DNA from: an uncultured Holophagales bacterium
Lineage (GTDB): Bacteria; Acidobacteriota; Thermoanaerobaculia; Multivoradales; UBA5704
Assembly: GCA_963842525.1 (NCBI GenBank)
Contig: CAWJGT010000011.1
Coordinates: 1-64,000, forward strand
Direction of reading: 5' to 3'
DNA length: 64,000 nt
Positions 1 through 64,000 of this stretch are shown here, piece by piece. The notes below the pieces were generated by a model that did not search any database, was not told the DNA's origin, and saw only the letters and a program-made list of their open reading frames with translations. The position numbers and the translations under genes were made by a program. Every line of letters starts with the position of its first letter. Position 1 is the first letter of the stretch.

Positions 1-170
1 TCTGCCTGAGAAGCGGCCAGTGCTCGATGAAGGGCGGCGCGGTCCTCGGTGTCGAGCCAGTCGCCCGGATCGAGGGGCAGGAGATCCACCTCAGTTCCTT
101 CAGGAAGCACCGTTGGCTCGTCCAAGACGAACCGGCCGTTGTGAACGCGGGCCTTGAGAGTCATGCCCAT
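1..170 (-). CDS. Small antitoxin-like protein, partial (runs off window start)
   Basis: Manual translation, not in the ORF track: MGMTLKARVHNGRFVLDEPTVLPEGTEVDLLPLDPGDWLDTEDRAALHRALAASQA; beta-hairpin N-terminus resembles DUF104/AbrB-like antitoxins. Confidence 0.55.
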   Translation of the reverse strand, partial: MGMTLKARVHNGRFVLDEPTVLPEGTEVDLLPLDPGDWLDTEDRAALHRALAASQA

Positions 171-176
171 AGGATA

Positions 177-1989
177 CTACGAGCCCGCCGCTACCCCCGC
201 CTTGGCCTTTTCGATATACCGCTCAACCGCCCCTTCCAGCACCGGCAGCGGCACGGAGCCGTTGAGCAGGACGGCGTCGTGGAACTCGCGGAGGTCGAAC
301 TTCTCTCCCAGCTCTTTTTCGGCGCGGGCTCGCAGCTCGCGGATCTTCAGCTCTCCGGTCTTGTAGGCCAGGGCCTGGCCCGGCCAGGAGATGTAGCGGT
401 CGGTCTCGGTCTGCACCTCGTGGAGCGGCAGGGCGGTGCGTGTGGCCAGGTATTCGATCGCCTGGTCCCTCGTCCAGCCCTTCCAGTGGAGGCCGGTGTC
501 CACCACCAGGCGGCAGGCCCGCCACATCTCGTAGGTCAGGCGGCCAAAGTTGCTGTAGGGGTCGGTGTAGAAGCCGGCCTCCAGGCCCAGCCTTTCGGAG
601 TAGAGGCCCCAGCCTTCGCCGAAGGTCGAGATGTAGGTGAAGCGCCGGAAGTCCGGCAGGTCCTCCTGCTCCCGCGACAGCGCGTTCTGCAGGTGGTGGC
701 CCGGCACGGCCTCGTGCAGGGTCAGGGCTTCCAGGTTGTAGAGCGGCCGGCTCTCCAGGGCGTAGGTGTTGACCCAGTACCAGCCGGGCTCGGTGCTGCC
801 ATAGGGGGCTTCCACGTAACGGCCGCTGGTGTATTTCGGCGCGATGTCCGCGGGGACCGGCGCCACGCCGTAGGGCAGGCGCGGCAGGGTCTTGAACAGC
901 GAAGGCAGCTTGGCGTCCATCCGCTTGGCGATCCGGGAGGCCTTCTCCAGCAGCTCTTCGGGGGTCTTGGCATAGAACCGCGGGTCGGTCCGCAGATACT
1001 TAAGGAAGGCTGCGAAGTCGCCCTGGAACCCCGCCTGCCGGATCGCCTCGTCCATCTCCTTGCGGATGCGCTCGACCTCCCGGAGGCCGGTCTCGTGGAC
1101 CTGGTCGGGGGTGAGGTCGAGGGTGGTGTAGCGCCGGACCAGGAAGGTGTAGTAGTCCCGGCCCCGCGGCAGCTCCGAGGCGCCGAGGGTGGTGCGCGCC
1201 TTGGGGATGTACTCGCGGGTCATGAAGTCGAGGAGCTTGGCGTAGGCCGGCACCACGTTGTCGCGGATCGCCTGCCGGCCTGCGGCTCGCAGGCGCTCCC
1301 GCTGCGCCTCCGGCACCGTGGTCGGGAACGATTCGAAGGGGGCCCAGAAGACGCTCTTCGCCGGGTCGTCCACGATGTGGGTCTGCATCGTGACCTCGAT
1401 GCCGGCCAGGGTGACGCGCGGGATGGTCATGCCGCGCGCGATCGCCTCCCGCAGCAGGGCGAGATGGTCGTCGAAGTAGCGGGGTATGGCACGCAGCCGG
1501 GCGAGATAGTTTTCATAGTCCCGTACGGTGGCCAGGGGCACCTGGTCGGACAGGCGGGCGAGGTCGGAATGGAACCCCGAGTCGGCGTTGAAGGGCATCA
1601 GGTACGCGCCGAATTCGAAGGCGCTCGAGCCGGTCGCGGAGCTGGCTCTCGAACATCTGCGCGTTGATCCGGTCCTCCTCGCTCAGGCGGGTGCGGTCGA
1701 TCCCTTCGAGGTCCTTCAGGAAGCCGCGGTTCGCCTCGGCGCGCCGGGCCTGGTCGGCCAGGACCTCGGACGGCAGGCGGTCGTCGTAGCCGTGGACTCC
1801 GACCGAGGTCGCGAAGAGCGGGTCTTCGCGGAGGCGGAACTGCCACTCTCTCCGGAAGAGGCCGTGCAGCGCGGAGCTCGCCTCGGACGGCGCGGCGGGG
1901 TCGGCCTGAGCGGCGGCGGCGGCCAGAGCTCGTGGAATCAGGACAAGGGGAACCAGGATCAGCGGGAACGCGCGCAGCCATCTGTTCAT
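177..1989 (-). CDS. DUF885 family secreted protein (one frameshift near 1600-1630)
   Basis: ORFs 1513..2001 and 177..1598 join; signal peptide MNRWLRAFPLILV; LTLHEAVPGHHLQ, EGWGLYSE and RYISWPGQALAYK motifs typical of DUF885. Confidence 0.9.
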
Positions 1990-2093
1990 TGAAGGCTCCA
2001 AGGTCTTTCATGCATGAGTCTCGATCCTAGCATCCGTCCGTGGTAGACTGAGGCACGTTATCCATGCGGGCTCGAAGCCGCAGGAGGTGTCTG

Positions 2094-2639
2094 ATGCGCA
2101 GGTCCATCGCTCGCGTCTGGCCGTCGTTGCTCGTTCTTGCTCTCCTCGCTCTCCTCGCCGTGCCGGCGGGGGCCGAGGTCCACCATGTCACCCTCACCAA
2201 CGGCACGGTCGTGGACACGGCCTATCAGCCCGAGGAGGCGAGTTGGGACTCCAGCATGGTCCTGCTGCTGACCGAGGTCGGCAACTGGATCGGGATCCCC
2301 AAGGCCGACATTCAGGAAGTGCGCACGGAGAGCCAGGACAAGGGGTTCGGGATCCGGATCGACGACAACACCTACGAGCTGGGCCTGACGGCCGGCGATC
2401 TGAGCCCGGAGGCCCTCCTGGCGGCAGGCCTGATCGACGCCCCCGCGGGGCAGCAGGGCAACGCCACCCAGGACGCGCAGCTCCAGATGCTGCGGAACAT
2501 CCAGCAGCAACAGCAGCAGGAGATCCAGCGGCGGCAGGCTCAGGACAACTACAGCGTCCAGCAGTTCGTCGAGCCGAATCAGACGCAGGGCATCCCCGCG
2601 GGCCTGATCGGCACCACCTACGGCGGCCCGCCGCAGTAG
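2094..2639 (+). CDS. Hypothetical exported protein with Gln-rich C-terminus
   Basis: Signal peptide ending AVPAGA; GC-rich codon usage like neighbouring genes. Confidence 0.7.
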   Translation: MRRSIARVWPSLLVLALLALLAVPAGAEVHHVTLTNGTVVDTAYQPEEASWDSSMVLLLTEVGNWIGIPKADIQEVRTESQDKGFGIRIDDNTYELGLTAGDLSPEALLAAGLIDAPAGQQGNATQDAQLQMLRNIQQQQQQEIQRRQAQDNYSVQQFVEPNQTQGIPAGLIGTTYGGPPQ

Positions 2640-2694
2640 GATCGGAATCGCGGATTTCGCGTCTCCCGCCGTGGGAGACTTTTTGACAGACCCG

Positions 2695-2885
2695 ACGGTG
2701 CGGTGACCTGAGCCGGCAAGGCTCGGGTCCGCGAAAGGGAAGCCGGTGAGAATCCGGCGCGGCCCCCGCCACTGTAACCGGGAACGAAACCGGAAAACGC
2801 CACTGCGCGGCTGGATCACTTCTTGTGGTTGTCCGCGTGGGAAGGCCCGGGAGTAGGGAGATCCGGAAGCCAGGAGACCTGCCGT
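2695..2885 (+). ncRNA. Cobalamin (B12) riboswitch
   Basis: Conserved blocks AAAGGGAAgccGGTGAGAATCCGGCGCGGCCCCCGCCACTGTA, GCCACTG, GGGAAGGC and B12 box AGCCAGGAGACCTGCC directly upstream of a TonB-dependent receptor. Confidence 0.95.
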
Positions 2886-2991
2886 ACCGTCCGACGCCGC
2901 TCGCGGGGTGCGAGTGAGGGCTTCGGACGCCGCTGAGCTTCCCACGCCCCACCTTCCCCGGTGGGGCGTCGCTTTTCCAGGGAGCTCGAAC

Positions 2992-4825
2992 ATGCGTCTC
3001 GCCATCCTCTTCCTGGCCGGCCTCCTCGGGGGCGGACTGCCGGCCTTCTCGCAAACCGACCCGGCCACCCCGACAGATCCGGCCGCCCTGCCCACTTTCG
3101 AGGAGTCGCTCGTGGTCAGCGCCTCACTCGAGCCCGCCGAGCGAGAGGAGGTCCCCGCCTCCGTCACCGTCATCGACGCCGAGGAGATCGAGGCCCGCCA
3201 GGCCGAGACTCTCTCCGAAGTTGATCTCGACCGTCCCTGGCGTGGCCGTCGCCCAGGCCGGCGGTCCCGGCCAGCAGACCTCGGTGTTCGTGCGCGGCGG
3301 CGAGTCCGAGCACGTCCTCCTGCTGTGGAACGGCATCCCGCTCAACGACCCCTACTTCGGCAGCGTCAACTGGCAGCTCGTGCCCACCGACGGCGTCGAG
3401 CGGGTCGAGGTGGTCCGCGGGCCGTTCAGCGCCCTGTACGGCAGCAACGCAGTGGGCGGCGTGGTGCAGGTCATCTCGGCGCCGCAGCCAGGCGTGCGGC
3501 TGCACCTCGAAGGAGGCGAGCACGGGTACGCGCGGGCCGGCCTGGCCGCCGCCGCCGACCTGGGACGCGCGCATCTCGACGTGACCGGCCATCTACGCCG
3601 CGGTGGCGCCGAGCTGCCAAACGACGCCTTCGACAGCGAGGAGATGATGGCGCGCACCCTGTGGACGCTCCGCCCGGGGACGACTCTGGGGCTGCTGGTG
3701 CGGGCGAACGACTCCGAGACCGGGGTCCCGCTCGACGGGGTCGCGCCGACGCTGCGCCGCCGCATCGACTGGAAGGAGCGCGAGGTCGCCGTCCCCTTCC
3801 GCGCCGAGCTGGGGCATTGGGAGGTCGACGCACAGCTCTCGCGGACCGACTTCGACGCGGCCTACCGCGACCCCGACGACCCTTCCGGCTTCAATCTCTC
3901 TGACACCGACTCGGAGGGCCTGCGGGGCCGCGCCGTCGTGACCTGGCGCCGGGACGACGACTTCTGGGTGGCCTTCGGCAGCGAGGCCGAGCGGCTGGAG
4001 GTCTCGAACGTGACGAGCTTCGGGCCGAACCTGGACGGCTCCCGCCAGCGCACCTGGGCGGTCTTCGGCCAGGCCGGCTGGACGCGCGGGCCGTTCCATC
4101 TCGACCTCGGCCTGCGGCGGGACGACAACGACGCCTATGGCGAGAAGACCAGCCTGCGGACCGGCGCGGTGGTGGACATGGGCGCGGGCGTCCGTCTGCG
4201 GGCGAGCTACGGCGAGGCCTTCCGGGCGCCTTCCCTCGGCGAGCTGTTCTTCCCGTTCAGCGGCAACCCCGGCCTGCAGCCGGAGACCGGCGAGAGCTGG
4301 GAGGTCGGGGTCGAGCGCGAGGCCGGCGGCTTGCGGCTGGCCCTGACCGGGTTCGACAACCGGCGGCAGAATCTGATCGACTTTGACTTCGTGAACTTCC
4401 GCAACATCAACGTGGGCCGGGGTCGGAGCCGCGGCCTCGAAGCCGAGCTGGGTTTCGACCGCGGCATCGTCGCGCTGCGCTGGAACGGCACGTGGATGGA
4501 CACCGAGGACGAGGACACCGGCCTCGAGCTGCTCCGGCGGCCGAAGAAGAGCTCGAACGTCATCGTGACCGCCCGGCCCGCGGACTGGACCTTCAACCTG
4601 GAGGGGCGCTGGGTCGGCGATCGGCCTGACGTGGACCCCTTGACCTTCGGACGGGCCGAGAACCCGAGCTTTCTGCGGGTCGACCTGGCGGCGCGCTGGC
4701 GGGTGCTGCCCTGGCTCGCCCCCTCCGTGCGGGTCGAGAACGCCGCCGACGAGGAGTACCAGGAGGTGCTCGGGTATCCCAGCCCGGGCCGGACCTGGAT
4801 CGGCGGCGTGGCGGTCGAGTTTTGA
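2992..4825 (+). CDS. btuB: TonB-dependent cobalamin receptor (frameshift near 3220)
   Basis: Signal peptide, TonB-box-like EESLVVSAS, plug motif ERVEVVRGPFSALYGSNAVGGVV, C-terminal Phe; downstream of B12 riboswitch. Confidence 0.88.
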
Positions 4826-5697
4826 AGCCCCGCGTCGCGGCCCTCGTCCTCCTTCTCCTCCTCGTGGGATGCCGGGAGGAGAAGGAGGCCCCGCGGGCTG
4901 CGGCGGCGGGGTCGTGCCGGCGGGTGGTGGCCCTGGCTCCAAACCTATCGGAGACGCTGTTCGCGCTCGGGCTGGGAGATCGGCTCGTCGGCGTCGGCGA
5001 CTACAGCACCTGGCCTCCCGAGGCCGCCAAGCTGCCGAAGCTGGGCGGCCTTTTCAATCCCAATCTGGAGCAGATCGTCTCCCTGAAGCCGGACCTTGCG
5101 GTGCTCCTCCCCAGCCAGCGCGACCTGGCGGAAAAGCTCCGGCGGTTCGACGTGGAGTCGGTCCTCCTCGGCATCGAGAGCCTCGCCGACGTGGAGCGCT
5201 CGTTCCACACCCTCGCCCGCCGCTGCGGCGTGCCGGAAGCGGGGGACCGGCTGGCGGTCGAGTGGAAGGCCGCGCTCGCGCCACAGCCGCTGCCGGGCCG
5301 TCCGCGCGTCCTGCTCTCGGTAGGACGGCAGGCGGAGCGGCTCGCCGATATCCTGGTGGCCGGCCCGGGGACGTTCCTCGACGAGCTGCTCGCCCGCCTG
5401 GGAGCGGTGAACGTTTTCGCGGACGCGCCGCTCCTCTATCCCCAGGTGAGCCTGGAGGAGGTCGTGACGCGGGCGCCGGACGTCATCCTGGAGCTCCGGG
5501 CCGAGGCTGTGTCGCCCGAGGTGGCGCGGGCCCTCGTCCAGGACTGGCAGGCGCTGCCGCGGATCCCGGCGGTGCAACGGCAGCGGATCGCGGTGATCGG
5601 AGGGGACCACGTCCTGACGCCAGGCCCGCGGGTCCCGCGGCTCTATATCGAGATGCGGACGGCAATCGCGCGGACAGGGGTGGGACCGGGACGATGA
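4822..5697 (+). CDS. btuF: Cobalamin ABC transporter substrate-binding lipoprotein
   Basis: Lipobox LLVGC; RVVALAPNLSETLFALG and PNLEQIVSLKPDL helical-backbone motifs. Confidence 0.85.
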   Translation: MKPRVAALVLLLLLVGCREEKEAPRAAAAGSCRRVVALAPNLSETLFALGLGDRLVGVGDYSTWPPEAAKLPKLGGLFNPNLEQIVSLKPDLAVLLPSQRDLAEKLRRFDVESVLLGIESLADVERSFHTLARRCGVPEAGDRLAVEWKAALAPQPLPGRPRVLLSVGRQAERLADILVAGPGTFLDELLARLGAVNVFADAPLLYPQVSLEEVVTRAPDVILELRAEAVSPEVARALVQDWQALPRIPAVQRQRIAVIGGDHVLTPGPRVPRLYIEMRTAIARTGVGPGR

Positions 5698-6547
5698 GCC
5701 CTCTGGTCGCCGCCCGCGGACTGGCCTGGAGCGCTGACGGCCGTCCGGTCCTCGGGCCGGTCGACCTGGAGGTCCGGCATGGCGAGTGCCTCGCCGTGGT
5801 CGGCCCCAACGGCGCGGGCAAGACCACGCTTCTGCGCCTGCCTGACCGGGCTGCTCCGGCCGGTCGCCGGGGAGGTCCGCTGGCGGGACCGGCCCTACGC
5901 CAGCCACTCCCGCCGCGAGCTGGCGCGGCGCATCGCCTACGTGCCGCAGATCCGGCCGGAGCGCGTCCCGCTCACGGTCGAGGAGGTCGTGCTCCTCGGC
6001 CGCTACCCGCACCTCTCGGCCTGGCAGCTCGCGCCGCGCGAGCAGGACTTCGCCGCGGTCAAGGAGGCCCTTCGAACGCGTCGGCATCCAGGAGCTGCGC
6101 GGCCGGCCGGTGGACCGCCTCTCCGGCGGCGAGCGGCAGGCGGTCTACATCGCCGCGGCGCTGGCGCAGGAGGCCGAGCTGCTGGTGCTCGACGAGCCGA
6201 CCATCCATCTGGACGCGCGGCACCAGAGCGACCTCGCGGCGCTCCTCGTGCGCCTGCGGGCCGAAGCGGGCCGCACGGTCCTGCTCGCCACCCATGACCT
6301 CAACCTGGCCTCGCTCCTCGGCGACCGGCTTGTCGGCCTGTCCAGGGGCAAGATCCTGGCCAGCGGCCCGCCCGCCGAGATCCTCCGGCCGGACCTCCTG
6401 GAGCGCCTCTTCCAGGCGCGCTTCGAGATCGTCCGCGGCGGCGAGCGGCCGGTGACGATGCTGGAGCTGGGACCCCTCACCCCCCTGGCCCCCCTCTCCC
6501 ATCCTCACTCCCTTCCCCCGGGAGAGGGGGGGAAAGACCGCCAATGA
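5694..6547 (+). CDS. btuD: Cobalamin/iron ABC transporter ATPase (frameshifts near 5840 and 6070)
   Basis: Walker A GPNGAGKTT, signature LSGGERQ, Walker B LVLDEPT, H-loop THDLN spread over three frames. Confidence 0.85.
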
Positions 6548-7527
6548 GACCTCGGCCGCGGCTTGCGCTGGGCGTCCTGGTCCTTCTTTGGCTGGCCGTT
6601 CTGGTCGGCGCGCCTCTCGTAGGAAGCCTGGGAGTGTCGCCGGCGGAGGTGCTGCGGGGGGAGCCGACGGCGGTGGCGATCTTCTGGCAGCTCCGGCTGC
6701 CTCGGGTGCTCCTGGGCCTCCTCGCCGGAGCAGGCCTGGCGGTCTCCGGGCTGGGCTTTCAGACGCTCTTCCGCAACGCGCTCGCCGAGCCCTACACCCT
6801 GGGCATCGCGAGCGGCGCGGCCCTCGGCGCCGTGCTTGCCCTGCGCCTGGAGGAGACCGAGGCGCTCTTGGGGCTGCCCGTCGTGGCCCTGGCCAGCTTC
6901 GCGGGCGCCATCGGAGCCACCCTGCTGGTGGTGGGCCTGGCGCTGCGGCGGCACGAGGGCACCCGCTCGACCCTGCTTCTTGCCGGAATCGCGGTCTCCC
7001 TCTCCTGCTCGGCCCTCATCCTCTTCCTCCAGTACCTGTCCGATTCGACCCAGACCTTCCGCATGGTGCGCTGGATGATGGGCGGGCTGGCCGTGGTGGG
7101 GTATGGCGAGGTGCTCTGGGTCCTGCCGTGGGTCCTGGGCGGCACGGCGGTGCTGCTCCTCCTGCGCTGGGACCTGAACCTCCTGCTCACCGGCGAAGAG
7201 CTTGCAGCCAGCCGGGGTGTCGACCTCGTGCGGCTCCGCCTGAAAGTCCTTCTCATGGCCGCCCTGATGATCGGCGCGCTCGTCTCGGTGGCGGGTCCGA
7301 TCGGCTTCGTCGGCCTGATGGTCCCGCACATTCTCCGCCGCTGGGTCGGCCACGACCACCTGTGGCTCGCCCCCGCCTGTCTCTTCGGAGGCGGCGCCTT
7401 CCTGGCCCTCTGCGACTTGGTAGCGCGCACGGTGATGGCCCCGGCCGAGCTGCCGGTCGGCGTGCTCACGGCACTGCTGGGCGGGCCGTTCTTCCTTGGG
7501 CTGCTGGTCTGGAGGAGGCGGGATTGA
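6544..7527 (+). CDS. btuC: Cobalamin/iron ABC transporter permease (FecCD family)
   Basis: LRLPRVLLG, FRNALAEPYTLGIASGA, GPIGFVGLMVPH, ELPVGVLTALLGGPFF. Confidence 0.9.
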   Translation: MRPRPRLALGVLVLLWLAVLVGAPLVGSLGVSPAEVLRGEPTAVAIFWQLRLPRVLLGLLAGAGLAVSGLGFQTLFRNALAEPYTLGIASGAALGAVLALRLEETEALLGLPVVALASFAGAIGATLLVVGLALRRHEGTRSTLLLAGIAVSLSCSALILFLQYLSDSTQTFRMVRWMMGGLAVVGYGEVLWVLPWVLGGTAVLLLLRWDLNLLLTGEELAASRGVDLVRLRLKVLLMAALMIGALVSVAGPIGFVGLMVPHILRRWVGHDHLWLAPACLFGGGAFLALCDLVARTVMAPAELPVGVLTALLGGPFFLGLLVWRRRD

Positions 7528-7549
7528 TCGGGCTGAGCTGGCCCGGTTA

Positions 7550-7582
7550 GCCAACAGATCTGTTGACAACAGATCTGTTGGC
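7550..7582. repeat. Perfect 33-bp palindrome built from two tandem 14-bp palindromes (CAACAGATCTGTTG)
   Basis: gccaacagatctgttg-a-caacagatctgttggc between convergent btuC and hicA. Confidence 0.85.
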
Positions 7583-7606
7583 GACGACGTGACGAGCCCT
7601 AAAACG

Positions 7607-7804
7607 TCAAAGCCGCTGGCTGATCCCAGCTTGTTTCAGAACGGCATTCGCAGTGTGCCGGGATTTGATCGTCCCATCAACGACAAAACGGCACTTGGTG
7701 ATCGGGCTATACCAGATCTCGTGATCGCCCTTCCCGGCCCGCTCGAAGCGGCAGCCGTTGGCGGACAGGAGCCTCTTGAGTTCCGGAGTGAACGACGAGC
7801 CCAT
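7607..7804 (-). CDS. hicA: HicA family toxin
   Basis: 65 aa; GKGDHEIW motif; HTANAVLKQAGI C-terminus. Confidence 0.85.
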   Translation of the reverse strand: MGSSFTPELKRLLSANGCRFERAGKGDHEIWYSPITKCRFVVDGTIKSRHTANAVLKQAGISQRL

Positions 7805-8047
7805 TCAGGAAGCCAGCCGGACCAGCTCCTGGCGATGACTCGTCAGCTCGAAGGAAATCGCGTCAGAGGGGGAGGGGAGGAGCTCATTGGCCTCGAGCAA
7901 CTCCGGGATCATGATCCGGAGCTTCTCGGCGAGTACTTCGACGGTAGGAGCTTCCGTTGCCAATCCAGGTACATCCTCACTGGTAGCGACCCAGACCTCG
8001 CCCTCAGGATCCCAGTCAGCGTGGATACGATAGATCCGCCTGTTCAT
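7805..8047 (-). CDS. DUF1902/HicB-like antitoxin
   Basis: WDPEGEVWVATSEDVPGLATEAPTVEVL partial RNase H-like HicB motif; abuts hicA. Confidence 0.8.
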   Translation of the reverse strand: MNRRIYRIHADWDPEGEVWVATSEDVPGLATEAPTVEVLAEKLRIMIPELLEANELLPSPSDAISFELTSHRQELVRLAS

Positions 8048-8111
8048 CTCTTGCAGGATAGCACGGCCTGCCGCGGCACACGATCCCTTCCCAGAGCATA
8101 ATAAGTGGGCC

Positions 8112-8876
8112 ATGTTCCTCTACCGCCTCGCCTCCGGCGCCTTCGCAGTCTCAGACGCGTCCGGCGAACCCCTCCGCCTGCTCCGTTTCGATCCGTTCCG
8201 CACCCCTCCGGACGCCTGGGACCTCGGCGCAGCGGCCGATCCGAGCCCTCTCCTCGCTCCGGTCGTGCCGGGCAAGATCGTCGGCATCGGCCGCAACTAC
8301 AAGGATCACGTCAAGGAACTGGCCAACCCGATGCCGGCGGAGCCCGTGATCTTCCTCAAGGCGCCGTCCTCCCTGATCGGACCCGGGGACGCGATCGTGC
8401 TGCCGCCCGAGAGCGAGCGGGTGGAGCATGAGGGAGAGATCGCCGTGGTGGTCGGACAGCGCCTGCGCCGTGCGACGCCGGAGGAGGCGCGGCTGGGCGT
8501 GCTCGGCATCACCTGCGCCTGCGACGTGACTGCTCGCGACCTGCAGCGCAAGGATGCGACCTTCGCCCGCGCCAAGTCGTTCGACACCTTCTGCCCGCTC
8601 GGACCCGCGGTCTGGGTCGGCGCGCCGCTGGAGGACCTGGAGGTGATCACCCGGATCAACGGCACCGAGCGCCAGCGCGGCCATGCCCGCGACATGACCT
8701 GGGGGATCGTCGACCTGCTGGTCTACACGTCACGGATGATGACCCTGGAGCCGGGGGACGTGATCCTGACCGGCTCGCCCGCCGGCGTCGGTCCCCTCGC
8801 GCCGGGCGACCGGGTGGAGGTGGAGATCCCCGGCCTGGGCATCCTGGAGAACCCGGTCGAGGCCGCCCGGCCATGA
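8112..8876 (+). CDS. Fumarylacetoacetate hydrolase family protein
   Basis: KIVGIGRNY, HEGEIAVVVG, DVTARDLQ, AKSFDTFCPLGP, GDVILTGSPAGVG. Confidence 0.92.
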   Translation: MFLYRLASGAFAVSDASGEPLRLLRFDPFRTPPDAWDLGAAADPSPLLAPVVPGKIVGIGRNYKDHVKELANPMPAEPVIFLKAPSSLIGPGDAIVLPPESERVEHEGEIAVVVGQRLRRATPEEARLGVLGITCACDVTARDLQRKDATFARAKSFDTFCPLGPAVWVGAPLEDLEVITRINGTERQRGHARDMTWGIVDLLVYTSRMMTLEPGDVILTGSPAGVGPLAPGDRVEVEIPGLGILENPVEAARP

Positions 8877-8938
8877 ATGACCGGGCTATGAACAGCGCCG
8901 GGTGAACCCGGCTTCAAGCCCCATTCATGGGGCGCCGT
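8870..8938. repeat. REP-like palindromic element between convergent genes
   Basis: ccatgaatg...cattcatgg outer inverted repeat, gccgggtgaacccggc hairpin, gccccattcatggggc palindrome. Confidence 0.5.
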
Positions 8939-8940
8939 TG

Positions 8941-9138
8941 CTAGCCCGGCGATTCATCGCCGGGCGGGTCCTGGGGCCGCCCATGGATCACGCGCCAGGG
9001 AAACGCCACAGCCGCTCCCACCAGCAGCAGGTGGATCGCCCTGCCCGCGGCATAGCCGGCGAAGAGCAGGCCCATCCAGGCGGAGACCAGGAGCATGGCC
9101 AGAACGCCTCGCGCGAGGGGGGAGCGCATCGTCGCCAA
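8941..9138 (-). CDS. Small membrane protein (2 TM)
   Basis: Two hydrophobic stretches in 65 aa. Confidence 0.5.
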   Translation of the reverse strand: MATMRSPLARGVLAMLLVSAWMGLLFAGYAAGRAIHLLLVGAAVAFPWRVIHGRPQDPPGDESPG

Positions 9139-9194
9139 GCTATCACAGCAGGATGGGATTGGCCGACGCTCCCCTACGTTATCCTTTTCGCGCC

Positions 9195-9906
9195 ATGATC
9201 GAAGCCGTCACCTTCGACGTCACGGGAACCCTGATCCACTCGCCGCACCTGGGCGCTCTCTATGCCGAGGTGTTGGGCCGCCACGGCATCGTGGTGGACC
9301 CGCGCGAAGCCGGCCGACTGGTGCGGGAGGTCTGGCAGGAGCTGGCCTGCCGCGCCGAGCCCGGGCACGACCGCTTCTCCTCGCATCCGGAGGGGCCGCG
9401 CGGGTGGTGGAAGCGGTTCCTCGAGCGCTTCTGCGAGCACCTGGAGGCGCCGCCGCCCTCGCCTTTCGCCGCTGCGGGAGCTCTTCCACCGCTTCGGCTC
9501 GGCCGAGGCCTGGGAGGTCTACCCCGAGGTGCCCGGGGCCCTCGCGGCGCTGCGGCGCGCCGGGCTCCAACTCGGCGTGATCAGCAATTGGGACCCGCGC
9601 CTCCCCGACCTGCTGGAGGACCTCGGGCTCGCCGGCTACTTCGACGTCGTCGTCTACTCCTCGGCGGCGGGCGTCGAGAAGCCCGACCGGCGGATCTTCC
9701 TCCAGGCCCTGACCCGGCTGCGTGTATCCCCCGGAGCGGCCCTCCACGTAGGGGACAGCCGGCTGGAGGACGCCGAGGGCGCCATGGCGGCGGGGTTGGG
9801 GGCGCTGTGGCTCGACCGCCGCAAGGGCACCGGCGACCTGCGCGACCTGTCGCCCCTGCCGGCAATGGTGGCGGCCGGCGCGGTCGCGAGCCGTCCGCGT
9901 TTGTGA
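9195..9906 (+). CDS. HAD-superfamily hydrolase (frameshift near 9470)
   Basis: Motif I FDVTGTL, motif II VISNWD, EKPD, motif IV HVGDSRLED. Confidence 0.88.
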
Positions 9907-9924
9907 TAAGATTTTCTCAGGTTC

Positions 9925-10416
9925 ATGAAGATCTCTACCAAAGGCGAGTACGGCATCCGTGCGATGCTCTGCATCGCGATGCACGGCGACCAGGGTCCGG
10001 TCACCAGCCACCAGATCGCGACGCGCCAAGGCATCCCGGAGCCCTATCTGCGGCAGATCCTGGCCGTGCTGTCGAAAGAAGGGCTGGTCCGCGCCAATCG
10101 CGGCCCGCAGGGAGGCCACATCCTCGGCCGTCCGGCCTCCGCGATCAGCCTGCGCCAGATCCTGGTGCCCCTGGAGGGCCGGACCACGGCGATCGACGAC
10201 ATCCTCGCCCTGCCGTGTACCATCGAGGTCGGCACCGAGCACTGCGTCATCCGCGAGGTCTTCCTGGAGATCAAGGAAGCCGTGGAGCGCATCCTCTCCA
10301 GGACCACCCTGGCCGACGTCGTCGACCGCCAGCGCGAGATCCTGGACCACCACATCTCCGTGCCGCTCGACCTCCCCACCGGCCCGCCCTCACGGCTGCC
10401 GATCCTGCGGGATTGA
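9925..10416 (+). CDS. Rrf2 family transcriptional regulator
   Basis: MKISTKGEYGIRAM, IPEPYLRQIL, RGPQGG. Confidence 0.92.
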   Translation: MKISTKGEYGIRAMLCIAMHGDQGPVTSHQIATRQGIPEPYLRQILAVLSKEGLVRANRGPQGGHILGRPASAISLRQILVPLEGRTTAIDDILALPCTIEVGTEHCVIREVFLEIKEAVERILSRTTLADVVDRQREILDHHISVPLDLPTGPPSRLPILRD

Positions 10417-10443
10417 CCGGATCTGTTGCCCTGGACGGGCACT

Positions 10444-10466
10444 CTGTCATACACTCTGTATGACAG
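10444..10466. promoter_or_regulatory. Putative TA operator (10-bp perfect inverted repeat)
   Basis: CTGTCATACA-ctc-TGTATGACAG immediately upstream of the antitoxin RBS. Confidence 0.65.
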
Positions 10467-10475
10467 GAGACCGAG

Positions 10476-10736
10476 ATGGCCGTTCGGACCGTGCGCCTGG
10501 ATGAGGACAGCGAGAAAATCCTGCGACAGCTCGTGGAAGAGTCGGGCGAATCGATCTCTACCGTGCTGAAGCAGGGCTTGTTGGCCCTGCAGGATCGCTC
10601 CTCAGGGGCTTCCCGGAGCACGGCGTACGAAATCTATGAAGAGCTCGACCTCGGGCCTGGCGAGTATGCGGTCGCCCCCTCGACGGAAAGCCGGCGCGGC
10701 GTCCAGGAGGCGATCCGCAGGAAGCTCGCCCGGTGA
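10476..10736 (+). CDS. RHH-type antitoxin (VapB-like)
   Basis: RTVRLDEDSEKILRQL RHH-like N-terminus; overlaps PIN gene by 4 nt. Confidence 0.75.
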   Translation: MAVRTVRLDEDSEKILRQLVEESGESISTVLKQGLLALQDRSSGASRSTAYEIYEELDLGPGEYAVAPSTESRRGVQEAIRRKLAR

Positions 10737-11146
10737 TTCTGGTCGACACCGGCCCCTTCGTCGCGCTGTTCGACCCGGCGGACGGACAGCATGTGCGGTG
10801 CCGGGCGACGCTCAAGAGCCTCGGCGATCCCCTCTTCACCACCGTTCCCGTTCTCACCGAAACCTTCCACATGCTCTCGCCGGGAAGCCTCGGTTCAGCC
10901 CGGCTGCGCGACTTCATCCGTAAGGGTGGCGTCTCCGTCTGGTTCATGGATCAGGTAGCGGTGGAGCGTGCGTTCGATCTCATGGACCGGTATGCGGACC
11001 ACCCGATGGACCTCGCCGATGCCTCACTCGTCACCGCCGCGGAGTCTCTCGGGATCCGGAAGGTCTTTACTCTGGATCGCGGCGACTTTGTTTCCTACCG
11101 AGTGCTGCGAGGCCATCGGCAGGAAGCGCTCGAGATCCTGCCCTGA
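10733..11146 (+). CDS. vapC: PIN-domain toxin
   Basis: ILVDTGPFVAL, VLTE, MDLADASLV, FTLDRGDF acidic PIN residues. Confidence 0.9.
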   Translation: MILVDTGPFVALFDPADGQHVRCRATLKSLGDPLFTTVPVLTETFHMLSPGSLGSARLRDFIRKGGVSVWFMDQVAVERAFDLMDRYADHPMDLADASLVTAAESLGIRKVFTLDRGDFVSYRVLRGHRQEALEILP

Positions 11147-11351
11147 CGGGGGTCTTCCGCTATAGCTCGTCCTGGATCGATCGCTTCGTCTGAAACGCAT
11201 CCAGGGTTACCCGGCCGTCCTGAGCTTCGCGCGAGCAGGGAGCGGCTCCTCGGGGGCCCAGACCGGGCCGCTCCCCGTCTACGCGTACATCGATTTTCAA
11301 AGAGCCCTGCTTCCGACAGCGACTATGGAAGAAGTCGTCATCGATGCAGTG

Positions 11352-11381
11352 ATGCTATCTGGGATACAATAAGCCTGTCAA
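11352..11381 (-). promoter_or_regulatory. Putative sigma70 promoter, followed by a boxA-like motif (11294-11305) and a hairpin (11238-11275)
   Basis: Minus strand TTGACA-18 nt-TAGCAT; then GCTCTTTGAAAA; then GGGAGCGGC...GCCGCTCCC stem. Confidence 0.45.
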
Positions 11382-11404
11382 GGCATCCGCGGCGGTCCGA
11401 AGAT

Positions 11405-11712
11405 TCGGTCGATCCAGAGTCATCTGATAAGCGTACGGAGTGATCTGCATCGATCCAGACCCACCCTGGACTAATATCGGGTCATGCTGGATGGGTTCAG
11501 AATGACGTGGATCGATCCCGCGTCACCCGAAACGCATCCAGAGTCACCTACTACGCGTACAGGTCATTCTGGATCGATGTCAGGTCACGCTGGATGCGTA
11601 CAGAGCGCCCTGGATCGATCTCGCGTCGCCCGAAACGCATCCAGGGTGACCCGCTACGCGTATAGGTCGTCCTGGATCGATGTCAGGCCATGCTGGAGGC
11701 GTACAGATGACC
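11405..11712. repeat. Degenerate tandem repeat, ~20-21-bp subunits in a 103-bp higher-order period; related copy at 11170-11212
   Basis: TGGA-anchored units at 11467/11570/11673, 11488/11591/11694 and 11508/11611. Confidence 0.75.
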
Positions 11713-11784
11713 TAGTTCCGGGCCGCTAAGAGGCGGCAGCCGTGGGTGGGCTTTTTACCTTCCGGGGTGAAGGCCGAAACCTAT

Positions 11785-11988
11785 TCAGGCAGCCAGCCGG
11801 ACCAGCTCCTGGCGGTGGCTCGTCAGCTCGAAGGAAATCGCACCAAGCCGTGAGGGGAGGAACTCATTGCCTCCAGCAGTTCCGGGATCATGATCCGAAG
11901 CTTCTCGGCGAGCACCTCGACAGTCGGCGCCTCGGTCGCCAATCCAGGAACATCGTCGCTGGTGGCAACCCAGACTTCGGCCTCATGG
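11785..11988 (-). pseudogene. 5'-truncated paralogue of the DUF1902/HicB-like gene at 7805-8047
   Basis: Long near-identical blocks (agccagccggaccagctcctggcg, cgtcagctcgaaggaaatcgc, ccgggatcatgatccg); start lost at the island edge. Confidence 0.8.
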
Positions 11989-12368
11989 GTAGGTCATTTT
12001 TACTGGTATTGGACAGTACGCCTACAGGGGGTATGCCTTCACGCTTGGCTTCCCCGTCGCCGGCTTCATCACCCCGCTTGGGGCGAGGCGAGTCGCTGCG
12101 CCGGCCTAAGACGCGCAATCTGGGCCGAAATGTCTCCGAGACTGCGGTCCTCACCTTTGCCGCTCTTCCATGCTCTCCAGCGGGCCAGACCTGTGCTACA
12201 GTTCTATAGATTCTGGTCGCTAGGTACCAGGACCAGTGTTCGCAGTTCCTGCGAACAGGGATCTGCGTTTGGACGAGAGCGAGGAATTCTCGCGGCAAGA
12301 ACGGACAGCTGGCCAACAGCTATTGCGTATTTCAGATAAACAGGATATCTGCATTCAGGGGATCAGTC

Positions 12369-12821
12369 ATGCCAATTACCCCTTCTAAGACGACCCACGA
12401 TTCCTTTGCTCCTCTAGCCTGGAATGCAACTGTCGTTGTTGTTGCGCTGGAGAAACTGAGGCGCAGCAAGCCTCTCGGCAGAAAAGAGGTTGATGCCATG
12501 GCTGCCGTAGCCAAACAACTTGACCTCCTTTCAGAGGCAAGCCAGATCAGACTTTCGGAAGAATTTGAGGGAGAGTCTGACTCTCTGCCTCCGTATCTAC
12601 AGGAAAGCTTTTTTACTCTGGTTGCGATCGGTTCTACGGGCGGCAACTTTTCGAAGCTACCGGAGTTGGGTCAAGCTGGCAAGGAGCTCTCGCTGATCTG
12701 CGAGAACCTAAACGCGGGGCAGGGATTTACTAATCCTGAAGTGCTTACACGTGTTAAAGAGGTCTGCGTTAGACTTGTGGAACACTTAAACGACCAGCGC
12801 CCCGCGATGGTTGTCAGATGA
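12369..12821 (+). CDS. Hypothetical helical protein, first gene of the lower-GC operon
   Basis: 150-aa ORF with atypical AT-richer codon usage; closely spaced to next gene. Confidence 0.7.
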   Translation: MPITPSKTTHDSFAPLAWNATVVVVALEKLRRSKPLGRKEVDAMAAVAKQLDLLSEASQIRLSEEFEGESDSLPPYLQESFFTLVAIGSTGGNFSKLPELGQAGKELSLICENLNAGQGFTNPEVLTRVKEVCVRLVEHLNDQRPAMVVR

Positions 12822-13956
12822 GGTAAACGGCATGCCTAATGCGTGGCAGATTAACTGCCTTCGGGCGAGGATGCGCTCTCTCGAGGCTGAGATCAGGAGG
12901 GTGGCGGAAAAGGATCATCCCTACCCAGAGCCCGATGTAATATATAACGCCCTTGTCTCGGTTGTCCGATCGCGGATTGACTTGTTTGAGGAAGCTCTCG
13001 ATCTGTTTTTGGGCAGCGAGGAATACGAAAGAGATCTTCAGGCTACGTTCGGTACCGTTGCAAGAGACTTGCAGCGGGTTGCAGAGGAATTCAGTCTTGC
13101 AGACCGCGTAGATAGCGCTCGCATACCCTTTGAACTCCTGAGGGCCTTGTCGTGGGCCGCCAATATACTTCTGGACGAAAATTGTAGAACAGTTGTACGC
13201 CTTGACACGACATACACCTACACAATTTCTTCTTGCCGGCAGCGGTTCGAAGGTCTCGGGTGGACGGACCACTGGGACGCGTCGGTAAATACAGACCGTT
13301 TTACAGTACTGGTATTGGGATTCCCGTCCTCAGATGCCAACTCCATCCTTCTTCATGCACTCGCTGCGCACGAATTTGGCCATCGGTTTATTCCTAGATA
13401 CAAGTCTAGCCTCTTGGCCCTCAGAGACCGGCTTGCGCAAGATGTAAAGGGTGAATATGGAGAGCAGCTAAAAGATTACCTCTTGGATAACGTTGTGAAA
13501 CGGGAGGGTGTGGCCAGAGGAGATGCCTATGAAGAAAGCAGGAAATTGGTTGAGGCACGCCTCCTCAAGCTCGGAGAATATTGGTTAAGCGAGATTCTTT
13601 CTGATCTAGTTGCGGCGAGGCTTGTTGGCCCGGCGTTCTTGCCGGCTCTTGACCGAATACTCTTGGGCCTCGGCAGGCCGAGTCCGACCCACCCTCCAGG
13701 GCACCTTCGGAAACATCTTGTTCGGGAGTACTTGGGTAAGCTTTTTCCCGAATTGGTTGAGGACTCGATCTGGATGCCATTTTTTTCCCAGCACGAGGAC
13801 CTTGCCTTGTCTCGTGCTACTGATGAACAGGGGCAGGGAGACGCCTGGCAGCCTCTTTATCAAGTCGGGGAGAGAATGTGCCGCCTAGGCCTAGAGCCGA
13901 TATCCAGCATCCTGGAAACATGCCCGTGCACGTTCGAGAAAGTTCAACAGTATGCT

Positions 13957-15736
13957 CTAGCGAAGCCTGCGGCCTCAAACCGACGAGGGGAGAGAGTGTC
14001 GGAGAGTGATGAGGCAGTATCGGCTTGAGACGAGGAGATATCGCAGGTAAGATACCCCTATGGCGAGCATAGCGGAGATCCTGGAAGGACACGTAACCCT
14101 GGAGGTGGAGTGCGTTGATCGGCTGTACCTGAACGGGTATATCCCGAGTCTGGCGACTCCTGGGGGGCTGGTGGTTTTCTTGCGTGAGCACCTGGGCAAG
14201 CCCATCCCATCGCCAGCGATCCTGGGCCAACTCACATCGAGCTTTCGGAAAAGGGTAGAAGCGTTTGCTGCGGAGAACGAAATCCCGTGGATCAAGTTTG
14301 AGCCTGGGGAGAGGAAGGACGACCGAGCGAATCAGATGCGCCGAGAGCGCAACGTTCGGGGGGAGGTGGTCTTCATCGGGGTGGCTCAGGAGAAGGCCAA
14401 GGCCTTTTCGGGCAAGCAGACCAAGGAGGAGGGAGCAGGGCGGTTCGAGTACACGCGGGACAAGACGGTATACGTGAACCACTACTACTTCTATGTTGAT
14501 GACGAAGAATTCGGTCCGGCATTCGTGAAGGTGTGCAGCTATGCGCCCTGGGCTTTGAAGGTATGCCTCAACGGACATGAGTGGGCCAAACGCCAGTTGG
14601 ACAAACGGGGGATTGCCTACACGGCCCTGGACAACGGATTTCTCGAGTGTGGCGATCCGCAGGCCCTGCAGGAGATTTGTAACTCCCTGGGAGCGGAGCA
14701 GATCGAGGCCTTTCTGGCGCGCTGGCTGGAGCGGCTGCCGATGCCCTTGACGAGCGAAGATCGGGCGGCGGGATACGACTGGAAGCTGTCGATCTGGCAG
14801 ATGGAGGTCAGCCTGACGCAGGTCTTCGATCGGCCGGTTCGGGGTCGAGAATTTTTCGAGGAGGTGATGCGGGACAACCTCGATTTGGGTCGTCCCGACC
14901 GTCTGCAGTTGGTCTTTGATCGACGGATCCTGGCGAGCACACCAGGGCAATTCCGGACCCGGGTGATCCAGGATGGTGTGTTGCCGAGCCTGCATATCGA
15001 ATACAAGAATTTCGATCTGAAGCAGTACTTCAAAGAGGGCCGCGCCCTGCGCACGGAAGGAACGTTCCGCAACCCGAAGGATTTCAACGTCAACAAGGGG
15101 CTTTCGAACTTCGCCTATCTGGAGCAGATAGGACGCCAGATCAACCGGCGGCTTCTGGAGGTCGAGCGGGTGAGCCAGAACTGTGGGCTCTCCGCCGATG
15201 GCATCCAACGCGTGGTGCAGCCTACCGTCAGCGAGGACGGTCAAAAAGCGCCGGGGCTTCGGTTCGGCGATCCGCGGGTCATGGCTTTGATGCTGACCCT
15301 CAACCTGTTCATCCATCTGATCAACGGTTTCCGCAATCGGGATCTCCGCGAGGCAGTCAGCGACCTGTTGGGACGGGACCATCCATATACCGCGACCCAA
15401 GCGACCTATGACATCAGACGCCTCTGCCGCAAGGGTCTGCTCTACCGTCGTCCCGGGACCCATCGCTACGTGGTCACGCCCTACGGTTGGAAGATCGCCA
15501 GGCTCTACGCTCGTCTGGAAGCTCGCATCTTCCGGCCGGCCCTTACAGTTGTGGAAGGAGAACACGTCGCGGATCCTCTCCCCAAGCTCTCACGAGCTCT
15601 AGCGAAAGTTGATCACGAGCTGGACACTCTTATCTTCTCGGCATTCCCTTCCATGAAGGAGAAGGCTGCATAGGGGAGAAAAGGTATCAAAAAACGTGTC
15701 TCTTTTGTCTAGAAGTCGGTCTGATTAGACGACTAG
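13957..15736 (+). mobile_element. IS-like element bounded by CTAG at both ends, unassigned family
   Basis: CTAG at 13957-60 and 15733-36; cleanly interrupts a gene; identical left end at 61058; right-end hairpin; subterminal TCARACCGAC inverted motif. Confidence 0.9.
14060..15673 (+). CDS. Putative transposase of the CTAG element (Rep_trans/gpII-like core plus C-terminal winged helix, inferred)
   Basis: Only long ORF in the element; WQMEVSLTQ, LKQYFK, ALRTE motifs; wHTH-like GFRNRDLR...YDIRRL..KGLLYR..GTHRYVVT. Confidence 0.7.
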   Translation: MASIAEILEGHVTLEVECVDRLYLNGYIPSLATPGGLVVFLREHLGKPIPSPAILGQLTSSFRKRVEAFAAENEIPWIKFEPGERKDDRANQMRRERNVRGEVVFIGVAQEKAKAFSGKQTKEEGAGRFEYTRDKTVYVNHYYFYVDDEEFGPAFVKVCSYAPWALKVCLNGHEWAKRQLDKRGIAYTALDNGFLECGDPQALQEICNSLGAEQIEAFLARWLERLPMPLTSEDRAAGYDWKLSIWQMEVSLTQVFDRPVRGREFFEEVMRDNLDLGRPDRLQLVFDRRILASTPGQFRTRVIQDGVLPSLHIEYKNFDLKQYFKEGRALRTEGTFRNPKDFNVNKGLSNFAYLEQIGRQINRRLLEVERVSQNCGLSADGIQRVVQPTVSEDGQKAPGLRFGDPRVMALMLTLNLFIHLINGFRNRDLREAVSDLLGRDHPYTATQATYDIRRLCRKGLLYRRPGTHRYVVTPYGWKIARLYARLEARIFRPALTVVEGEHVADPLPKLSRALAKVDHELDTLIFSAFPSMKEKAA

Positions 15737-16035
15737 TGGTCGAAAAGATGGAAGAGTGCATTGATAACCTGGCACCGCCGAGTGTTGCCTTGAGCTTGAG
15801 CGGCCACGACGACGAGGTATTTAATTTCTGGTTGTTGATGTATACTGCGTGGCACTTTCGATTGGACGCAGTGCGCTTCGCAGGTTTTGCCGAGCGGCAT
15901 GGGTGGGAAGGAGACCTTGGGAAGGCGGAAGAAGTGTTGGGAAACCTCCTCTTGCAGGCATTGCAAGCCTTAGAGCTTAGATATCAATGGGAGAGGCGCA
16001 AGAACGGGGAGCGAGTAGCGTGAAGGAGGACAGCT

Positions 16036-16638
16036 ATGTCGATCAGTCGAGAAGAATTGCTTCGCCGAATTATCGAAGAGGAAAATTGGAGCCGAAGGCT
16101 TATTGTTGAGCCTTTTTTTGTGGGTCGGTCTGCCCCGGTGGCATCGGCGTCTCTGGATTTCCATCTTGGCAACAGATTCACGATTCTTCGTAGTCGCCGC
16201 GCAGCTCAGCACGATCCTCTCAGCGAAGATCCGCGGAAGGATGTTGCCTTCAGCGAGATTTTTATTCCCATGGGGCAGGCATTGTCTTTACATCCAGGGC
16301 AGATAGTCTTGGGAACGACGCTGGAGTGGTTTAAGTTTCCAAGCGATCTAATGGCCTATGTGATAGGTAGGTCGATCTGGGGGCGCAGAGGTTTGCTCAT
16401 AGTAACGGCGCAAGCTGTGCACCCGGGTTCATCGGGGACAGTTACGCTGGAAATGTCCAATCTCGGTGAGGTTAGCTTGCGGCTCAAGCCAGGGGTCGCC
16501 ATCGGTCAGCTTTTCTTTCATCAGGTAGAATCAACGGTTCGATTGGATGAAAGAAAGTCCACGTTTTCTGGCGCATTCCGGCCTATTCTCGGGAAATACT
16601 CTAAATCGGAATCTGAAGACTTGTTCCTCAGCCTGTAG
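16036..16638 (+). CDS. dcd: dCTP deaminase (trimeric dUTPase fold), divergent
   Basis: ASLDFHLG, LHPGQIVLGTTLE, GRSIWGRRGL, HPGSSGTVTLEMSNLG, GQLFF; RBS AAGGAGG. Confidence 0.88.
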   Translation: MSISREELLRRIIEEENWSRRLIVEPFFVGRSAPVASASLDFHLGNRFTILRSRRAAQHDPLSEDPRKDVAFSEIFIPMGQALSLHPGQIVLGTTLEWFKFPSDLMAYVIGRSIWGRRGLLIVTAQAVHPGSSGTVTLEMSNLGEVSLRLKPGVAIGQLFFHQVESTVRLDERKSTFSGAFRPILGKYSKSESEDLFLSL

Positions 16639-17200
16639 ACGCGTTCCTTCTATGTATGACAAATGTCTCGGCAAGGACAATATTTGTCCCTTCATACTTG
16701 ATGTATCCAGACCTGCTTAGGGAGTGAAGCGCGATCTCGAATCCCTCGCCGGATAGTTCTTGAAGTTGTTGAAGCTTGGTCGCCTCCTCAAAGAAGAGGG
16801 ACTTCGCTTTTTCGCGATCCATAGAATGGTTGCGGGACCGATAGACAAGCCAAAAGAGAAGACCCTCTGCAGGCGTAGCTTGTTGCTTGGCGTCTGCCAA
16901 GGCAAGGGCGCAAGAGAGAACAGCGCTTGCAACGAGAAAACCAGTGTTGCTTCCTGCAATGCCGGTCACGAGCGATAGTAAGATCAGTCCTGCCGCGCGG
17001 GGTTTGTAGTGGATGACTTCGGGTGAGGCATTGTTTTTTTTCGTGATATAGGTTAGCTGACCGCTCTCGAACGTAGGAATAGTTATTGCCTCATTCACTA
17101 ACTGGTTGGCGCATTGACTCGCTTCATCGAGAGATAAAGAGGGTGTGCCCGGAAGACCTTGAAGTGCGAGGGAAATGGTTTCGGCGATCGTTTTTTTCAT
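16628..17200 (-). CDS. Hypothetical protein with central hydrophobic hairpin and possible C-terminal winged helix
   Basis: 190-aa AT-richer ORF convergent with dcd. Confidence 0.6.
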   Translation of the reverse strand: MKKTIAETISLALQGLPGTPSLSLDEASQCANQLVNEAITIPTFESGQLTYITKKNNASPEVIHYKPRAAGLILLSLVTGIAGSNTGFLVASAVLSCALALADAKQQATPAEGLLFWLVYRSRNHSMDREKAKSLFFEEATKLQQLQELSGEGFEIALHSLSRSGYIKYEGTNIVLAETFVIHRRNASTG

Positions 17201-17929
17201 GTCGGCCTCTTAGGCTTGTAATGGTTCAGTTTGTCGCGGCCAATAGGGCTGTGGGATGCGCACCGGTACGCTTCAGAACTCAGGAAAGACAGGGTTCCCT
17301 TGCAGATGCGGAAATCGAGACTCTCTCTCGATGCTCACGCCGCAAGGATAGCATTTTCAGAGGTGCAAGAGTACCCTGCCCTGTGCCCAGAATGTGTCCG
17401 AAAGGTGTCAAGCCGGCCCGAGGAAGCACCCGGAAATAGTGTCTCGCGTTGGCCCGGATCTCGCCGACGTGCAGCGCTGTTCCTCGTCGGGCCGCACGCA
17501 CTGACTGTGCTCCGCCTTAGCTCCTGGGAGATGCTGGGGTCGAGGCAGTGCTCTCCTCCATCAGGTTTCCGGCACCCTCCGGTCTATTGGCTTGGCGATC
17601 GGCACGTGCTTCTTCTCACATCCTCATGAGCGAGAGTGAGGGTATCCAGGATATCCGGAAGCCCTACAGCGGATGCTGCTCGTCGCCGCCGTTCTTCGTC
17701 GAGCAGCAAGCCCAGACGCGCGATAGCGCTATCGGTCGGAAGGCGGCCCGGGCCGAGGCCCGCAGCGCTAGGTGAAACCTAGCACTCACTTACCGAATGT
17801 TGGTGGAGTCCCGGTTTCGGGCAAACCCGAGGCGTGGGGTCGCGGGAGCCTTTCCGCTGGCGACGATCGACAAGGAGGGCAGGGTGTGGGAGGCTGGTCA
17901 TCAGCTCGTAGTGCGGGCGCTGAAGAAGC

Positions 17930-18335
17930 TCAAGATCGCTGCCCGACCAGCAGCTCGACCTCCGGCAGAGCGGCCAGATCTCGCGCGGCCTTGGCCAGCG
18001 GCCGGTGGAACGTAGCGAACCGTTCTGTTCCGCGGCTGGAGCTCAGGCGCAGAGCATCAGCGAAGTCGAGCCCCCGGGTGCGGTCTAGGGCGAGGAAGAC
18101 GGCGTCCGGGTCTTCGACGTCATGTTGCGGTAGCCGAGGAGCCGGCGGAAGATCTCCAGGATGGTCTCTCGGGAGAGCTCATAGCTATAGCGGAGAACCC
18201 ACTCCGTCTCCAAGAGGGCAGTCTTGCAGACCCAGAGATCGTCGGTCCTCATCGTCTCCAGCGCCACGGCGGGCTGGTCAGGGTCATCCGCCGTGAACAC
18301 CCGGACGAGGACGTTTGGTGTTCGAACGAGATCAC
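17930..18335 (-). pseudogene. vapC: PIN-domain toxin (VapC), frameshifted
   Basis: NVLVRVFTADDPDQ, LLETEWVLRYSY, GLDFADAL, FATF across frames. Confidence 0.75.
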
Positions 18336-18618
18336 CGGCTCTCCCGGGCTCCTCGTGCGATTGCGGCCTCCATTTCCTCCAGGGTCTTTGCGGGCCCTCG
18401 ATAGCCGACGCAACCGACGAGGTCTTCCAGGGTGGTCTCGGAAGCCTTCGGGCCGAACGCAGCAGGATCCGGTCCTCCTCATCCTCCAAAACGAGCTCGA
18501 CCCTTTCGCTCCATCCATGGCGCAGCCGGACCTCTTTGGGTACCACAAGCTGACCCTTGGTCGAGAGCCGGACCAAATACGTCCGGTCGGAAGGCGGACT
18601 GGTGCCCCGTTCGCTCAT
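18332..18618 (-). CDS. AbrB/MazE/SpoVT family antitoxin (frameshift near 18440)
   Basis: VRLSTKGQLVVPKEVR; C-terminal KTLEEMEAAIARGA in adjacent frame. Confidence 0.8.
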
Positions 18619-18765
18619 AGCTGGCTTCTCTCCCGGTAGAGCCTCCGGTAAGACAGTCTAGTACTCTTGCGCCGTGCCAGGCGGCGGTCTCGGCAGGAGT
18701 TGGTGTCTTTGGGCGATGAAATTTCGCTTGCGCTGGCGTGGTACTACTTGTTGCGGAGGAGGCCT

Positions 18766-19032
18766 ATGGACGTTCTGCTTCAGGTTCCGGACGACATCGT
18801 CGAGAGGCTCCAAGTCCGTTTGGAGGATCTCCCGCGTCATGCTCTGGAGTCTCTCGCTGCTGATTTCTATCGTGCAAGGCTGCTGACCTCCGCAGAGGTC
18901 CAGCGGATGCTCGGCTTCCAGACCCGATGGCAGACTGACGCGTTCCTCAAGGGGAAAGAGGCTTACTTGCGCTACTCCGCGGCAGATCTCGAACGGGATA
19001 TCGAGACATTCCGCAAGCTTTCCGGCCGGTGA
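18766..19032 (+). CDS. UPF0175 family antitoxin
   Basis: ALESLAADFYRARLLTSAEVQRMLGF..RW..DAFLK; overlaps DUF3368 gene. Confidence 0.8.
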   Translation: MDVLLQVPDDIVERLQVRLEDLPRHALESLAADFYRARLLTSAEVQRMLGFQTRWQTDAFLKGKEAYLRYSAADLERDIETFRKLSGR

Positions 19033-19506
19033 GGGCCGTCTCCGATACCTCTCCGCTTTCGTATCTGCTCCTGATCGGGGAGAGCGAGTTGCTCCCTGTT
19101 CTGTATGACCGGATCTTCATTCCAAGGGCCGTCGCGACGGAGCTCAAGCACCCAGACGCTCCTCCTGTTGTAAGGGGATGGATGGCGACGCCTCCACCTT
19201 GGTTGGAGATCCACCAAGTCGCTCCAAGGACACCCCGGGATCTGCGCCACCTTCAGCCGGGCGAACGCGAAGCTATGCTCCTGGCGGAAGATCTCGGAGC
19301 GGATCAGGTGATTCTCGAATGACTGGGAGGCGCGACAGGCTGCCGTGAAGCGCGGCTTGGCAGTGACCGGTCTCCTGGGCGTTCTTGATCAAGCCGCGAG
19401 AAGATCGCTCATCGACCTGGTCAGCGTGGTCCAGCGGCTCCGGAAGACCAGCTTCCATGTCGCTCCCTCGCTTCTGAAGGACCTCCTCGACCGGCACGTC
19501 CGTTGA
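19029..19506 (+). CDS. DUF3368 PIN-like toxin (frameshift near 19320)
   Basis: VSDTSPLSYL, IPRAVATEL, LQPGEREAMLLA, then D..ARQAAVKRGLAVTGLLGVL. Confidence 0.82.
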
Positions 19507-19651
19507 CCCCAGCGGGGGGATTGCGGTGGAGAGCGGCCAGGTCCTGACCCGAGCTTGTGACGAGTTGCACAAGCTCCCGGAAGTTGCTATGCTGCGCCGC
19601 GCCGAGGAGAGGTGTTCACCAGGGTGCGGTGGCCCGGCGTTCGAGCCCGCG

Positions 19652-19913
19652 ATGGCCGAGGAGCGGAATACAGACAGGCAGTGGATCCGGCTCTCGGGCC
19701 TCGGGATCGAAGCTCGGGGCGGCGATCGGAGGGCTTACCCTGGCAGGCTACTGGTGGGACCGCCACTTCGGCACCGCGCCGTGGGGGTTCTGGATCGGCC
19801 TCACCATCGGCATGGTCGGCGGAATGTACAACCTGATCCGTCAGGCGCTGAACGCCACCCGCGAAGCCAACCGCGGCAGCCGGACAACGACGAAGCGCGA
19901 CGAGAGGCCATGA
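19652..19913 (+). CDS. AtpZ/AtpI family protein (frameshift near 19710)
   Basis: GYWWDRHFGTAPWGFWIGLTIGMVGGMYNLIR; first gene of atp operon. Confidence 0.8.
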
Positions 19914-20305
19914 CCGACGCCCACACGCCGACCGCAGCGTACCTGCGGTTCGTGGCGTGGGTGCTCGGAGTCGCGGCCCTCGCTGCGGCGGTCGGATACC
20001 TGCCGACCCGCCGCCTGGGAGGACCGGATGCGGTCCCCTCGATGCTCGCCGGGTGCGCCGTGGGTGTGCTCGCCTCGCTGGTGGGAGGCCTTCCGGTGCT
20101 CTGGGGCCGGCACGATCCGACGCCCGCCGAGAGGCTCAACCGGATGCTCTTCGGCCTGGGGCTGCGCTTCGGCGTCGCCGTCGCGCTGGGGCTCGCGGCG
20201 GCCTTCTCGGGCTGGTTCGAGCGCGATCCGCTGCTGCTCTGGGTCGCGATCAGCTACATGGCCCTGCTGGTGGTGGATACGCGGTTTGCTTTGAAGGGTT
20301 CCTGA
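19910..20305 (+). CDS. ATP synthase protein I-like membrane protein
   Basis: 4 TM; position before atpB. Confidence 0.65.
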   Translation: MTDAHTPTAAYLRFVAWVLGVAALAAAVGYLPTRRLGGPDAVPSMLAGCAVGVLASLVGGLPVLWGRHDPTPAERLNRMLFGLGLRFGVAVALGLAAAFSGWFERDPLLLWVAISYMALLVVDTRFALKGS

Positions 20306-20325
20306 AACGTGTTGGAGGCTCAAGG

Positions 20326-21213
20326 ATGCTCGCTTTTCTGATGATGGCCGCAGATCCGCTGGAGCACGTGGTGCAGCACCCGATCTTCCAGGTGCCGGCG
20401 GACCTCGGCCCGCTGACGCCCGAGGGCAAGATCTCGGTGCTCACCAACCAGACCGCGATGCTGATCGTCGGCGGCCTCCTCCTGATGCTGTTCCTGCCCG
20501 CCCTGGTCCGGCGCCGCCGGGGGACCGACGAGGTCGGGCGGCTGGTGCCGGCCGGATTCGCCAACTTCATCGAGGCGATCTGTGAATACCTCCGCAAGGA
20601 GGTCGCGCGGCCCAATCTCCAGGAGCACACGGACCGGTTCATCAAGTACATCTGGACGATCTTCTTCTTCATCCTGACGATGAACCTGCTGGGGATGCTG
20701 CCGATCGCGGCGATCATGCCGCTCTTCGGGTCCCACATCGGGGGCACGGCGACGGGCAATATCTGGGTGACCGCGACGCTGGCGCTGTGCACCATGGCGA
20801 TGATGGTCTTCAACGGCCTGCGCCTGGGCGGCAAGCACTACATCGCGCACTTCTGCCCAGGCCCCTTGTGGCTGGCGCCGATCATGATCCCGGTGGAGGT
20901 CGCGGGCCTGGTCGCGAAAGTCTTCGCGCTGACCGTCCGTCTCTTCGCCAACATGCTGGCCGGCCACATCGTGCTCGCGGTGCTGCTCGGGTTCATCCTG
21001 ACCGCCGGCACCTCGATGGGCGCCGCGGGCGGGTTCGGGATCGCGGTCCCGGCGGTGCTGGGCAGCGCCGCGCTCACGATCCTCGAGATCTTCGTCGCCT
21101 TCCTCCAGGCGTTCATCTTCACCTTCCTGTCGACTCTGTTCATCGGCCAGTCGGTGGTTTTCCATCACGGTGACGGGCATGGTGAGCACCACGGGGAGGC
21201 GGCGGCACACTGA
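20326..21213 (+). CDS. atpB: ATP synthase Fo subunit a
   Basis: ALTVRLFANMLAGH, LEIFVAFLQAFIFTFL. Confidence 0.95.
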   Translation: MLAFLMMAADPLEHVVQHPIFQVPADLGPLTPEGKISVLTNQTAMLIVGGLLLMLFLPALVRRRRGTDEVGRLVPAGFANFIEAICEYLRKEVARPNLQEHTDRFIKYIWTIFFFILTMNLLGMLPIAAIMPLFGSHIGGTATGNIWVTATLALCTMAMMVFNGLRLGGKHYIAHFCPGPLWLAPIMIPVEVAGLVAKVFALTVRLFANMLAGHIVLAVLLGFILTAGTSMGAAGGFGIAVPAVLGSAALTILEIFVAFLQAFIFTFLSTLFIGQSVVFHHGDGHGEHHGEAAAH

Positions 21214-21294
21214 TTTTTGACTGAAATCGCCATGCCCGGACATGCGTGGGGCACTCGGGCCATGAGGCGTGACTGCGATGGCGATCCGTGATAG

Positions 21295-21690
<396 letters not shown>

Positions 21691-21750
21691 TTTTTTGATC
21701 TCCCCTCCCCAATTGAGGGGAGGGGGCTTTGAATTGACGAGTATCTTGCG

Positions 21751-22372
21751 ATGATCCAAAGAGCTTTGATCACTCTGGTCTCGCTGGCCCTGGCAGCCCC
21801 GGCTTTCGCCGCGGAGGCCGCCGAGCACGGCGCGGAGGGCGGCGGCGGCAACAACATCTTCGCCGGCGACATCGGCAACGCCATCTGGACGCTGGTGATC
21901 TTCCTCCTCGTGGTGTTCATCCTCGGCAAGTACGCCTGGGGGCCGATCCTCAATACCCTGCAGACGCGCGAGAGCCTTCATCCGCGAGGCTCTGGAGAAG
22001 GCGAAGCACGACCGCGACGAGGCCGAGGCCCGGCTGCGCGAGTACGAGGAGCGCCTGGCCAAGTCGCGCGCCGAAGCCACGGCGATCGTGGACGAGGGGC
22101 GCCGCGACGCCGAGGTGGTGAAGCGCCGCATCGAGGAGGAGGCGCGGCACGAGGCCGACCGGACGGTCGAGCGGGCCAAGCGCGAGATCCAGATCGCCAC
22201 CGACACCGCGACCAAGGAGCTCTACACGCTCTCGGCGCGGCTGGCGACGGACATGGCGGCGCGGGTCATCCGCAAGGAGCTGACGCCGCAGGACCACGAA
22301 CGCCTGATCGCCGAGTCGATCGCCGAGTTGGGCGCCGTCCGCGAGGGCGACCTCGCCGGAGGGGGCAAGGCC
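21751..22372 (+). CDS. atpF: ATP synthase Fo subunit b (frameshift near 21975; C-terminus reads in frame into delta)
   Basis: WTLVIFLLVVFILGKYAWGPIL followed by charged coiled coil. Confidence 0.85.
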
Positions 22373-22973
22373 ATGGCGAGCGTAGACGATCGGGACCTGG
22401 CCCTCGGCCGGCTCTACGGCGTCCCGCTGCTCGACCTCGGCGAGGAGCAGGGGCAGGCCGACGACCTGCTCGGCGAGCTGCAGGAGGTGGTCCGCCTCCT
22501 TGACGGCAACCCCACGATCGAGGACTTCTTCGCCAGCCCGCTGGTGGATGCAGACGACCGCCGGCAGGTGATCGAGAAGGTGTTCCGTGGCAAGGCGAGC
22601 GACCTGCTGGTGGACGCCCTCCAGGTGGTCAACCGCAAGGGCCGGCTCGGCTTCCTGCGCGCCATCGCCGAGGCCTACCGCCTTGCCTACCGCGACCGGC
22701 GCGGCCTGGTGGACGCCCGCGTGCGTACGGCGGTGCCGCTCGACGAAGTCCTGCGCGCAGGCTTGCGGCAGGCCATCGCCCGGTTCACGGGCAAGCAGCC
22801 GACGCTGGACGAGAAGGTTGACCCGTGCGTTGCTCGGCGGCATGGTGGTCGAGGTCGCGGGCACGAAGATCGACGCCAGCGTGGCCTCGCGCCTGCGAGA
22901 CCTGAGCGCGGCGCTGGAGCAGCGCGCCTCCCAGGAGATCCATCGCGGAGCCCAGGCGTACAGCGCCGAGTGA
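22373..22973 (+). CDS. atpH: ATP synthase F1 delta (frameshift near 22825)
   Basis: VRTAVPLDE, LLGGMVVEVAGTKIDASV. Confidence 0.88.
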
Positions 22974-23015
22974 CTGAGTGATTCGAAAGGTTGATTTGAG
23001 GTAAGAGGAGCGTTC

Positions 23016-24757
<1,742 letters not shown>

Positions 24758-24784
24758 GCACCAGGAAGATAAGGAGCGGCGGCG

Positions 24785-27205
<2,421 letters not shown>

Positions 27206-27216
27206 GGCGAGGGGCC

Positions 27217-27615
27217 ATGGCGAGGACCGACACGTTCCACTGCAGCGTGATCACGCCCGAGCGCGCGGTGCTCGAGGCCGACGCCACCTTCGTCGCCTTC
27301 CCGGCGCACGACGGCGAGGTCGGCATCCTCAAGGACCGCGCGCCCCTGCTCTACAAGATGGGGATCGGCGTGCTCCGGGTCGAGACGCCCGAAGGGAACC
27401 ACGTCTTCTTCGTCGACGGCGGCTTCGCCCAGATGGTCGACAACCGGCTGACCCTCCTCACCGAGCAGGCGAAGAGCGCCGACGAGATCGACCGGGCAGC
27501 CGCCGAGCGGGCCCTGGCCGAAGCGCGCGAGATGCCAATGGACACGGACGCCGCCTTCGCCGCCAGGCAACGGGCGGTGCAGCGGGCCGAGGTCCAGATC
27601 CGGCTGGCGAGCTGA
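27217..27615 (+). CDS. atpC: ATP synthase F1 epsilon
   Basis: [23 protein letters not shown]. Confidence 0.92.
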
Positions 27616-27695
27616 CGCGGAGGGGGGCGGAGCGCTCGCTGCCGGGTGAGCTTCGCCTCGATGCTGGCGGCCCAGGAGCAAGGAGAAGCCGGACC

Positions 27696-29783
27696 TTGAA
27701 TCACAGCGAGATCGTGAGCTTCCTCTGGGGCGTTGCGGACCTGATCCGGGACACCTTCAAGCGCGGGAAGTACCAGGACGTCATCCTGCCTCTCACAGTC
27801 CTGCGGCGGCTCGATTGCGTGCTCGCCCCCACCAAGGAGAGGGTCCTCGCCAAGCAGGCCCAGCTCACGGGGCGGTTGGAGAACCTCGAACCCCAGCTTA
27901 GCCGGGCATCGGGCTTCGCCTTCTACAACACCTCTCGCTACGATTTCGAGAAGCTCCTGGCGGATGCTCCGCACCTGAAAGCCAATCTGCGCAACTACAT
28001 TGCCGGCTTCAGCCTCAACATGCGCGAGGTCCTCGAGAAGTTTGACTTCGACAACACCATCAACAAGCTGGACGAGGCCGGGCTTCTGTTCAAGGTGATG
28101 GAACGCTTCAAGAACGTCAACCTCCACCCGGACAAGGTGGACAACGCCACCATGGGGACGATCTTCGAGGAGCTGATCCGGAAGTTCAATGAGGCCCTGA
28201 ACGAGAATCCCGGCGAGCACTTCACGCCGCGCGACGTCGTTCACCTCATGGTCGATCTCCTCCTGGCCAGCGACGAGGATCGTCTCCGCAAGCCGGGCGT
28301 AATCCTCTTGGTATGCGATCCCTGCTGCGGGACCGGCGGCATGCTGACCATCACCAAGGAGCACATCACTGAAGGTGTTCGCGGAAACGGCCATCTGCTC
28401 CGGCAGCCGATCAATCGAGAGGCCGAGATTCATTTGTTCGGCCAAGAGGTCAACCCCGAGACTTTCGCGGTCTGCAAGTCCGATCTCTTCATGAAGTCGA
28501 AAAAGGGGCGGGATGCCGAAAGCATCCTGTTCGGGAGTACTCTTTCAAAGGACCGCCACGCTGGCCGCCGTTTCGATTACCAGATCGCCAATCCCCCCTA
28601 CGGCAAGGATTGGAAGAGGGATGAGGATCAGGTGCGGGCCGAGCACGAACGCGGAACGGCCGGCCGCTTCGCGCCGGGTCTCCCTCGGATCAGCGACGGC
28701 CAGTTGCTTTTCCTGCTCCACATGCTGGGCCATATGAAGGAGCCAGAGGAGGGGGGCTCGCGCGTCGCCATCATCATGAACGGCTCGCCTCTTTTCACCG
28801 GCGACGCCGGAAGCGGCGAGAGCGAGATCCGCCGCTGGATTCTCGAAAACGATTTCCTCGAGGCGCTGATCGCTCTGCCCGAGCAGCTTTTCTACAACAC
28901 GGGCATTGCCACCTATGTCTGGGTGCTCACCAACCGCAAGCCTGCCAAGCGCCGCAGGAAGGTCCAGCTCATCGACGCCTCCTCGTTCTGGGTCTCGATG
29001 CGCAAGAGCCTGGGGGACAAGCGCCGGGAGATCCCTTACGAGAAGGCTGTCGAGGTCATCGCCCTGCTCCGTGCAGGAAAAGAGGGGGAGCACGTCAAGA
29101 TCTTCCCCACCACGCATTTCGGCTACCGCAAGATCACCGTCGAGCGTCCGCTGCGGCTCAACTTCCAGGCGGCGCCGGAACGGATCGCCCGGCTCGCGGA
29201 GGAGAAGGCTTTCCAGAACCTGGCCGTTTCAAAGAAGAAGGGCGCCGCTAAGGGCAAGGAAGAGGAGGAGGGGCGTGCCCAACAGGAAGAGGTCCGTAAT
29301 TTCCTGGAAACGCTCCCCCGCAGGCTCTACAAAAATCGCGAGGATTTTGAGAAGGCGCTCGATGCCGCTGCCCGAAAGACCGGTATCGGGCTTACCGGGC
29401 CAGTCCGAAAGGCCATCCTCTCCGCCCTCTCCGACCGCGACGAGTCGGCGGAGATCTGCCGCGACAAGCACGGCCAGCCGGAGCCCGACCCCGACCTGCG
29501 CGACACGGAGAGCGTCCCGCTCTCCGAAAGCGTCGAAGCCTTTTTCGAGCGAGAGGTCAAGCCCCACGTCCCGGATGCCTGGATCGACACCGGTAAGCGG
29601 GACGAAAAGGACGGCAAGGTCGGTATCGTGGGCTACGAGCTCAACTTCAATCGCTACTTCTACAAGTACACGCCTCCACGGCCGCTCGAGGACATCGAGG
29701 CCGAGATCCGGACCATCGAGAAGGACATTGTCCGCATGCTGGCCGAAGTCACCCGCTCCTCAACGGACGACCTGATCCCGTGA
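27696..29783 (+). CDS. hsdM: Type I R-M methyltransferase subunit
   Basis: GEHFTPRDVV, DPCCGTGGML (SAM binding), NPPY (m6A motif IV), FYNTGIATY. Confidence 0.95.
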   Translation: MNHSEIVSFLWGVADLIRDTFKRGKYQDVILPLTVLRRLDCVLAPTKERVLAKQAQLTGRLENLEPQLSRASGFAFYNTSRYDFEKLLADAPHLKANLRNYIAGFSLNMREVLEKFDFDNTINKLDEAGLLFKVMERFKNVNLHPDKVDNATMGTIFEELIRKFNEALNENPGEHFTPRDVVHLMVDLLLASDEDRLRKPGVILLVCDPCCGTGGMLTITKEHITEGVRGNGHLLRQPINREAEIHLFGQEVNPETFAVCKSDLFMKSKKGRDAESILFGSTLSKDRHAGRRFDYQIANPPYGKDWKRDEDQVRAEHERGTAGRFAPGLPRISDGQLLFLLHMLGHMKEPEEGGSRVAIIMNGSPLFTGDAGSGESEIRRWILENDFLEALIALPEQLFYNTGIATYVWVLTNRKPAKRRRKVQLIDASSFWVSMRKSLGDKRREIPYEKAVEVIALLRAGKEGEHVKIFPTTHFGYRKITVERPLRLNFQAAPERIARLAEEKAFQNLAVSKKKGAAKGKEEEEGRAQQEEVRNFLETLPRRLYKNREDFEKALDAAARKTGIGLTGPVRKAILSALSDRDESAEICRDKHGQPEPDPDLRDTESVPLSESVEAFFEREVKPHVPDAWIDTGKRDEKDGKVGIVGYELNFNRYFYKYTPPRPLEDIEAEIRTIEKDIVRMLAEVTRSSTDDLIP

Positions 29784-29807
29784 GCGCTGTCCCATGACCC
29801 GAGTGGA

Positions 29808-29855
29808 TAGCCTAAATTGTCGGCACTTCCTTGTAACTGCCGACGATTTAGGCTA
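29808..29855. promoter_or_regulatory. 18-bp inverted repeat, probable AbiEi operator
   Basis: TAGCCTAAATTGTCGGCA ... TGCCGACGATTTAGGCTA (1 mismatch) directly upstream of abiEi. Confidence 0.7.
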
Positions 29856-29865
29856 AGATCGGCTC

Positions 29866-30477
29866 GTGAAGGCGCCTAGCGTCAACCCCGTTCCGCCTGC
29901 GGATTTTTCCGAGCTCAGCGCCGTCTTCCGGCCTCAGGACGCGGAGGCTCTGGGCATCCCCCGCAGCATGCTGCGCGCGTGGCTGCGGCGCGGCACCGCC
30001 GAGCGTGTCGGGCGTGGGCTCTACCGGCTCTCCGAAGCGAAGCCCAGCGAATACGAAACGCTCGCCATGGTCGCCGCTCGGGTACCGCACGCGGTTGTGT
30101 GCCTGCTCACAGCCCTGCACGTTCACGGCATCGGTACCCAGGCGCCCCGGGAGGTCTGGATTGCCCTCGACCGCAAGGCGCGCAAGCCCCGTCTCGACGG
30201 GCTCCCGGTCCGGGTTGTACGCTTCTCTGCTCCGATGCTGAGCTATGCCGTGGAGACACGCGAGATCCAGGGAGTAGCCGTGCGCATCACCATGCCCGCG
30301 CGGACGGTGGTGGACTGCTTCCGCTACCGGAACAAGATCGGGCTGGATGTGGCTCTCGAGGCACTGCGCGATGCGCTCGCCACGGGCCGCGCCACCGTCG
30401 CCGACATTCTGCGGGCCGCCGAAGTGGGCCGAGTGCGGAATGTCATTCAACCCTATGTGGAGGCGGCCGCCTCGTGA
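29866..30477 (+). CDS. abiEi: Type IV TA antitoxin AbiEi
   Basis: wHTH ERVGRGLYRL, VCLLTALHVHG, RTVVDCFRYRNKIG. Confidence 0.88.
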   Translation: MKAPSVNPVPPADFSELSAVFRPQDAEALGIPRSMLRAWLRRGTAERVGRGLYRLSEAKPSEYETLAMVAARVPHAVVCLLTALHVHGIGTQAPREVWIALDRKARKPRLDGLPVRVVRFSAPMLSYAVETREIQGVAVRITMPARTVVDCFRYRNKIGLDVALEALRDALATGRATVADILRAAEVGRVRNVIQPYVEAAAS

Positions 30478-31020
30478 CTCGCAAACCCAGCAACCTTGCA
30501 GCTTCCGTGTCTTACCGGCTGCTCCAGCGCGCCCGTGACCGCAGCGAGGATTTCCAGCTCACCCTGCAGCGCTACGCCGTGGAGCGGTTGCTATGCCGCT
30601 TGGAGCAGTCGCCGCACCATGGCCGCTTCATTTTGAAGGGCGCGATGCTCTATGCGGTTTGGGGCGGAGAAGCCTACCGTCCCACGCGCGATCTCGATCT
30701 GCTCGGCTATGGGCCGGCCGAGATCGGGTCGATCGCTGACTGCTTCCTGGATCTCTGCACGATCGAGGTCGCAGACGACGGCCTGCACTTCCAGGCGGAC
30801 AGCATCCGGGCTCAGGAGATCCGCGAGGCGGGAGAGTATGGGGGAATACGCGTCGAGCTTCAGGCGAGCCTTTCTACGGCGCGCATCAGACTACAGGTGG
30901 ACGTAGGTTTTGGTGACGTTGTCGTACCCACCCCTGAAGAGGTGGAGTTTCCTGTGCTCCTCAATGGCCGAGCTTCCACGTATCCGCGCTTACCCACGCG
31001 AGACTGTTGTTGCCGAAAAG

Positions 31021-32678
31021 GTATCTGTTTACCGCCCTAGTGCCGCCTTCCCCGAGCGGTGGCACGTCCGCAAGGGCTTGAAGTTCTCTTCTCGGCATGG
31101 TCTAATGTCTTTCAGGCATGCCGACTTACGAGGAACTCCTTCAAGAGAACTCTGAGCTTCGCCAAGACAACGGTGAGCTTCGCCAGCGGGTGGAGGAGCA
31201 GGAGCGCCAGATTGCGCACCTGAAGCGCCGAATCGTCGATCTGGAGAAACTTGTCGAGGAGCTACGGCGCCGGGGCAAACGCCAGGCTGCCCCCTTCTCG
31301 AAGGGAGATCCGAGCGAGGATCCCAAGTCTCCAGGGCGCAAAGCCGGGGATCAATATGGTCAGCAAGCGACTCGAGCTGTGCCCGATCACGTCGACGAAA
31401 CCATCGTGGTGGAGTGCCCGCTGTATTGTGAGCACTGTGGGGGTCAGGTCATTCCGCAGGGCGAAGCTCGCCAGTATCAGACCGATCTGCCGCCGATTCG
31501 GCCGGTGACGACGGAGTTCATCCTCCATTATGGGAAGTGCTCGGCATGTGGCCGGGAAGCTGTGGGGCGTCACCCGCGCCAGACTTCCCAGGCGTTCCGG
31601 GTCGGCAACGTGCAACTCGGTCCAAACGTGTTGGGGCTCGCCGCCTGGCTCAACAAGGTCGGAGGCTTGAGCTACGGCAAGATCGCCGCGTTGCTGAAGG
31701 AGCTGGCTGGACTGTCTGTGTCGCGCTCGGCCCTGTGCCGCGCGCTGCTTCGCATGAGTAAGAAGCTGGAGCCCTTGTACGAGGAGCTGAAGGCGAAGAT
31801 CCGGAAGCTCTCCTGTGGTGTACCCGGACGAGACGGGCTGGCGGGAGGGGGGCTATAGCGTGTGGTTGTGGGTGTTCACCAATCGCAGCGAGACGGTCTA
31901 CAGCATCCAGCCGGGTCGTGGCTATGCCGAGGCCTCTGAGGTCCTGGGGGAGGGCTTTGTCGGCGTGCTGGTGGCTGATGGTTGGGCTCCCTATCAGAAA
32001 TTTGAAGAAGCGACTCATCAGACCTGTCTGGCGCATCTGTTGCGCCGTTGCGAGGAGCTGCTGGAGAAGGCGACAGGGGGTGCGGTGCGCTTTCCTCGGG
32101 CGGTGAAAGAGATCCTGCAGGCCGCCTTGGAGGCGCGAGATCAGCGGGACGCGGGCAAGCTCAGCGGCGAGGCGCTGGAGAAGGTCAAGCAGGACTTGGA
32201 GCTCCAGATGGAAAGGCGTCTGTCGGGGCAGTTCACGAACCCCGACAACCAGCGTCTGGCTCAGCATTTGATACGTCACCAGGAGCAGCTGTTTGTCTTC
32301 CTGGAACGCACGGATGTGGAGGCGACCAATTGGCCGGCCGAACAAGGGATTCGCCCGGCGGTCATCAACCGCAAGACATCTGGGGGAAATCGGACGGCCG
32401 AGGGGTCCCAGGCGCAAGCGGTCTTGATGAGTGCCCTGCGCACATTTCAGCAACACCAAGTCGGGACACTCGAGATCTTGCCCCAGCTTCTGCGCAGCCC
32501 CCAGCTACCGAAGCTTGAGGCAATACTTCCTGCGTCACAGCCACCGTAACAGTTCTCGCCACGAGTTATCCGTGGCTCCAGGTCGGTAGCCGCTCGCCCT
32601 CGTCAGGTCGCCTGGCCAGCGCGGACGTGTGTCCAGGGAAAACCTTCCCCAAAAGTGCCGCTGACGGTAAACAGATAC
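31021..32678 (+). mobile_element. IS66 family element, single-ORF (ISBst12-like)
   Basis: 14-bp terminal IRs GTATCTGTTTACCG / CGGTAAACAGATAC; 8-bp target duplication CCGAAAAG at 31013-20 and 32679-86. Confidence 0.95.
31118..32549 (+). CDS. IS66 transposase TnpC (frameshift near 31810)
   Basis: Coiled coil, Zn finger CEHCGG/CSACG, DETGW, ADGW, QTCLAHLLR, TNWPAEQGIR. Confidence 0.92.
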
Positions 32679-33045
32679 CCGAAAAGCTCCATGCGGCGGT
32701 TCTGTTTGGCGACGCGAACACCCGCATGAAGGACTTTTACGATCTCTTCATTCTATCAAGCCATTATCCGTTTGAGGGTTTGCCGCTCACCCGGGCCATT
32801 GCCGCTACTTTCGAGCGCCGCCGCACAACGTTGCCACAGTTGTTTCCGCTCCGTCCAGCATTTTTCGACCAGGATATGCGCGCGAACCAGTGGCGCGCGT
32901 ATCTCGTACGTACCAGACTCAAAACTGCTCCGTCGGACTTTACCGTCGTCGGCGAAGCTTTACACGAATTTCTTGCCCAGCCGTACCAGGCACTGATGAG
33001 CGGGGTCGCATTTCCAGGATCATGGTTGCCGGGAGGACCCTGGAA

Positions 33046-34359
33046 ATGAAGCATCGACGGTTCCGGCGTTATCCTGAATACAGAGACTCTGGAGTGGAAT
33101 GGCTCGGTGAAATCCCGGCGCACTGGGAAGTGAAGAGCTTCAAGGCAACGATCACCGGCTGCCAGAATGGTATATGGGGAGATGAACCGGATGGAGGCAA
33201 CGACATCGTCTGCGTCCGAGTTGCTGACTTTGATAGAGTGCTTTGCGCGTCAATTTTTCCGCCGAGCCCACTTTGCGGTCAATTGATGCGCGTGCTCGCC
33301 AAGGGAGGCTCTTGAGGCCAGGAGATCTCCTGCTTGAGAAGTCCGGCGGCGGGGAGAAGCAACCAGTCGGATGTGTCGTGATTTACGACCGCTCTGAGTC
33401 TCGCAGTTTGCTCCAACTTCATCGCCAGAATGCCCGTTGCTGAAGGCGTTTGCTCCCGGTATCTCAGCTATCTTCATGCCGCCGGATACTATGTACGCTT
33501 AAACACGAGGTCAATTAAGCAGAGCACAGGGATTCAGAATCTTGACAGCTCTTCCTATCTTGCCGAGAGCGTCTCTCTTCCGCGATTCATAGAACAGCGG
33601 GCCATCTCTGAATTTCTCGATCGCGAAACGGCCGCGCTTGATGCTTTGGCGGCAAAGAAAGAGAGGCTTATTAAGCTGCTTCAAGAGAAGTATGCTTCGC
33701 TCCTCGCAAACGCAATCTTAGGTGCCCCTTGCTACAGTGAAGTGAGGCTTGGCTACTATGTGGACCTGCTACCCGGCTTCGCATTCCCCAGTGCGGGCTT
33801 CAGCCGCGATCCTGATGACGTTCGGCTGTTGCGCGGGGTTAATGTCTCGCCTGGTGCACTACGCTGGGATGATGTCGTCAGATGGCCAAAATCAGAAGCT
33901 GCAAAATTTTCTCGCTATCAACTGAGAGAGGGCGATCTCGTTTTGGGAATGGATCGTCCTTGGGTCGGTTCGGGGATCCGTGTGAGCTTCGTACTAAAGG
34001 CAGACTTGCCTTCCTTGCTCCTGCAACGTGTGGCGCGCCTGCGAGCCAGAAATGGCCTGCTGCAGGAATATCTAGGGTTCGTTCTGGCTAGTCCTCAGTT
34101 CCAGGAGTATTTTGAGCCAATCCTGACCGGGGTCAGTGTTCCCCACATTAGCCCAGATCAAGTTGGTGCCTTCCGATTACGCTTGCCTTCGGTCGAGGTT
34201 CAGGAGTTGGTATGCCGCCACCTCAGCGAGGAGAGAAGAAGAATAGATGCTCTAAGCAAAGAGTTGATCGCATCAATCGAGCGCCTGAAGGAGATCCGTA
34301 CAGCTATCATTTGGGCGGCGGTAACAGGCAAAATTGACGTCCGGAAGGAGGTCCCATGA
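33046..34359 (+). CDS. hsdS: Type I R-M specificity subunit (frameshifts near 33245 and 33400)
   Basis: YRDSGVEWLGEIPAHW, EQRAISEFLDRET, AAVTGKIDVR; two TRDs. Confidence 0.92.
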
Positions 34360-37300
34360 TTCCGGAGGTCTCCGAGCGCAGCTTTGAAGATGACATCGAG
34401 CGCGTGCTCCTTGAGGGCGGCCCGGATGCCTACTTGAGTACTCTTTCGGTAGGTGCGCTCGGGGTCAGGGAGGCTCCACCGGCCTTTGGCGAGAACCCAC
34501 CAGGTGGTTACCGCAAGCGATCGCCGCAGGAGTACGACCGCGATCTCTGCCTGATCCCGCGTGACGTGCTCGACTTCCTCCTCGCCACTCAGCCTAAGGA
34601 GTGGGCGAAGCTCAAAGACCACTACGGCTCTGAGGTCAAGGAGCGATTCCTCAAGCGCGTCTCGCGGGAAATCGAGCATCGAGGAACACTCGACGTGCTG
34701 CGCAACGGCGTCCGGGATGCAGGGTGCAAGTTCCAGATGGCCTATTTCCGGCCTGCGAGCGGGCTCAACGAGGAGACTCCGACACCTGTATGAGGCAAAT
34801 TTGTTTGCGGTAGTGCGCCAGCTTCGCTACAGCGAAAAGACTACCGATGAGCTGGACCTTGGGCTTTTCCTCAATGGCATTCCGATCTTCACTGCCGAGC
34901 TCAAGAACCCGCTCTCTTCAGGCTGGACGGTGAAGGAAGCCATCGAGCAGTACATGAACAGCCGCGGCCCGCGTGAGCCGCTACTCGCCTACGGCCGCTG
35001 CCTGGCACATTTCGCCATTGATCCGAACCTGGTGTACGTGACCGCCGAGCTCGCGGGAGCCGAGACACGCTTCTTGCCGTTCAACCAGGGTTATCTGAGG
35101 GGCGCGGGGAACCCGCCCATGCCGCCAACCCAAAGGGGCTACGCCACCAGCTATCTCTGGGAGCGGGTCTGGGCCCGCGACAGCGTCCTCGATTTGATTC
35201 GGCAATTCATCCATGAAGTCGAAGAGGAGGATGAGAGGGGCCGGAAGACCGGGAAGCGCCATCTCATATTTCCGCGTTTCCATCAGCTCGACGCCGTGCG
35301 TCGCCTGGTAGGGCACGCATTCCAGCGGGGGGCAGGGCAGCGCTACCTGATCGAGCACTCGGCCGGCAGCGGTAAGAGCAACACGATCGCTTGGCTCGCG
35401 CATCAGCCTCTCAACCCTTCACGACGTCGTGGACCAGCGTGTGTTCGATTCCATCATCGTCGTGACCGACCGGCGCATCCTCGACCGGCAGCTCCAGCGG
35501 GTCATGCGCCAGTTCGAGCAGACCCTCGGCGTGGTGGAGAACATCGACACCACGTCGCGGCAACTCAAAGAGGCGCTCGAATCGGGCAAGACGATCATCG
35601 TCACCACGCTCCAGAAGTTTCCGGTCATCGCGCAGCAGGTCGGCGAGCTTCCCGGCAAGAGCTTCGCCGTGATCGTGGACGAGGCCCACTCTTCGCAGTC
35701 GGGCGAGAGCAGCAAGGGCCTCAAGAAAGTCTTGTCGGTCGACTAGCCTGGAGGAAGCAGAGCGAGAGGAGGCAGGTGCCGAGACGCCTGAAGAGGAGCT
35801 GGAAAACCTCGTTCTGGCAGAGGCGCAGAAGCGCGGGCGTCTCCCCAACGTCTCGATGTTCGCCTTCACGGCCACGCCCAAGCCGAAGACCCTGGAGCTG
35901 TTCGGGACGAAGAACGAGAAAGGCGAATTCGACGCCTTCCACCTCTACAGCATGCGCCAAGCGATCGAGGAGGGATTCATCCTCGACGTCCTGCGCAACT
36001 ACACGACCTACACGGCCTACTGGCGCCTGCTCAAGACGATCGAGGACGACCCTCACTACGAGAAGAGCAAGGCGGCCTATCTGCTCAAATCCTTTGTCGA
36101 GCTCCACCCTCATGCGATCAACGAGAAGGTCCGCATCATGGTGGAGCACTTCGCGGCCCAGGTTCAGAACCAGATCGACGGCAAGGCCAAGGCCATGATC
36201 GTGACGCGCTCCCGCCTCCATGCCGTGCGCTACAAGCTCGCCGTGGACCGCTACTTGAGCGAACGAGGCTACCCGTTCAAGGCGCTCGTGGCCTTCTCCG
36301 GAAGCGTCAAGGACGCGGGCCAGTCCTACACGGAATCCGGGATGAACTCGGAGAGCGCAGGCAGAACCATCGGCGAGAGGCAGACCGCACGCGAATTCGA
36401 GAAGCCCGAGTACCGCTTTCTCATCGTGGCCAACAAGTTCCAGACCGGCTTCGACCAGCCGCTCCTGCATACCATGTATGTGGATAAGAAGCTTGGCGGC
36501 GTCAATGCAGTGCAAACCATTTCGCGACTGAATCGCACACATCCCGATAAACGGGAAACCATGGTTCTCGATTTCGCAAACGAGGCGGAGCCTATCCGGC
36601 AGGCATTCGAGCCCTTTTACGAGACGACCATCCTCTCCGAGGGGACCGATCCTGACCTGCTCTACAAAGCCCAGCACGAGCTGCTCGGGTTCGACATCTA
36701 CACTGAAGCTGAGGTGACCTCGTTCGCCAGGCTCTTTTTCACCCCGAGGGTGAGCCAGAGCCAGCTCTACGCCGCCCTAGCTCCGATCGTGGACCGCTTC
36801 CGCAACCTGTCTCCCAACGAGCAGGCGGATTGCCGGGGACGGCTGACCGACTACATCCGACTCTATGCCTTTCTGGCCCAAGTGCTGACGTTTGCGGATG
36901 CCGACCTCGAAAAGCTCCATCTCTTCGCCCGGCACCTGCGCCGGCTGATTCCGGCCGAGCGGGAAGATCTTCCCGTCGAGGTGCAGCAGAACATCGACAT
37001 GGAGTCCTACCGCATCCAGCGGACGAGCAGTGGTCGAATCAAGCTGGAACGCAATGGCGGCAAGCTAGACCCCATCCAGGCGAAGGAGCGAGCGACTGTC
37101 ACTCCGGAGCAGCTCGAGCCTCTCTCGCATATTATTTCGGAGCTCAACGAGCGCTTTGGGATCCATCTCAATGAAGAGGACCGGGTCTGCCTCGAGCAGG
37201 CGATGATCCGGCTCAACGAGGACCCTGCCCTGGGAGCCGCGGCGCGGGTCAACACGCGGGAAAACGTCCGCCTCACCTTTGACCATAAGCTCGAAGACGT

Positions 37301-37907
37301 CGTGCAGCAGATCGTCGACTCCAACTTCAAGCTCTACAAGCGGATCACGGACGACGCCGAGTTCGGCAGAACGCTGGCCGACTACCTCTTTGACGTATAC
37401 CTGCGGAAGCACCGCGAAGCCGCGGAGCTGATCAAGCAGGGAGAATCGAAGACCCTCGAATTCAAGTCTTCGCTCCGCTGGAACCTCCGGGAAGGCCGGA
37501 AAGACGACAAAGCTATTACGCACGCCGTCCTCAAGACCGTCGCGGCCTTCCTCAACACCGAGGGAGGAGACCTCCTTATTGGCGTCGCGGACGACGGCTC
37601 GATTGTTGGAATCGAGGCAGACGGTTTCGAGAACAATGACAAGTACATGCTCCACTTTGCTCAGGTGGTCCGCAACGGCCTAGGCGAGCGGGCCGGCACC
37701 TGCATTGATCCGAAGATCCAACTCGTCCAGGCGAAACCGGTTTGCCTCGTAAGCTGCCAGCGCAGTCCCGAACCGGTGTTCCTAAAGTGGAAGGGCCTCG
37801 AAGAAAACCCTGACGGTGACTTTTTTGTACGAAGCGGACCGAGTACGATGAAGCTCGGCCCGGAGAGCGCTGGACAGTACATCGGTACGCGGTTTGCTCA
37901 CGGATAG
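34356..37907 (+). CDS. hsdR: Type I R-M restriction subunit with C-terminal Schlafen/AlbA_2 domain (several frameshifts)
   Basis: AELKN nuclease motif, HSAGSGKS, DEAH, FTATP, TGFDQP; tail GESKTLEFKSS...AFLNTEGGDLLIGVADDG. Confidence 0.92.
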
Positions 37908-37947
37908 GAGCTGCGGGTGCAGCTCCGCGGGGTGGACGGACCAGCCC

Positions 37948-38538
37948 ATGCCCTCCGAATACGATGACCTTTTCGCTCCTCCGACCGGCGAGGACGACCT
38001 CGAGCCGGTCCGGGAGCGCTTCCGCGCCGCCAGCCGTCCTTTTCTCTCTTCTCCCTGGCCGTGGCTCGGCTGGGCCGTGCTGCTGCCCGGGACCGCGCTC
38101 GCCACGCAGGTGGTGCTGCGCTCCTTCGGCCCGGCGGGCGTGCTCTTCGCCTGGTCGGCCGTGGTGCTGGCCGGCGGGGCGGTTGAATTCCTGGCAATCC
38201 GCCGCGCCGGAGCCGGCGGCTCGCCGCTGGCTTCCTGGGTGCTGCGCATTCAGGGGAATCTTTCTCTGGTAGCGGTCGCTCTCTCTGTGCTGCTCCTCTG
38301 GGAGGACGCCGCCTGGGCGCTCCCCGGGCTCTGGCTGCTCGTGCTGGGACACTCCTTCTACCTGCTGGGCGGCTTGGCCTCGCGCCCCCTCCGCATCTGC
38401 GGCATCCTCTATCAGCTCGGCGGCGTGGCGGCGCTCTGGCCGTATGGGTCGCCGCTGCTCGTATTCGCCGCAGCCACGGCGGCGGGGAACCTGTGGATGG
38501 CGGCGGCGGTCTGGCGGGAGAGCCCCTCACCCCTCTGA
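37948..38538 (+). CDS. Multi-pass membrane protein, copy 1
   Basis: About 6 hydrophobic segments; near-identical to 39907..40488. Confidence 0.75.
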   Translation: MPSEYDDLFAPPTGEDDLEPVRERFRAASRPFLSSPWPWLGWAVLLPGTALATQVVLRSFGPAGVLFAWSAVVLAGGAVEFLAIRRAGAGGSPLASWVLRIQGNLSLVAVALSVLLLWEDAAWALPGLWLLVLGHSFYLLGGLASRPLRICGILYQLGGVAALWPYGSPLLVFAAATAAGNLWMAAAVWRESPSPL

Positions 38539-38621
38539 CCCATACGCGCTAACTTTGCGCCGGAGGAAATCCTGGGAGCCCGGCTTCCGCCGGCCCGGAG
38601 CTGAGGCGGGCGCCGGCCCCA

Positions 38622-38930
38622 ATTCACGGTGAATCGGCTCTGATTTGCCGTGAACGCGGGCCGATTCATGATGAACTGGCTCTGATTTGCCGTGAACGCG
38701 GGCCGATTCATGGTGAACTGGCTCTGATTTGCCGTGAACGCGGGCCGATTCATGGTGAACCGGCCCTCATCGCGGTGATCCGGCCGCGTTCGTCATGATC
38801 TCGGCCCGATTCGCCGTGACCGCGAAGCCGTTTGCCGTGAATCGGCCCTCGTTTGTCATGAATCGGCCGCGTTCGCGCCGATCTCGTCTCCGTTCACGGC
38901 GAATCACGACTGGTTCACCACGATCCGCCC
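38622..38930. repeat. Tandem repeat: three near-perfect 42-bp units decaying into 21-bp units
   Basis: TGAAnnGGCTCTGATTTGCCGTGAACGCGGGCCGATTCATG at 38630, 38672 and 38714; degenerate from 38756. Confidence 0.9.
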
Positions 38931-38969
38931 TGGAAGCCCGGGAGCGCCGGCGCTCCCAGGGCCACCTCC

Positions 38970-39368
38970 TCACCAGAGAAAGTTAGCGCGTATGCCCCTC
39001 TGACCTCTCTCACGACCGCTGAGCGACAGTGAGACGAGCCCCTCCACGTCATCCTGTCGAATGTCCCGGAGCCGCTCCCGGGCGGCGGGACAGAGGTCCT
39101 CGACGCTCACGGAGTGGTTGTGCTTCTTGCCCTTGACGAGGATTTCCGACCAGGTCATGGACTCGAAATGAGCGAGCTTCTCGCGGACGTACGTCGCCTT
39201 GCCGACATCGAGCTCGTGCCAGCCGAACGGATCGACGAGCTGCAGCAGAGAGAGCCGCCACGCGGGCTTGAGGCCCATGGAGCTGGCCGTTGGAGCTGTC
39301 CTGGGCTCCTTACCGGGCGCCGGGGCGAACAGCGCCTTCGGCCTCTTCTGGGGCTGACCGAGGACCAC
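38970..39368 (-). CDS. Putative toxin partner of the Panacea antitoxin, probably C-terminally truncated
   Basis: FESMTWSEI..HNHSV...LC..ARERL...LVSLSLSGRER resembles RelE-like toxins; directly downstream of the DUF4065 gene. Confidence 0.55.
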   Translation of the reverse strand: MVLGQPQKRPKALFAPAPGKEPRTAPTASSMGLKPAWRLSLLQLVDPFGWHELDVGKATYVREKLAHFESMTWSEILVKGKKHNHSVSVEDLCPAARERLRDIRQDDVEGLVSLSLSGRERGQRGIRANFLW

Positions 39369-39377
39369 GATGCCTTG

Positions 39378-39804
39378 TCAGAGGCTTCCGTAGTACTCCG
39401 CCATCGATTCGAGGGAGATCTCTGCGTCGCCACGCTCGCCGGGAGAGAGGCCGCTCCTGGCCTGCTTCCAGGGCTCCTCTGCGTGGGTGAGATCGCTGAG
39501 CCACTGCGACGGTTTGTCACCGTAGAAGCTCAACTGCCTCCACCGTCTCTCGCTCGGCCTTCGTGAGGTGGTCGGGATTGCCCTTCGGCCAGGAGCCGAC
39601 CTTGAAGAGGCCCCGATGCTCCCGGTAGAGCGCAGGCACCACGGGGCCGTTGGCCCAGGCTTCGATCCGTGCCTGGAACAGCGGCCGCTCGTCCCAAACC
39701 AGGGACCACGCCTGGGCGTAGTAGGCAAGCTTCTGGAGCTTCCAGGTGGTGATGGGCCCGGTCTTATCGAGAATGTATGCGGCAGCGTCGTGTACACTAG
39801 CCAT
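39378..39804 (-). CDS. Panacea/SocA (DUF4065) antitoxin (frameshift near 39530)
   Basis: KLQKLAYYAQAW, IEAWANGPVVPALY, LSDLTHAEEPW. Confidence 0.9.
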
Positions 39805-39906
39805 TAGGGCCCCCTTCGAGATGACACCCCCAGCATAGAACAAAAGCGTTCGGAGGGGTACACCTATTCCTACGGGCGCAAGCTCCGCGGGCGAACGGAC
39901 CAGCCA

Positions 39907-40488
39907 ATGCCTTCCGAATACGACGACCTCTTCTCCTCCCCGACCGGCAACGACGACTTGGAGCCGGTCCGGGAGCGCTTCCGCGCCGCCAGCCGCCCCT
40001 TCCTTTCCTCCCCTTGGCCGTGGCTCGGTTGGGCCGTGCTGCTGCCCGGTTCGGCGCTCGCGACGCCGGTGGTGCTGCGCTCCTTCGGCCCGGCGGGTGT
40101 GCTCTTCGCTTGGTCGGCGGTGGTGCTGGCTGGCGGGGCGGTCGAGTTCCTGGCCATCCGCCGCGCCGGGGCCGGCGGCTCACCGCTGGCCTCCTGGGTG
40201 CTGCGCATCCAGGGGAATCTCTCGTTGGTGGCGGTTGCGCTCTCCATGCTGCTCCTCTGGGAGGACGCCGCCTGGGCCCTCCCCGGGCTCTGGCTCCTCG
40301 CGCTGGGCCATTCCTTCTATCTGCTGGGCGGCTTGGCCTCGCGTCCCCTCCGCATCTGCGGCATCCTCTATCAGCTCGGCGGCGTGGCGGCGCTCTGGCC
40401 GTATGGGTCGCCGCTTCTCGCCTTCGCCGCGGCCACGGCGGCCGGGAACCTGTTGATGGCGGTGGCGGTGTGCCGGGAGCGCTCCTGA
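39907..40488 (+). CDS. Multi-pass membrane protein, copy 2
   Basis: Paralogue of 37948..38538, including ~30 bp of upstream sequence. Confidence 0.75.
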   Translation: MPSEYDDLFSSPTGNDDLEPVRERFRAASRPFLSSPWPWLGWAVLLPGSALATPVVLRSFGPAGVLFAWSAVVLAGGAVEFLAIRRAGAGGSPLASWVLRIQGNLSLVAVALSMLLLWEDAAWALPGLWLLALGHSFYLLGGLASRPLRICGILYQLGGVAALWPYGSPLLAFAAATAAGNLLMAVAVCRERS

Positions 40489-40516
40489 GATTGAAGGCGA
40501 GCAGGCTGGTCCACTC

Positions 40517-40807
40517 TCAACTGACTCGCAGGAGAGGCGCAGGCAGTTCCTTGAGCGTCCGCGCAGCGCGGTACAGGTCCACGGCCTCCTGAGCGTTAAG
40601 CCAGAATTCCGGGGAGGTCCGAAAGGACGCGGCCAGCTTCAATGCCATTTCCGGAGTGACCCGCGAGCGTCCGTTGATGATCCGATTGATCACCTTGATG
40701 TCGCAACCGAGGTGATCTGCGAGTCGGCGTTGCGTCATTCCGAGAGGCCGGAGGAACTCCTCCTCAAGGATTTCGCCCGGGCTGGTAGGTTCTCGGTCTC
40801 TGCGCAT
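40517..40807 (-). CDS. higA: HigA antitoxin
   Basis: PTSPGEILEEEFL, VTPEMALKL, SPEFWLNAQ. Confidence 0.92.
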   Translation of the reverse strand: MRRDREPTSPGEILEEEFLRPLGMTQRRLADHLGCDIKVINRIINGRSRVTPEMALKLAASFRTSPEFWLNAQEAVDLYRAARTLKELPAPLLRVS

Positions 40808-40819
40808 GGGAATCTCCGT

Positions 40820-41110
40820 TCAGTGGTAGTCCACAATGTCAACGTCGAGCGGCCCCGCTTCGCTCCAACGAAAGACGATCCGCCATTGGTCATTGATCCG
40901 GATGCTGTAAAATCCTTTCAGGTCGCCTTTTAATGCCTCCAGACGATTGCCAGGCGGTGACCTCAGGTCGCTGAGCTCGTGGGCGTAATCAAGAGTGTCC
41001 AGTTTCCGTAGAGCGACCTGAGTTACCCCAGACCATCCCATACCCTTCGCCACGCGACCAGTCAGAAAGAATTCTCGGACCCGCGCATTGGCGAAGCCTT
41101 GAATGGCCAT
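40820..41110 (-). CDS. higB: HigB toxin
   Basis: PPGNRLEALKGD, SIRINDQWRIVFRW, VDYH; GTATACC/GGTATAC operator-like IR at 41117-41137. Confidence 0.92.
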   Translation of the reverse strand: MAIQGFANARVREFFLTGRVAKGMGWSGVTQVALRKLDTLDYAHELSDLRSPPGNRLEALKGDLKGFYSIRINDQWRIVFRWSEAGPLDVDIVDYH

Positions 41111-41160
41111 ACCGAAGTATACCCTGGCGAGGTATACCCGGTCAAGGTCTTGCGCTTCGC

Positions 41161-41616
41161 TCAGCGCGTCACATAGCCGCCCTTGTCCGACAGCGCGCGG
41201 TCGACCGACCAGCGTCCGCTGCCGCCGACGAGCACCGCGAGCGCCATGCCGATGGCGAGGAGGTGGTACTCGAAGCCCTCGCCGGCCTGCTGCCCCATCC
41301 AGTTCATGAAGAAGCCGTGTTGCAGGTGGACGGTGAAGATGGCGCCGAGCATCACGCAGAGAATGCCCAGGGCTCCCAGACGGCCGAGGAAGCCGAAGAT
41401 CAGGGAGAGAGCGCCGAAGAACTCGAAGATGATGACCAGGAAGACGATGAAGGCCGGCAGCCCCATCCCGGTCATCCCCTGCATCGTCGCCGAGAACCCG
41501 CCGCCGCCGAACCAGCCCAGCAGCTTCTGGGCACCGTGAGGGAACATCACGAGCCCGAGGAACAGCCGCACGAGGAACCGCCCGGTGTCGTCATCCGTCT
41601 GCATCAGCCGCTTCAT
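41161..41616 (-). CDS. DoxX family membrane protein
   Basis: RLFLGLVMFPHGAQKLLGWFGG, GFEYHL, GSGRWSVD. Confidence 0.9.
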   Translation of the reverse strand: MKRLMQTDDDTGRFLVRLFLGLVMFPHGAQKLLGWFGGGGFSATMQGMTGMGLPAFIVFLVIIFEFFGALSLIFGFLGRLGALGILCVMLGAIFTVHLQHGFFMNWMGQQAGEGFEYHLLAIGMALAVLVGGSGRWSVDRALSDKGGYVTR

Positions 41617-41644
41617 GATCGGATCCCCCCTTTGTCATTGTTGC

Positions 41645-43783
41645 TCAAGTGTCGCTCCGGACCCCGGCCGACGCAAGCCCGCCGCCCACGCGGAGCCTGG
41701 CGTCGAGCGCCACGGCCCGGCTATTCCGCGGGCCGGCGAGGAAGGGGTTGATGTCGAGCTCCTGGATGCGCGGATGGCGTTGCGCGAGCTGGGCGAGGCG
41801 GAGGAGGATCTCGACCAGTTGGTCGAGGTCGGCGCCCGGCTCGCCGCGCACCCCGGCGAGCAGCTTGAAGCCGCGGATGCCGCGGATCATCTCCAGGGCC
41901 TCGCTCGCCCCCAGGGGAAGCACGCCGAAACGGACGTCCTGGAAGACCTCCACGTACTTGCCTCCGAGGCCGAACATCAGGAGCGGCCCGAAACGCGGGT
42001 CGGTCGTGATCCCGAAGATCACCTCGTGCCCGCCGCGCCCCATCTCCTGGACGAGGAACCCTTCGATCCGGTGCCCCGCGCCTTCGACGGACTCGCGCAC
42101 CCGCGCCAGGGCCGAGGAAAGCTGGGCGTCGTCGCGCAGGTCGACCTGCACCGCGCCGACGTCGCTCTTGTGGATCAGGTCGGGAGCGATGGCCTTGAGG
42201 ACCACCGGATAGCCGATCTCGCGCGCCGCCGGGAGGACCTCGTCCGGGCTCTGCACCGAGCGCCAGTGGACGAAGGGGATGCCGTAGAGGTCGAGCACCC
42301 GGAAGGTGTCGGCCGGATCGAGGTAGCCGCCCGGAGTGCGGTCGAGGATCTCGGCCACGGCACGGTCGTCGGTCGCGAATTCGGGGACCGGCGGCTCGGC
42401 CGGCCGCCGCACCCAGGCGGCGTAGCGGGCGAGCATCATCAGGGCCCGGGCGGCCGACTCCGGGAAGCGGTGGACCGGCGGCAGGTCGATCGTCTCCTTG
42501 ACCGACTCGTAGAACTCGTCGGTCGCCATCATCACCGCCAGCACCGGCTTGGACCGGGTCTTCGCCGCCGCGCCGGCCGCCTCCAGGATGTCGACCGGGT
42601 TCAACAGCAACGGCGTCACGTTGATCACCAGGGCCATGTCGACGCCGGGGTCGTCGAGCACGGCCGCCAGGGCGCGGGCGTAGCCTTCGGCGTTGGCCGA
42701 GGCGATCATGTCCACCGGGTTGGCCACGCTCGCCTCGGCTGGCAGGAACGACCGCAGCAGGGTCCGGGTCTCATCCGCGAGGTCGGCCATGCGCAGGCCG
42801 AGGTTGACGCAGGCGTCCGTGGCCATGATGGCCGGCCCGCCCGCGTTGGTGACGATGCCCACCCGGTTCCCTTCGGGCAATGGGCAGCGGGCCAGGGCGC
42901 GGGCGACGTCGAACAGCTCCTCGATGGTGTTGGCGCGCAGCACGCCGCACTGGTCGAGGAAGGCCGAGACCGTGACGTCGGTGCCGGCGATGGCGCCGGT
43001 GTGGCTGCTCGCGGCGCGCGCCCCCTCGGCGGTGCGCCCGGACTTGACGACCAGGATCGGCTTTTTGCGCGTCACCCGCTTGGCGATCTCGGTGAAGCGC
43101 CGCGGGTTGCCGAACGATTCGAGGTACATGGCGATGACGCGGGTGTCCGGGTCGTCCTCCCAGTGCTCCAGGAGGTCGTTGCCGGAGACGTCGGCCTTGT
43201 TGCCCATGGAGACGAACTGCGTCAGGCCGATCCCCAGGTCCTGGGCGACGTTCAGGATCGCCACGCCGAGGGCGCCCGACTGGCTGACGAAGCCGATATG
43301 CCCCTGCCGGGCAGGCGTGGGGGCGAAGGTGGCGTTCAGGCTCGCCTCCGGCGCGGTGTTGATCACCCCCATGCAGTTGGGACCGATCATGCGCACCCCG
43401 GCGGCGCGCACGGTGTCGCGCAGGAGCCGCTCGTGCTGCGCCCCCTCCTCGCCGGTCTCGGAGAACCCGGCGGAGATGACCACCAGGCCGCGAACGCCCT
43501 TGGCCAGGCATTCCTCGACGACCCCCTGCACCTGCCGCCGCGGGACCATCACCACGGCCAGGTCGACCGGGTCGGGGATGGCCGCCATGGACGGGTAGCA
43601 CTTGAGGGAGTGGATGGCCTGGGCGTTCGGGTTGACCGGATAGATGGCGCCGTTGAACTCGTTCGTCACCAGGTTGTGGAGGAGCGCGAAGCCGATCGAG
43701 TCGCGGCGGCGCGAGGCGCCCACCACGGCGATCGAACGCGGCGAAAAGATCGGGTCGAGGGGTCGGGCGGGGAGTGGGGTCAT
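41645..43783 (-). CDS. Acetate-CoA ligase (ADP-forming) family, fused alpha/beta
   Basis: PRSIAVVGAS, IGPNCMG, SQSGALG, SHTGAIAG, HKSDVG, ELDINP. Confidence 0.92.
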   Translation of the reverse strand: MTPLPARPLDPIFSPRSIAVVGASRRRDSIGFALLHNLVTNEFNGAIYPVNPNAQAIHSLKCYPSMAAIPDPVDLAVVMVPRRQVQGVVEECLAKGVRGLVVISAGFSETGEEGAQHERLLRDTVRAAGVRMIGPNCMGVINTAPEASLNATFAPTPARQGHIGFVSQSGALGVAILNVAQDLGIGLTQFVSMGNKADVSGNDLLEHWEDDPDTRVIAMYLESFGNPRRFTEIAKRVTRKKPILVVKSGRTAEGARAASSHTGAIAGTDVTVSAFLDQCGVLRANTIEELFDVARALARCPLPEGNRVGIVTNAGGPAIMATDACVNLGLRMADLADETRTLLRSFLPAEASVANPVDMIASANAEGYARALAAVLDDPGVDMALVINVTPLLLNPVDILEAAGAAAKTRSKPVLAVMMATDEFYESVKETIDLPPVHRFPESAARALMMLARYAAWVRRPAEPPVPEFATDDRAVAEILDRTPGGYLDPADTFRVLDLYGIPFVHWRSVQSPDEVLPAAREIGYPVVLKAIAPDLIHKSDVGAVQVDLRDDAQLSSALARVRESVEGAGHRIEGFLVQEMGRGGHEVIFGITTDPRFGPLLMFGLGGKYVEVFQDVRFGVLPLGASEALEMIRGIRGFKLLAGVRGEPGADLDQLVEILLRLAQLAQRHPRIQELDINPFLAGPRNSRAVALDARLRVGGGLASAGVRSDT

Positions 43784-43810
43784 GGGGCAGATCCTTGCAC
43801 AATTTCCGGA

Positions 43811-43958
43811 CCCCTCACCCCCGGCCCCTCTCCCAACCGCCCTCCCGACCTCCGGGAGAGGGGAGCCCCCACCCAAAAACTACCTGGCAGTGCATTTTCC
43901 CCCCTCTCCCGGTGGCGTGGGAGGGCGGTTGGGAGAGGGGGGCCAGGGGGGTAAGGGG
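43811..43958. repeat. Inverted pair of CCCCTCACCCC...CCCTCTCCC...GGGAGAGGGG palindromic repeats (REPIN/MITE-like); related single copy at 6473-6532
   Basis: ccctctcccaaccgccctccc mirrored by gggagggcggttgggagaggg. Confidence 0.75.
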
Positions 43959-43959
43959 C

Positions 43960-44838
43960 TCATCGCGGCCAGAGCACGCGCAGCTTCTCCGGCGCGATCC
44001 GCACCCGGACCGGCAGCCGCTCCTGGCAGAGGTCTCCGTCGACCTGGGCCGGCTCCCCGGGCGGGCCGCCGAGGAGGGCCTCCTCGACGCGGAAGACGGT
44101 GACGTCGCGCCGGCGCACGTGGGTCGAGCGCAGGAGGTCGAGGACGAAGGCGAGCGTGGCGGCGCGTCCGCGGCCGTGGAAGAGGACGAGATCCAGCTTG
44201 CCGTCGTCCGGCCGGGCGCCCGGCGCCAGGTGGAACGAGCCGGCATAATAAGGGATGTTCGCCACCGCGGCGAAGGTGGCGGTCCGGCGCTCGCCGCCGG
44301 CGATCACTTCGATCTCGTGGTAGGGATACCGCCACCACTCGCGGAGCCCCTGCCAGGCGATGGCGCCCTGTCCGAAGCGCCACTTGAGCTCGACGTCGAG
44401 CGCCGCGAGGACCGTGGCGTCGAGCCCCGCCGAGACCATCATCAGGAACGGGTGGTCCCCCGCCAGGCCGACGTCGATGGGGCGGACTGGGGCACCGCAC
44501 AGCGCGGTTGCGGCGCGCAGGGGGTCGCGCGGCAGCCTGAGGGCCAGCGCCAGCAGGTTGGCCGTGCCGCCGGGGATCACGCCGAGGGCGACGGGGCTGC
44601 CGAGCAGGCCGGTTGCCACCTCGCGCGCCGTGCCGTCGCCGCCGAACGAGAACACGGCTTCGACTTCACCGCCTCCGGCCAGCCCGCGCGCCAGCTCGAC
44701 CGCCTCTCCGGCATAGGACGTGGGCCGCGGCTCGACCTCGAAGCCGCCGCCGCGCAGGGCGCCGAGGATCCCGTCCAGCATGCGGGCATGGCGCTGGCGC
44801 CCCGAGCGGGGGTTGTAGATCAGGGCGGCGCGGCGCAC
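43960..44838 (-). CDS. Diacylglycerol/lipid kinase family protein
   Basis: IYNPRSG, FGGDGT, IPGGTANLLA, QVDGD. Confidence 0.9.
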   Translation of the reverse strand: MRRAALIYNPRSGRQRHARMLDGILGALRGGGFEVEPRPTSYAGEAVELARGLAGGGEVEAVFSFGGDGTAREVATGLLGSPVALGVIPGGTANLLALALRLPRDPLRAATALCGAPVRPIDVGLAGDHPFLMMVSAGLDATVLAALDVELKWRFGQGAIAWQGLREWWRYPYHEIEVIAGGERRTATFAAVANIPYYAGSFHLAPGARPDDGKLDLVLFHGRGRAATLAFVLDLLRSTHVRRRDVTVFRVEEALLGGPPGEPAQVDGDLCQERLPVRVRIAPEKLRVLWPR

Positions 44839-44843
44839 GGCTG

Positions 44844-45869
44844 TCAGAAGAGCGAGCCCGTGGTGCCGGGCCGGGGCGGATAGCCGAGGTGCTGGTAGGC
44901 GCGGCGGGTGGCCACCCGGCCGCGGGGGGTGCGCTGCAGGAACCCCTCCTGGATCAGGTAGGGCTCGTAGAGGTCCTCGATCGTGCCGCTGTCCTCGCCC
45001 ACGGCCGCGGCCAGCGCCTTGAGGCCGGCCGGGCCGCCGTCGTAGTGCTCGATCAGGGTGCCGAGGATCTTGCGGTCGAGATCGTCGAAGCCGAAGTCGT
45101 CCACCTCCAGCAGCGCCAGGGCCTTGCGGGCGGCCGCCAGGTCGATCCGGCCGGCCCGCTCGACCTGGGCGAAGTCGCGCACGCGGCGCAGCAGCCGGTT
45201 GGCCACCCGCGGCGTGCCGCGGCTGCGGCGCGCGATCTCGTCCGCTCCGGTCTGGTCGATCGCGACGTTGAGCAGGCGGGCCGAGCGCTGGATGATCAGC
45301 GTCAGCTCCTCCGGCCGGTAGAAGTCCAGGCGGTGCACGATGCCGAAGCGGGCGCGCAGAGGCGCGCTGACCAGGCCGGCGCGGGTGGTGGCGCCGACCA
45401 GGGTGAAGCGGGGGAGCTCGATCTTGACCGTGCGCGCGGCCGGCCCCTGGCCGATGACGAGGTCGAGGCGGAAGTCCTCCAAGGCCGGATAGAGGATCTC
45501 CTCCACCGTAGGCCCCAGCCGGTGGATCTCGTCGATGAACAGCACCTCCCCCGGATCGAGGTTGGTGAGGATCGCCGCCAGGTCGCCGGCCCGCTCGAGC
45601 ACCGGCCCCGAGGTGATGCGCAGGGGCGCTCCCATCTCGCCGGCGATGATGTGGGCCAGGGTGGTCTTGCCCAGGCCCGGAGGACCGAAGAGCAGCACGT
45701 GGTCCAGACTCTCCCGCCGTTCGCGCGCCGCCCGGATGAAGACCTTCAGGTTGTCGAGGATCTTCTTCTGGCCGATGTACTCGTCCAGCCGCTGCGGCCG
45801 CAGGGTGGGCTCGACTCCCAGGTCCTCGGGATCGGGGACGCCGGACAGGATGCGCTCGTCGGTCTGCAT
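44844..45869 (-). CDS. ruvB: Holliday junction branch migration helicase
   Basis: [41 protein letters not shown]. Confidence 0.97.
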
Positions 45870-45956
45870 GGGGCTCCATTCTAGAGGATCGATCAAGTCC
45901 CTACTTGACGGGCGCGGGAAAGACTTATAGCCTGTTGCAAATTCAAGGGTCTTCCC

Positions 45957-46820
45957 GTGAAACGTGCCCGCATCTCCAGATGGGGTGGTCTGGCCAGCGC
46001 CGGTCTGGCGGTGGCGCTGTATGCCGTGCCCGCCGCGGCGCAGAACGTCATCTCCACCCAGCAGAACCCGAACGTGACGTTTTCTACGCCCGGCCTCAAA
46101 AGCGTGACGCTCCAGGCCTGCAACGTGCGGGGCTGCACCTCGGTGATCAAGACGGTCCTGGTGCTCAACCCCCTGCCGGCGGTCACCGCGGCATCGGCCC
46201 TGCCTCTGATCGTGGAGGCCGGCCAGCTCGTCCGGCTCACCGGCGCAGGGACCGGCCAGCCGGCGCTCAACTACACCTGGAAGCTCCTGGCCGGCGGCAT
46301 CGCCGAGGTCGCCAGCCTCGGGGGAGCCACGGCCTGGTGGGACACGATAGGCATGGCCCCCGGTGCCTACACGGCGGTCCTGCAGATCCAGAACGCCTCC
46401 GGGATCGCCCTGTCGCTCCCCATCCCGATCGTCGTCAATCCGTCGCTGGGGCTCGCCTTCTACACGATCAACCCCTGCCGGGTCTTCGACTCGCGCGCCA
46501 GCGCGCCGCTCAGCTCCGGCGTCCCGCGCGTGATCAACGCCGTGGGCTCGGGCTGCGGCATTCCGGCCGGCGCCCGGGCGCTGGCTCTGAACGTGACGGT
46601 GGTCGGCCCTTCGGGGACCGGGTACGTGGCCCTCTATCCGGGCAACTACCCGCAGCCGGCCACCAGCACCATCAACTTCGCGGCCGGCGCGGTCCGCGCC
46701 AACCATTCCGTCCTGCCGATCGCGACCGATGGCACCGGGACGCTGGCGGCCGTGGCCATGATCCCGGGGAACGGCGTCACCCACCTGGTCGTTGACGCAA
46801 GCGGCTACTTCCTGCCCTGA
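45957..46820 (+). CDS. Secreted PKD/Ig-like domain protein
   Basis: Signal peptide; PKD-like [17 protein letters not shown]; C-terminal [13 protein letters not shown]...ALNVTVV...[10 protein letters not shown] module. Confidence 0.75.
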
Positions 46821-46826
46821 GAGGGC

Positions 46827-47417
46827 TCACGCCCTCGACATGCGGTTCAGGCTGGCGCGCAGGAGGTCGTGGAAGACGGCGTCCGGCCGCTCGCGGCGGA
46901 CCTCGGCCACGGCGCGCTCGGCCTGGCTGCTCTTGTAGCCAAGGTTGACGAGGGCGGAGACGACGTCCTGGTCGGCCGGTGCGGCCTTGTCGGGGACCTC
47001 GGCGGCGAGCTCGCGCATCTTCTCCCGCAGCTCCAGCACCATCCGCTCGGCGGTCTTTTTCCCGACCCCGGGGATGGTGGCGAGCCGTCCGAGGTCTCCG
47101 GAGGCGAGCGCGCCGAGGAGGTCGTCCGGCGGCATGCCCGAGAGGATCGCGCGGGCCAGCCGCGGACCGATCCCGCCGACCCCGATCAGCCGCTCGAACA
47201 GCAGCTTCTCGCGCTCGGTCCAGAAGCCGAACAGGGCGATGCCGTCCTCCCGCATGTGGGTATGGATGAAGAGGGCCACCTGGGCGGAGGCGCCGCGCTT
47301 CTCGACCTCATAGTAGGTGGAGAGCGGGATGTGGACCTCGTAGCCGACCCCCTGGACATCGACCAGCAGGCGGTCGGGGGTGGCGCGGAGGACGTTGCCT
47401 TGCAGATAGCCGATCAT
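46827..47417 (-). CDS. ruvA: Holliday junction DNA-binding protein
   Basis: MIGYLQG, GVGYEV, GIGPRLA, PGVGKKTAER. Confidence 0.96.
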   Translation of the reverse strand: MIGYLQGNVLRATPDRLLVDVQGVGYEVHIPLSTYYEVEKRGASAQVALFIHTHMREDGIALFGFWTEREKLLFERLIGVGGIGPRLARAILSGMPPDDLLGALASGDLGRLATIPGVGKKTAERMVLELREKMRELAAEVPDKAAPADQDVVSALVNLGYKSSQAERAVAEVRRERPDAVFHDLLRASLNRMSRA

Positions 47418-47461
47418 GGCAGGCTGGGGCCTCCCCCGCGGAGGAGGGAGGCCTCAGCGTC

Positions 47462-49414
47462 TCAGCTCGGCATCGGATTGGCGGCCTCGCCGGTCACCCC
47501 GAAGGACTCGAGGAGCTGCCGGTCGTATTCGACGCCGAGCTCCTCGCGCCGCTGCTGGATCAGCGAGCCGAGGATCCCGTCGAGCTTCTGCTGCTCCACG
47601 GTCTCGCGGGTCTGCTGGCGGGCCACCGCGAACTGGATCGGATCCCAGGCCTTGCGCTCCTTGACCTCGAAGAGCAGAGCGCCCTGGGCGTCGGCGATCG
47701 GACCGCCCAACTGCCCGGGCTGGAGCGCCATGACGGACTTGGTCAGCTCGGGGTTGTAGCCGATCCCGGGGATCGGGGCCTGGCCGCCGAACTCGGGGGT
47801 TTCCTGGATCGGGATGCCGAGCTCGGCCGCGATCTGGTCGAGCGTCTTGCCGCCCGTGCGCGCCGTCTTCAGCCGCTGCAGCGCGGCCTCCTGCTGCTTC
47901 TGCGCGATGAGCGCCGCGCGCACCCGGTCCTGGACGTCGGCGAGCTCCGGGACGCGCGGCTCGTGGACCTGCCCGAGATAGAAGACGGCCCAGCCGCGCG
48001 GCACCTCGATGGCCGGCGTGACCTTGCCCTTTTCGAGCCCGAAGGCGGCCGAGGTAAGGGCGGGCGCGTAGCCCAGGCCGCGGATGGCATCCCGCTCGCC
48101 GAACTTGCCGGTCTCGCCGAAGGTCGCCCCCGGGGTCTTTTCGGCGACGGCCTTGACTGCCAGGACGCTGTCCGGCTTGTCCTTGGCCAGCCGGCTCGCC
48201 AGCTCCCGCGCCCGCGATGCCGCCAGCTCGCGCACCCGATCGAACGACAGGCGGTTGCTGATCTGCTCCTTGGCCTCCGCGAACGGCGTCACGCCGCCGG
48301 CCCGGCGGTCGGTGACCTGGATCAGGTGGGCTCCGAATTCGGAGCTGACCGGGCCGACCAGATCGCCGATCTTGGCGCCGAAGGCGGCATCCTCGAAAGG
48401 CTTGACCATCTGGCCGCGGCCGAAGAAGTCGAGGTCGCCGCCGCGCTCTTTCGAGCCGTCGTCGGAGAGCTGCGCGGCGAGGATTGCAAAGTCGGCGCCC
48501 GCCTGGATCTTCTTCTTGGCGTCTTCGAGCTGCTGGCGCGCCTGCTCTTCGGTGCGCTCCGGGGTGAACTTGAGGAGGATGTGCCGGGCGCGCACCTGCT
48601 CGGGCCGGGCGAATTCGGTGCTGTGCTCGTCGTAGTACTTCCGCAGCTCCTCGTCCGAGAGCTTCACCTCGTTGCGCAGCTTGTCGGGCTCCAGCAGGAT
48701 GTACGCCCCCTCGCGCTGCACGGGCAGCTTGTACTCCTGCTTGTGGGCGTCGAAGTAGGACTGCAGCTCGGCCGGCGTGACCTGCGCTTCCTGCGCGAAG
48801 CGGAGCCTGGGGAGCTGGAGGTAGCGGATCTTGGCCTTCTCGACCTGCTGCCGGTAGGCCTCTTCGACCTCCTTGTCGCTGACGAAGAGGTTCGCGCGGA
48901 GCACGTCGTTCAGCTTCTCGCGCAGGAGCTGGCGCCGCATCTCGCCCTCGAAGGAGGCCACGGTGTAGCGGTTGCCCTGGAGGATCTGGGCGTACTTCTC
49001 CTCGCCGATGAAGCGCCCCTTGTCGTCCTTGAAGACCGGCTCCTCGAGGATCCTCGCCTGCAGCTCCTCGTCGGTCACATCGAGGCCCAGCCGGTCGGCC
49101 TCCTCGAGCAGGATCTGCTCGTTGACAGCCCGGTCGAGCGCCTGCATCGGCAGCTTCATCATCTGGGCCAGCTCGGGGGTGAACTGCTCGCCGTAGAGCT
49201 GCCGGTACATCCCTTCGAGATAGCGGTACTGGCGCTCGAACTCCTCCATCGTGACCGTATGGTCGCCCACCTTGGCGGCCTTGGTGCGCGCCCCCTGCTG
49301 CCCTACGCCGCCGAAGCTGCCGAAATCGACGAAGACGAAGAGCACGAACAGGCCGATGACGACCCAGAGGATCCAACTGAGGTATTTGATGTTGTCCCGG
49401 AAGACCTTGAGCAT
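47462..49414 (-). CDS. PpiD/SurA-like periplasmic chaperone-PPIase
   Basis: N-terminal TM, SurA_N region, parvulin ARHIL...GGDLDFF...MVKPFEDAAF. Confidence 0.88.
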   Translation of the reverse strand: MLKVFRDNIKYLSWILWVVIGLFVLFVFVDFGSFGGVGQQGARTKAAKVGDHTVTMEEFERQYRYLEGMYRQLYGEQFTPELAQMMKLPMQALDRAVNEQILLEEADRLGLDVTDEELQARILEEPVFKDDKGRFIGEEKYAQILQGNRYTVASFEGEMRRQLLREKLNDVLRANLFVSDKEVEEAYRQQVEKAKIRYLQLPRLRFAQEAQVTPAELQSYFDAHKQEYKLPVQREGAYILLEPDKLRNEVKLSDEELRKYYDEHSTEFARPEQVRARHILLKFTPERTEEQARQQLEDAKKKIQAGADFAILAAQLSDDGSKERGGDLDFFGRGQMVKPFEDAAFGAKIGDLVGPVSSEFGAHLIQVTDRRAGGVTPFAEAKEQISNRLSFDRVRELAASRARELASRLAKDKPDSVLAVKAVAEKTPGATFGETGKFGERDAIRGLGYAPALTSAAFGLEKGKVTPAIEVPRGWAVFYLGQVHEPRVPELADVQDRVRAALIAQKQQEAALQRLKTARTGGKTLDQIAAELGIPIQETPEFGGQAPIPGIGYNPELTKSVMALQPGQLGGPIADAQGALLFEVKERKAWDPIQFAVARQQTRETVEQQKLDGILGSLIQQRREELGVEYDRQLLESFGVTGEAANPMPS

Positions 49415-49517
49415 GGACGAACTCCTTTCAACCCCGGAGGGGCGGGATACTTTACCAGAAAAGATCCTGTGTTATATTCGCGTCCCTACATGAGTCTGCG
49501 CACGAAGGGGAATTGAC

Positions 49518-52090
<2,573 letters not shown>

Positions 52091-52116
52091 ACCGGACCGG
52101 CAATGGGATCGGACGC

Positions 52117-52959
52117 GTGGACGAGCGCCGCACCGGCTGGGTGCTGATCGTCGTGCTGGTGGTCCAGCTCGTCTATCTGGCAGTCCAGGGCGCGAGCAGG
52201 GGAGACACCCTGCTCGAATCCGCCGGTCTGCGCCTGCTCGGCCCGCCGGCCCGCTTCGTGACCGGCCTCCCGGGCGGCGTCTCCGGCTTCCGCGAAGGCA
52301 TGAAGACGCGCGGCCGGCTCCTCGACGAGAACCAGCGCCTGCGCCGCGAGGTCGAGGACCTCCGGCTGCGCCTGCTGCAGCTCTCGGACGTCGAGAACGA
52401 GGCGCTGCGGCTGGGCACGGCGGTGCGCCATGCCACGCCGCCCATCGGCCGCATCCGGGCGGCCGACGTGGTCTACGCGGACCATGCCTCGTGGCTGCGC
52501 ACCCTGGTCATCTATGCCGGCGACGTACCTGTCCGCCGCAATCAGCCGGTCCTCTCGGCCGAGGGCCTGGTCGGCCGCGTGGTGACCGTCGCCGGACCCT
52601 ATGCCAAGGTGCAGCTCGTCACCGACCGTGCCGCGAGCGTCGGCGCCATGATCCTGCGCACCCGGCGGCAGGGGGTGGTGCGCGGCAGCGGACGCAGCGG
52701 CGGCCTGGAGCTCGACTTCGTGCCGCTGCAGACCGACGTGCGGCCCGGCGACCGGGTGCTGACCGCCGGCATCGACGGCGTCTACCCGCGGGGGATCCTG
52801 ATCGGCACGGTCATTGCGGTGAAGCGCGGCGGGCAGCTCTTCCACCGCATCCAGCTCGCTCCCGCCGTCGACTTCGGCTCGCTCGACCAGGTCTATCTCC
52901 TGGAGTACGAGCCCGTTCCACAAGCCCTCAGGGAGGCCGATCCCGGTGCGCGCCGTTAA
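52117..52959 (+). CDS. mreC: Rod shape-determining protein MreC
   Basis: ENQRLR coiled coil, GLVGRV, TAGIDGVYPRGI. Confidence 0.92.
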   Translation: MDERRTGWVLIVVLVVQLVYLAVQGASRGDTLLESAGLRLLGPPARFVTGLPGGVSGFREGMKTRGRLLDENQRLRREVEDLRLRLLQLSDVENEALRLGTAVRHATPPIGRIRAADVVYADHASWLRTLVIYAGDVPVRRNQPVLSAEGLVGRVVTVAGPYAKVQLVTDRAASVGAMILRTRRQGVVRGSGRSGGLELDFVPLQTDVRPGDRVLTAGIDGVYPRGILIGTVIAVKRGGQLFHRIQLAPAVDFGSLDQVYLLEYEPVPQALREADPGARR

Positions 52960-53462
52960 GCTTCTCGCCGGTCTCGCCATCGCGGTGCTCGTGCACCTGC
53001 TCGGCGTGCGCCTGATCCCCTCCTTCGCGCTGGCGGTGGACGTCTTCCTGGTCGTCGTCGCGCTCTTCGCCCTGGAGGGGAGCTCGCTTGCCGCGCTCTT
53101 CGCCGGGCTGCTCGTCGGGCTGCTGCACGACAGCCTGTCGGGCGGTTCCTTCGGCCTTTTCGGCTTCGCTGATACCATCGTAGGCTACGGCACGGCGCGC
53201 CTGGCGCAGCGGCTGGTCATCCAGCGGCCGACCGGCGTCCTGGCGCTGGTGAGCTTCGCGGCCGTGGTCCAACAGGCGATCGTGATCGGCCTCGCGTTCC
53301 TGCTGCTGCCCGACACCGAGCTTCCCGCATCCCGTCTGGGTGGCGGTGCGGGCCGGCATTTGCGGCCTGCTCGGGATGGCGGTCCACATCGCAACGATTC
53401 ATTGGCGCCGCACGTCCGAGGTCCGGCGGCGCGGACGCATGAGCCGGCTCCGGCTCGGCTGA
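52946..53462 (+). CDS. mreD: Rod shape-determining protein MreD (frameshift near 53330)
   Basis: GLLVGLLHDSL; hydrophobic; operon position. Confidence 0.85.
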
Positions 53463-53475
53463 GAGGGAGAGTGAC

Positions 53476-55274
53476 ATGCAGGTGGTTCGCGAGCATCGGG
53501 ACGATCTGATCAACCGCATCCGGATCCTGAGCGCCCTGGTGCTCGGCCTGGTCGCGGTCATCGCGGCCGGCTTCTGGTTCGTCCAGCTCGTCCAGGGGGA
53601 CCTCTACCGGGAGCTCGCCGAGAACAACCGGCTGCGCAGGCTCCCGATCAAGGCGCCGCGCGGCCTGATCTTCGACCGCCACGGACGGCTGCTGGTCGAG
53701 AACGTCCCCAGCTACAACCTGATGCTGGACCGCAGCCTGACACCGGACCTGGAGGCGAGCCTCGCCTCGGCCGCCGAGGTGCTCGGGCGGCCCCTGCCCG
53801 AGTTGCGGGGGATCCTGGCGCGCTACGCGGCGATCCCGGACTTCACTCCTGTCCTGCTCGCCGAGAACCTGACCCTCTCCCAGGTGGCGCGCTTCGGCGT
53901 GACGCGCCTCGAGCACCCCGAGCTGGAGGTCGAGGTCCAGCACCTCCGGCTCTACCGCCATGGCGGCCAGACCGCCCATGTGCTCGGCTATCTGGGCGAG
54001 GCGACCGAGAACGAGATCGAAGGCTCCGCAGATTTCTACAAGCCCGGCGACCTGGTGGGCAAGAAGGGGATCGAGCAGACCTACGACCGGGAGCTGCGCG
54101 GCGAGGACGGCGTGCGGGCCGTGGAGGTGGACAGCCGCGGCGAGCTGCTCGAAGAGCTCGGCAGCGAGCCCGCGGTGCCGGGCAAGAACCTGGCGCTGAC
54201 CATCGACCTCGACCTGCAGCAGGAGGCGGCGCGCTGGCTCGACGGTCCGGAGAAGGTCGGCGCCATCGTGGCCATGGACCCGCGCAACGGCGAGATCCTG
54301 GCTCTGGTCTCGGCGCCGTCGTTCAACCCCAACCTGTTCGCGCGCCGCCTGCAGGCGGACGACTGGAAGGCTCTGATCGGAGACCCGCACCACCCGCTGC
54401 AGAACCGGTCGATCCAGAACACCTACTCGCCGGGCTCGACCTTCAAGATCGTCATGGCCACCGCCGGGCTGACCGAGGGGGTGTTCAACGAGCACACCCG
54501 CGTCTTCTGCGGCGGCGCCGGAGTGTTCTACGGCCGCCGGTTCCGCTGCTGGCGCCCGGGGGGCACGGCTCGGTGGACGCCCGCCTGGCCCTCAAGCTCT
54601 CCTGCGACGTCTACTTCTATACGCTGGGCCAGCGGCTGGGGATCGAGCGGATCGCCCGCTACGCCCGCCTGTTCGGGCTCGGCTCCCTCTCCGGCATCGA
54701 GATCGAAGGCGAGAAGCGCGGCCTGGTGCCCGATACAGCGTGGAGCCTCGCGGCGCGCAAGACGCCCTGGTACCCGGGCGAGACGATCTCGGTGGCCATC
54801 GGCCAGGGCCCGGTGCTGACGACGCCTCTCCAGATGGCCGAGATGACCGCCCTGGTCGCCAACGGCGGCTACCGGGTGACGCCGCACCTGGTGCGCGGCG
54901 CGCGGGTGCCGGCGCCGCAGCACGTCGCGCTCGACGCGCGGGCGCTCCGCATCGTGCGCGAGGGGCTGTGGGCGGTGGTCAACGAGCCGGGCGGCACCGC
55001 CTACTGGTCCGCCCGCGTGCCCGGGGCGGAGATGGCCGGCAAGACCGGCAGCGTGCAGGTCATCGCCCAGGCCGCCCGCACCGACGCCAGGACCCTCCCC
55101 TTCAAATTCCGCGACCACGCCTGGTTCACCTCGTTCGCCCCGCTCGAGAATCCCCGCCTCGTGGTGGCGGTGTTCGCCGAGCACGGCGGCGCGGGGTCCA
55201 GGACCGCCGCACCGATCGCCCAGGCCATTCATGCAAAATATTTCAAGATCGATCTCCCTGCCGTCGCTCGCTGA
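53476..55274 (+). CDS. mrdA: Penicillin-binding protein 2 (frameshift near 54570)
   Basis: RGLIFDR, STFK (SxxK), SCD, KTG. Confidence 0.93.
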
Positions 55275-56373
55275 AGAGAAGCCGCAGCGGCTGCGGCAGC
55301 TCTCGTCGATCGACCTGGGCCTCGCCCTGTCGGCCCTGCTGCTGGCCGCCATCGGCCTGGCCACCGTGCACAGCGCCAGCTCCGAGATGCCGGTCGACTA
55401 CTTCCCCCGGCAGGCCGCCTGGGTCGGCATCGGCCTGGTGCTCCTCGTGGCGGCCATGAGCATCGACTATCACGTGCTGCTCGACCTGTCGGTGGTCCTC
55501 TACGGCCTCGGCCTGGTGTCGCTCGTCCTGGTGCTCTTCATCGGCGTGGAACGCGGCGGCGCCGCGAACTGGATCCAGATCGGTCCCTGGCAGTTCCAGC
55601 CGTCGGAGTTCGCCAAGCTGGCGACGGCCCTCTTCGCGGCCCGCTACCTTGCCGGCCTCAACGTCCGGTTCCTGGAGCTGCGCCACATCGTGACGGCGGT
55701 CCTGATCGTCGGCGTCCCCATTGTGCTGGTCGCCATCGAGCCCGACATGGGCGGCGCCGCCATGTACACGCCGCTGCTCGCCGGCATGCTGCTGGTGTCC
55801 GGCATCCGGCTGCGCCTGCTGGTGGCGACGGCGCTGATCGCCATCGTCCTCGGCGGCGCCGTCTGGACCTTCGGCATGAAGCCCTACCAGCGCGAGCGGG
55901 TGGTGACCTTCCTCAATCCGGAGAGCGATCCCCTGGGGGCCGGCTACCAGGTGCGCCAGAGCAAGATCGCGGTGGGCTCGGGCAAGCTGGTGGGCAAGGG
56001 CTACATGCAGGGGACGCAGAGCCAGCTCCGCTTCCTCCCCGCGCGGCACACCGACTTCATCCTCTCGGTGCTCGCCGAGGAGTGGGGGTTCGTCGGCATC
56101 CTCACCGTGCTCGGCTTCTACGCGCTCTACATCTGGAGCGCCGCCCGCATCGCCATGCGGGCGCGCGACCGCGCCGGCATCCTGCTGGTGACGGGCCTCC
56201 TTTCGATCACCTGCTTCCACGTGCTCTACAACACCGCCATGGTCGTCGGGTTCCTCCCGATCACCGGCATCCCCCTTCCCTTTCTCTCCTACGGCGGGTC
56301 CTTCACCATGGTGAGCTTCATCGCCACGGGGATCATCCTGGGGGTCGACCTCCGGCGGTACGTAAACAGGTGA
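55231..56373 (+). CDS. rodA: SEDS glycosyltransferase RodA
   Basis: QPSEFAK, HTDFILS, GIPLPFLSYGGS. Confidence 0.94.
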   Translation: MQNISRSISLPSLAEEKPQRLRQLSSIDLGLALSALLLAAIGLATVHSASSEMPVDYFPRQAAWVGIGLVLLVAAMSIDYHVLLDLSVVLYGLGLVSLVLVLFIGVERGGAANWIQIGPWQFQPSEFAKLATALFAARYLAGLNVRFLELRHIVTAVLIVGVPIVLVAIEPDMGGAAMYTPLLAGMLLVSGIRLRLLVATALIAIVLGGAVWTFGMKPYQRERVVTFLNPESDPLGAGYQVRQSKIAVGSGKLVGKGYMQGTQSQLRFLPARHTDFILSVLAEEWGFVGILTVLGFYALYIWSAARIAMRARDRAGILLVTGLLSITCFHVLYNTAMVVGFLPITGIPLPFLSYGGSFTMVSFIATGIILGVDLRRYVNR

Positions 56374-57908
56374 TGACTCAGAAGATGCTGATCGAGAGCG
56401 ATCCGCACCAGACGCGGATCGCGGTGCTCGAAGACGACCGGCTGACCGAGATCTTCGTCGAGCGCCACCGCCACCGCGGGCTGGTGGGCAACGTCTACAA
56501 GGGGCGGGTCACGCGCGTGCTGCCGGGGATGCAGGCGGCCTTCGTGGACGTGGGGCTGGAGCGCGACGCCTTCCTCTACGTCAGCGACGTGGCGAGCGAC
56601 GTCGAGGCCATGGAAGAGCTGGAGATCGAGGACACCCGCGCCGAGGAGCCGGCTCATGGCGCAAATGGCGTCACGACCGCCACCGCCGCTCCGCACCACG
56701 GGCCGGCGCCGTCCATCGACGAGTTGCTCAAGCAGGGCCAGGAGATCATCGTCCAGGTCGTCAAGGACCCGCTGCCGAACAAGGGCGCGCGCATCAGCAC
56801 CCACGTCACCCTGCCGGGGCGGTACCTGGTGCTCCTGCCGACTGTGCGGCACTTCGGCGTCTCGCGGCGGATCGAGGACGAGGCCGAGCGCGAGCGCCTC
56901 CTCGCCCTCCTCGGCCAGCTCCCGGTGACCACCGGCGGCCTCATCGTGCGCACCGTGGGCGAGGGCAAGGGGGGCGAGGAATTCGAGAGCGACCTGCAAT
57001 ACCTCTCCCGCCTCTGGGAGAAGATCCGCCAGCGCGCCGCCAAGGTCTCGGCGCCCACCCTGCTCCACCAGGACCTCGACCTCGCCCTGCGCACCGTGCG
57101 CGACCTCCTGCGCCAGGACTTCAGCGTCCTCTGGGTCGACGGCGAGGAGACCTACGAGCGGATCGTCGAGTTCCTCGACCAGGTGCAGCCCGGGCTGGTC
57201 GGCAAGGTCAAGCTCTTCCGCCAGCGGGCGACCCTCTTCGAGCAGTTCGGGATCGAGGAGCAGATCGAGGCAGCCCTCAAGAGCAAAGTCTGGCTCAAGT
57301 CGGGCGGCTACATCGTGATCAACCAGACCGAGGCCCTGGTGGCGATCGACGTCAACACCGGCCGGTTCGTCGGGCAGAGCAACCTGGAGGACACGGTGCT
57401 CCAGACGAACCTCGAAGCCGTGCAGGAGATCGTGCGCCAGATCCGCCTGCGCGACCTGGGCGGTATCATCGTGATCGACCTGATCGACATGATCGAGCAG
57501 GAGCACCGCGAGCAGGTCTTCAGCGCCCTCGAAGCCGAGCTGCGGAAGGACCGCGCCAAGACCAAGATGCTCAATATTTCAGAATTTGGCCTGGTGGAGA
57601 TCACGCGCAAGCGGAGCCGGGCCAACCTGGAGCGGCTGCTCACCCAGACCTGCCCCTACTGCTCCGGCCGCGGGCGCATCAAGTCGATCGCCACGATCTG
57701 CCTCAACCTGCGCAAAGAGCTGCTCCGGCTGCGCGGCCGCCTCGCCCAATCCGAGGTCCTCCTGCGCGTCCACCCCGAGGTCGCCCGCGCCCTGCAGCAG
57801 GAGGAGCGCGCCATCCTGGACGAGCTGGAGCGGACCTTGGAGGTCAAGCTCCTCCTCCAGAGCGACCCCGAGCTCCACCACGAGAGATTCGATGTCGTGG
57901 AGGTGTGA
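56373..57908 (+). CDS. rng: RNase G/E family ribonuclease
   Basis: GNVYKGRV..VLPGMQAAFVD, AIDVNTG, LRDLGGIIVID. Confidence 0.93.
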   Translation: MTQKMLIESDPHQTRIAVLEDDRLTEIFVERHRHRGLVGNVYKGRVTRVLPGMQAAFVDVGLERDAFLYVSDVASDVEAMEELEIEDTRAEEPAHGANGVTTATAAPHHGPAPSIDELLKQGQEIIVQVVKDPLPNKGARISTHVTLPGRYLVLLPTVRHFGVSRRIEDEAERERLLALLGQLPVTTGGLIVRTVGEGKGGEEFESDLQYLSRLWEKIRQRAAKVSAPTLLHQDLDLALRTVRDLLRQDFSVLWVDGEETYERIVEFLDQVQPGLVGKVKLFRQRATLFEQFGIEEQIEAALKSKVWLKSGGYIVINQTEALVAIDVNTGRFVGQSNLEDTVLQTNLEAVQEIVRQIRLRDLGGIIVIDLIDMIEQEHREQVFSALEAELRKDRAKTKMLNISEFGLVEITRKRSRANLERLLTQTCPYCSGRGRIKSIATICLNLRKELLRLRGRLAQSEVLLRVHPEVARALQQEERAILDELERTLEVKLLLQSDPELHHERFDVVEV

Positions 57909-60042
57909 GGTCGCGGAGGGGTACCAGCCGATCGATGTGGAGCGCGAGGTGGCCCGCCTGACCGACCCGGCGTCGGCGGTGAAGACCTTGCATTGGGGCC
58001 GCAACTACCTCTACGTGGCCCGGCTGGAAACTTTGGATGGGCCGGTCGACGTCGTCGTCAAGCAGTTCCGCCATCTCAGCAGAAAGGACCGCCTGAGCCG
58101 CCGTTGGCGCGGCAGCAAGGCGCAGCGGAGCTGGCGGGCCGCCCATGCTTTGCTGGCCGCCGGGATCCTCACCCCCGAGCCGGTGCTGTGGATCGAGTCG
58201 GAGGACGAAGCCGGCCCTTCCTTCTATATCTGCCGTTTCCTGCCGGACACCCTGGAGGCGCGCTACCTGGTGCGGGCCGCCAACGCGGGGCGGGAACGCG
58301 AGGAGTTTCCAGGGGTCGATTTCCCCAGCTTCCTCGACGAGCTCGGGCGGACCGCCCGCCGCCTCCACGACGCCGGCTTCTGGCATCGCGACCTGTCGAG
58401 CGGCAACGTCCTCCTGCGCTGCGACGCGGCCGGCATCCCCACCGCACTCTGGCTCGTCGACCTGAACCGCACCCGGATCGGCCGCGTCCCGACCACGTCC
58501 GAGCGCCTGCGCGACCTCGCCCGCATGCCGCTGCACCGTCCCGAGCACCGGCAGCGGTACCTCGACGCCTACTGGGGCACCGAGGGAGGAGGCGGCGCGC
58601 GAAAAGCCCTCTACCTTGCCTACCATCACGGCTGGATCGGAAAGAACCGGGCCAAACAGGGCCTGCGAGGTGCCACCCGCAAGATGCGCGACCTCGTCCT
58701 GCCACGAGTGGCGCACGCCCATATCCCCGAGGCGCCTGCGGAGGCGGGAGTCCGTGACCGGGTGGTCTGGGACCACCTGTCGGACCAGCCCCACCAGCAC
58801 GCCGGCCGTCTGGACAAGCTGCGGGTCCGGCTCGCCGATGTCCGGGCGCACGCAGGGGAGGGGGCCGCGGTCGCCAGGGCCCTGCCGCGGATCTGGCGCC
58901 GCTACAGGGAGCTGCGGGCTGATTTGTACCGGGCCCCGGTCGACTTCCGCGGCCTCGGCATCGCGCTCCGCCCCTGGCCGGAAGCGCCGGACGCCCTGCT
59001 CGGCCTGCTCGACGAGCTGGCGCCGCGGCATGTCCTCCTCCGCCTCCACCCCTGGGAGGACGACCACACGGCCGAGGAGGAGCTCGCCCGCGAGATCGCC
59101 GCCCGCGGCTGCGAGCTGACCTTCGCCCTGCCCCAGAACCGCGACCTGGTGAAGGACCCGGCGCGCTGGCAAGCCGCGATCGAGCGCATCGCCGAGGCCT
59201 TCACTCCCTACGGCCGAAGGTTCCAGATCGGCCAGGCCATCAACCGCAGCAAATGGGGGATCTGGAACCTCGGCGAGTTCGTGAGCCTCGCCCGCACCGC
59301 GTCCGACATCCTGCGCCGGCAGGAAGGCATCGAGCTGCTCGGCCCGGCGGTGATCGACTTCGAGCACCACGTCACCGCCGCGGTGCTGAACCTGCCGGAC
59401 CCCGGCTTCCGGTTCGACGCGGCCTCGGCCCTCCTCTATGTCGACCGCCGCGGCGCGCCCGAGAACCCCCAGGCCGGCTTCGACACGGTCGGCAAGGTCA
59501 CGCTCCTCAAGGCCATCGCGGAGACCGCCCGCAACAGCACCGGCCGCTGCTGGATCACCGAGGTCAACTGGCCGCTCTGGGAGGGTCCGCACTCGCCGGC
59601 CGGCCGTGCCGTCTCGGTCGACGAGGAGTCCCAGGCCGACTACCTCGCCCGCTACGACCTGCTGGCCCTGGGGACCGGGCTTGTCGAAAGGGTCTTCTGG
59701 TGGCAGCTCGTGGCCCGCGGCTACGGTTTGGTCGACCCCGCCGATCCCGCGCACCCAAGACGGCGGCCGGCTTTCTTCGCCCTGAAGACCCTGCTCCAGG
59801 AGCTGGAAGGCACCCGCCTCGAAGAGGTCCTCCCCGCGCCGCCGCCCGCCCGGCTCTACCGCTTCCGGAGGCCCGACGGCTCGGAGCTGGTGGCCGGCTG
59901 GAGCACCGGTCCGCCGGTCCGTGTCACCCTGCCCCGTCCAGCCGCGGCAGTGATCGGGAGGAGCGGCGAGGAGCTGCCGGTGCCGGGCGGCACGGAGATC
60001 GAGCTGGCCTCGGGGCCGCGGTACGTCCTCCTGCAGCGTTGA
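57892..60042 (+). CDS. Kdo/LPS-kinase-like domain fused to a glycoside-hydrolase-like TIM barrel
   Basis: VVKQF, HRDLSSGNVL, LVDLNR in the N-half; WITEVNW, ERVFWWQL, YGLVD, RRPAF in the C-half. Confidence 0.7.
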   Translation: MSWRCEVAEGYQPIDVEREVARLTDPASAVKTLHWGRNYLYVARLETLDGPVDVVVKQFRHLSRKDRLSRRWRGSKAQRSWRAAHALLAAGILTPEPVLWIESEDEAGPSFYICRFLPDTLEARYLVRAANAGREREEFPGVDFPSFLDELGRTARRLHDAGFWHRDLSSGNVLLRCDAAGIPTALWLVDLNRTRIGRVPTTSERLRDLARMPLHRPEHRQRYLDAYWGTEGGGGARKALYLAYHHGWIGKNRAKQGLRGATRKMRDLVLPRVAHAHIPEAPAEAGVRDRVVWDHLSDQPHQHAGRLDKLRVRLADVRAHAGEGAAVARALPRIWRRYRELRADLYRAPVDFRGLGIALRPWPEAPDALLGLLDELAPRHVLLRLHPWEDDHTAEEELAREIAARGCELTFALPQNRDLVKDPARWQAAIERIAEAFTPYGRRFQIGQAINRSKWGIWNLGEFVSLARTASDILRRQEGIELLGPAVIDFEHHVTAAVLNLPDPGFRFDAASALLYVDRRGAPENPQAGFDTVGKVTLLKAIAETARNSTGRCWITEVNWPLWEGPHSPAGRAVSVDEESQADYLARYDLLALGTGLVERVFWWQLVARGYGLVDPADPAHPRRRPAFFALKTLLQELEGTRLEEVLPAPPPARLYRFRRPDGSELVAGWSTGPPVRVTLPRPAAAVIGRSGEELPVPGGTEIELASGPRYVLLQR

Positions 60043-60112
60043 CGCGGCGCCGAGTACCCCCTTTCAGGAGAGAGGAAGCTCTTCTGGTTGTGAGGAAGAC
60101 GGAGCGGGTGGA

Positions 60113-60337
60113 CTACGCGGCGTACCGGAGGATCTCGACCTCGGCGCCGTTCCGGATCGCGGCTTCAGCCCGTTCCAGGATCTGGGATGTGACGGCTTCA
60201 GACAGGTAGTACTCGCCACAGTTTTCGCAGACATCCCCGGGAACTTCTTTGAGGATGACGGTCGTTTCTCCCCGATCGAGGACCACCGTGACCCGGCAGG
60301 GACGCGTCTCGCCATGACGACAGAGAGTGCAGGTCAT
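60113..60337 (-). CDS. YgiT-type zinc finger (MqsA-like antitoxin)
   Basis: CTLC...VPGDVCENCGEYY. Confidence 0.88.
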   Translation of the reverse strand: MTCTLCRHGETRPCRVTVVLDRGETTVILKEVPGDVCENCGEYYLSEAVTSQILERAEAAIRNGAEVEILRYAA

Positions 60338-60454
60338 GGTGTCTTCCTCCTCTTGAAATCAGACTCCCACAGGTCGGAATCCGGGGAGTATACGGTGACC
60401 ACCTGGCAATTTCCGCCGGCCGGGTCGACCGCGACCACGACATGGAGGGGCCTG
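60334..60454 (-). pseudogene. 3' remnant of DUF4258 toxin-like gene
   Basis: GRPLHVVVA...VVTVYSPDSDLWESDFKRRK; 5' part replaced by the element copy. Confidence 0.8.
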
Positions 60455-61058
60455 CCGCCGCCCGATCTTCGCTCGTCAAGGGCATCGGCAGCCGCTCCAG
60501 CCAGCGCGCCAGAAAGGCCTCGATCTGCTCCGCTCCCAGGAGCTACAAATCTCCTGCAGGGCCTGCGGATCGCCACACTCGAGAAATCCGTTGTCCAGGG
60601 CCGTGTAGGCAATCCCCCGTTTGTCCAACTGGCGTTTGGCCCACTCATGTCCGTTGAGGCATACCTTCAAAGCCCAGGGCGCATAGCTGCACACCTTCAC
60701 GAATGCCGGACCGAATTCTTCGTCATCAACATAGAAGTAGTAGTGGTTCACGTATACCGTCTTGCCCCGCGTGTACTCGAACCGCCCTGCTCCCTCCTCC
60801 TTGGTCTGCTTGCCCGAAAAGGCCTTGGCCTTCTCCTGAGCCACCCCGATGAAGACCACCTCCCCCCGAACGTTGCGCTCTCGGCGCATCTGATTCGCTC
60901 GGTCGTCCTTCCTCTCCCCAGGCTCAAACTTGATCCACGGGATTTCGTTCTCCGCAGCAAACGTTTCTACCCTTTTCCGAAAGCTCGATGTGAGTTGGCC
61001 CAGGATCGCTGGCGGACACTCTCTCCCCTCGTCGGTTTGAGGCCGCAGGCTTCGCTAG
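60455..61058 (-). mobile_element. Deleted and truncated second copy of the CTAG element
   Basis: Near-identical to 13957-14000 joined to 14211-14771; begins at CTAG (61055-58) with a different flank. Confidence 0.92.
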
Positions 61059-61220
61059 GTGCCAGGGGTTTCTTGGAGGCGGTTCGGGCGCCGTGGCCCC
61101 GTGGGCTGTCCGGACGCCGCGGCGCGGTTGGCCGTCTGCCGAACCCAAGGCAGCAGAGCCCGCTAAAGAATCAAGGGGGCCGGCAGGAAGCCGGCCCTCT
61201 CTGTCTGCAAGGATTCCATA

Positions 61221-61268
61221 GCCGCTAACGGCATCTGGCTGACCGACCACGTGCCGCCCGGCTACCTG
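61221..61268 (+). pseudogene. C-terminal remnant of RNA 2'-phosphotransferase (KptA/Tpt1)
   Basis: Translates AANGIWLTDHVPPGYL, matching the NGVWLTxxVPPxYL end of KptA proteins. Confidence 0.55.
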
Positions 61269-61281
61269 TCGGGCTGGCCCG

Positions 61282-63885
61282 CTAGGGCAGGATCTCGACG
61301 TACCCGTCTGTTCCATGCACGCGGATCCGCTGCCCATCCCGGATCAGCCGGGTGGCATGCTCCACCCCCACGACGGCCGGCAATCCGTACTCCCGGGCGA
61401 TCACCGCGCCATGCGTCATCAGGCCTCCCACCTCCGTCACCAGCCCCGTGATGGCGACGAACAGCGGCGTCCAACTGGGGTCGGTGTAGGCGGTGACCAG
61501 GATGTCGCCCGGTTCGAGATCGGCCTCCGCCAGGTCCAGGATGACGCGGGCCCGCCCCTCGATGGTCCCGGCGGAAACCGGCAAGCCGACCAGCGCGCCG
61601 TCCGGCAAATCGTCTCGCCGGTACGAACCGGCGATGCCCTCGCCCTCCGACGTGAGCACCCGGGGCGGCGTGAGCGCCCGATACGACGCGAACGCGTCCT
61701 TGCGCTGGCGGATGAGCTGGTCGTCCACCTGCTGCGTGCGCACCACGTCCTCGAGCTCGTCGAACCTGAGGTAGAAGACGTCGTCCTTGTCCCGCAGGAC
61801 GCCGGCCTGCACGAGGCGCTCGGCTTCTTCCACCAAGGCCTGCTTGTAGACGAAGTTGCGGCTGACCATGCCGTACTTCGGGTACTCCCGGTATCCGGCG
61901 AACGTCCGGACACGGTCGATCATCCGCTTGGTCTCTGCGGCCTTCTGGTCCCCTTCCGGCAGCGCGCGCAAACGCTCGAGCAGCTCCTGCTCCTTGCTCC
62001 AGGCCTCCCGCCGCCCCTGCTCGAAGCGCCGCTTCGCGGCGCCCGGCTCGAAGTTCCTGACGTTGCCCAGGAGCATCGGCACGAGCGTGGAGGGGCGCTC
62101 GGTCCACCGCGGCCGCGTGATGTCGATCTCACCGACGCCGCGCATGCCGTACCTGTCGAGCCAGGCGCGGATGGCGTCTCGCGCTTCGCTCCCGCCCGCG
62201 AGCTTGGGCAACTCGTTCAGAAACCCCTCGTCTTCCACGTGCTGGAGAAATGCCACCACCTCCGGATGCGGGCGGATCACGTCGGCGACGTCGAGGAGCG
62301 CGAGGCCCATCTCCGACGTGACGTTGTTGGGCACGGACTGCGAGAGCGTGTCGGCGGCGTTCTTCTCGCCCAGCCACTCCTGCAGCTTGTCGTTGAGCCA
62401 CCAGGCGGCCTCCATCCCCGCGAGGATCACCCGCATGCTTTGCGGATCGAACTGGAACTGCTTCAGCTCCTGGATGTCCGTCCGGATGAAGTCGAGCAGC
62501 GCGGCCCCCGACTTCGCCTGAATGTCGCGCTTCAACGCAGCGATCGAAGCCTCGCTGCGCGCGATCAGCTCGGCGGGGATGGCCGGATCGGTCTCGAGCG
62601 GAGCGTGCCCGCTCCCAGGGACCGACCAGCCGGGTGCCGCGTCTGGAAGCGACGGAATGAAGTCGCCACGGTCGAGAATGGTCTGGAGCGCGTCTCCGAT
62701 CAGCGGATCGGACTTCCCCAGCGCGCTCACCAGGCTGTCGCGACTCGCCGCTGAAGCGAGCCCCTTCGTGACGTCGACGAACAGTCGGCCGCCTGCCTCG
62801 GCCATCGGCGCCCGGGTCGTCATCTGCCAGTAACTGAGTCCCAGAGGCTTCATGGGGTCGGTCATCATCTGCTGATGGCCGACGGAGACATAGACGTGGT
62901 TCTCCCCGTCGGCTGGTGCCGGGAGGGGGAACAGCGTGGTGATCGGCCGGCTCTGGACGACGTGGAAGTCGCCGTCGGCCAGGCACCACTCGATGTCCTG
63001 CGGGCGGCCGAAGTGCGCCTCGATCCGCCGGCCCAGTTCCGCGAGCCGCACGACCTGGGCATCCGTCAGCGCTGGCTGCTCCTGCCGCCCCCGCTCGATC
63101 GCCTGTTCCTGCGTCCCGCCTGCCGGCGACGCGTGGATGGCGAGCTGCTTGGTGCCGACCTGCCTGGCGACGACCTCGCCGTCCCGCACCTTGTAGACGT
63201 CCGGGTTCACCAGGCCGGAGACCAGGGCCTCGCCGAGTCCGAAGCTGGCCTCCACGGAGGCGACCTTCCGGTTGCCCGTGACGGGATCGGCCGTGAACAG
63301 GATGCCGGATGCCTGCGGGAAGACCATCCGCTGCACGACCACGGCCATCTGGACCTTCCGGTGGTCGAAGCCGTTCCGCAGGCGGTAGGTCACGGCCCGC
63401 TCGGTGAACAGCGAGGCCCAGCACCGGCTGACGTGCTGGAGGATCGCCGCCGGCCCCACGACGTTCAGGTACGTGTCCTGCTGGCCCGCGAAAGAGGCCG
63501 TCGGCAAGTCCTCCGCCGTCGCGCTGGATCGGACGGCGTAGGCGGCTTGCTCGCCGAGCCGGGCGAGCGGGCGGGTAATCGCCTCCGCCAGATCGTCGGG
63601 GATGGCGATCCCTTCGAGGGTCCGGCGGATCTCCGCGCTGAGCGCGCGGATCGCCTCCTGGTCGTCCGGCTTCAGGCGCGACAGCCGATCGAGCCAGTTA
63701 TAGAGCGACGGGATCGACGGCGCTTCCGCCATGATCCGCTGGAAGGCGTCCGTCGTCACGCAAAAGCCAGCCGGCACGCGGATACCTTCGATCCGCGAAA
63801 GCTCCCCCAGGTGCGCGCCCTTGCCGCCAACGACCGCGACCTGCGTCTGGTCGATCTCCTGGAAAACCAACACGTAGCAGCCCAT
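61282..63885 (-). CDS. rph: Rifamycin-inactivating phosphotransferase
   Basis: 867 aa; N-terminal ATP-grasp (GGKGAHLGEL, RSSATAEDL, QSRPITT), HVYVSVGHQQMMTD rifamycin-binding domain, C-terminal swivel GGLMTHGAVIAREYG. Confidence 0.9.
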   Translation of the reverse strand: MGCYVLVFQEIDQTQVAVVGGKGAHLGELSRIEGIRVPAGFCVTTDAFQRIMAEAPSIPSLYNWLDRLSRLKPDDQEAIRALSAEIRRTLEGIAIPDDLAEAITRPLARLGEQAAYAVRSSATAEDLPTASFAGQQDTYLNVVGPAAILQHVSRCWASLFTERAVTYRLRNGFDHRKVQMAVVVQRMVFPQASGILFTADPVTGNRKVASVEASFGLGEALVSGLVNPDVYKVRDGEVVARQVGTKQLAIHASPAGGTQEQAIERGRQEQPALTDAQVVRLAELGRRIEAHFGRPQDIEWCLADGDFHVVQSRPITTLFPLPAPADGENHVYVSVGHQQMMTDPMKPLGLSYWQMTTRAPMAEAGGRLFVDVTKGLASAASRDSLVSALGKSDPLIGDALQTILDRGDFIPSLPDAAPGWSVPGSGHAPLETDPAIPAELIARSEASIAALKRDIQAKSGAALLDFIRTDIQELKQFQFDPQSMRVILAGMEAAWWLNDKLQEWLGEKNAADTLSQSVPNNVTSEMGLALLDVADVIRPHPEVVAFLQHVEDEGFLNELPKLAGGSEARDAIRAWLDRYGMRGVGEIDITRPRWTERPSTLVPMLLGNVRNFEPGAAKRRFEQGRREAWSKEQELLERLRALPEGDQKAAETKRMIDRVRTFAGYREYPKYGMVSRNFVYKQALVEEAERLVQAGVLRDKDDVFYLRFDELEDVVRTQQVDDQLIRQRKDAFASYRALTPPRVLTSEGEGIAGSYRRDDLPDGALVGLPVSAGTIEGRARVILDLAEADLEPGDILVTAYTDPSWTPLFVAITGLVTEVGGLMTHGAVIAREYGLPAVVGVEHATRLIRDGQRIRVHGTDGYVEILP

Positions 63886-63965
63886 CCGCTCACCTCACCC
63901 TCTCGCAAGTCCTACCATCGGTTCAACGTCGTCCCCGCGCGACCCATACATCGACAACAAGACGG

Positions 63966-63992
63966 ACGGCGGGAGGAGGGTCCTCCCGCCGT
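63966..63992. terminator. GC-rich hairpin, possible terminator
   Basis: ACGGCGGGAGGA-ggg-TCCTCCCGCCGT perfect 12-bp stem. Confidence 0.5.
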
Positions 63993-64000
63993 GCGGGGAA

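Follow-up and report, generated by a model that had tools for sequence, protein, structure and literature searches.

What is a second, divergent dCTP deaminase (Dcd) gene doing at the end of a closely packed three-gene cassette, on an island whose composition departs so clearly from that of its genome? The question was addressed in the window, that is, the whole 64,000-nucleotide stretch of DNA analysed here. The three genes, A, B and C, follow one another in that order on the forward strand (Table 1), and the G+C content falls to 0.50-0.58 over positions 12000-17500, compared with 0.64-0.75 outside and approximately 70% for the genome. Toxin-antitoxin-like genes border the island: the PIN gene in 10476-11146 scored 38.7 bits (Pfam cut-off 23.6) and the UPF0175 gene at 18667-19032 scored 54 bits (cut-off 27.9), the DUF6290-like gene reached 22.6 bits, under its cut-off of 27, and is one of two flanking genes with Pfam scores under the curated cut-off, and the 97-aa gene after the UPF0175 gene had no Pfam match. 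AT-richer, co-oriented genes set between toxin-antitoxin modules, as described in the initial annotation, are thus what the locus contains. Full-length B was not found in 400 other genomes of the phylum and, because of this absence and the low G+C content, the cassette is, judged from its sequence, foreign and horizontally acquired.

Table 1. Positions of the cassette genes, the inserted element and the flanking genes in the window.
Feature	Coordinates	Strand	Basis
DUF6290-like antitoxin and PIN-domain toxin, flanking pair	10476..11146	+	Pfam profile scores
Gene A, 150-aa helical protein, first in cassette	12369..12821	+	ORF
Gene B N-part, 376 codons: three-helix bundle and HExxH core	12832..13960	+	ORF, homologue alignment, structure models
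IS-like mobile element, about 1,776 bp plus both flanking CTAG copies; interrupts gene B	13957..15736	+	Identical second copy, CTAG ends
Element ORF, 537 aa, presumed transposase	14060..15673	+	ORF
Gene B C-part, 95 codons, helical domain, NLAPPS and FWLLMY..WHFRL motifs	15737..16023	+	Detached from N-part
Gene C, 200-aa dUTPase-fold dCTP deaminase, intact ORF	16036..16638	+	Pfam, NCBIfam, alignment
Gene D, 190-aa protein, accessory to many cassette copies	16628..17200	-	ORF
MazE-like gene, flanking	18085-18618	-	Pfam
UPF0175 antitoxin-like gene and 97-aa gene, flanking pair	18667..19322	+	Pfam

Gene B is split in the window. The ORF of its N-terminal part was called at 12811-14028, with homologues beginning at the ATG at 12832 (MPxxWQ), and its frame continues into a mobile element until a stop at 14028. 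Upon discounting the element and one CTAG, the C-terminal part is in frame with the N-terminal part (376 + 95 = 471 aa, the length of about 471 aa given in the initial annotation), and at 22 loci the C-terminal ends of full-length homologues align with this part, which matches profile positions 374-465. The same contig contains a second copy of a 1,781-bp stretch (13956-15736), with 100% identity, and the CTAG at both ends of the element represents a 4-bp target duplication. Copies with 95-99% identity are present in three soil metagenome runs; there the flanking DNA is different, and the similarity breaks off at 13957 and 15736/7. Its 537-aa ORF is represented in the genome by two full copies, one fragment and three paralogues at 26-27% identity; it had no Pfam or NCBIfam match, so no IS family was recognised, and terminal inverted repeats were not observed. 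With its identical copies, its sharp boundaries, the duplicated target site and a single long ORF, the element shows all the features expected of an insertion sequence. The window copy of the cassette is most likely non-functional, because the insertion would remove the C-terminal domain of B and separate C from the promoter that precedes A. The earlier proposal that the element inactivates this copy therefore stands as to the split of the HExxH gene, and as to inactivation it is probably correct. As a decayed example, the window copy has its main value in adding a further independent occurrence of the cassette.

The B protein carries the motifs HEFGH (H187, E188 and H191), EILSD (E261 and D265) and HPP (H294 and P295), all picked out previously, and these lie on invariant or near-invariant columns among 33 homologues. 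H187, E188, H191, E261 and D265 are invariant in these 33 close and a further 65 distant members, and the latter, with 15-25% identity, share an invariant H, E, H, E, D, G, P and R. The superfamily, clustered at 50% identity, has at least 1,625 representatives, and B itself matched no Pfam family. Structure models (pLDDT of 87.5 for a full-length homologue and 80.7 for the core domain) were obtained; the protein has a three-helix N-terminal bundle, a helical C-terminal domain of roughly 170 aa and no membrane segments, and the E...D pair lies on a helix approximately 70 residues downstream of HExxH, a gluzincin-type ligand pattern. B is predicted to be a cytoplasmic HExxH...E...D metalloprotein of a separate, unclassified superfamily.

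HExxH...ExxxD is the zinc-ligand pattern of M48-type peptidases, the sole family recurring among the weak matches to B. Pfam M48 was detected below threshold in 8 of the 65 distant members (best E 0.0016) and not in the window protein, Foldseek ranked Ste24p first (E 0.46) with no match at E <= 0.001, and the VIA Z scores for Ste24p (5.7), BepA (5.2, with 22% identity over 73 residues) and ZMPSTE24 (5.1) fall within the noise range stated by the tool itself. B shares HExxH and the downstream E...D with M48 peptidases (Ste24/ZMPSTE24, BepA, HtpX), whereas all of its match scores are under significance, it is without membrane segments and it belongs to a separate superfamily; these comparisons weakly suggest a relationship to M48 peptidases. 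Clusters bearing Pfam U49, the Lit peptidase family, were among the nearest named protein-atlas clusters to B, at a score of 0.79 that is under the atlas's own level for a trusted lead, and no sequence or fold match between B and Lit was obtained. Lit of E. coli e14 is an HExxH metalloprotein in phage exclusion that acts alone on EF-Tu, without a deaminase partner, whereas B is paired with a Dcd. Conversely, B might not be a protease but a metal-dependent scaffold or sensor, or a small-molecule hydrolase, and the Dcd domain could then be a nucleotide sensor and not an effector. The lack of a significant match of B to any peptidase family or solved fold fits this idea, as do its large helical N- and C-terminal domains, which resemble sensor modules. 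We consider it very unlikely, given the invariant HExxH...ExxxD, the recurrence of M48 peptidases as the only weak matches and the strictly conserved catalytic residues of C, which argue that C is an enzyme.

Gene C, with a GGAGG-type ribosome-binding site just upstream, scored 102.5 bits against PF22769 (cut-off 27) and 104.6 bits against the curated equivalog TIGR02274 (cut-off 92.8). Its best PDB matches were E. coli Dcd chains (E 1.7e-21 to 2.3e-21), and its GRSIWGR and TLE align with GRSSLAR and VLE of E. coli Dcd (1xs1/2j4h), a housekeeping enzyme of the same dUTPase-like fold family with a catalytic Ser/Arg/Glu common to both. Profile scores and alignment therefore agree with the initial annotation, in which C was read as a dUTPase-fold Dcd with GRSxxxR, TLE and HPG. 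The catalytic Ser113, Arg117 and Glu139 (which we take to be Ser111, Arg115 and Glu138 in E. coli Dcd) are kept, HPG replaces DPG, and Ser replaces the aromatic residue after PG. Across 102 Dcds of the cassette subfamily, Ser113 and Arg117 are present in all and Glu139 in 101. Position 129, the Asp of DPG, is His in 63, Gln in 36, Arg in two, a gap in one and Asp in none, and the aromatic residue is Ser or Thr in 95; the housekeeping Dcd of the host has Asp at position 129, and in distant B-linked Dcds the residues at this position are Q, A, Q, A, N, D and A. The Asp of the (I/V)DPG motif contacts the sugar 3'-OH, and since it is absent in 102 of 102 cassette Dcds, their substrate or product may differ from that of a normal Dcd. 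These replacements suggest a changed sugar pocket. In contrast to the housekeeping Dcd, C comes as an additional copy located on a foreign island, lacks the DPG Asp, carries a C-terminal extension conserved among cassette Dcds (RPI.G.Y....E..L), and is always coupled or fused to an HExxH protein.

This coupling was the subject of a gene-neighbourhood check proposed in the initial annotation, and it was observed well beyond the window. Dcd lies directly after B in 22 of 22 related loci with DNA continuing past B (the other seven of 29 related loci end within B, and four locus pairs are near-duplicates). B-Dcd fusions were found in all five tested superfamily members of approximately 700 aa and in the 708-aa L046, giving six proteins. 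The Rhizobium phaseoli conjugative plasmid pRetR611c carries the same trio, made up of a 138-aa gene, one encoding a 416-aa relative of B (hhalign probability 99.9%, E 2.6e-33), and a dcd, with a Fic gene on one side and S8/trypsin-like/AAA genes on the other. Four of six distant B relatives in the host's phylum have an adjacent or fused Dcd, and one has an HNH_5 nuclease in that place, which is a putative effector-swap pattern. Many soil bacteria carry the cassette with its genes in this order. A search of viral contigs gave no member of the narrow B family. Gene D, missing from the initial annotation, is convergent with C (3' ends overlapping by 11 nt) and has homologues in the same convergent position at nine of the 22 loci holding C. 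It had no Pfam match and its nearest Atlas clusters are unnamed; a PADLOC match to RmrT (E 0.016) was weak and taken as a chance match.

A separate housekeeping dcd, the presence of which was also to be checked, is located elsewhere in the host genome (C9); 27 of 30 relatives have an orthologue of it, with 80-93% identity. None of five genomes of the same genus contained the cassette dcd, and a canonical dcd is present elsewhere in all four Acidobacteriota carriers of the cassette. In a quick tree, these housekeeping dcds were placed apart from all B-linked Dcds (SH-aLRT 96), and E. coli Dcd was placed among the B-linked sequences, on long branches. None of the results named in the initial annotation as refuting its reading was obtained, and that reading is partly supported. 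The data on the extra copy bear on the possibility that the cassette serves regulated nucleotide metabolism, supplying an additional enzyme for the pyrimidine pool together with a metalloprotein devoted to its maturation or regulation; the substrate might be other than dCTP, for example CTP or a modified cytidine nucleotide. The TIGR02274 score of C exceeds the curated equivalog threshold, the replaced Asp and aromatic residue are compatible with such a role, and several cassette neighbourhoods are housekeeping. We nevertheless assign it a low probability: a canonical dcd already exists in five of five carrier genomes examined, the cassette is foreign in G+C content and absent from close relatives, an IS is tolerated within it, and the HNH nuclease replacing Dcd in one relative fits effectors better than metabolism.

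Gene A, which stops 10 nt ahead of the gene B ATG, had no Pfam, NCBIfam or PADLOC match, and at 21 of 29 related loci a homologue precedes B. The predicted A-B complex scored 0.76 (best of three controls, 0.00), a value that is the model's own confidence and not a measurement; of 80 solved complexes, 58 reached this mark, as did 2 of 110 mismatched pairs, and the mark applies only roughly here because our own alignments and three chains were used. The runs shared at least 75% of contacts, with partner pLDDT of at least 79. This model supports binding of the A protein to the B protein, and in it A contacts B, not C. The predicted binding and the tight gene coupling would also suit a toxin-antitoxin or addiction module, in which C, if left ungated, would poison the cell by draining dCTP and building up dUTP, A and/or B would be its antidote, and the whole would act as a selfish stabiliser of islands and plasmids instead of a phage defence. 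The toxin-antitoxin genes around the window copy, an RHH-like gene adjoining another copy (L015), the presence of the cassette on a conjugative plasmid and its patchy distribution, as expected of horizontal transfer, are in line with this. However, a cassette of about 2.4 kb and three proteins, one of 471 aa with a conserved metal site, goes far beyond typical type II pairs in complexity, the predicted contact of A is with B and not with C, and defence systems lie beside some copies. Addiction is therefore an unlikely account in our judgement, and it is compatible with a defence role.

Those defence neighbours include JetD and JetC (Wadjet), DrmD (DISARM) and PDC-M45, an MTase_II with a mad6/PD-T4-6-like kinase (L022), and a kinase-HD protein with DUF488 and DuOB (L012). 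Other copies lie near housekeeping genes (M17 peptidase, purH-type AICARFT, HMGL), and as these mixed neighbourhoods were compared without a background rate, no enrichment is claimed. Searches of A, both B pieces and C against PADLOC-DB v2.0.0 matched no family, and no description of the cassette was found in a literature search. The cassette is probably an undescribed conflict or anti-phage module, and a defence role is plausible.

A point of comparison is a defensive dCTP deaminase that we take to be AvcD/DcdV. In the preprint by Tal et al. (bioRxiv 10.1101/2021.04.26.441389), this enzyme is a 576-aa protein with a kinase-like N-terminal domain and a zinc-dependent cytosine-deaminase-fold domain, in agreement with the earlier statement that the defensive enzyme, unlike C, uses the Zn cytidine-deaminase fold. 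The outcome proposed for C matches that of this enzyme, in that infected cells would lose dCTP from their nucleotide pool, and both are accessory genes near other defence genes. The Tal et al. enzyme as described there is a single protein, whereas the cassette combines a metal-free dUTPase-fold deaminase with two or three partner proteins, and A, B and C contained no Pfam domain and gave no PADLOC match of that architecture.

Our preferred reading, to which we give a probability of about 0.5, is that the window locus is a horizontally acquired, probably now disabled copy of a conserved mobile conflict cassette with a Dcd effector gated by A-B. Such a module would be anti-phage (abortive infection) or addiction-like. 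The A-B complex would hold C silent until a trigger, the simplest route of release being that B cleaves A or the conserved tail at the C-terminus of C, and freed C would convert dCTP to dUTP, starving DNA synthesis of dCTP and flooding it with dUTP. For a role of B as peptidase or as gate of Dcd, the latter already suggested in the initial annotation, the pointers are the B-Dcd fusions, the predicted A-B complex and the weak M48 matches. A further reading, which we regard as quite unlikely, is a protease-gated immune effector in which a Dcd-fold enzyme has been retuned off ordinary dCTP and an A-B infection sensor can drive alternative effectors. The universal loss of the Asp (to His or Gln) and, in this subfamily, of the aromatic gate (to Ser) would reflect that retuning, and the substrate could then be a ribo-, 3'-altered or phage-modified cytidine nucleotide; the HNH nuclease at the Dcd position in one relative would be such an alternative effector. 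If true, this would represent a new modular defence family with new nucleotide-targeting chemistry.

The systematic loss of an otherwise universal Asp in cassette Dcds is a concrete biochemical puzzle, and the database labels 'dCTP deaminase' and 'hypothetical protein' hide the non-housekeeping nature of the cassette dcd. The split of the window copy points to a host that tolerates losing the cassette. Should the cassette prove to be defensive, attack on the nucleotide pool would have been invented at least two times with unrelated deaminase folds, and the large, unannotated HExxH family to which B belongs would join the sensors or regulators of bacterial immunity, with swappable effectors.

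Genes A (a small helical protein), B (an HExxH protein) and C (a dCTP deaminase, Dcd, of the dUTPase fold) form a mobile, strictly ordered cassette that is often accompanied by a convergent accessory gene, D. All three share one orientation in the window, and at 12.0-17.5 kb the G+C content is 0.50-0.58 versus 0.64-0.75 on either side. The toxin-antitoxin genes that the initial annotation had placed at the flanks were recovered: on the upstream side a DUF6290-like gene and a PIN gene, on the downstream side a MazE-like gene and UPF0175. Of their four Pfam scores, two were under Pfam's cut-off. The island border carried neither a tRNA gene (window 1-30000 scanned) nor an Rfam family (9000-20000 scanned).

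Coordinates of the cassette and of other features in the window
Feature	Position	Strand	Description
Repeat array	11160-11710		103-nt unit
Gene A	12369-12821	+	150-aa ORF
Gene B, HExxH protein	ORF from 12811	+	ATG at 12832 is the MPxxWQ start of all homologues
Mobile element within B	13956-15736		1,781 bp
Gene B, 3' part	15737-16023	+	95 codons
Gene C, dCTP-deaminase fold	16036-16638	+	200 aa; GGAGG-type ribosome-binding site upstream
Gene D	16628-17200	-	190 aa; 3' end overlaps the C 3' end by 11 nt
MazE/AbrB-like ORF	18085-18618	-	177 aa
Decayed copy of element ORF	60450-61027	-	third copy on the contig

The repeat array lies in a 1.2-kb gene-poor stretch, with the PIN gene on one side and gene A on the other. 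Its unit is present 2.2 times with 84% matches and is made of shorter motifs; CTGGATCGAT occurs at least six times, spaced by 21, 41, and 62 nt, and ACGCATCCAG(G/A)GT is also found. The array may be a cluster of protein-binding sites or the remnant of an island border. The N-terminus of the ORF at 18085-18618 is MazE/AbrB-like at 22.9 bits, which is under the cut-off, and its C-terminal half looks, by eye, like the last part of a PIN domain; the ORF may represent a toxin-antitoxin pair that has been fused or frameshifted.

Twenty-nine related loci were identified, four from genomes and 25 from metagenomes. A dcd gene came directly after B in all 22 loci with DNA past B (the other seven stop inside B), corresponding to about 18 independent loci, because four pairs among the 22 are near-duplicates. 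Gene A was detectable upstream of B in 21 of the 29, and 9 of the 22 had a homologue of D placed convergently as in the window. The overlap of D with the 3' end of C points to a possible antisense or regulatory coupling. The D family had no Pfam match and its atlas clusters are unnamed; a PADLOC match of D to RmrT (E 0.016) was treated as chance. B and C are functionally tied and sometimes fused, as seen in all five tested superfamily members of ~700 aa and in a further 708-aa ORF from a genome in the same class as the host.

The arrangement extends to more distant relatives. On the conjugative plasmid pRetR611c of Rhizobium phaseoli, a 138-aa gene and a 416-aa B relative (hhalign probability 99.9%, E 2.6e-33, against the 65-member B profile) accompany a dcd that is also present on about ten sister plasmids, and the trio is flanked by a Fic gene and by S8-peptidase, trypsin-like, and AAA genes. 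At this locus (L048:6730-12483) the Fic gene is upstream, and an S8 serine peptidase, a trypsin-like peptidase-domain protein, and an AAA ATPase directly follow the trio; these may be another conflict-type gene set. A search of 400 other genomes of the phylum gave six distant B relatives, four with an adjacent or fused Dcd, one with an HNH_5 nuclease at the Dcd position and a small gene at the A position, and one with neither Dcd nor HNH in the DNA examined. The HNH case lies in genome G301 of the same phylum (L043:73-2708), where a 150-aa ORF is followed by a 381-aa B relative (HEFGH) and then by a 330-aa HNH_5 endonuclease, possibly an effector swap within the B superfamily. The single HNH case hints that an A-B pair is able to drive alternative effectors. 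A scan of viral contigs with the B profile returned no loci. Matches in plasmid and phage tblastn searches with a B-Dcd fusion involved the Dcd part only, and 'plasmid' dcd matches from E. coli, Salmonella, and Klebsiella were dropped as the ordinary udk-dcd-asmA locus.

The narrow B family comprised 39 matches in 5.8 billion sequences, none with a Pfam domain, and the invariant columns among B homologues were HExxH, W..E...D, and HP. Searching 1.84 billion representatives with the B profile yielded 1,625 proteins at E ≤ 0.001, 341 of them at E ≤ 1e-10. Across 65 distant members (15-25% identity) H, E, H, E, D, G, P, and R were invariant, and B is therefore, as judged from these alignments, a genuine superfamily of metalloproteins without a name, with a conserved predicted metal site. 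The full-length model (pLDDT 87.5, pTM 0.86) comprised a three-helix bundle at the N-terminus, a sheet of three strands, the HExxH helix with a long E- and D-bearing helix after it, and a C-terminal helical domain. Foldseek against the PDB found nothing at E ≤ 0.001 for this model, and the VIA wide and PDB VIA searches matched nothing but residues 1-141, to generic helical bundles; the core was therefore folded alone (pLDDT 80.7), again with no significant structural match. The 65-member profile returned only coiled-coil noise from PDB sequences.

M48 was the only family that recurred among the weak signals for B. Pfam M48 was sub-threshold in 8 of the 65 distant members (best E 0.0016), Ste24p ranked first in Foldseek for the core (E 0.46), and VIA matched the core to Ste24p (Z 5.7), BepA (Z 5.2, 22% identity over 73 residues), and ZMPSTE24 (Z 5.1). 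In the protein atlas the nearest named clusters were M48 and U49 (0.79), of which Peptidase_U49 was not substantiated as an identity for B. 'M48-like' is no more than the best lead, and we regard it as very unlikely that a protein with this invariant HExxH site has a non-proteolytic role.

Structure prediction supports binding of A to B. In a three-chain prediction with B, C, and A of another A-B-C locus (L015), each with its own alignment and A as the scored partner, A reached a complex score of 0.76 versus 0.00 for the best of three controls, with at least 75% contact agreement among the runs and a partner pLDDT of at least 79. Of 80 solved complexes 58 attain the mark used, as do 2 of 110 mismatched pairs; it is a rough guide here given our own alignments and the three chains, and the score expresses the confidence of the model. 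The confident predicted contacts of A on B fell in the N-terminal bundle (51-84) and in helices 201-216 and 236-248, which lead into the helix with the E/D ligands. For 51-84 and 236-248 the predicted partner residues of A are 9-32 and 130-147 (L015 numbering). No confident A-C contacts were listed in the three-chain prediction, which was not counted as evidence on A-C binding.

C scored over the curated threshold of PF22769 (102.5 bits) and over the cut-off of the TIGR02274 equivalog (104.6 bits; cut-off 92.8), and its closest solved structures were E. coli Dcd chains (E 1.7e-21 to 2.3e-21). It is distinct from the housekeeping dcd. Besides C, the host genome encodes a dut on contig 19 and another dcd on contig 9; this second dcd has orthologues in 27 of 30 relatives at 80-93% identity, including all 18 of the same family. 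No cassette dcd was found in five same-genus genomes, and genes of its type occurred in four of the 30 relatives, solely as accessory genes at 35-41% identity. All four cassette-carrying Acidobacteriota genomes encode a higher-scoring canonical dcd elsewhere. In a quick maximum-likelihood Dcd tree (50 rows, midpoint root), five host housekeeping copies stood apart from all B-linked Dcds (SH-aLRT 96); the deeper topology was given no weight because E. coli Dcd was placed among the B-linked Dcds on long branches.

A word-indexed search assembled 118 clusters of the C subfamily (39-100% identity), and residues were counted in 102 full-length members. Ser113 and Arg117 were invariant, and 101 members kept Glu139. 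None of the 102 had the DPG-motif Asp (63 H, 36 Q, 2 R, and 1 gap), a residue that touches the sugar 3'-OH and is the general base of dUTPases, and Ser or Thr replaced the aromatic residue after PG in 95 (Phe in the host's own Dcd). The corresponding residues of C are His129 and Ser132. Distant B-linked Dcds had Q, A, Q, A, N, D, and A at the Asp position and retained the aromatic residue. This systematic loss of Asp in cassette Dcds suggests a retuned pocket, and from its residues C appears to be a catalytically competent extra Dcd with an altered pocket. Such a pocket might instead serve accessory nucleotide metabolism with a different substrate, a reading that we find improbable.

In the window, B is split by a mobile element. 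A second, 100% identical copy is present on the same contig, CTAG is found at either end of the copy in B, and contigs from three other soil metagenome runs hold the element at 95-99% identity in unrelated surroundings, with the breaks lying exactly at 13957 and 15736/7. When the element and one CTAG are discounted, the last 95 codons return in frame and B amounts to 376 + 95 = 471 aa, the length that the initial annotation had reconstructed. No contig bridging the uninterrupted site was present among the soil metagenome contigs searched. The 537-aa element ORF had no match in Pfam or NCBIfam and no terminal inverted repeats were found, so its IS family is unassigned. The insertion takes off the conserved C-terminal domain of B and parts C from the promoter upstream of A; the window copy of the cassette is therefore most likely dead. 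The C and D ORFs remain intact. The decayed third copy of the element ORF matches residues 46-239 at 90-92% identity, and the 537-aa protein also has three host paralogues at 26-27% identity (C7:142143-143579, C22:7263-8699, and C1:158376-159683); together they may be an unclassified transposase family. A Blastocatellia copy of the cassette (L014:6001-8030) is a second example of loss, with B broken up across three or more frames and its Dcd ORF down to 84 aa.

Genes A, B, and C matched no PADLOC model. Among 105 neighbouring ORFs at 17 loci, PADLOC matches at E ≤ 1e-5 included JetD (6e-127), JetC, DrmD, a type II methyltransferase, PDC-M45A/B/C, and PD-T4-6/mad6-like kinases. A methyltransferase and a 946-aa kinase directly follow the cassette at locus L022, and at L012 the cassette stands between DUF488 and DuOB on its upstream side and a 770-aa kinase-HD protein on its downstream side; other neighbours were housekeeping or mobile (M17 peptidase, AICARFT/IMPCHase, HMGL, and IstB). 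These neighbours are compatible with, rather than proof of, defence-island residence.

We propose that C would be the effector, converting dCTP to dUTP, and that A-B would keep C in check and, when triggered, set it free, with proteolysis as the simplest route. The cassette would then act in phage conflict or as an addiction module. A pure addiction role in place of phage defence, for which the R. phaseoli trio on a conjugative plasmid and the toxin-antitoxin genes beside the window copy speak, is conceivable but on the whole unlikely. The listings and abstracts of the literature describe no dUTPase-fold Dcd coupled to an HExxH protein, and supplementary tables of defence-system papers may list such genes. 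The described defensive dCTP deaminase is a fusion of a kinase and a Zn-cytosine-deaminase (Tal et al., bioRxiv 10.1101/2021.04.26.441389), whereas C has the dUTPase fold and an HExxH partner. Attack on the nucleotide pool is already known; in this cassette of putative function, what appears new is the deaminase fold together with its partner proteins and its altered active site.
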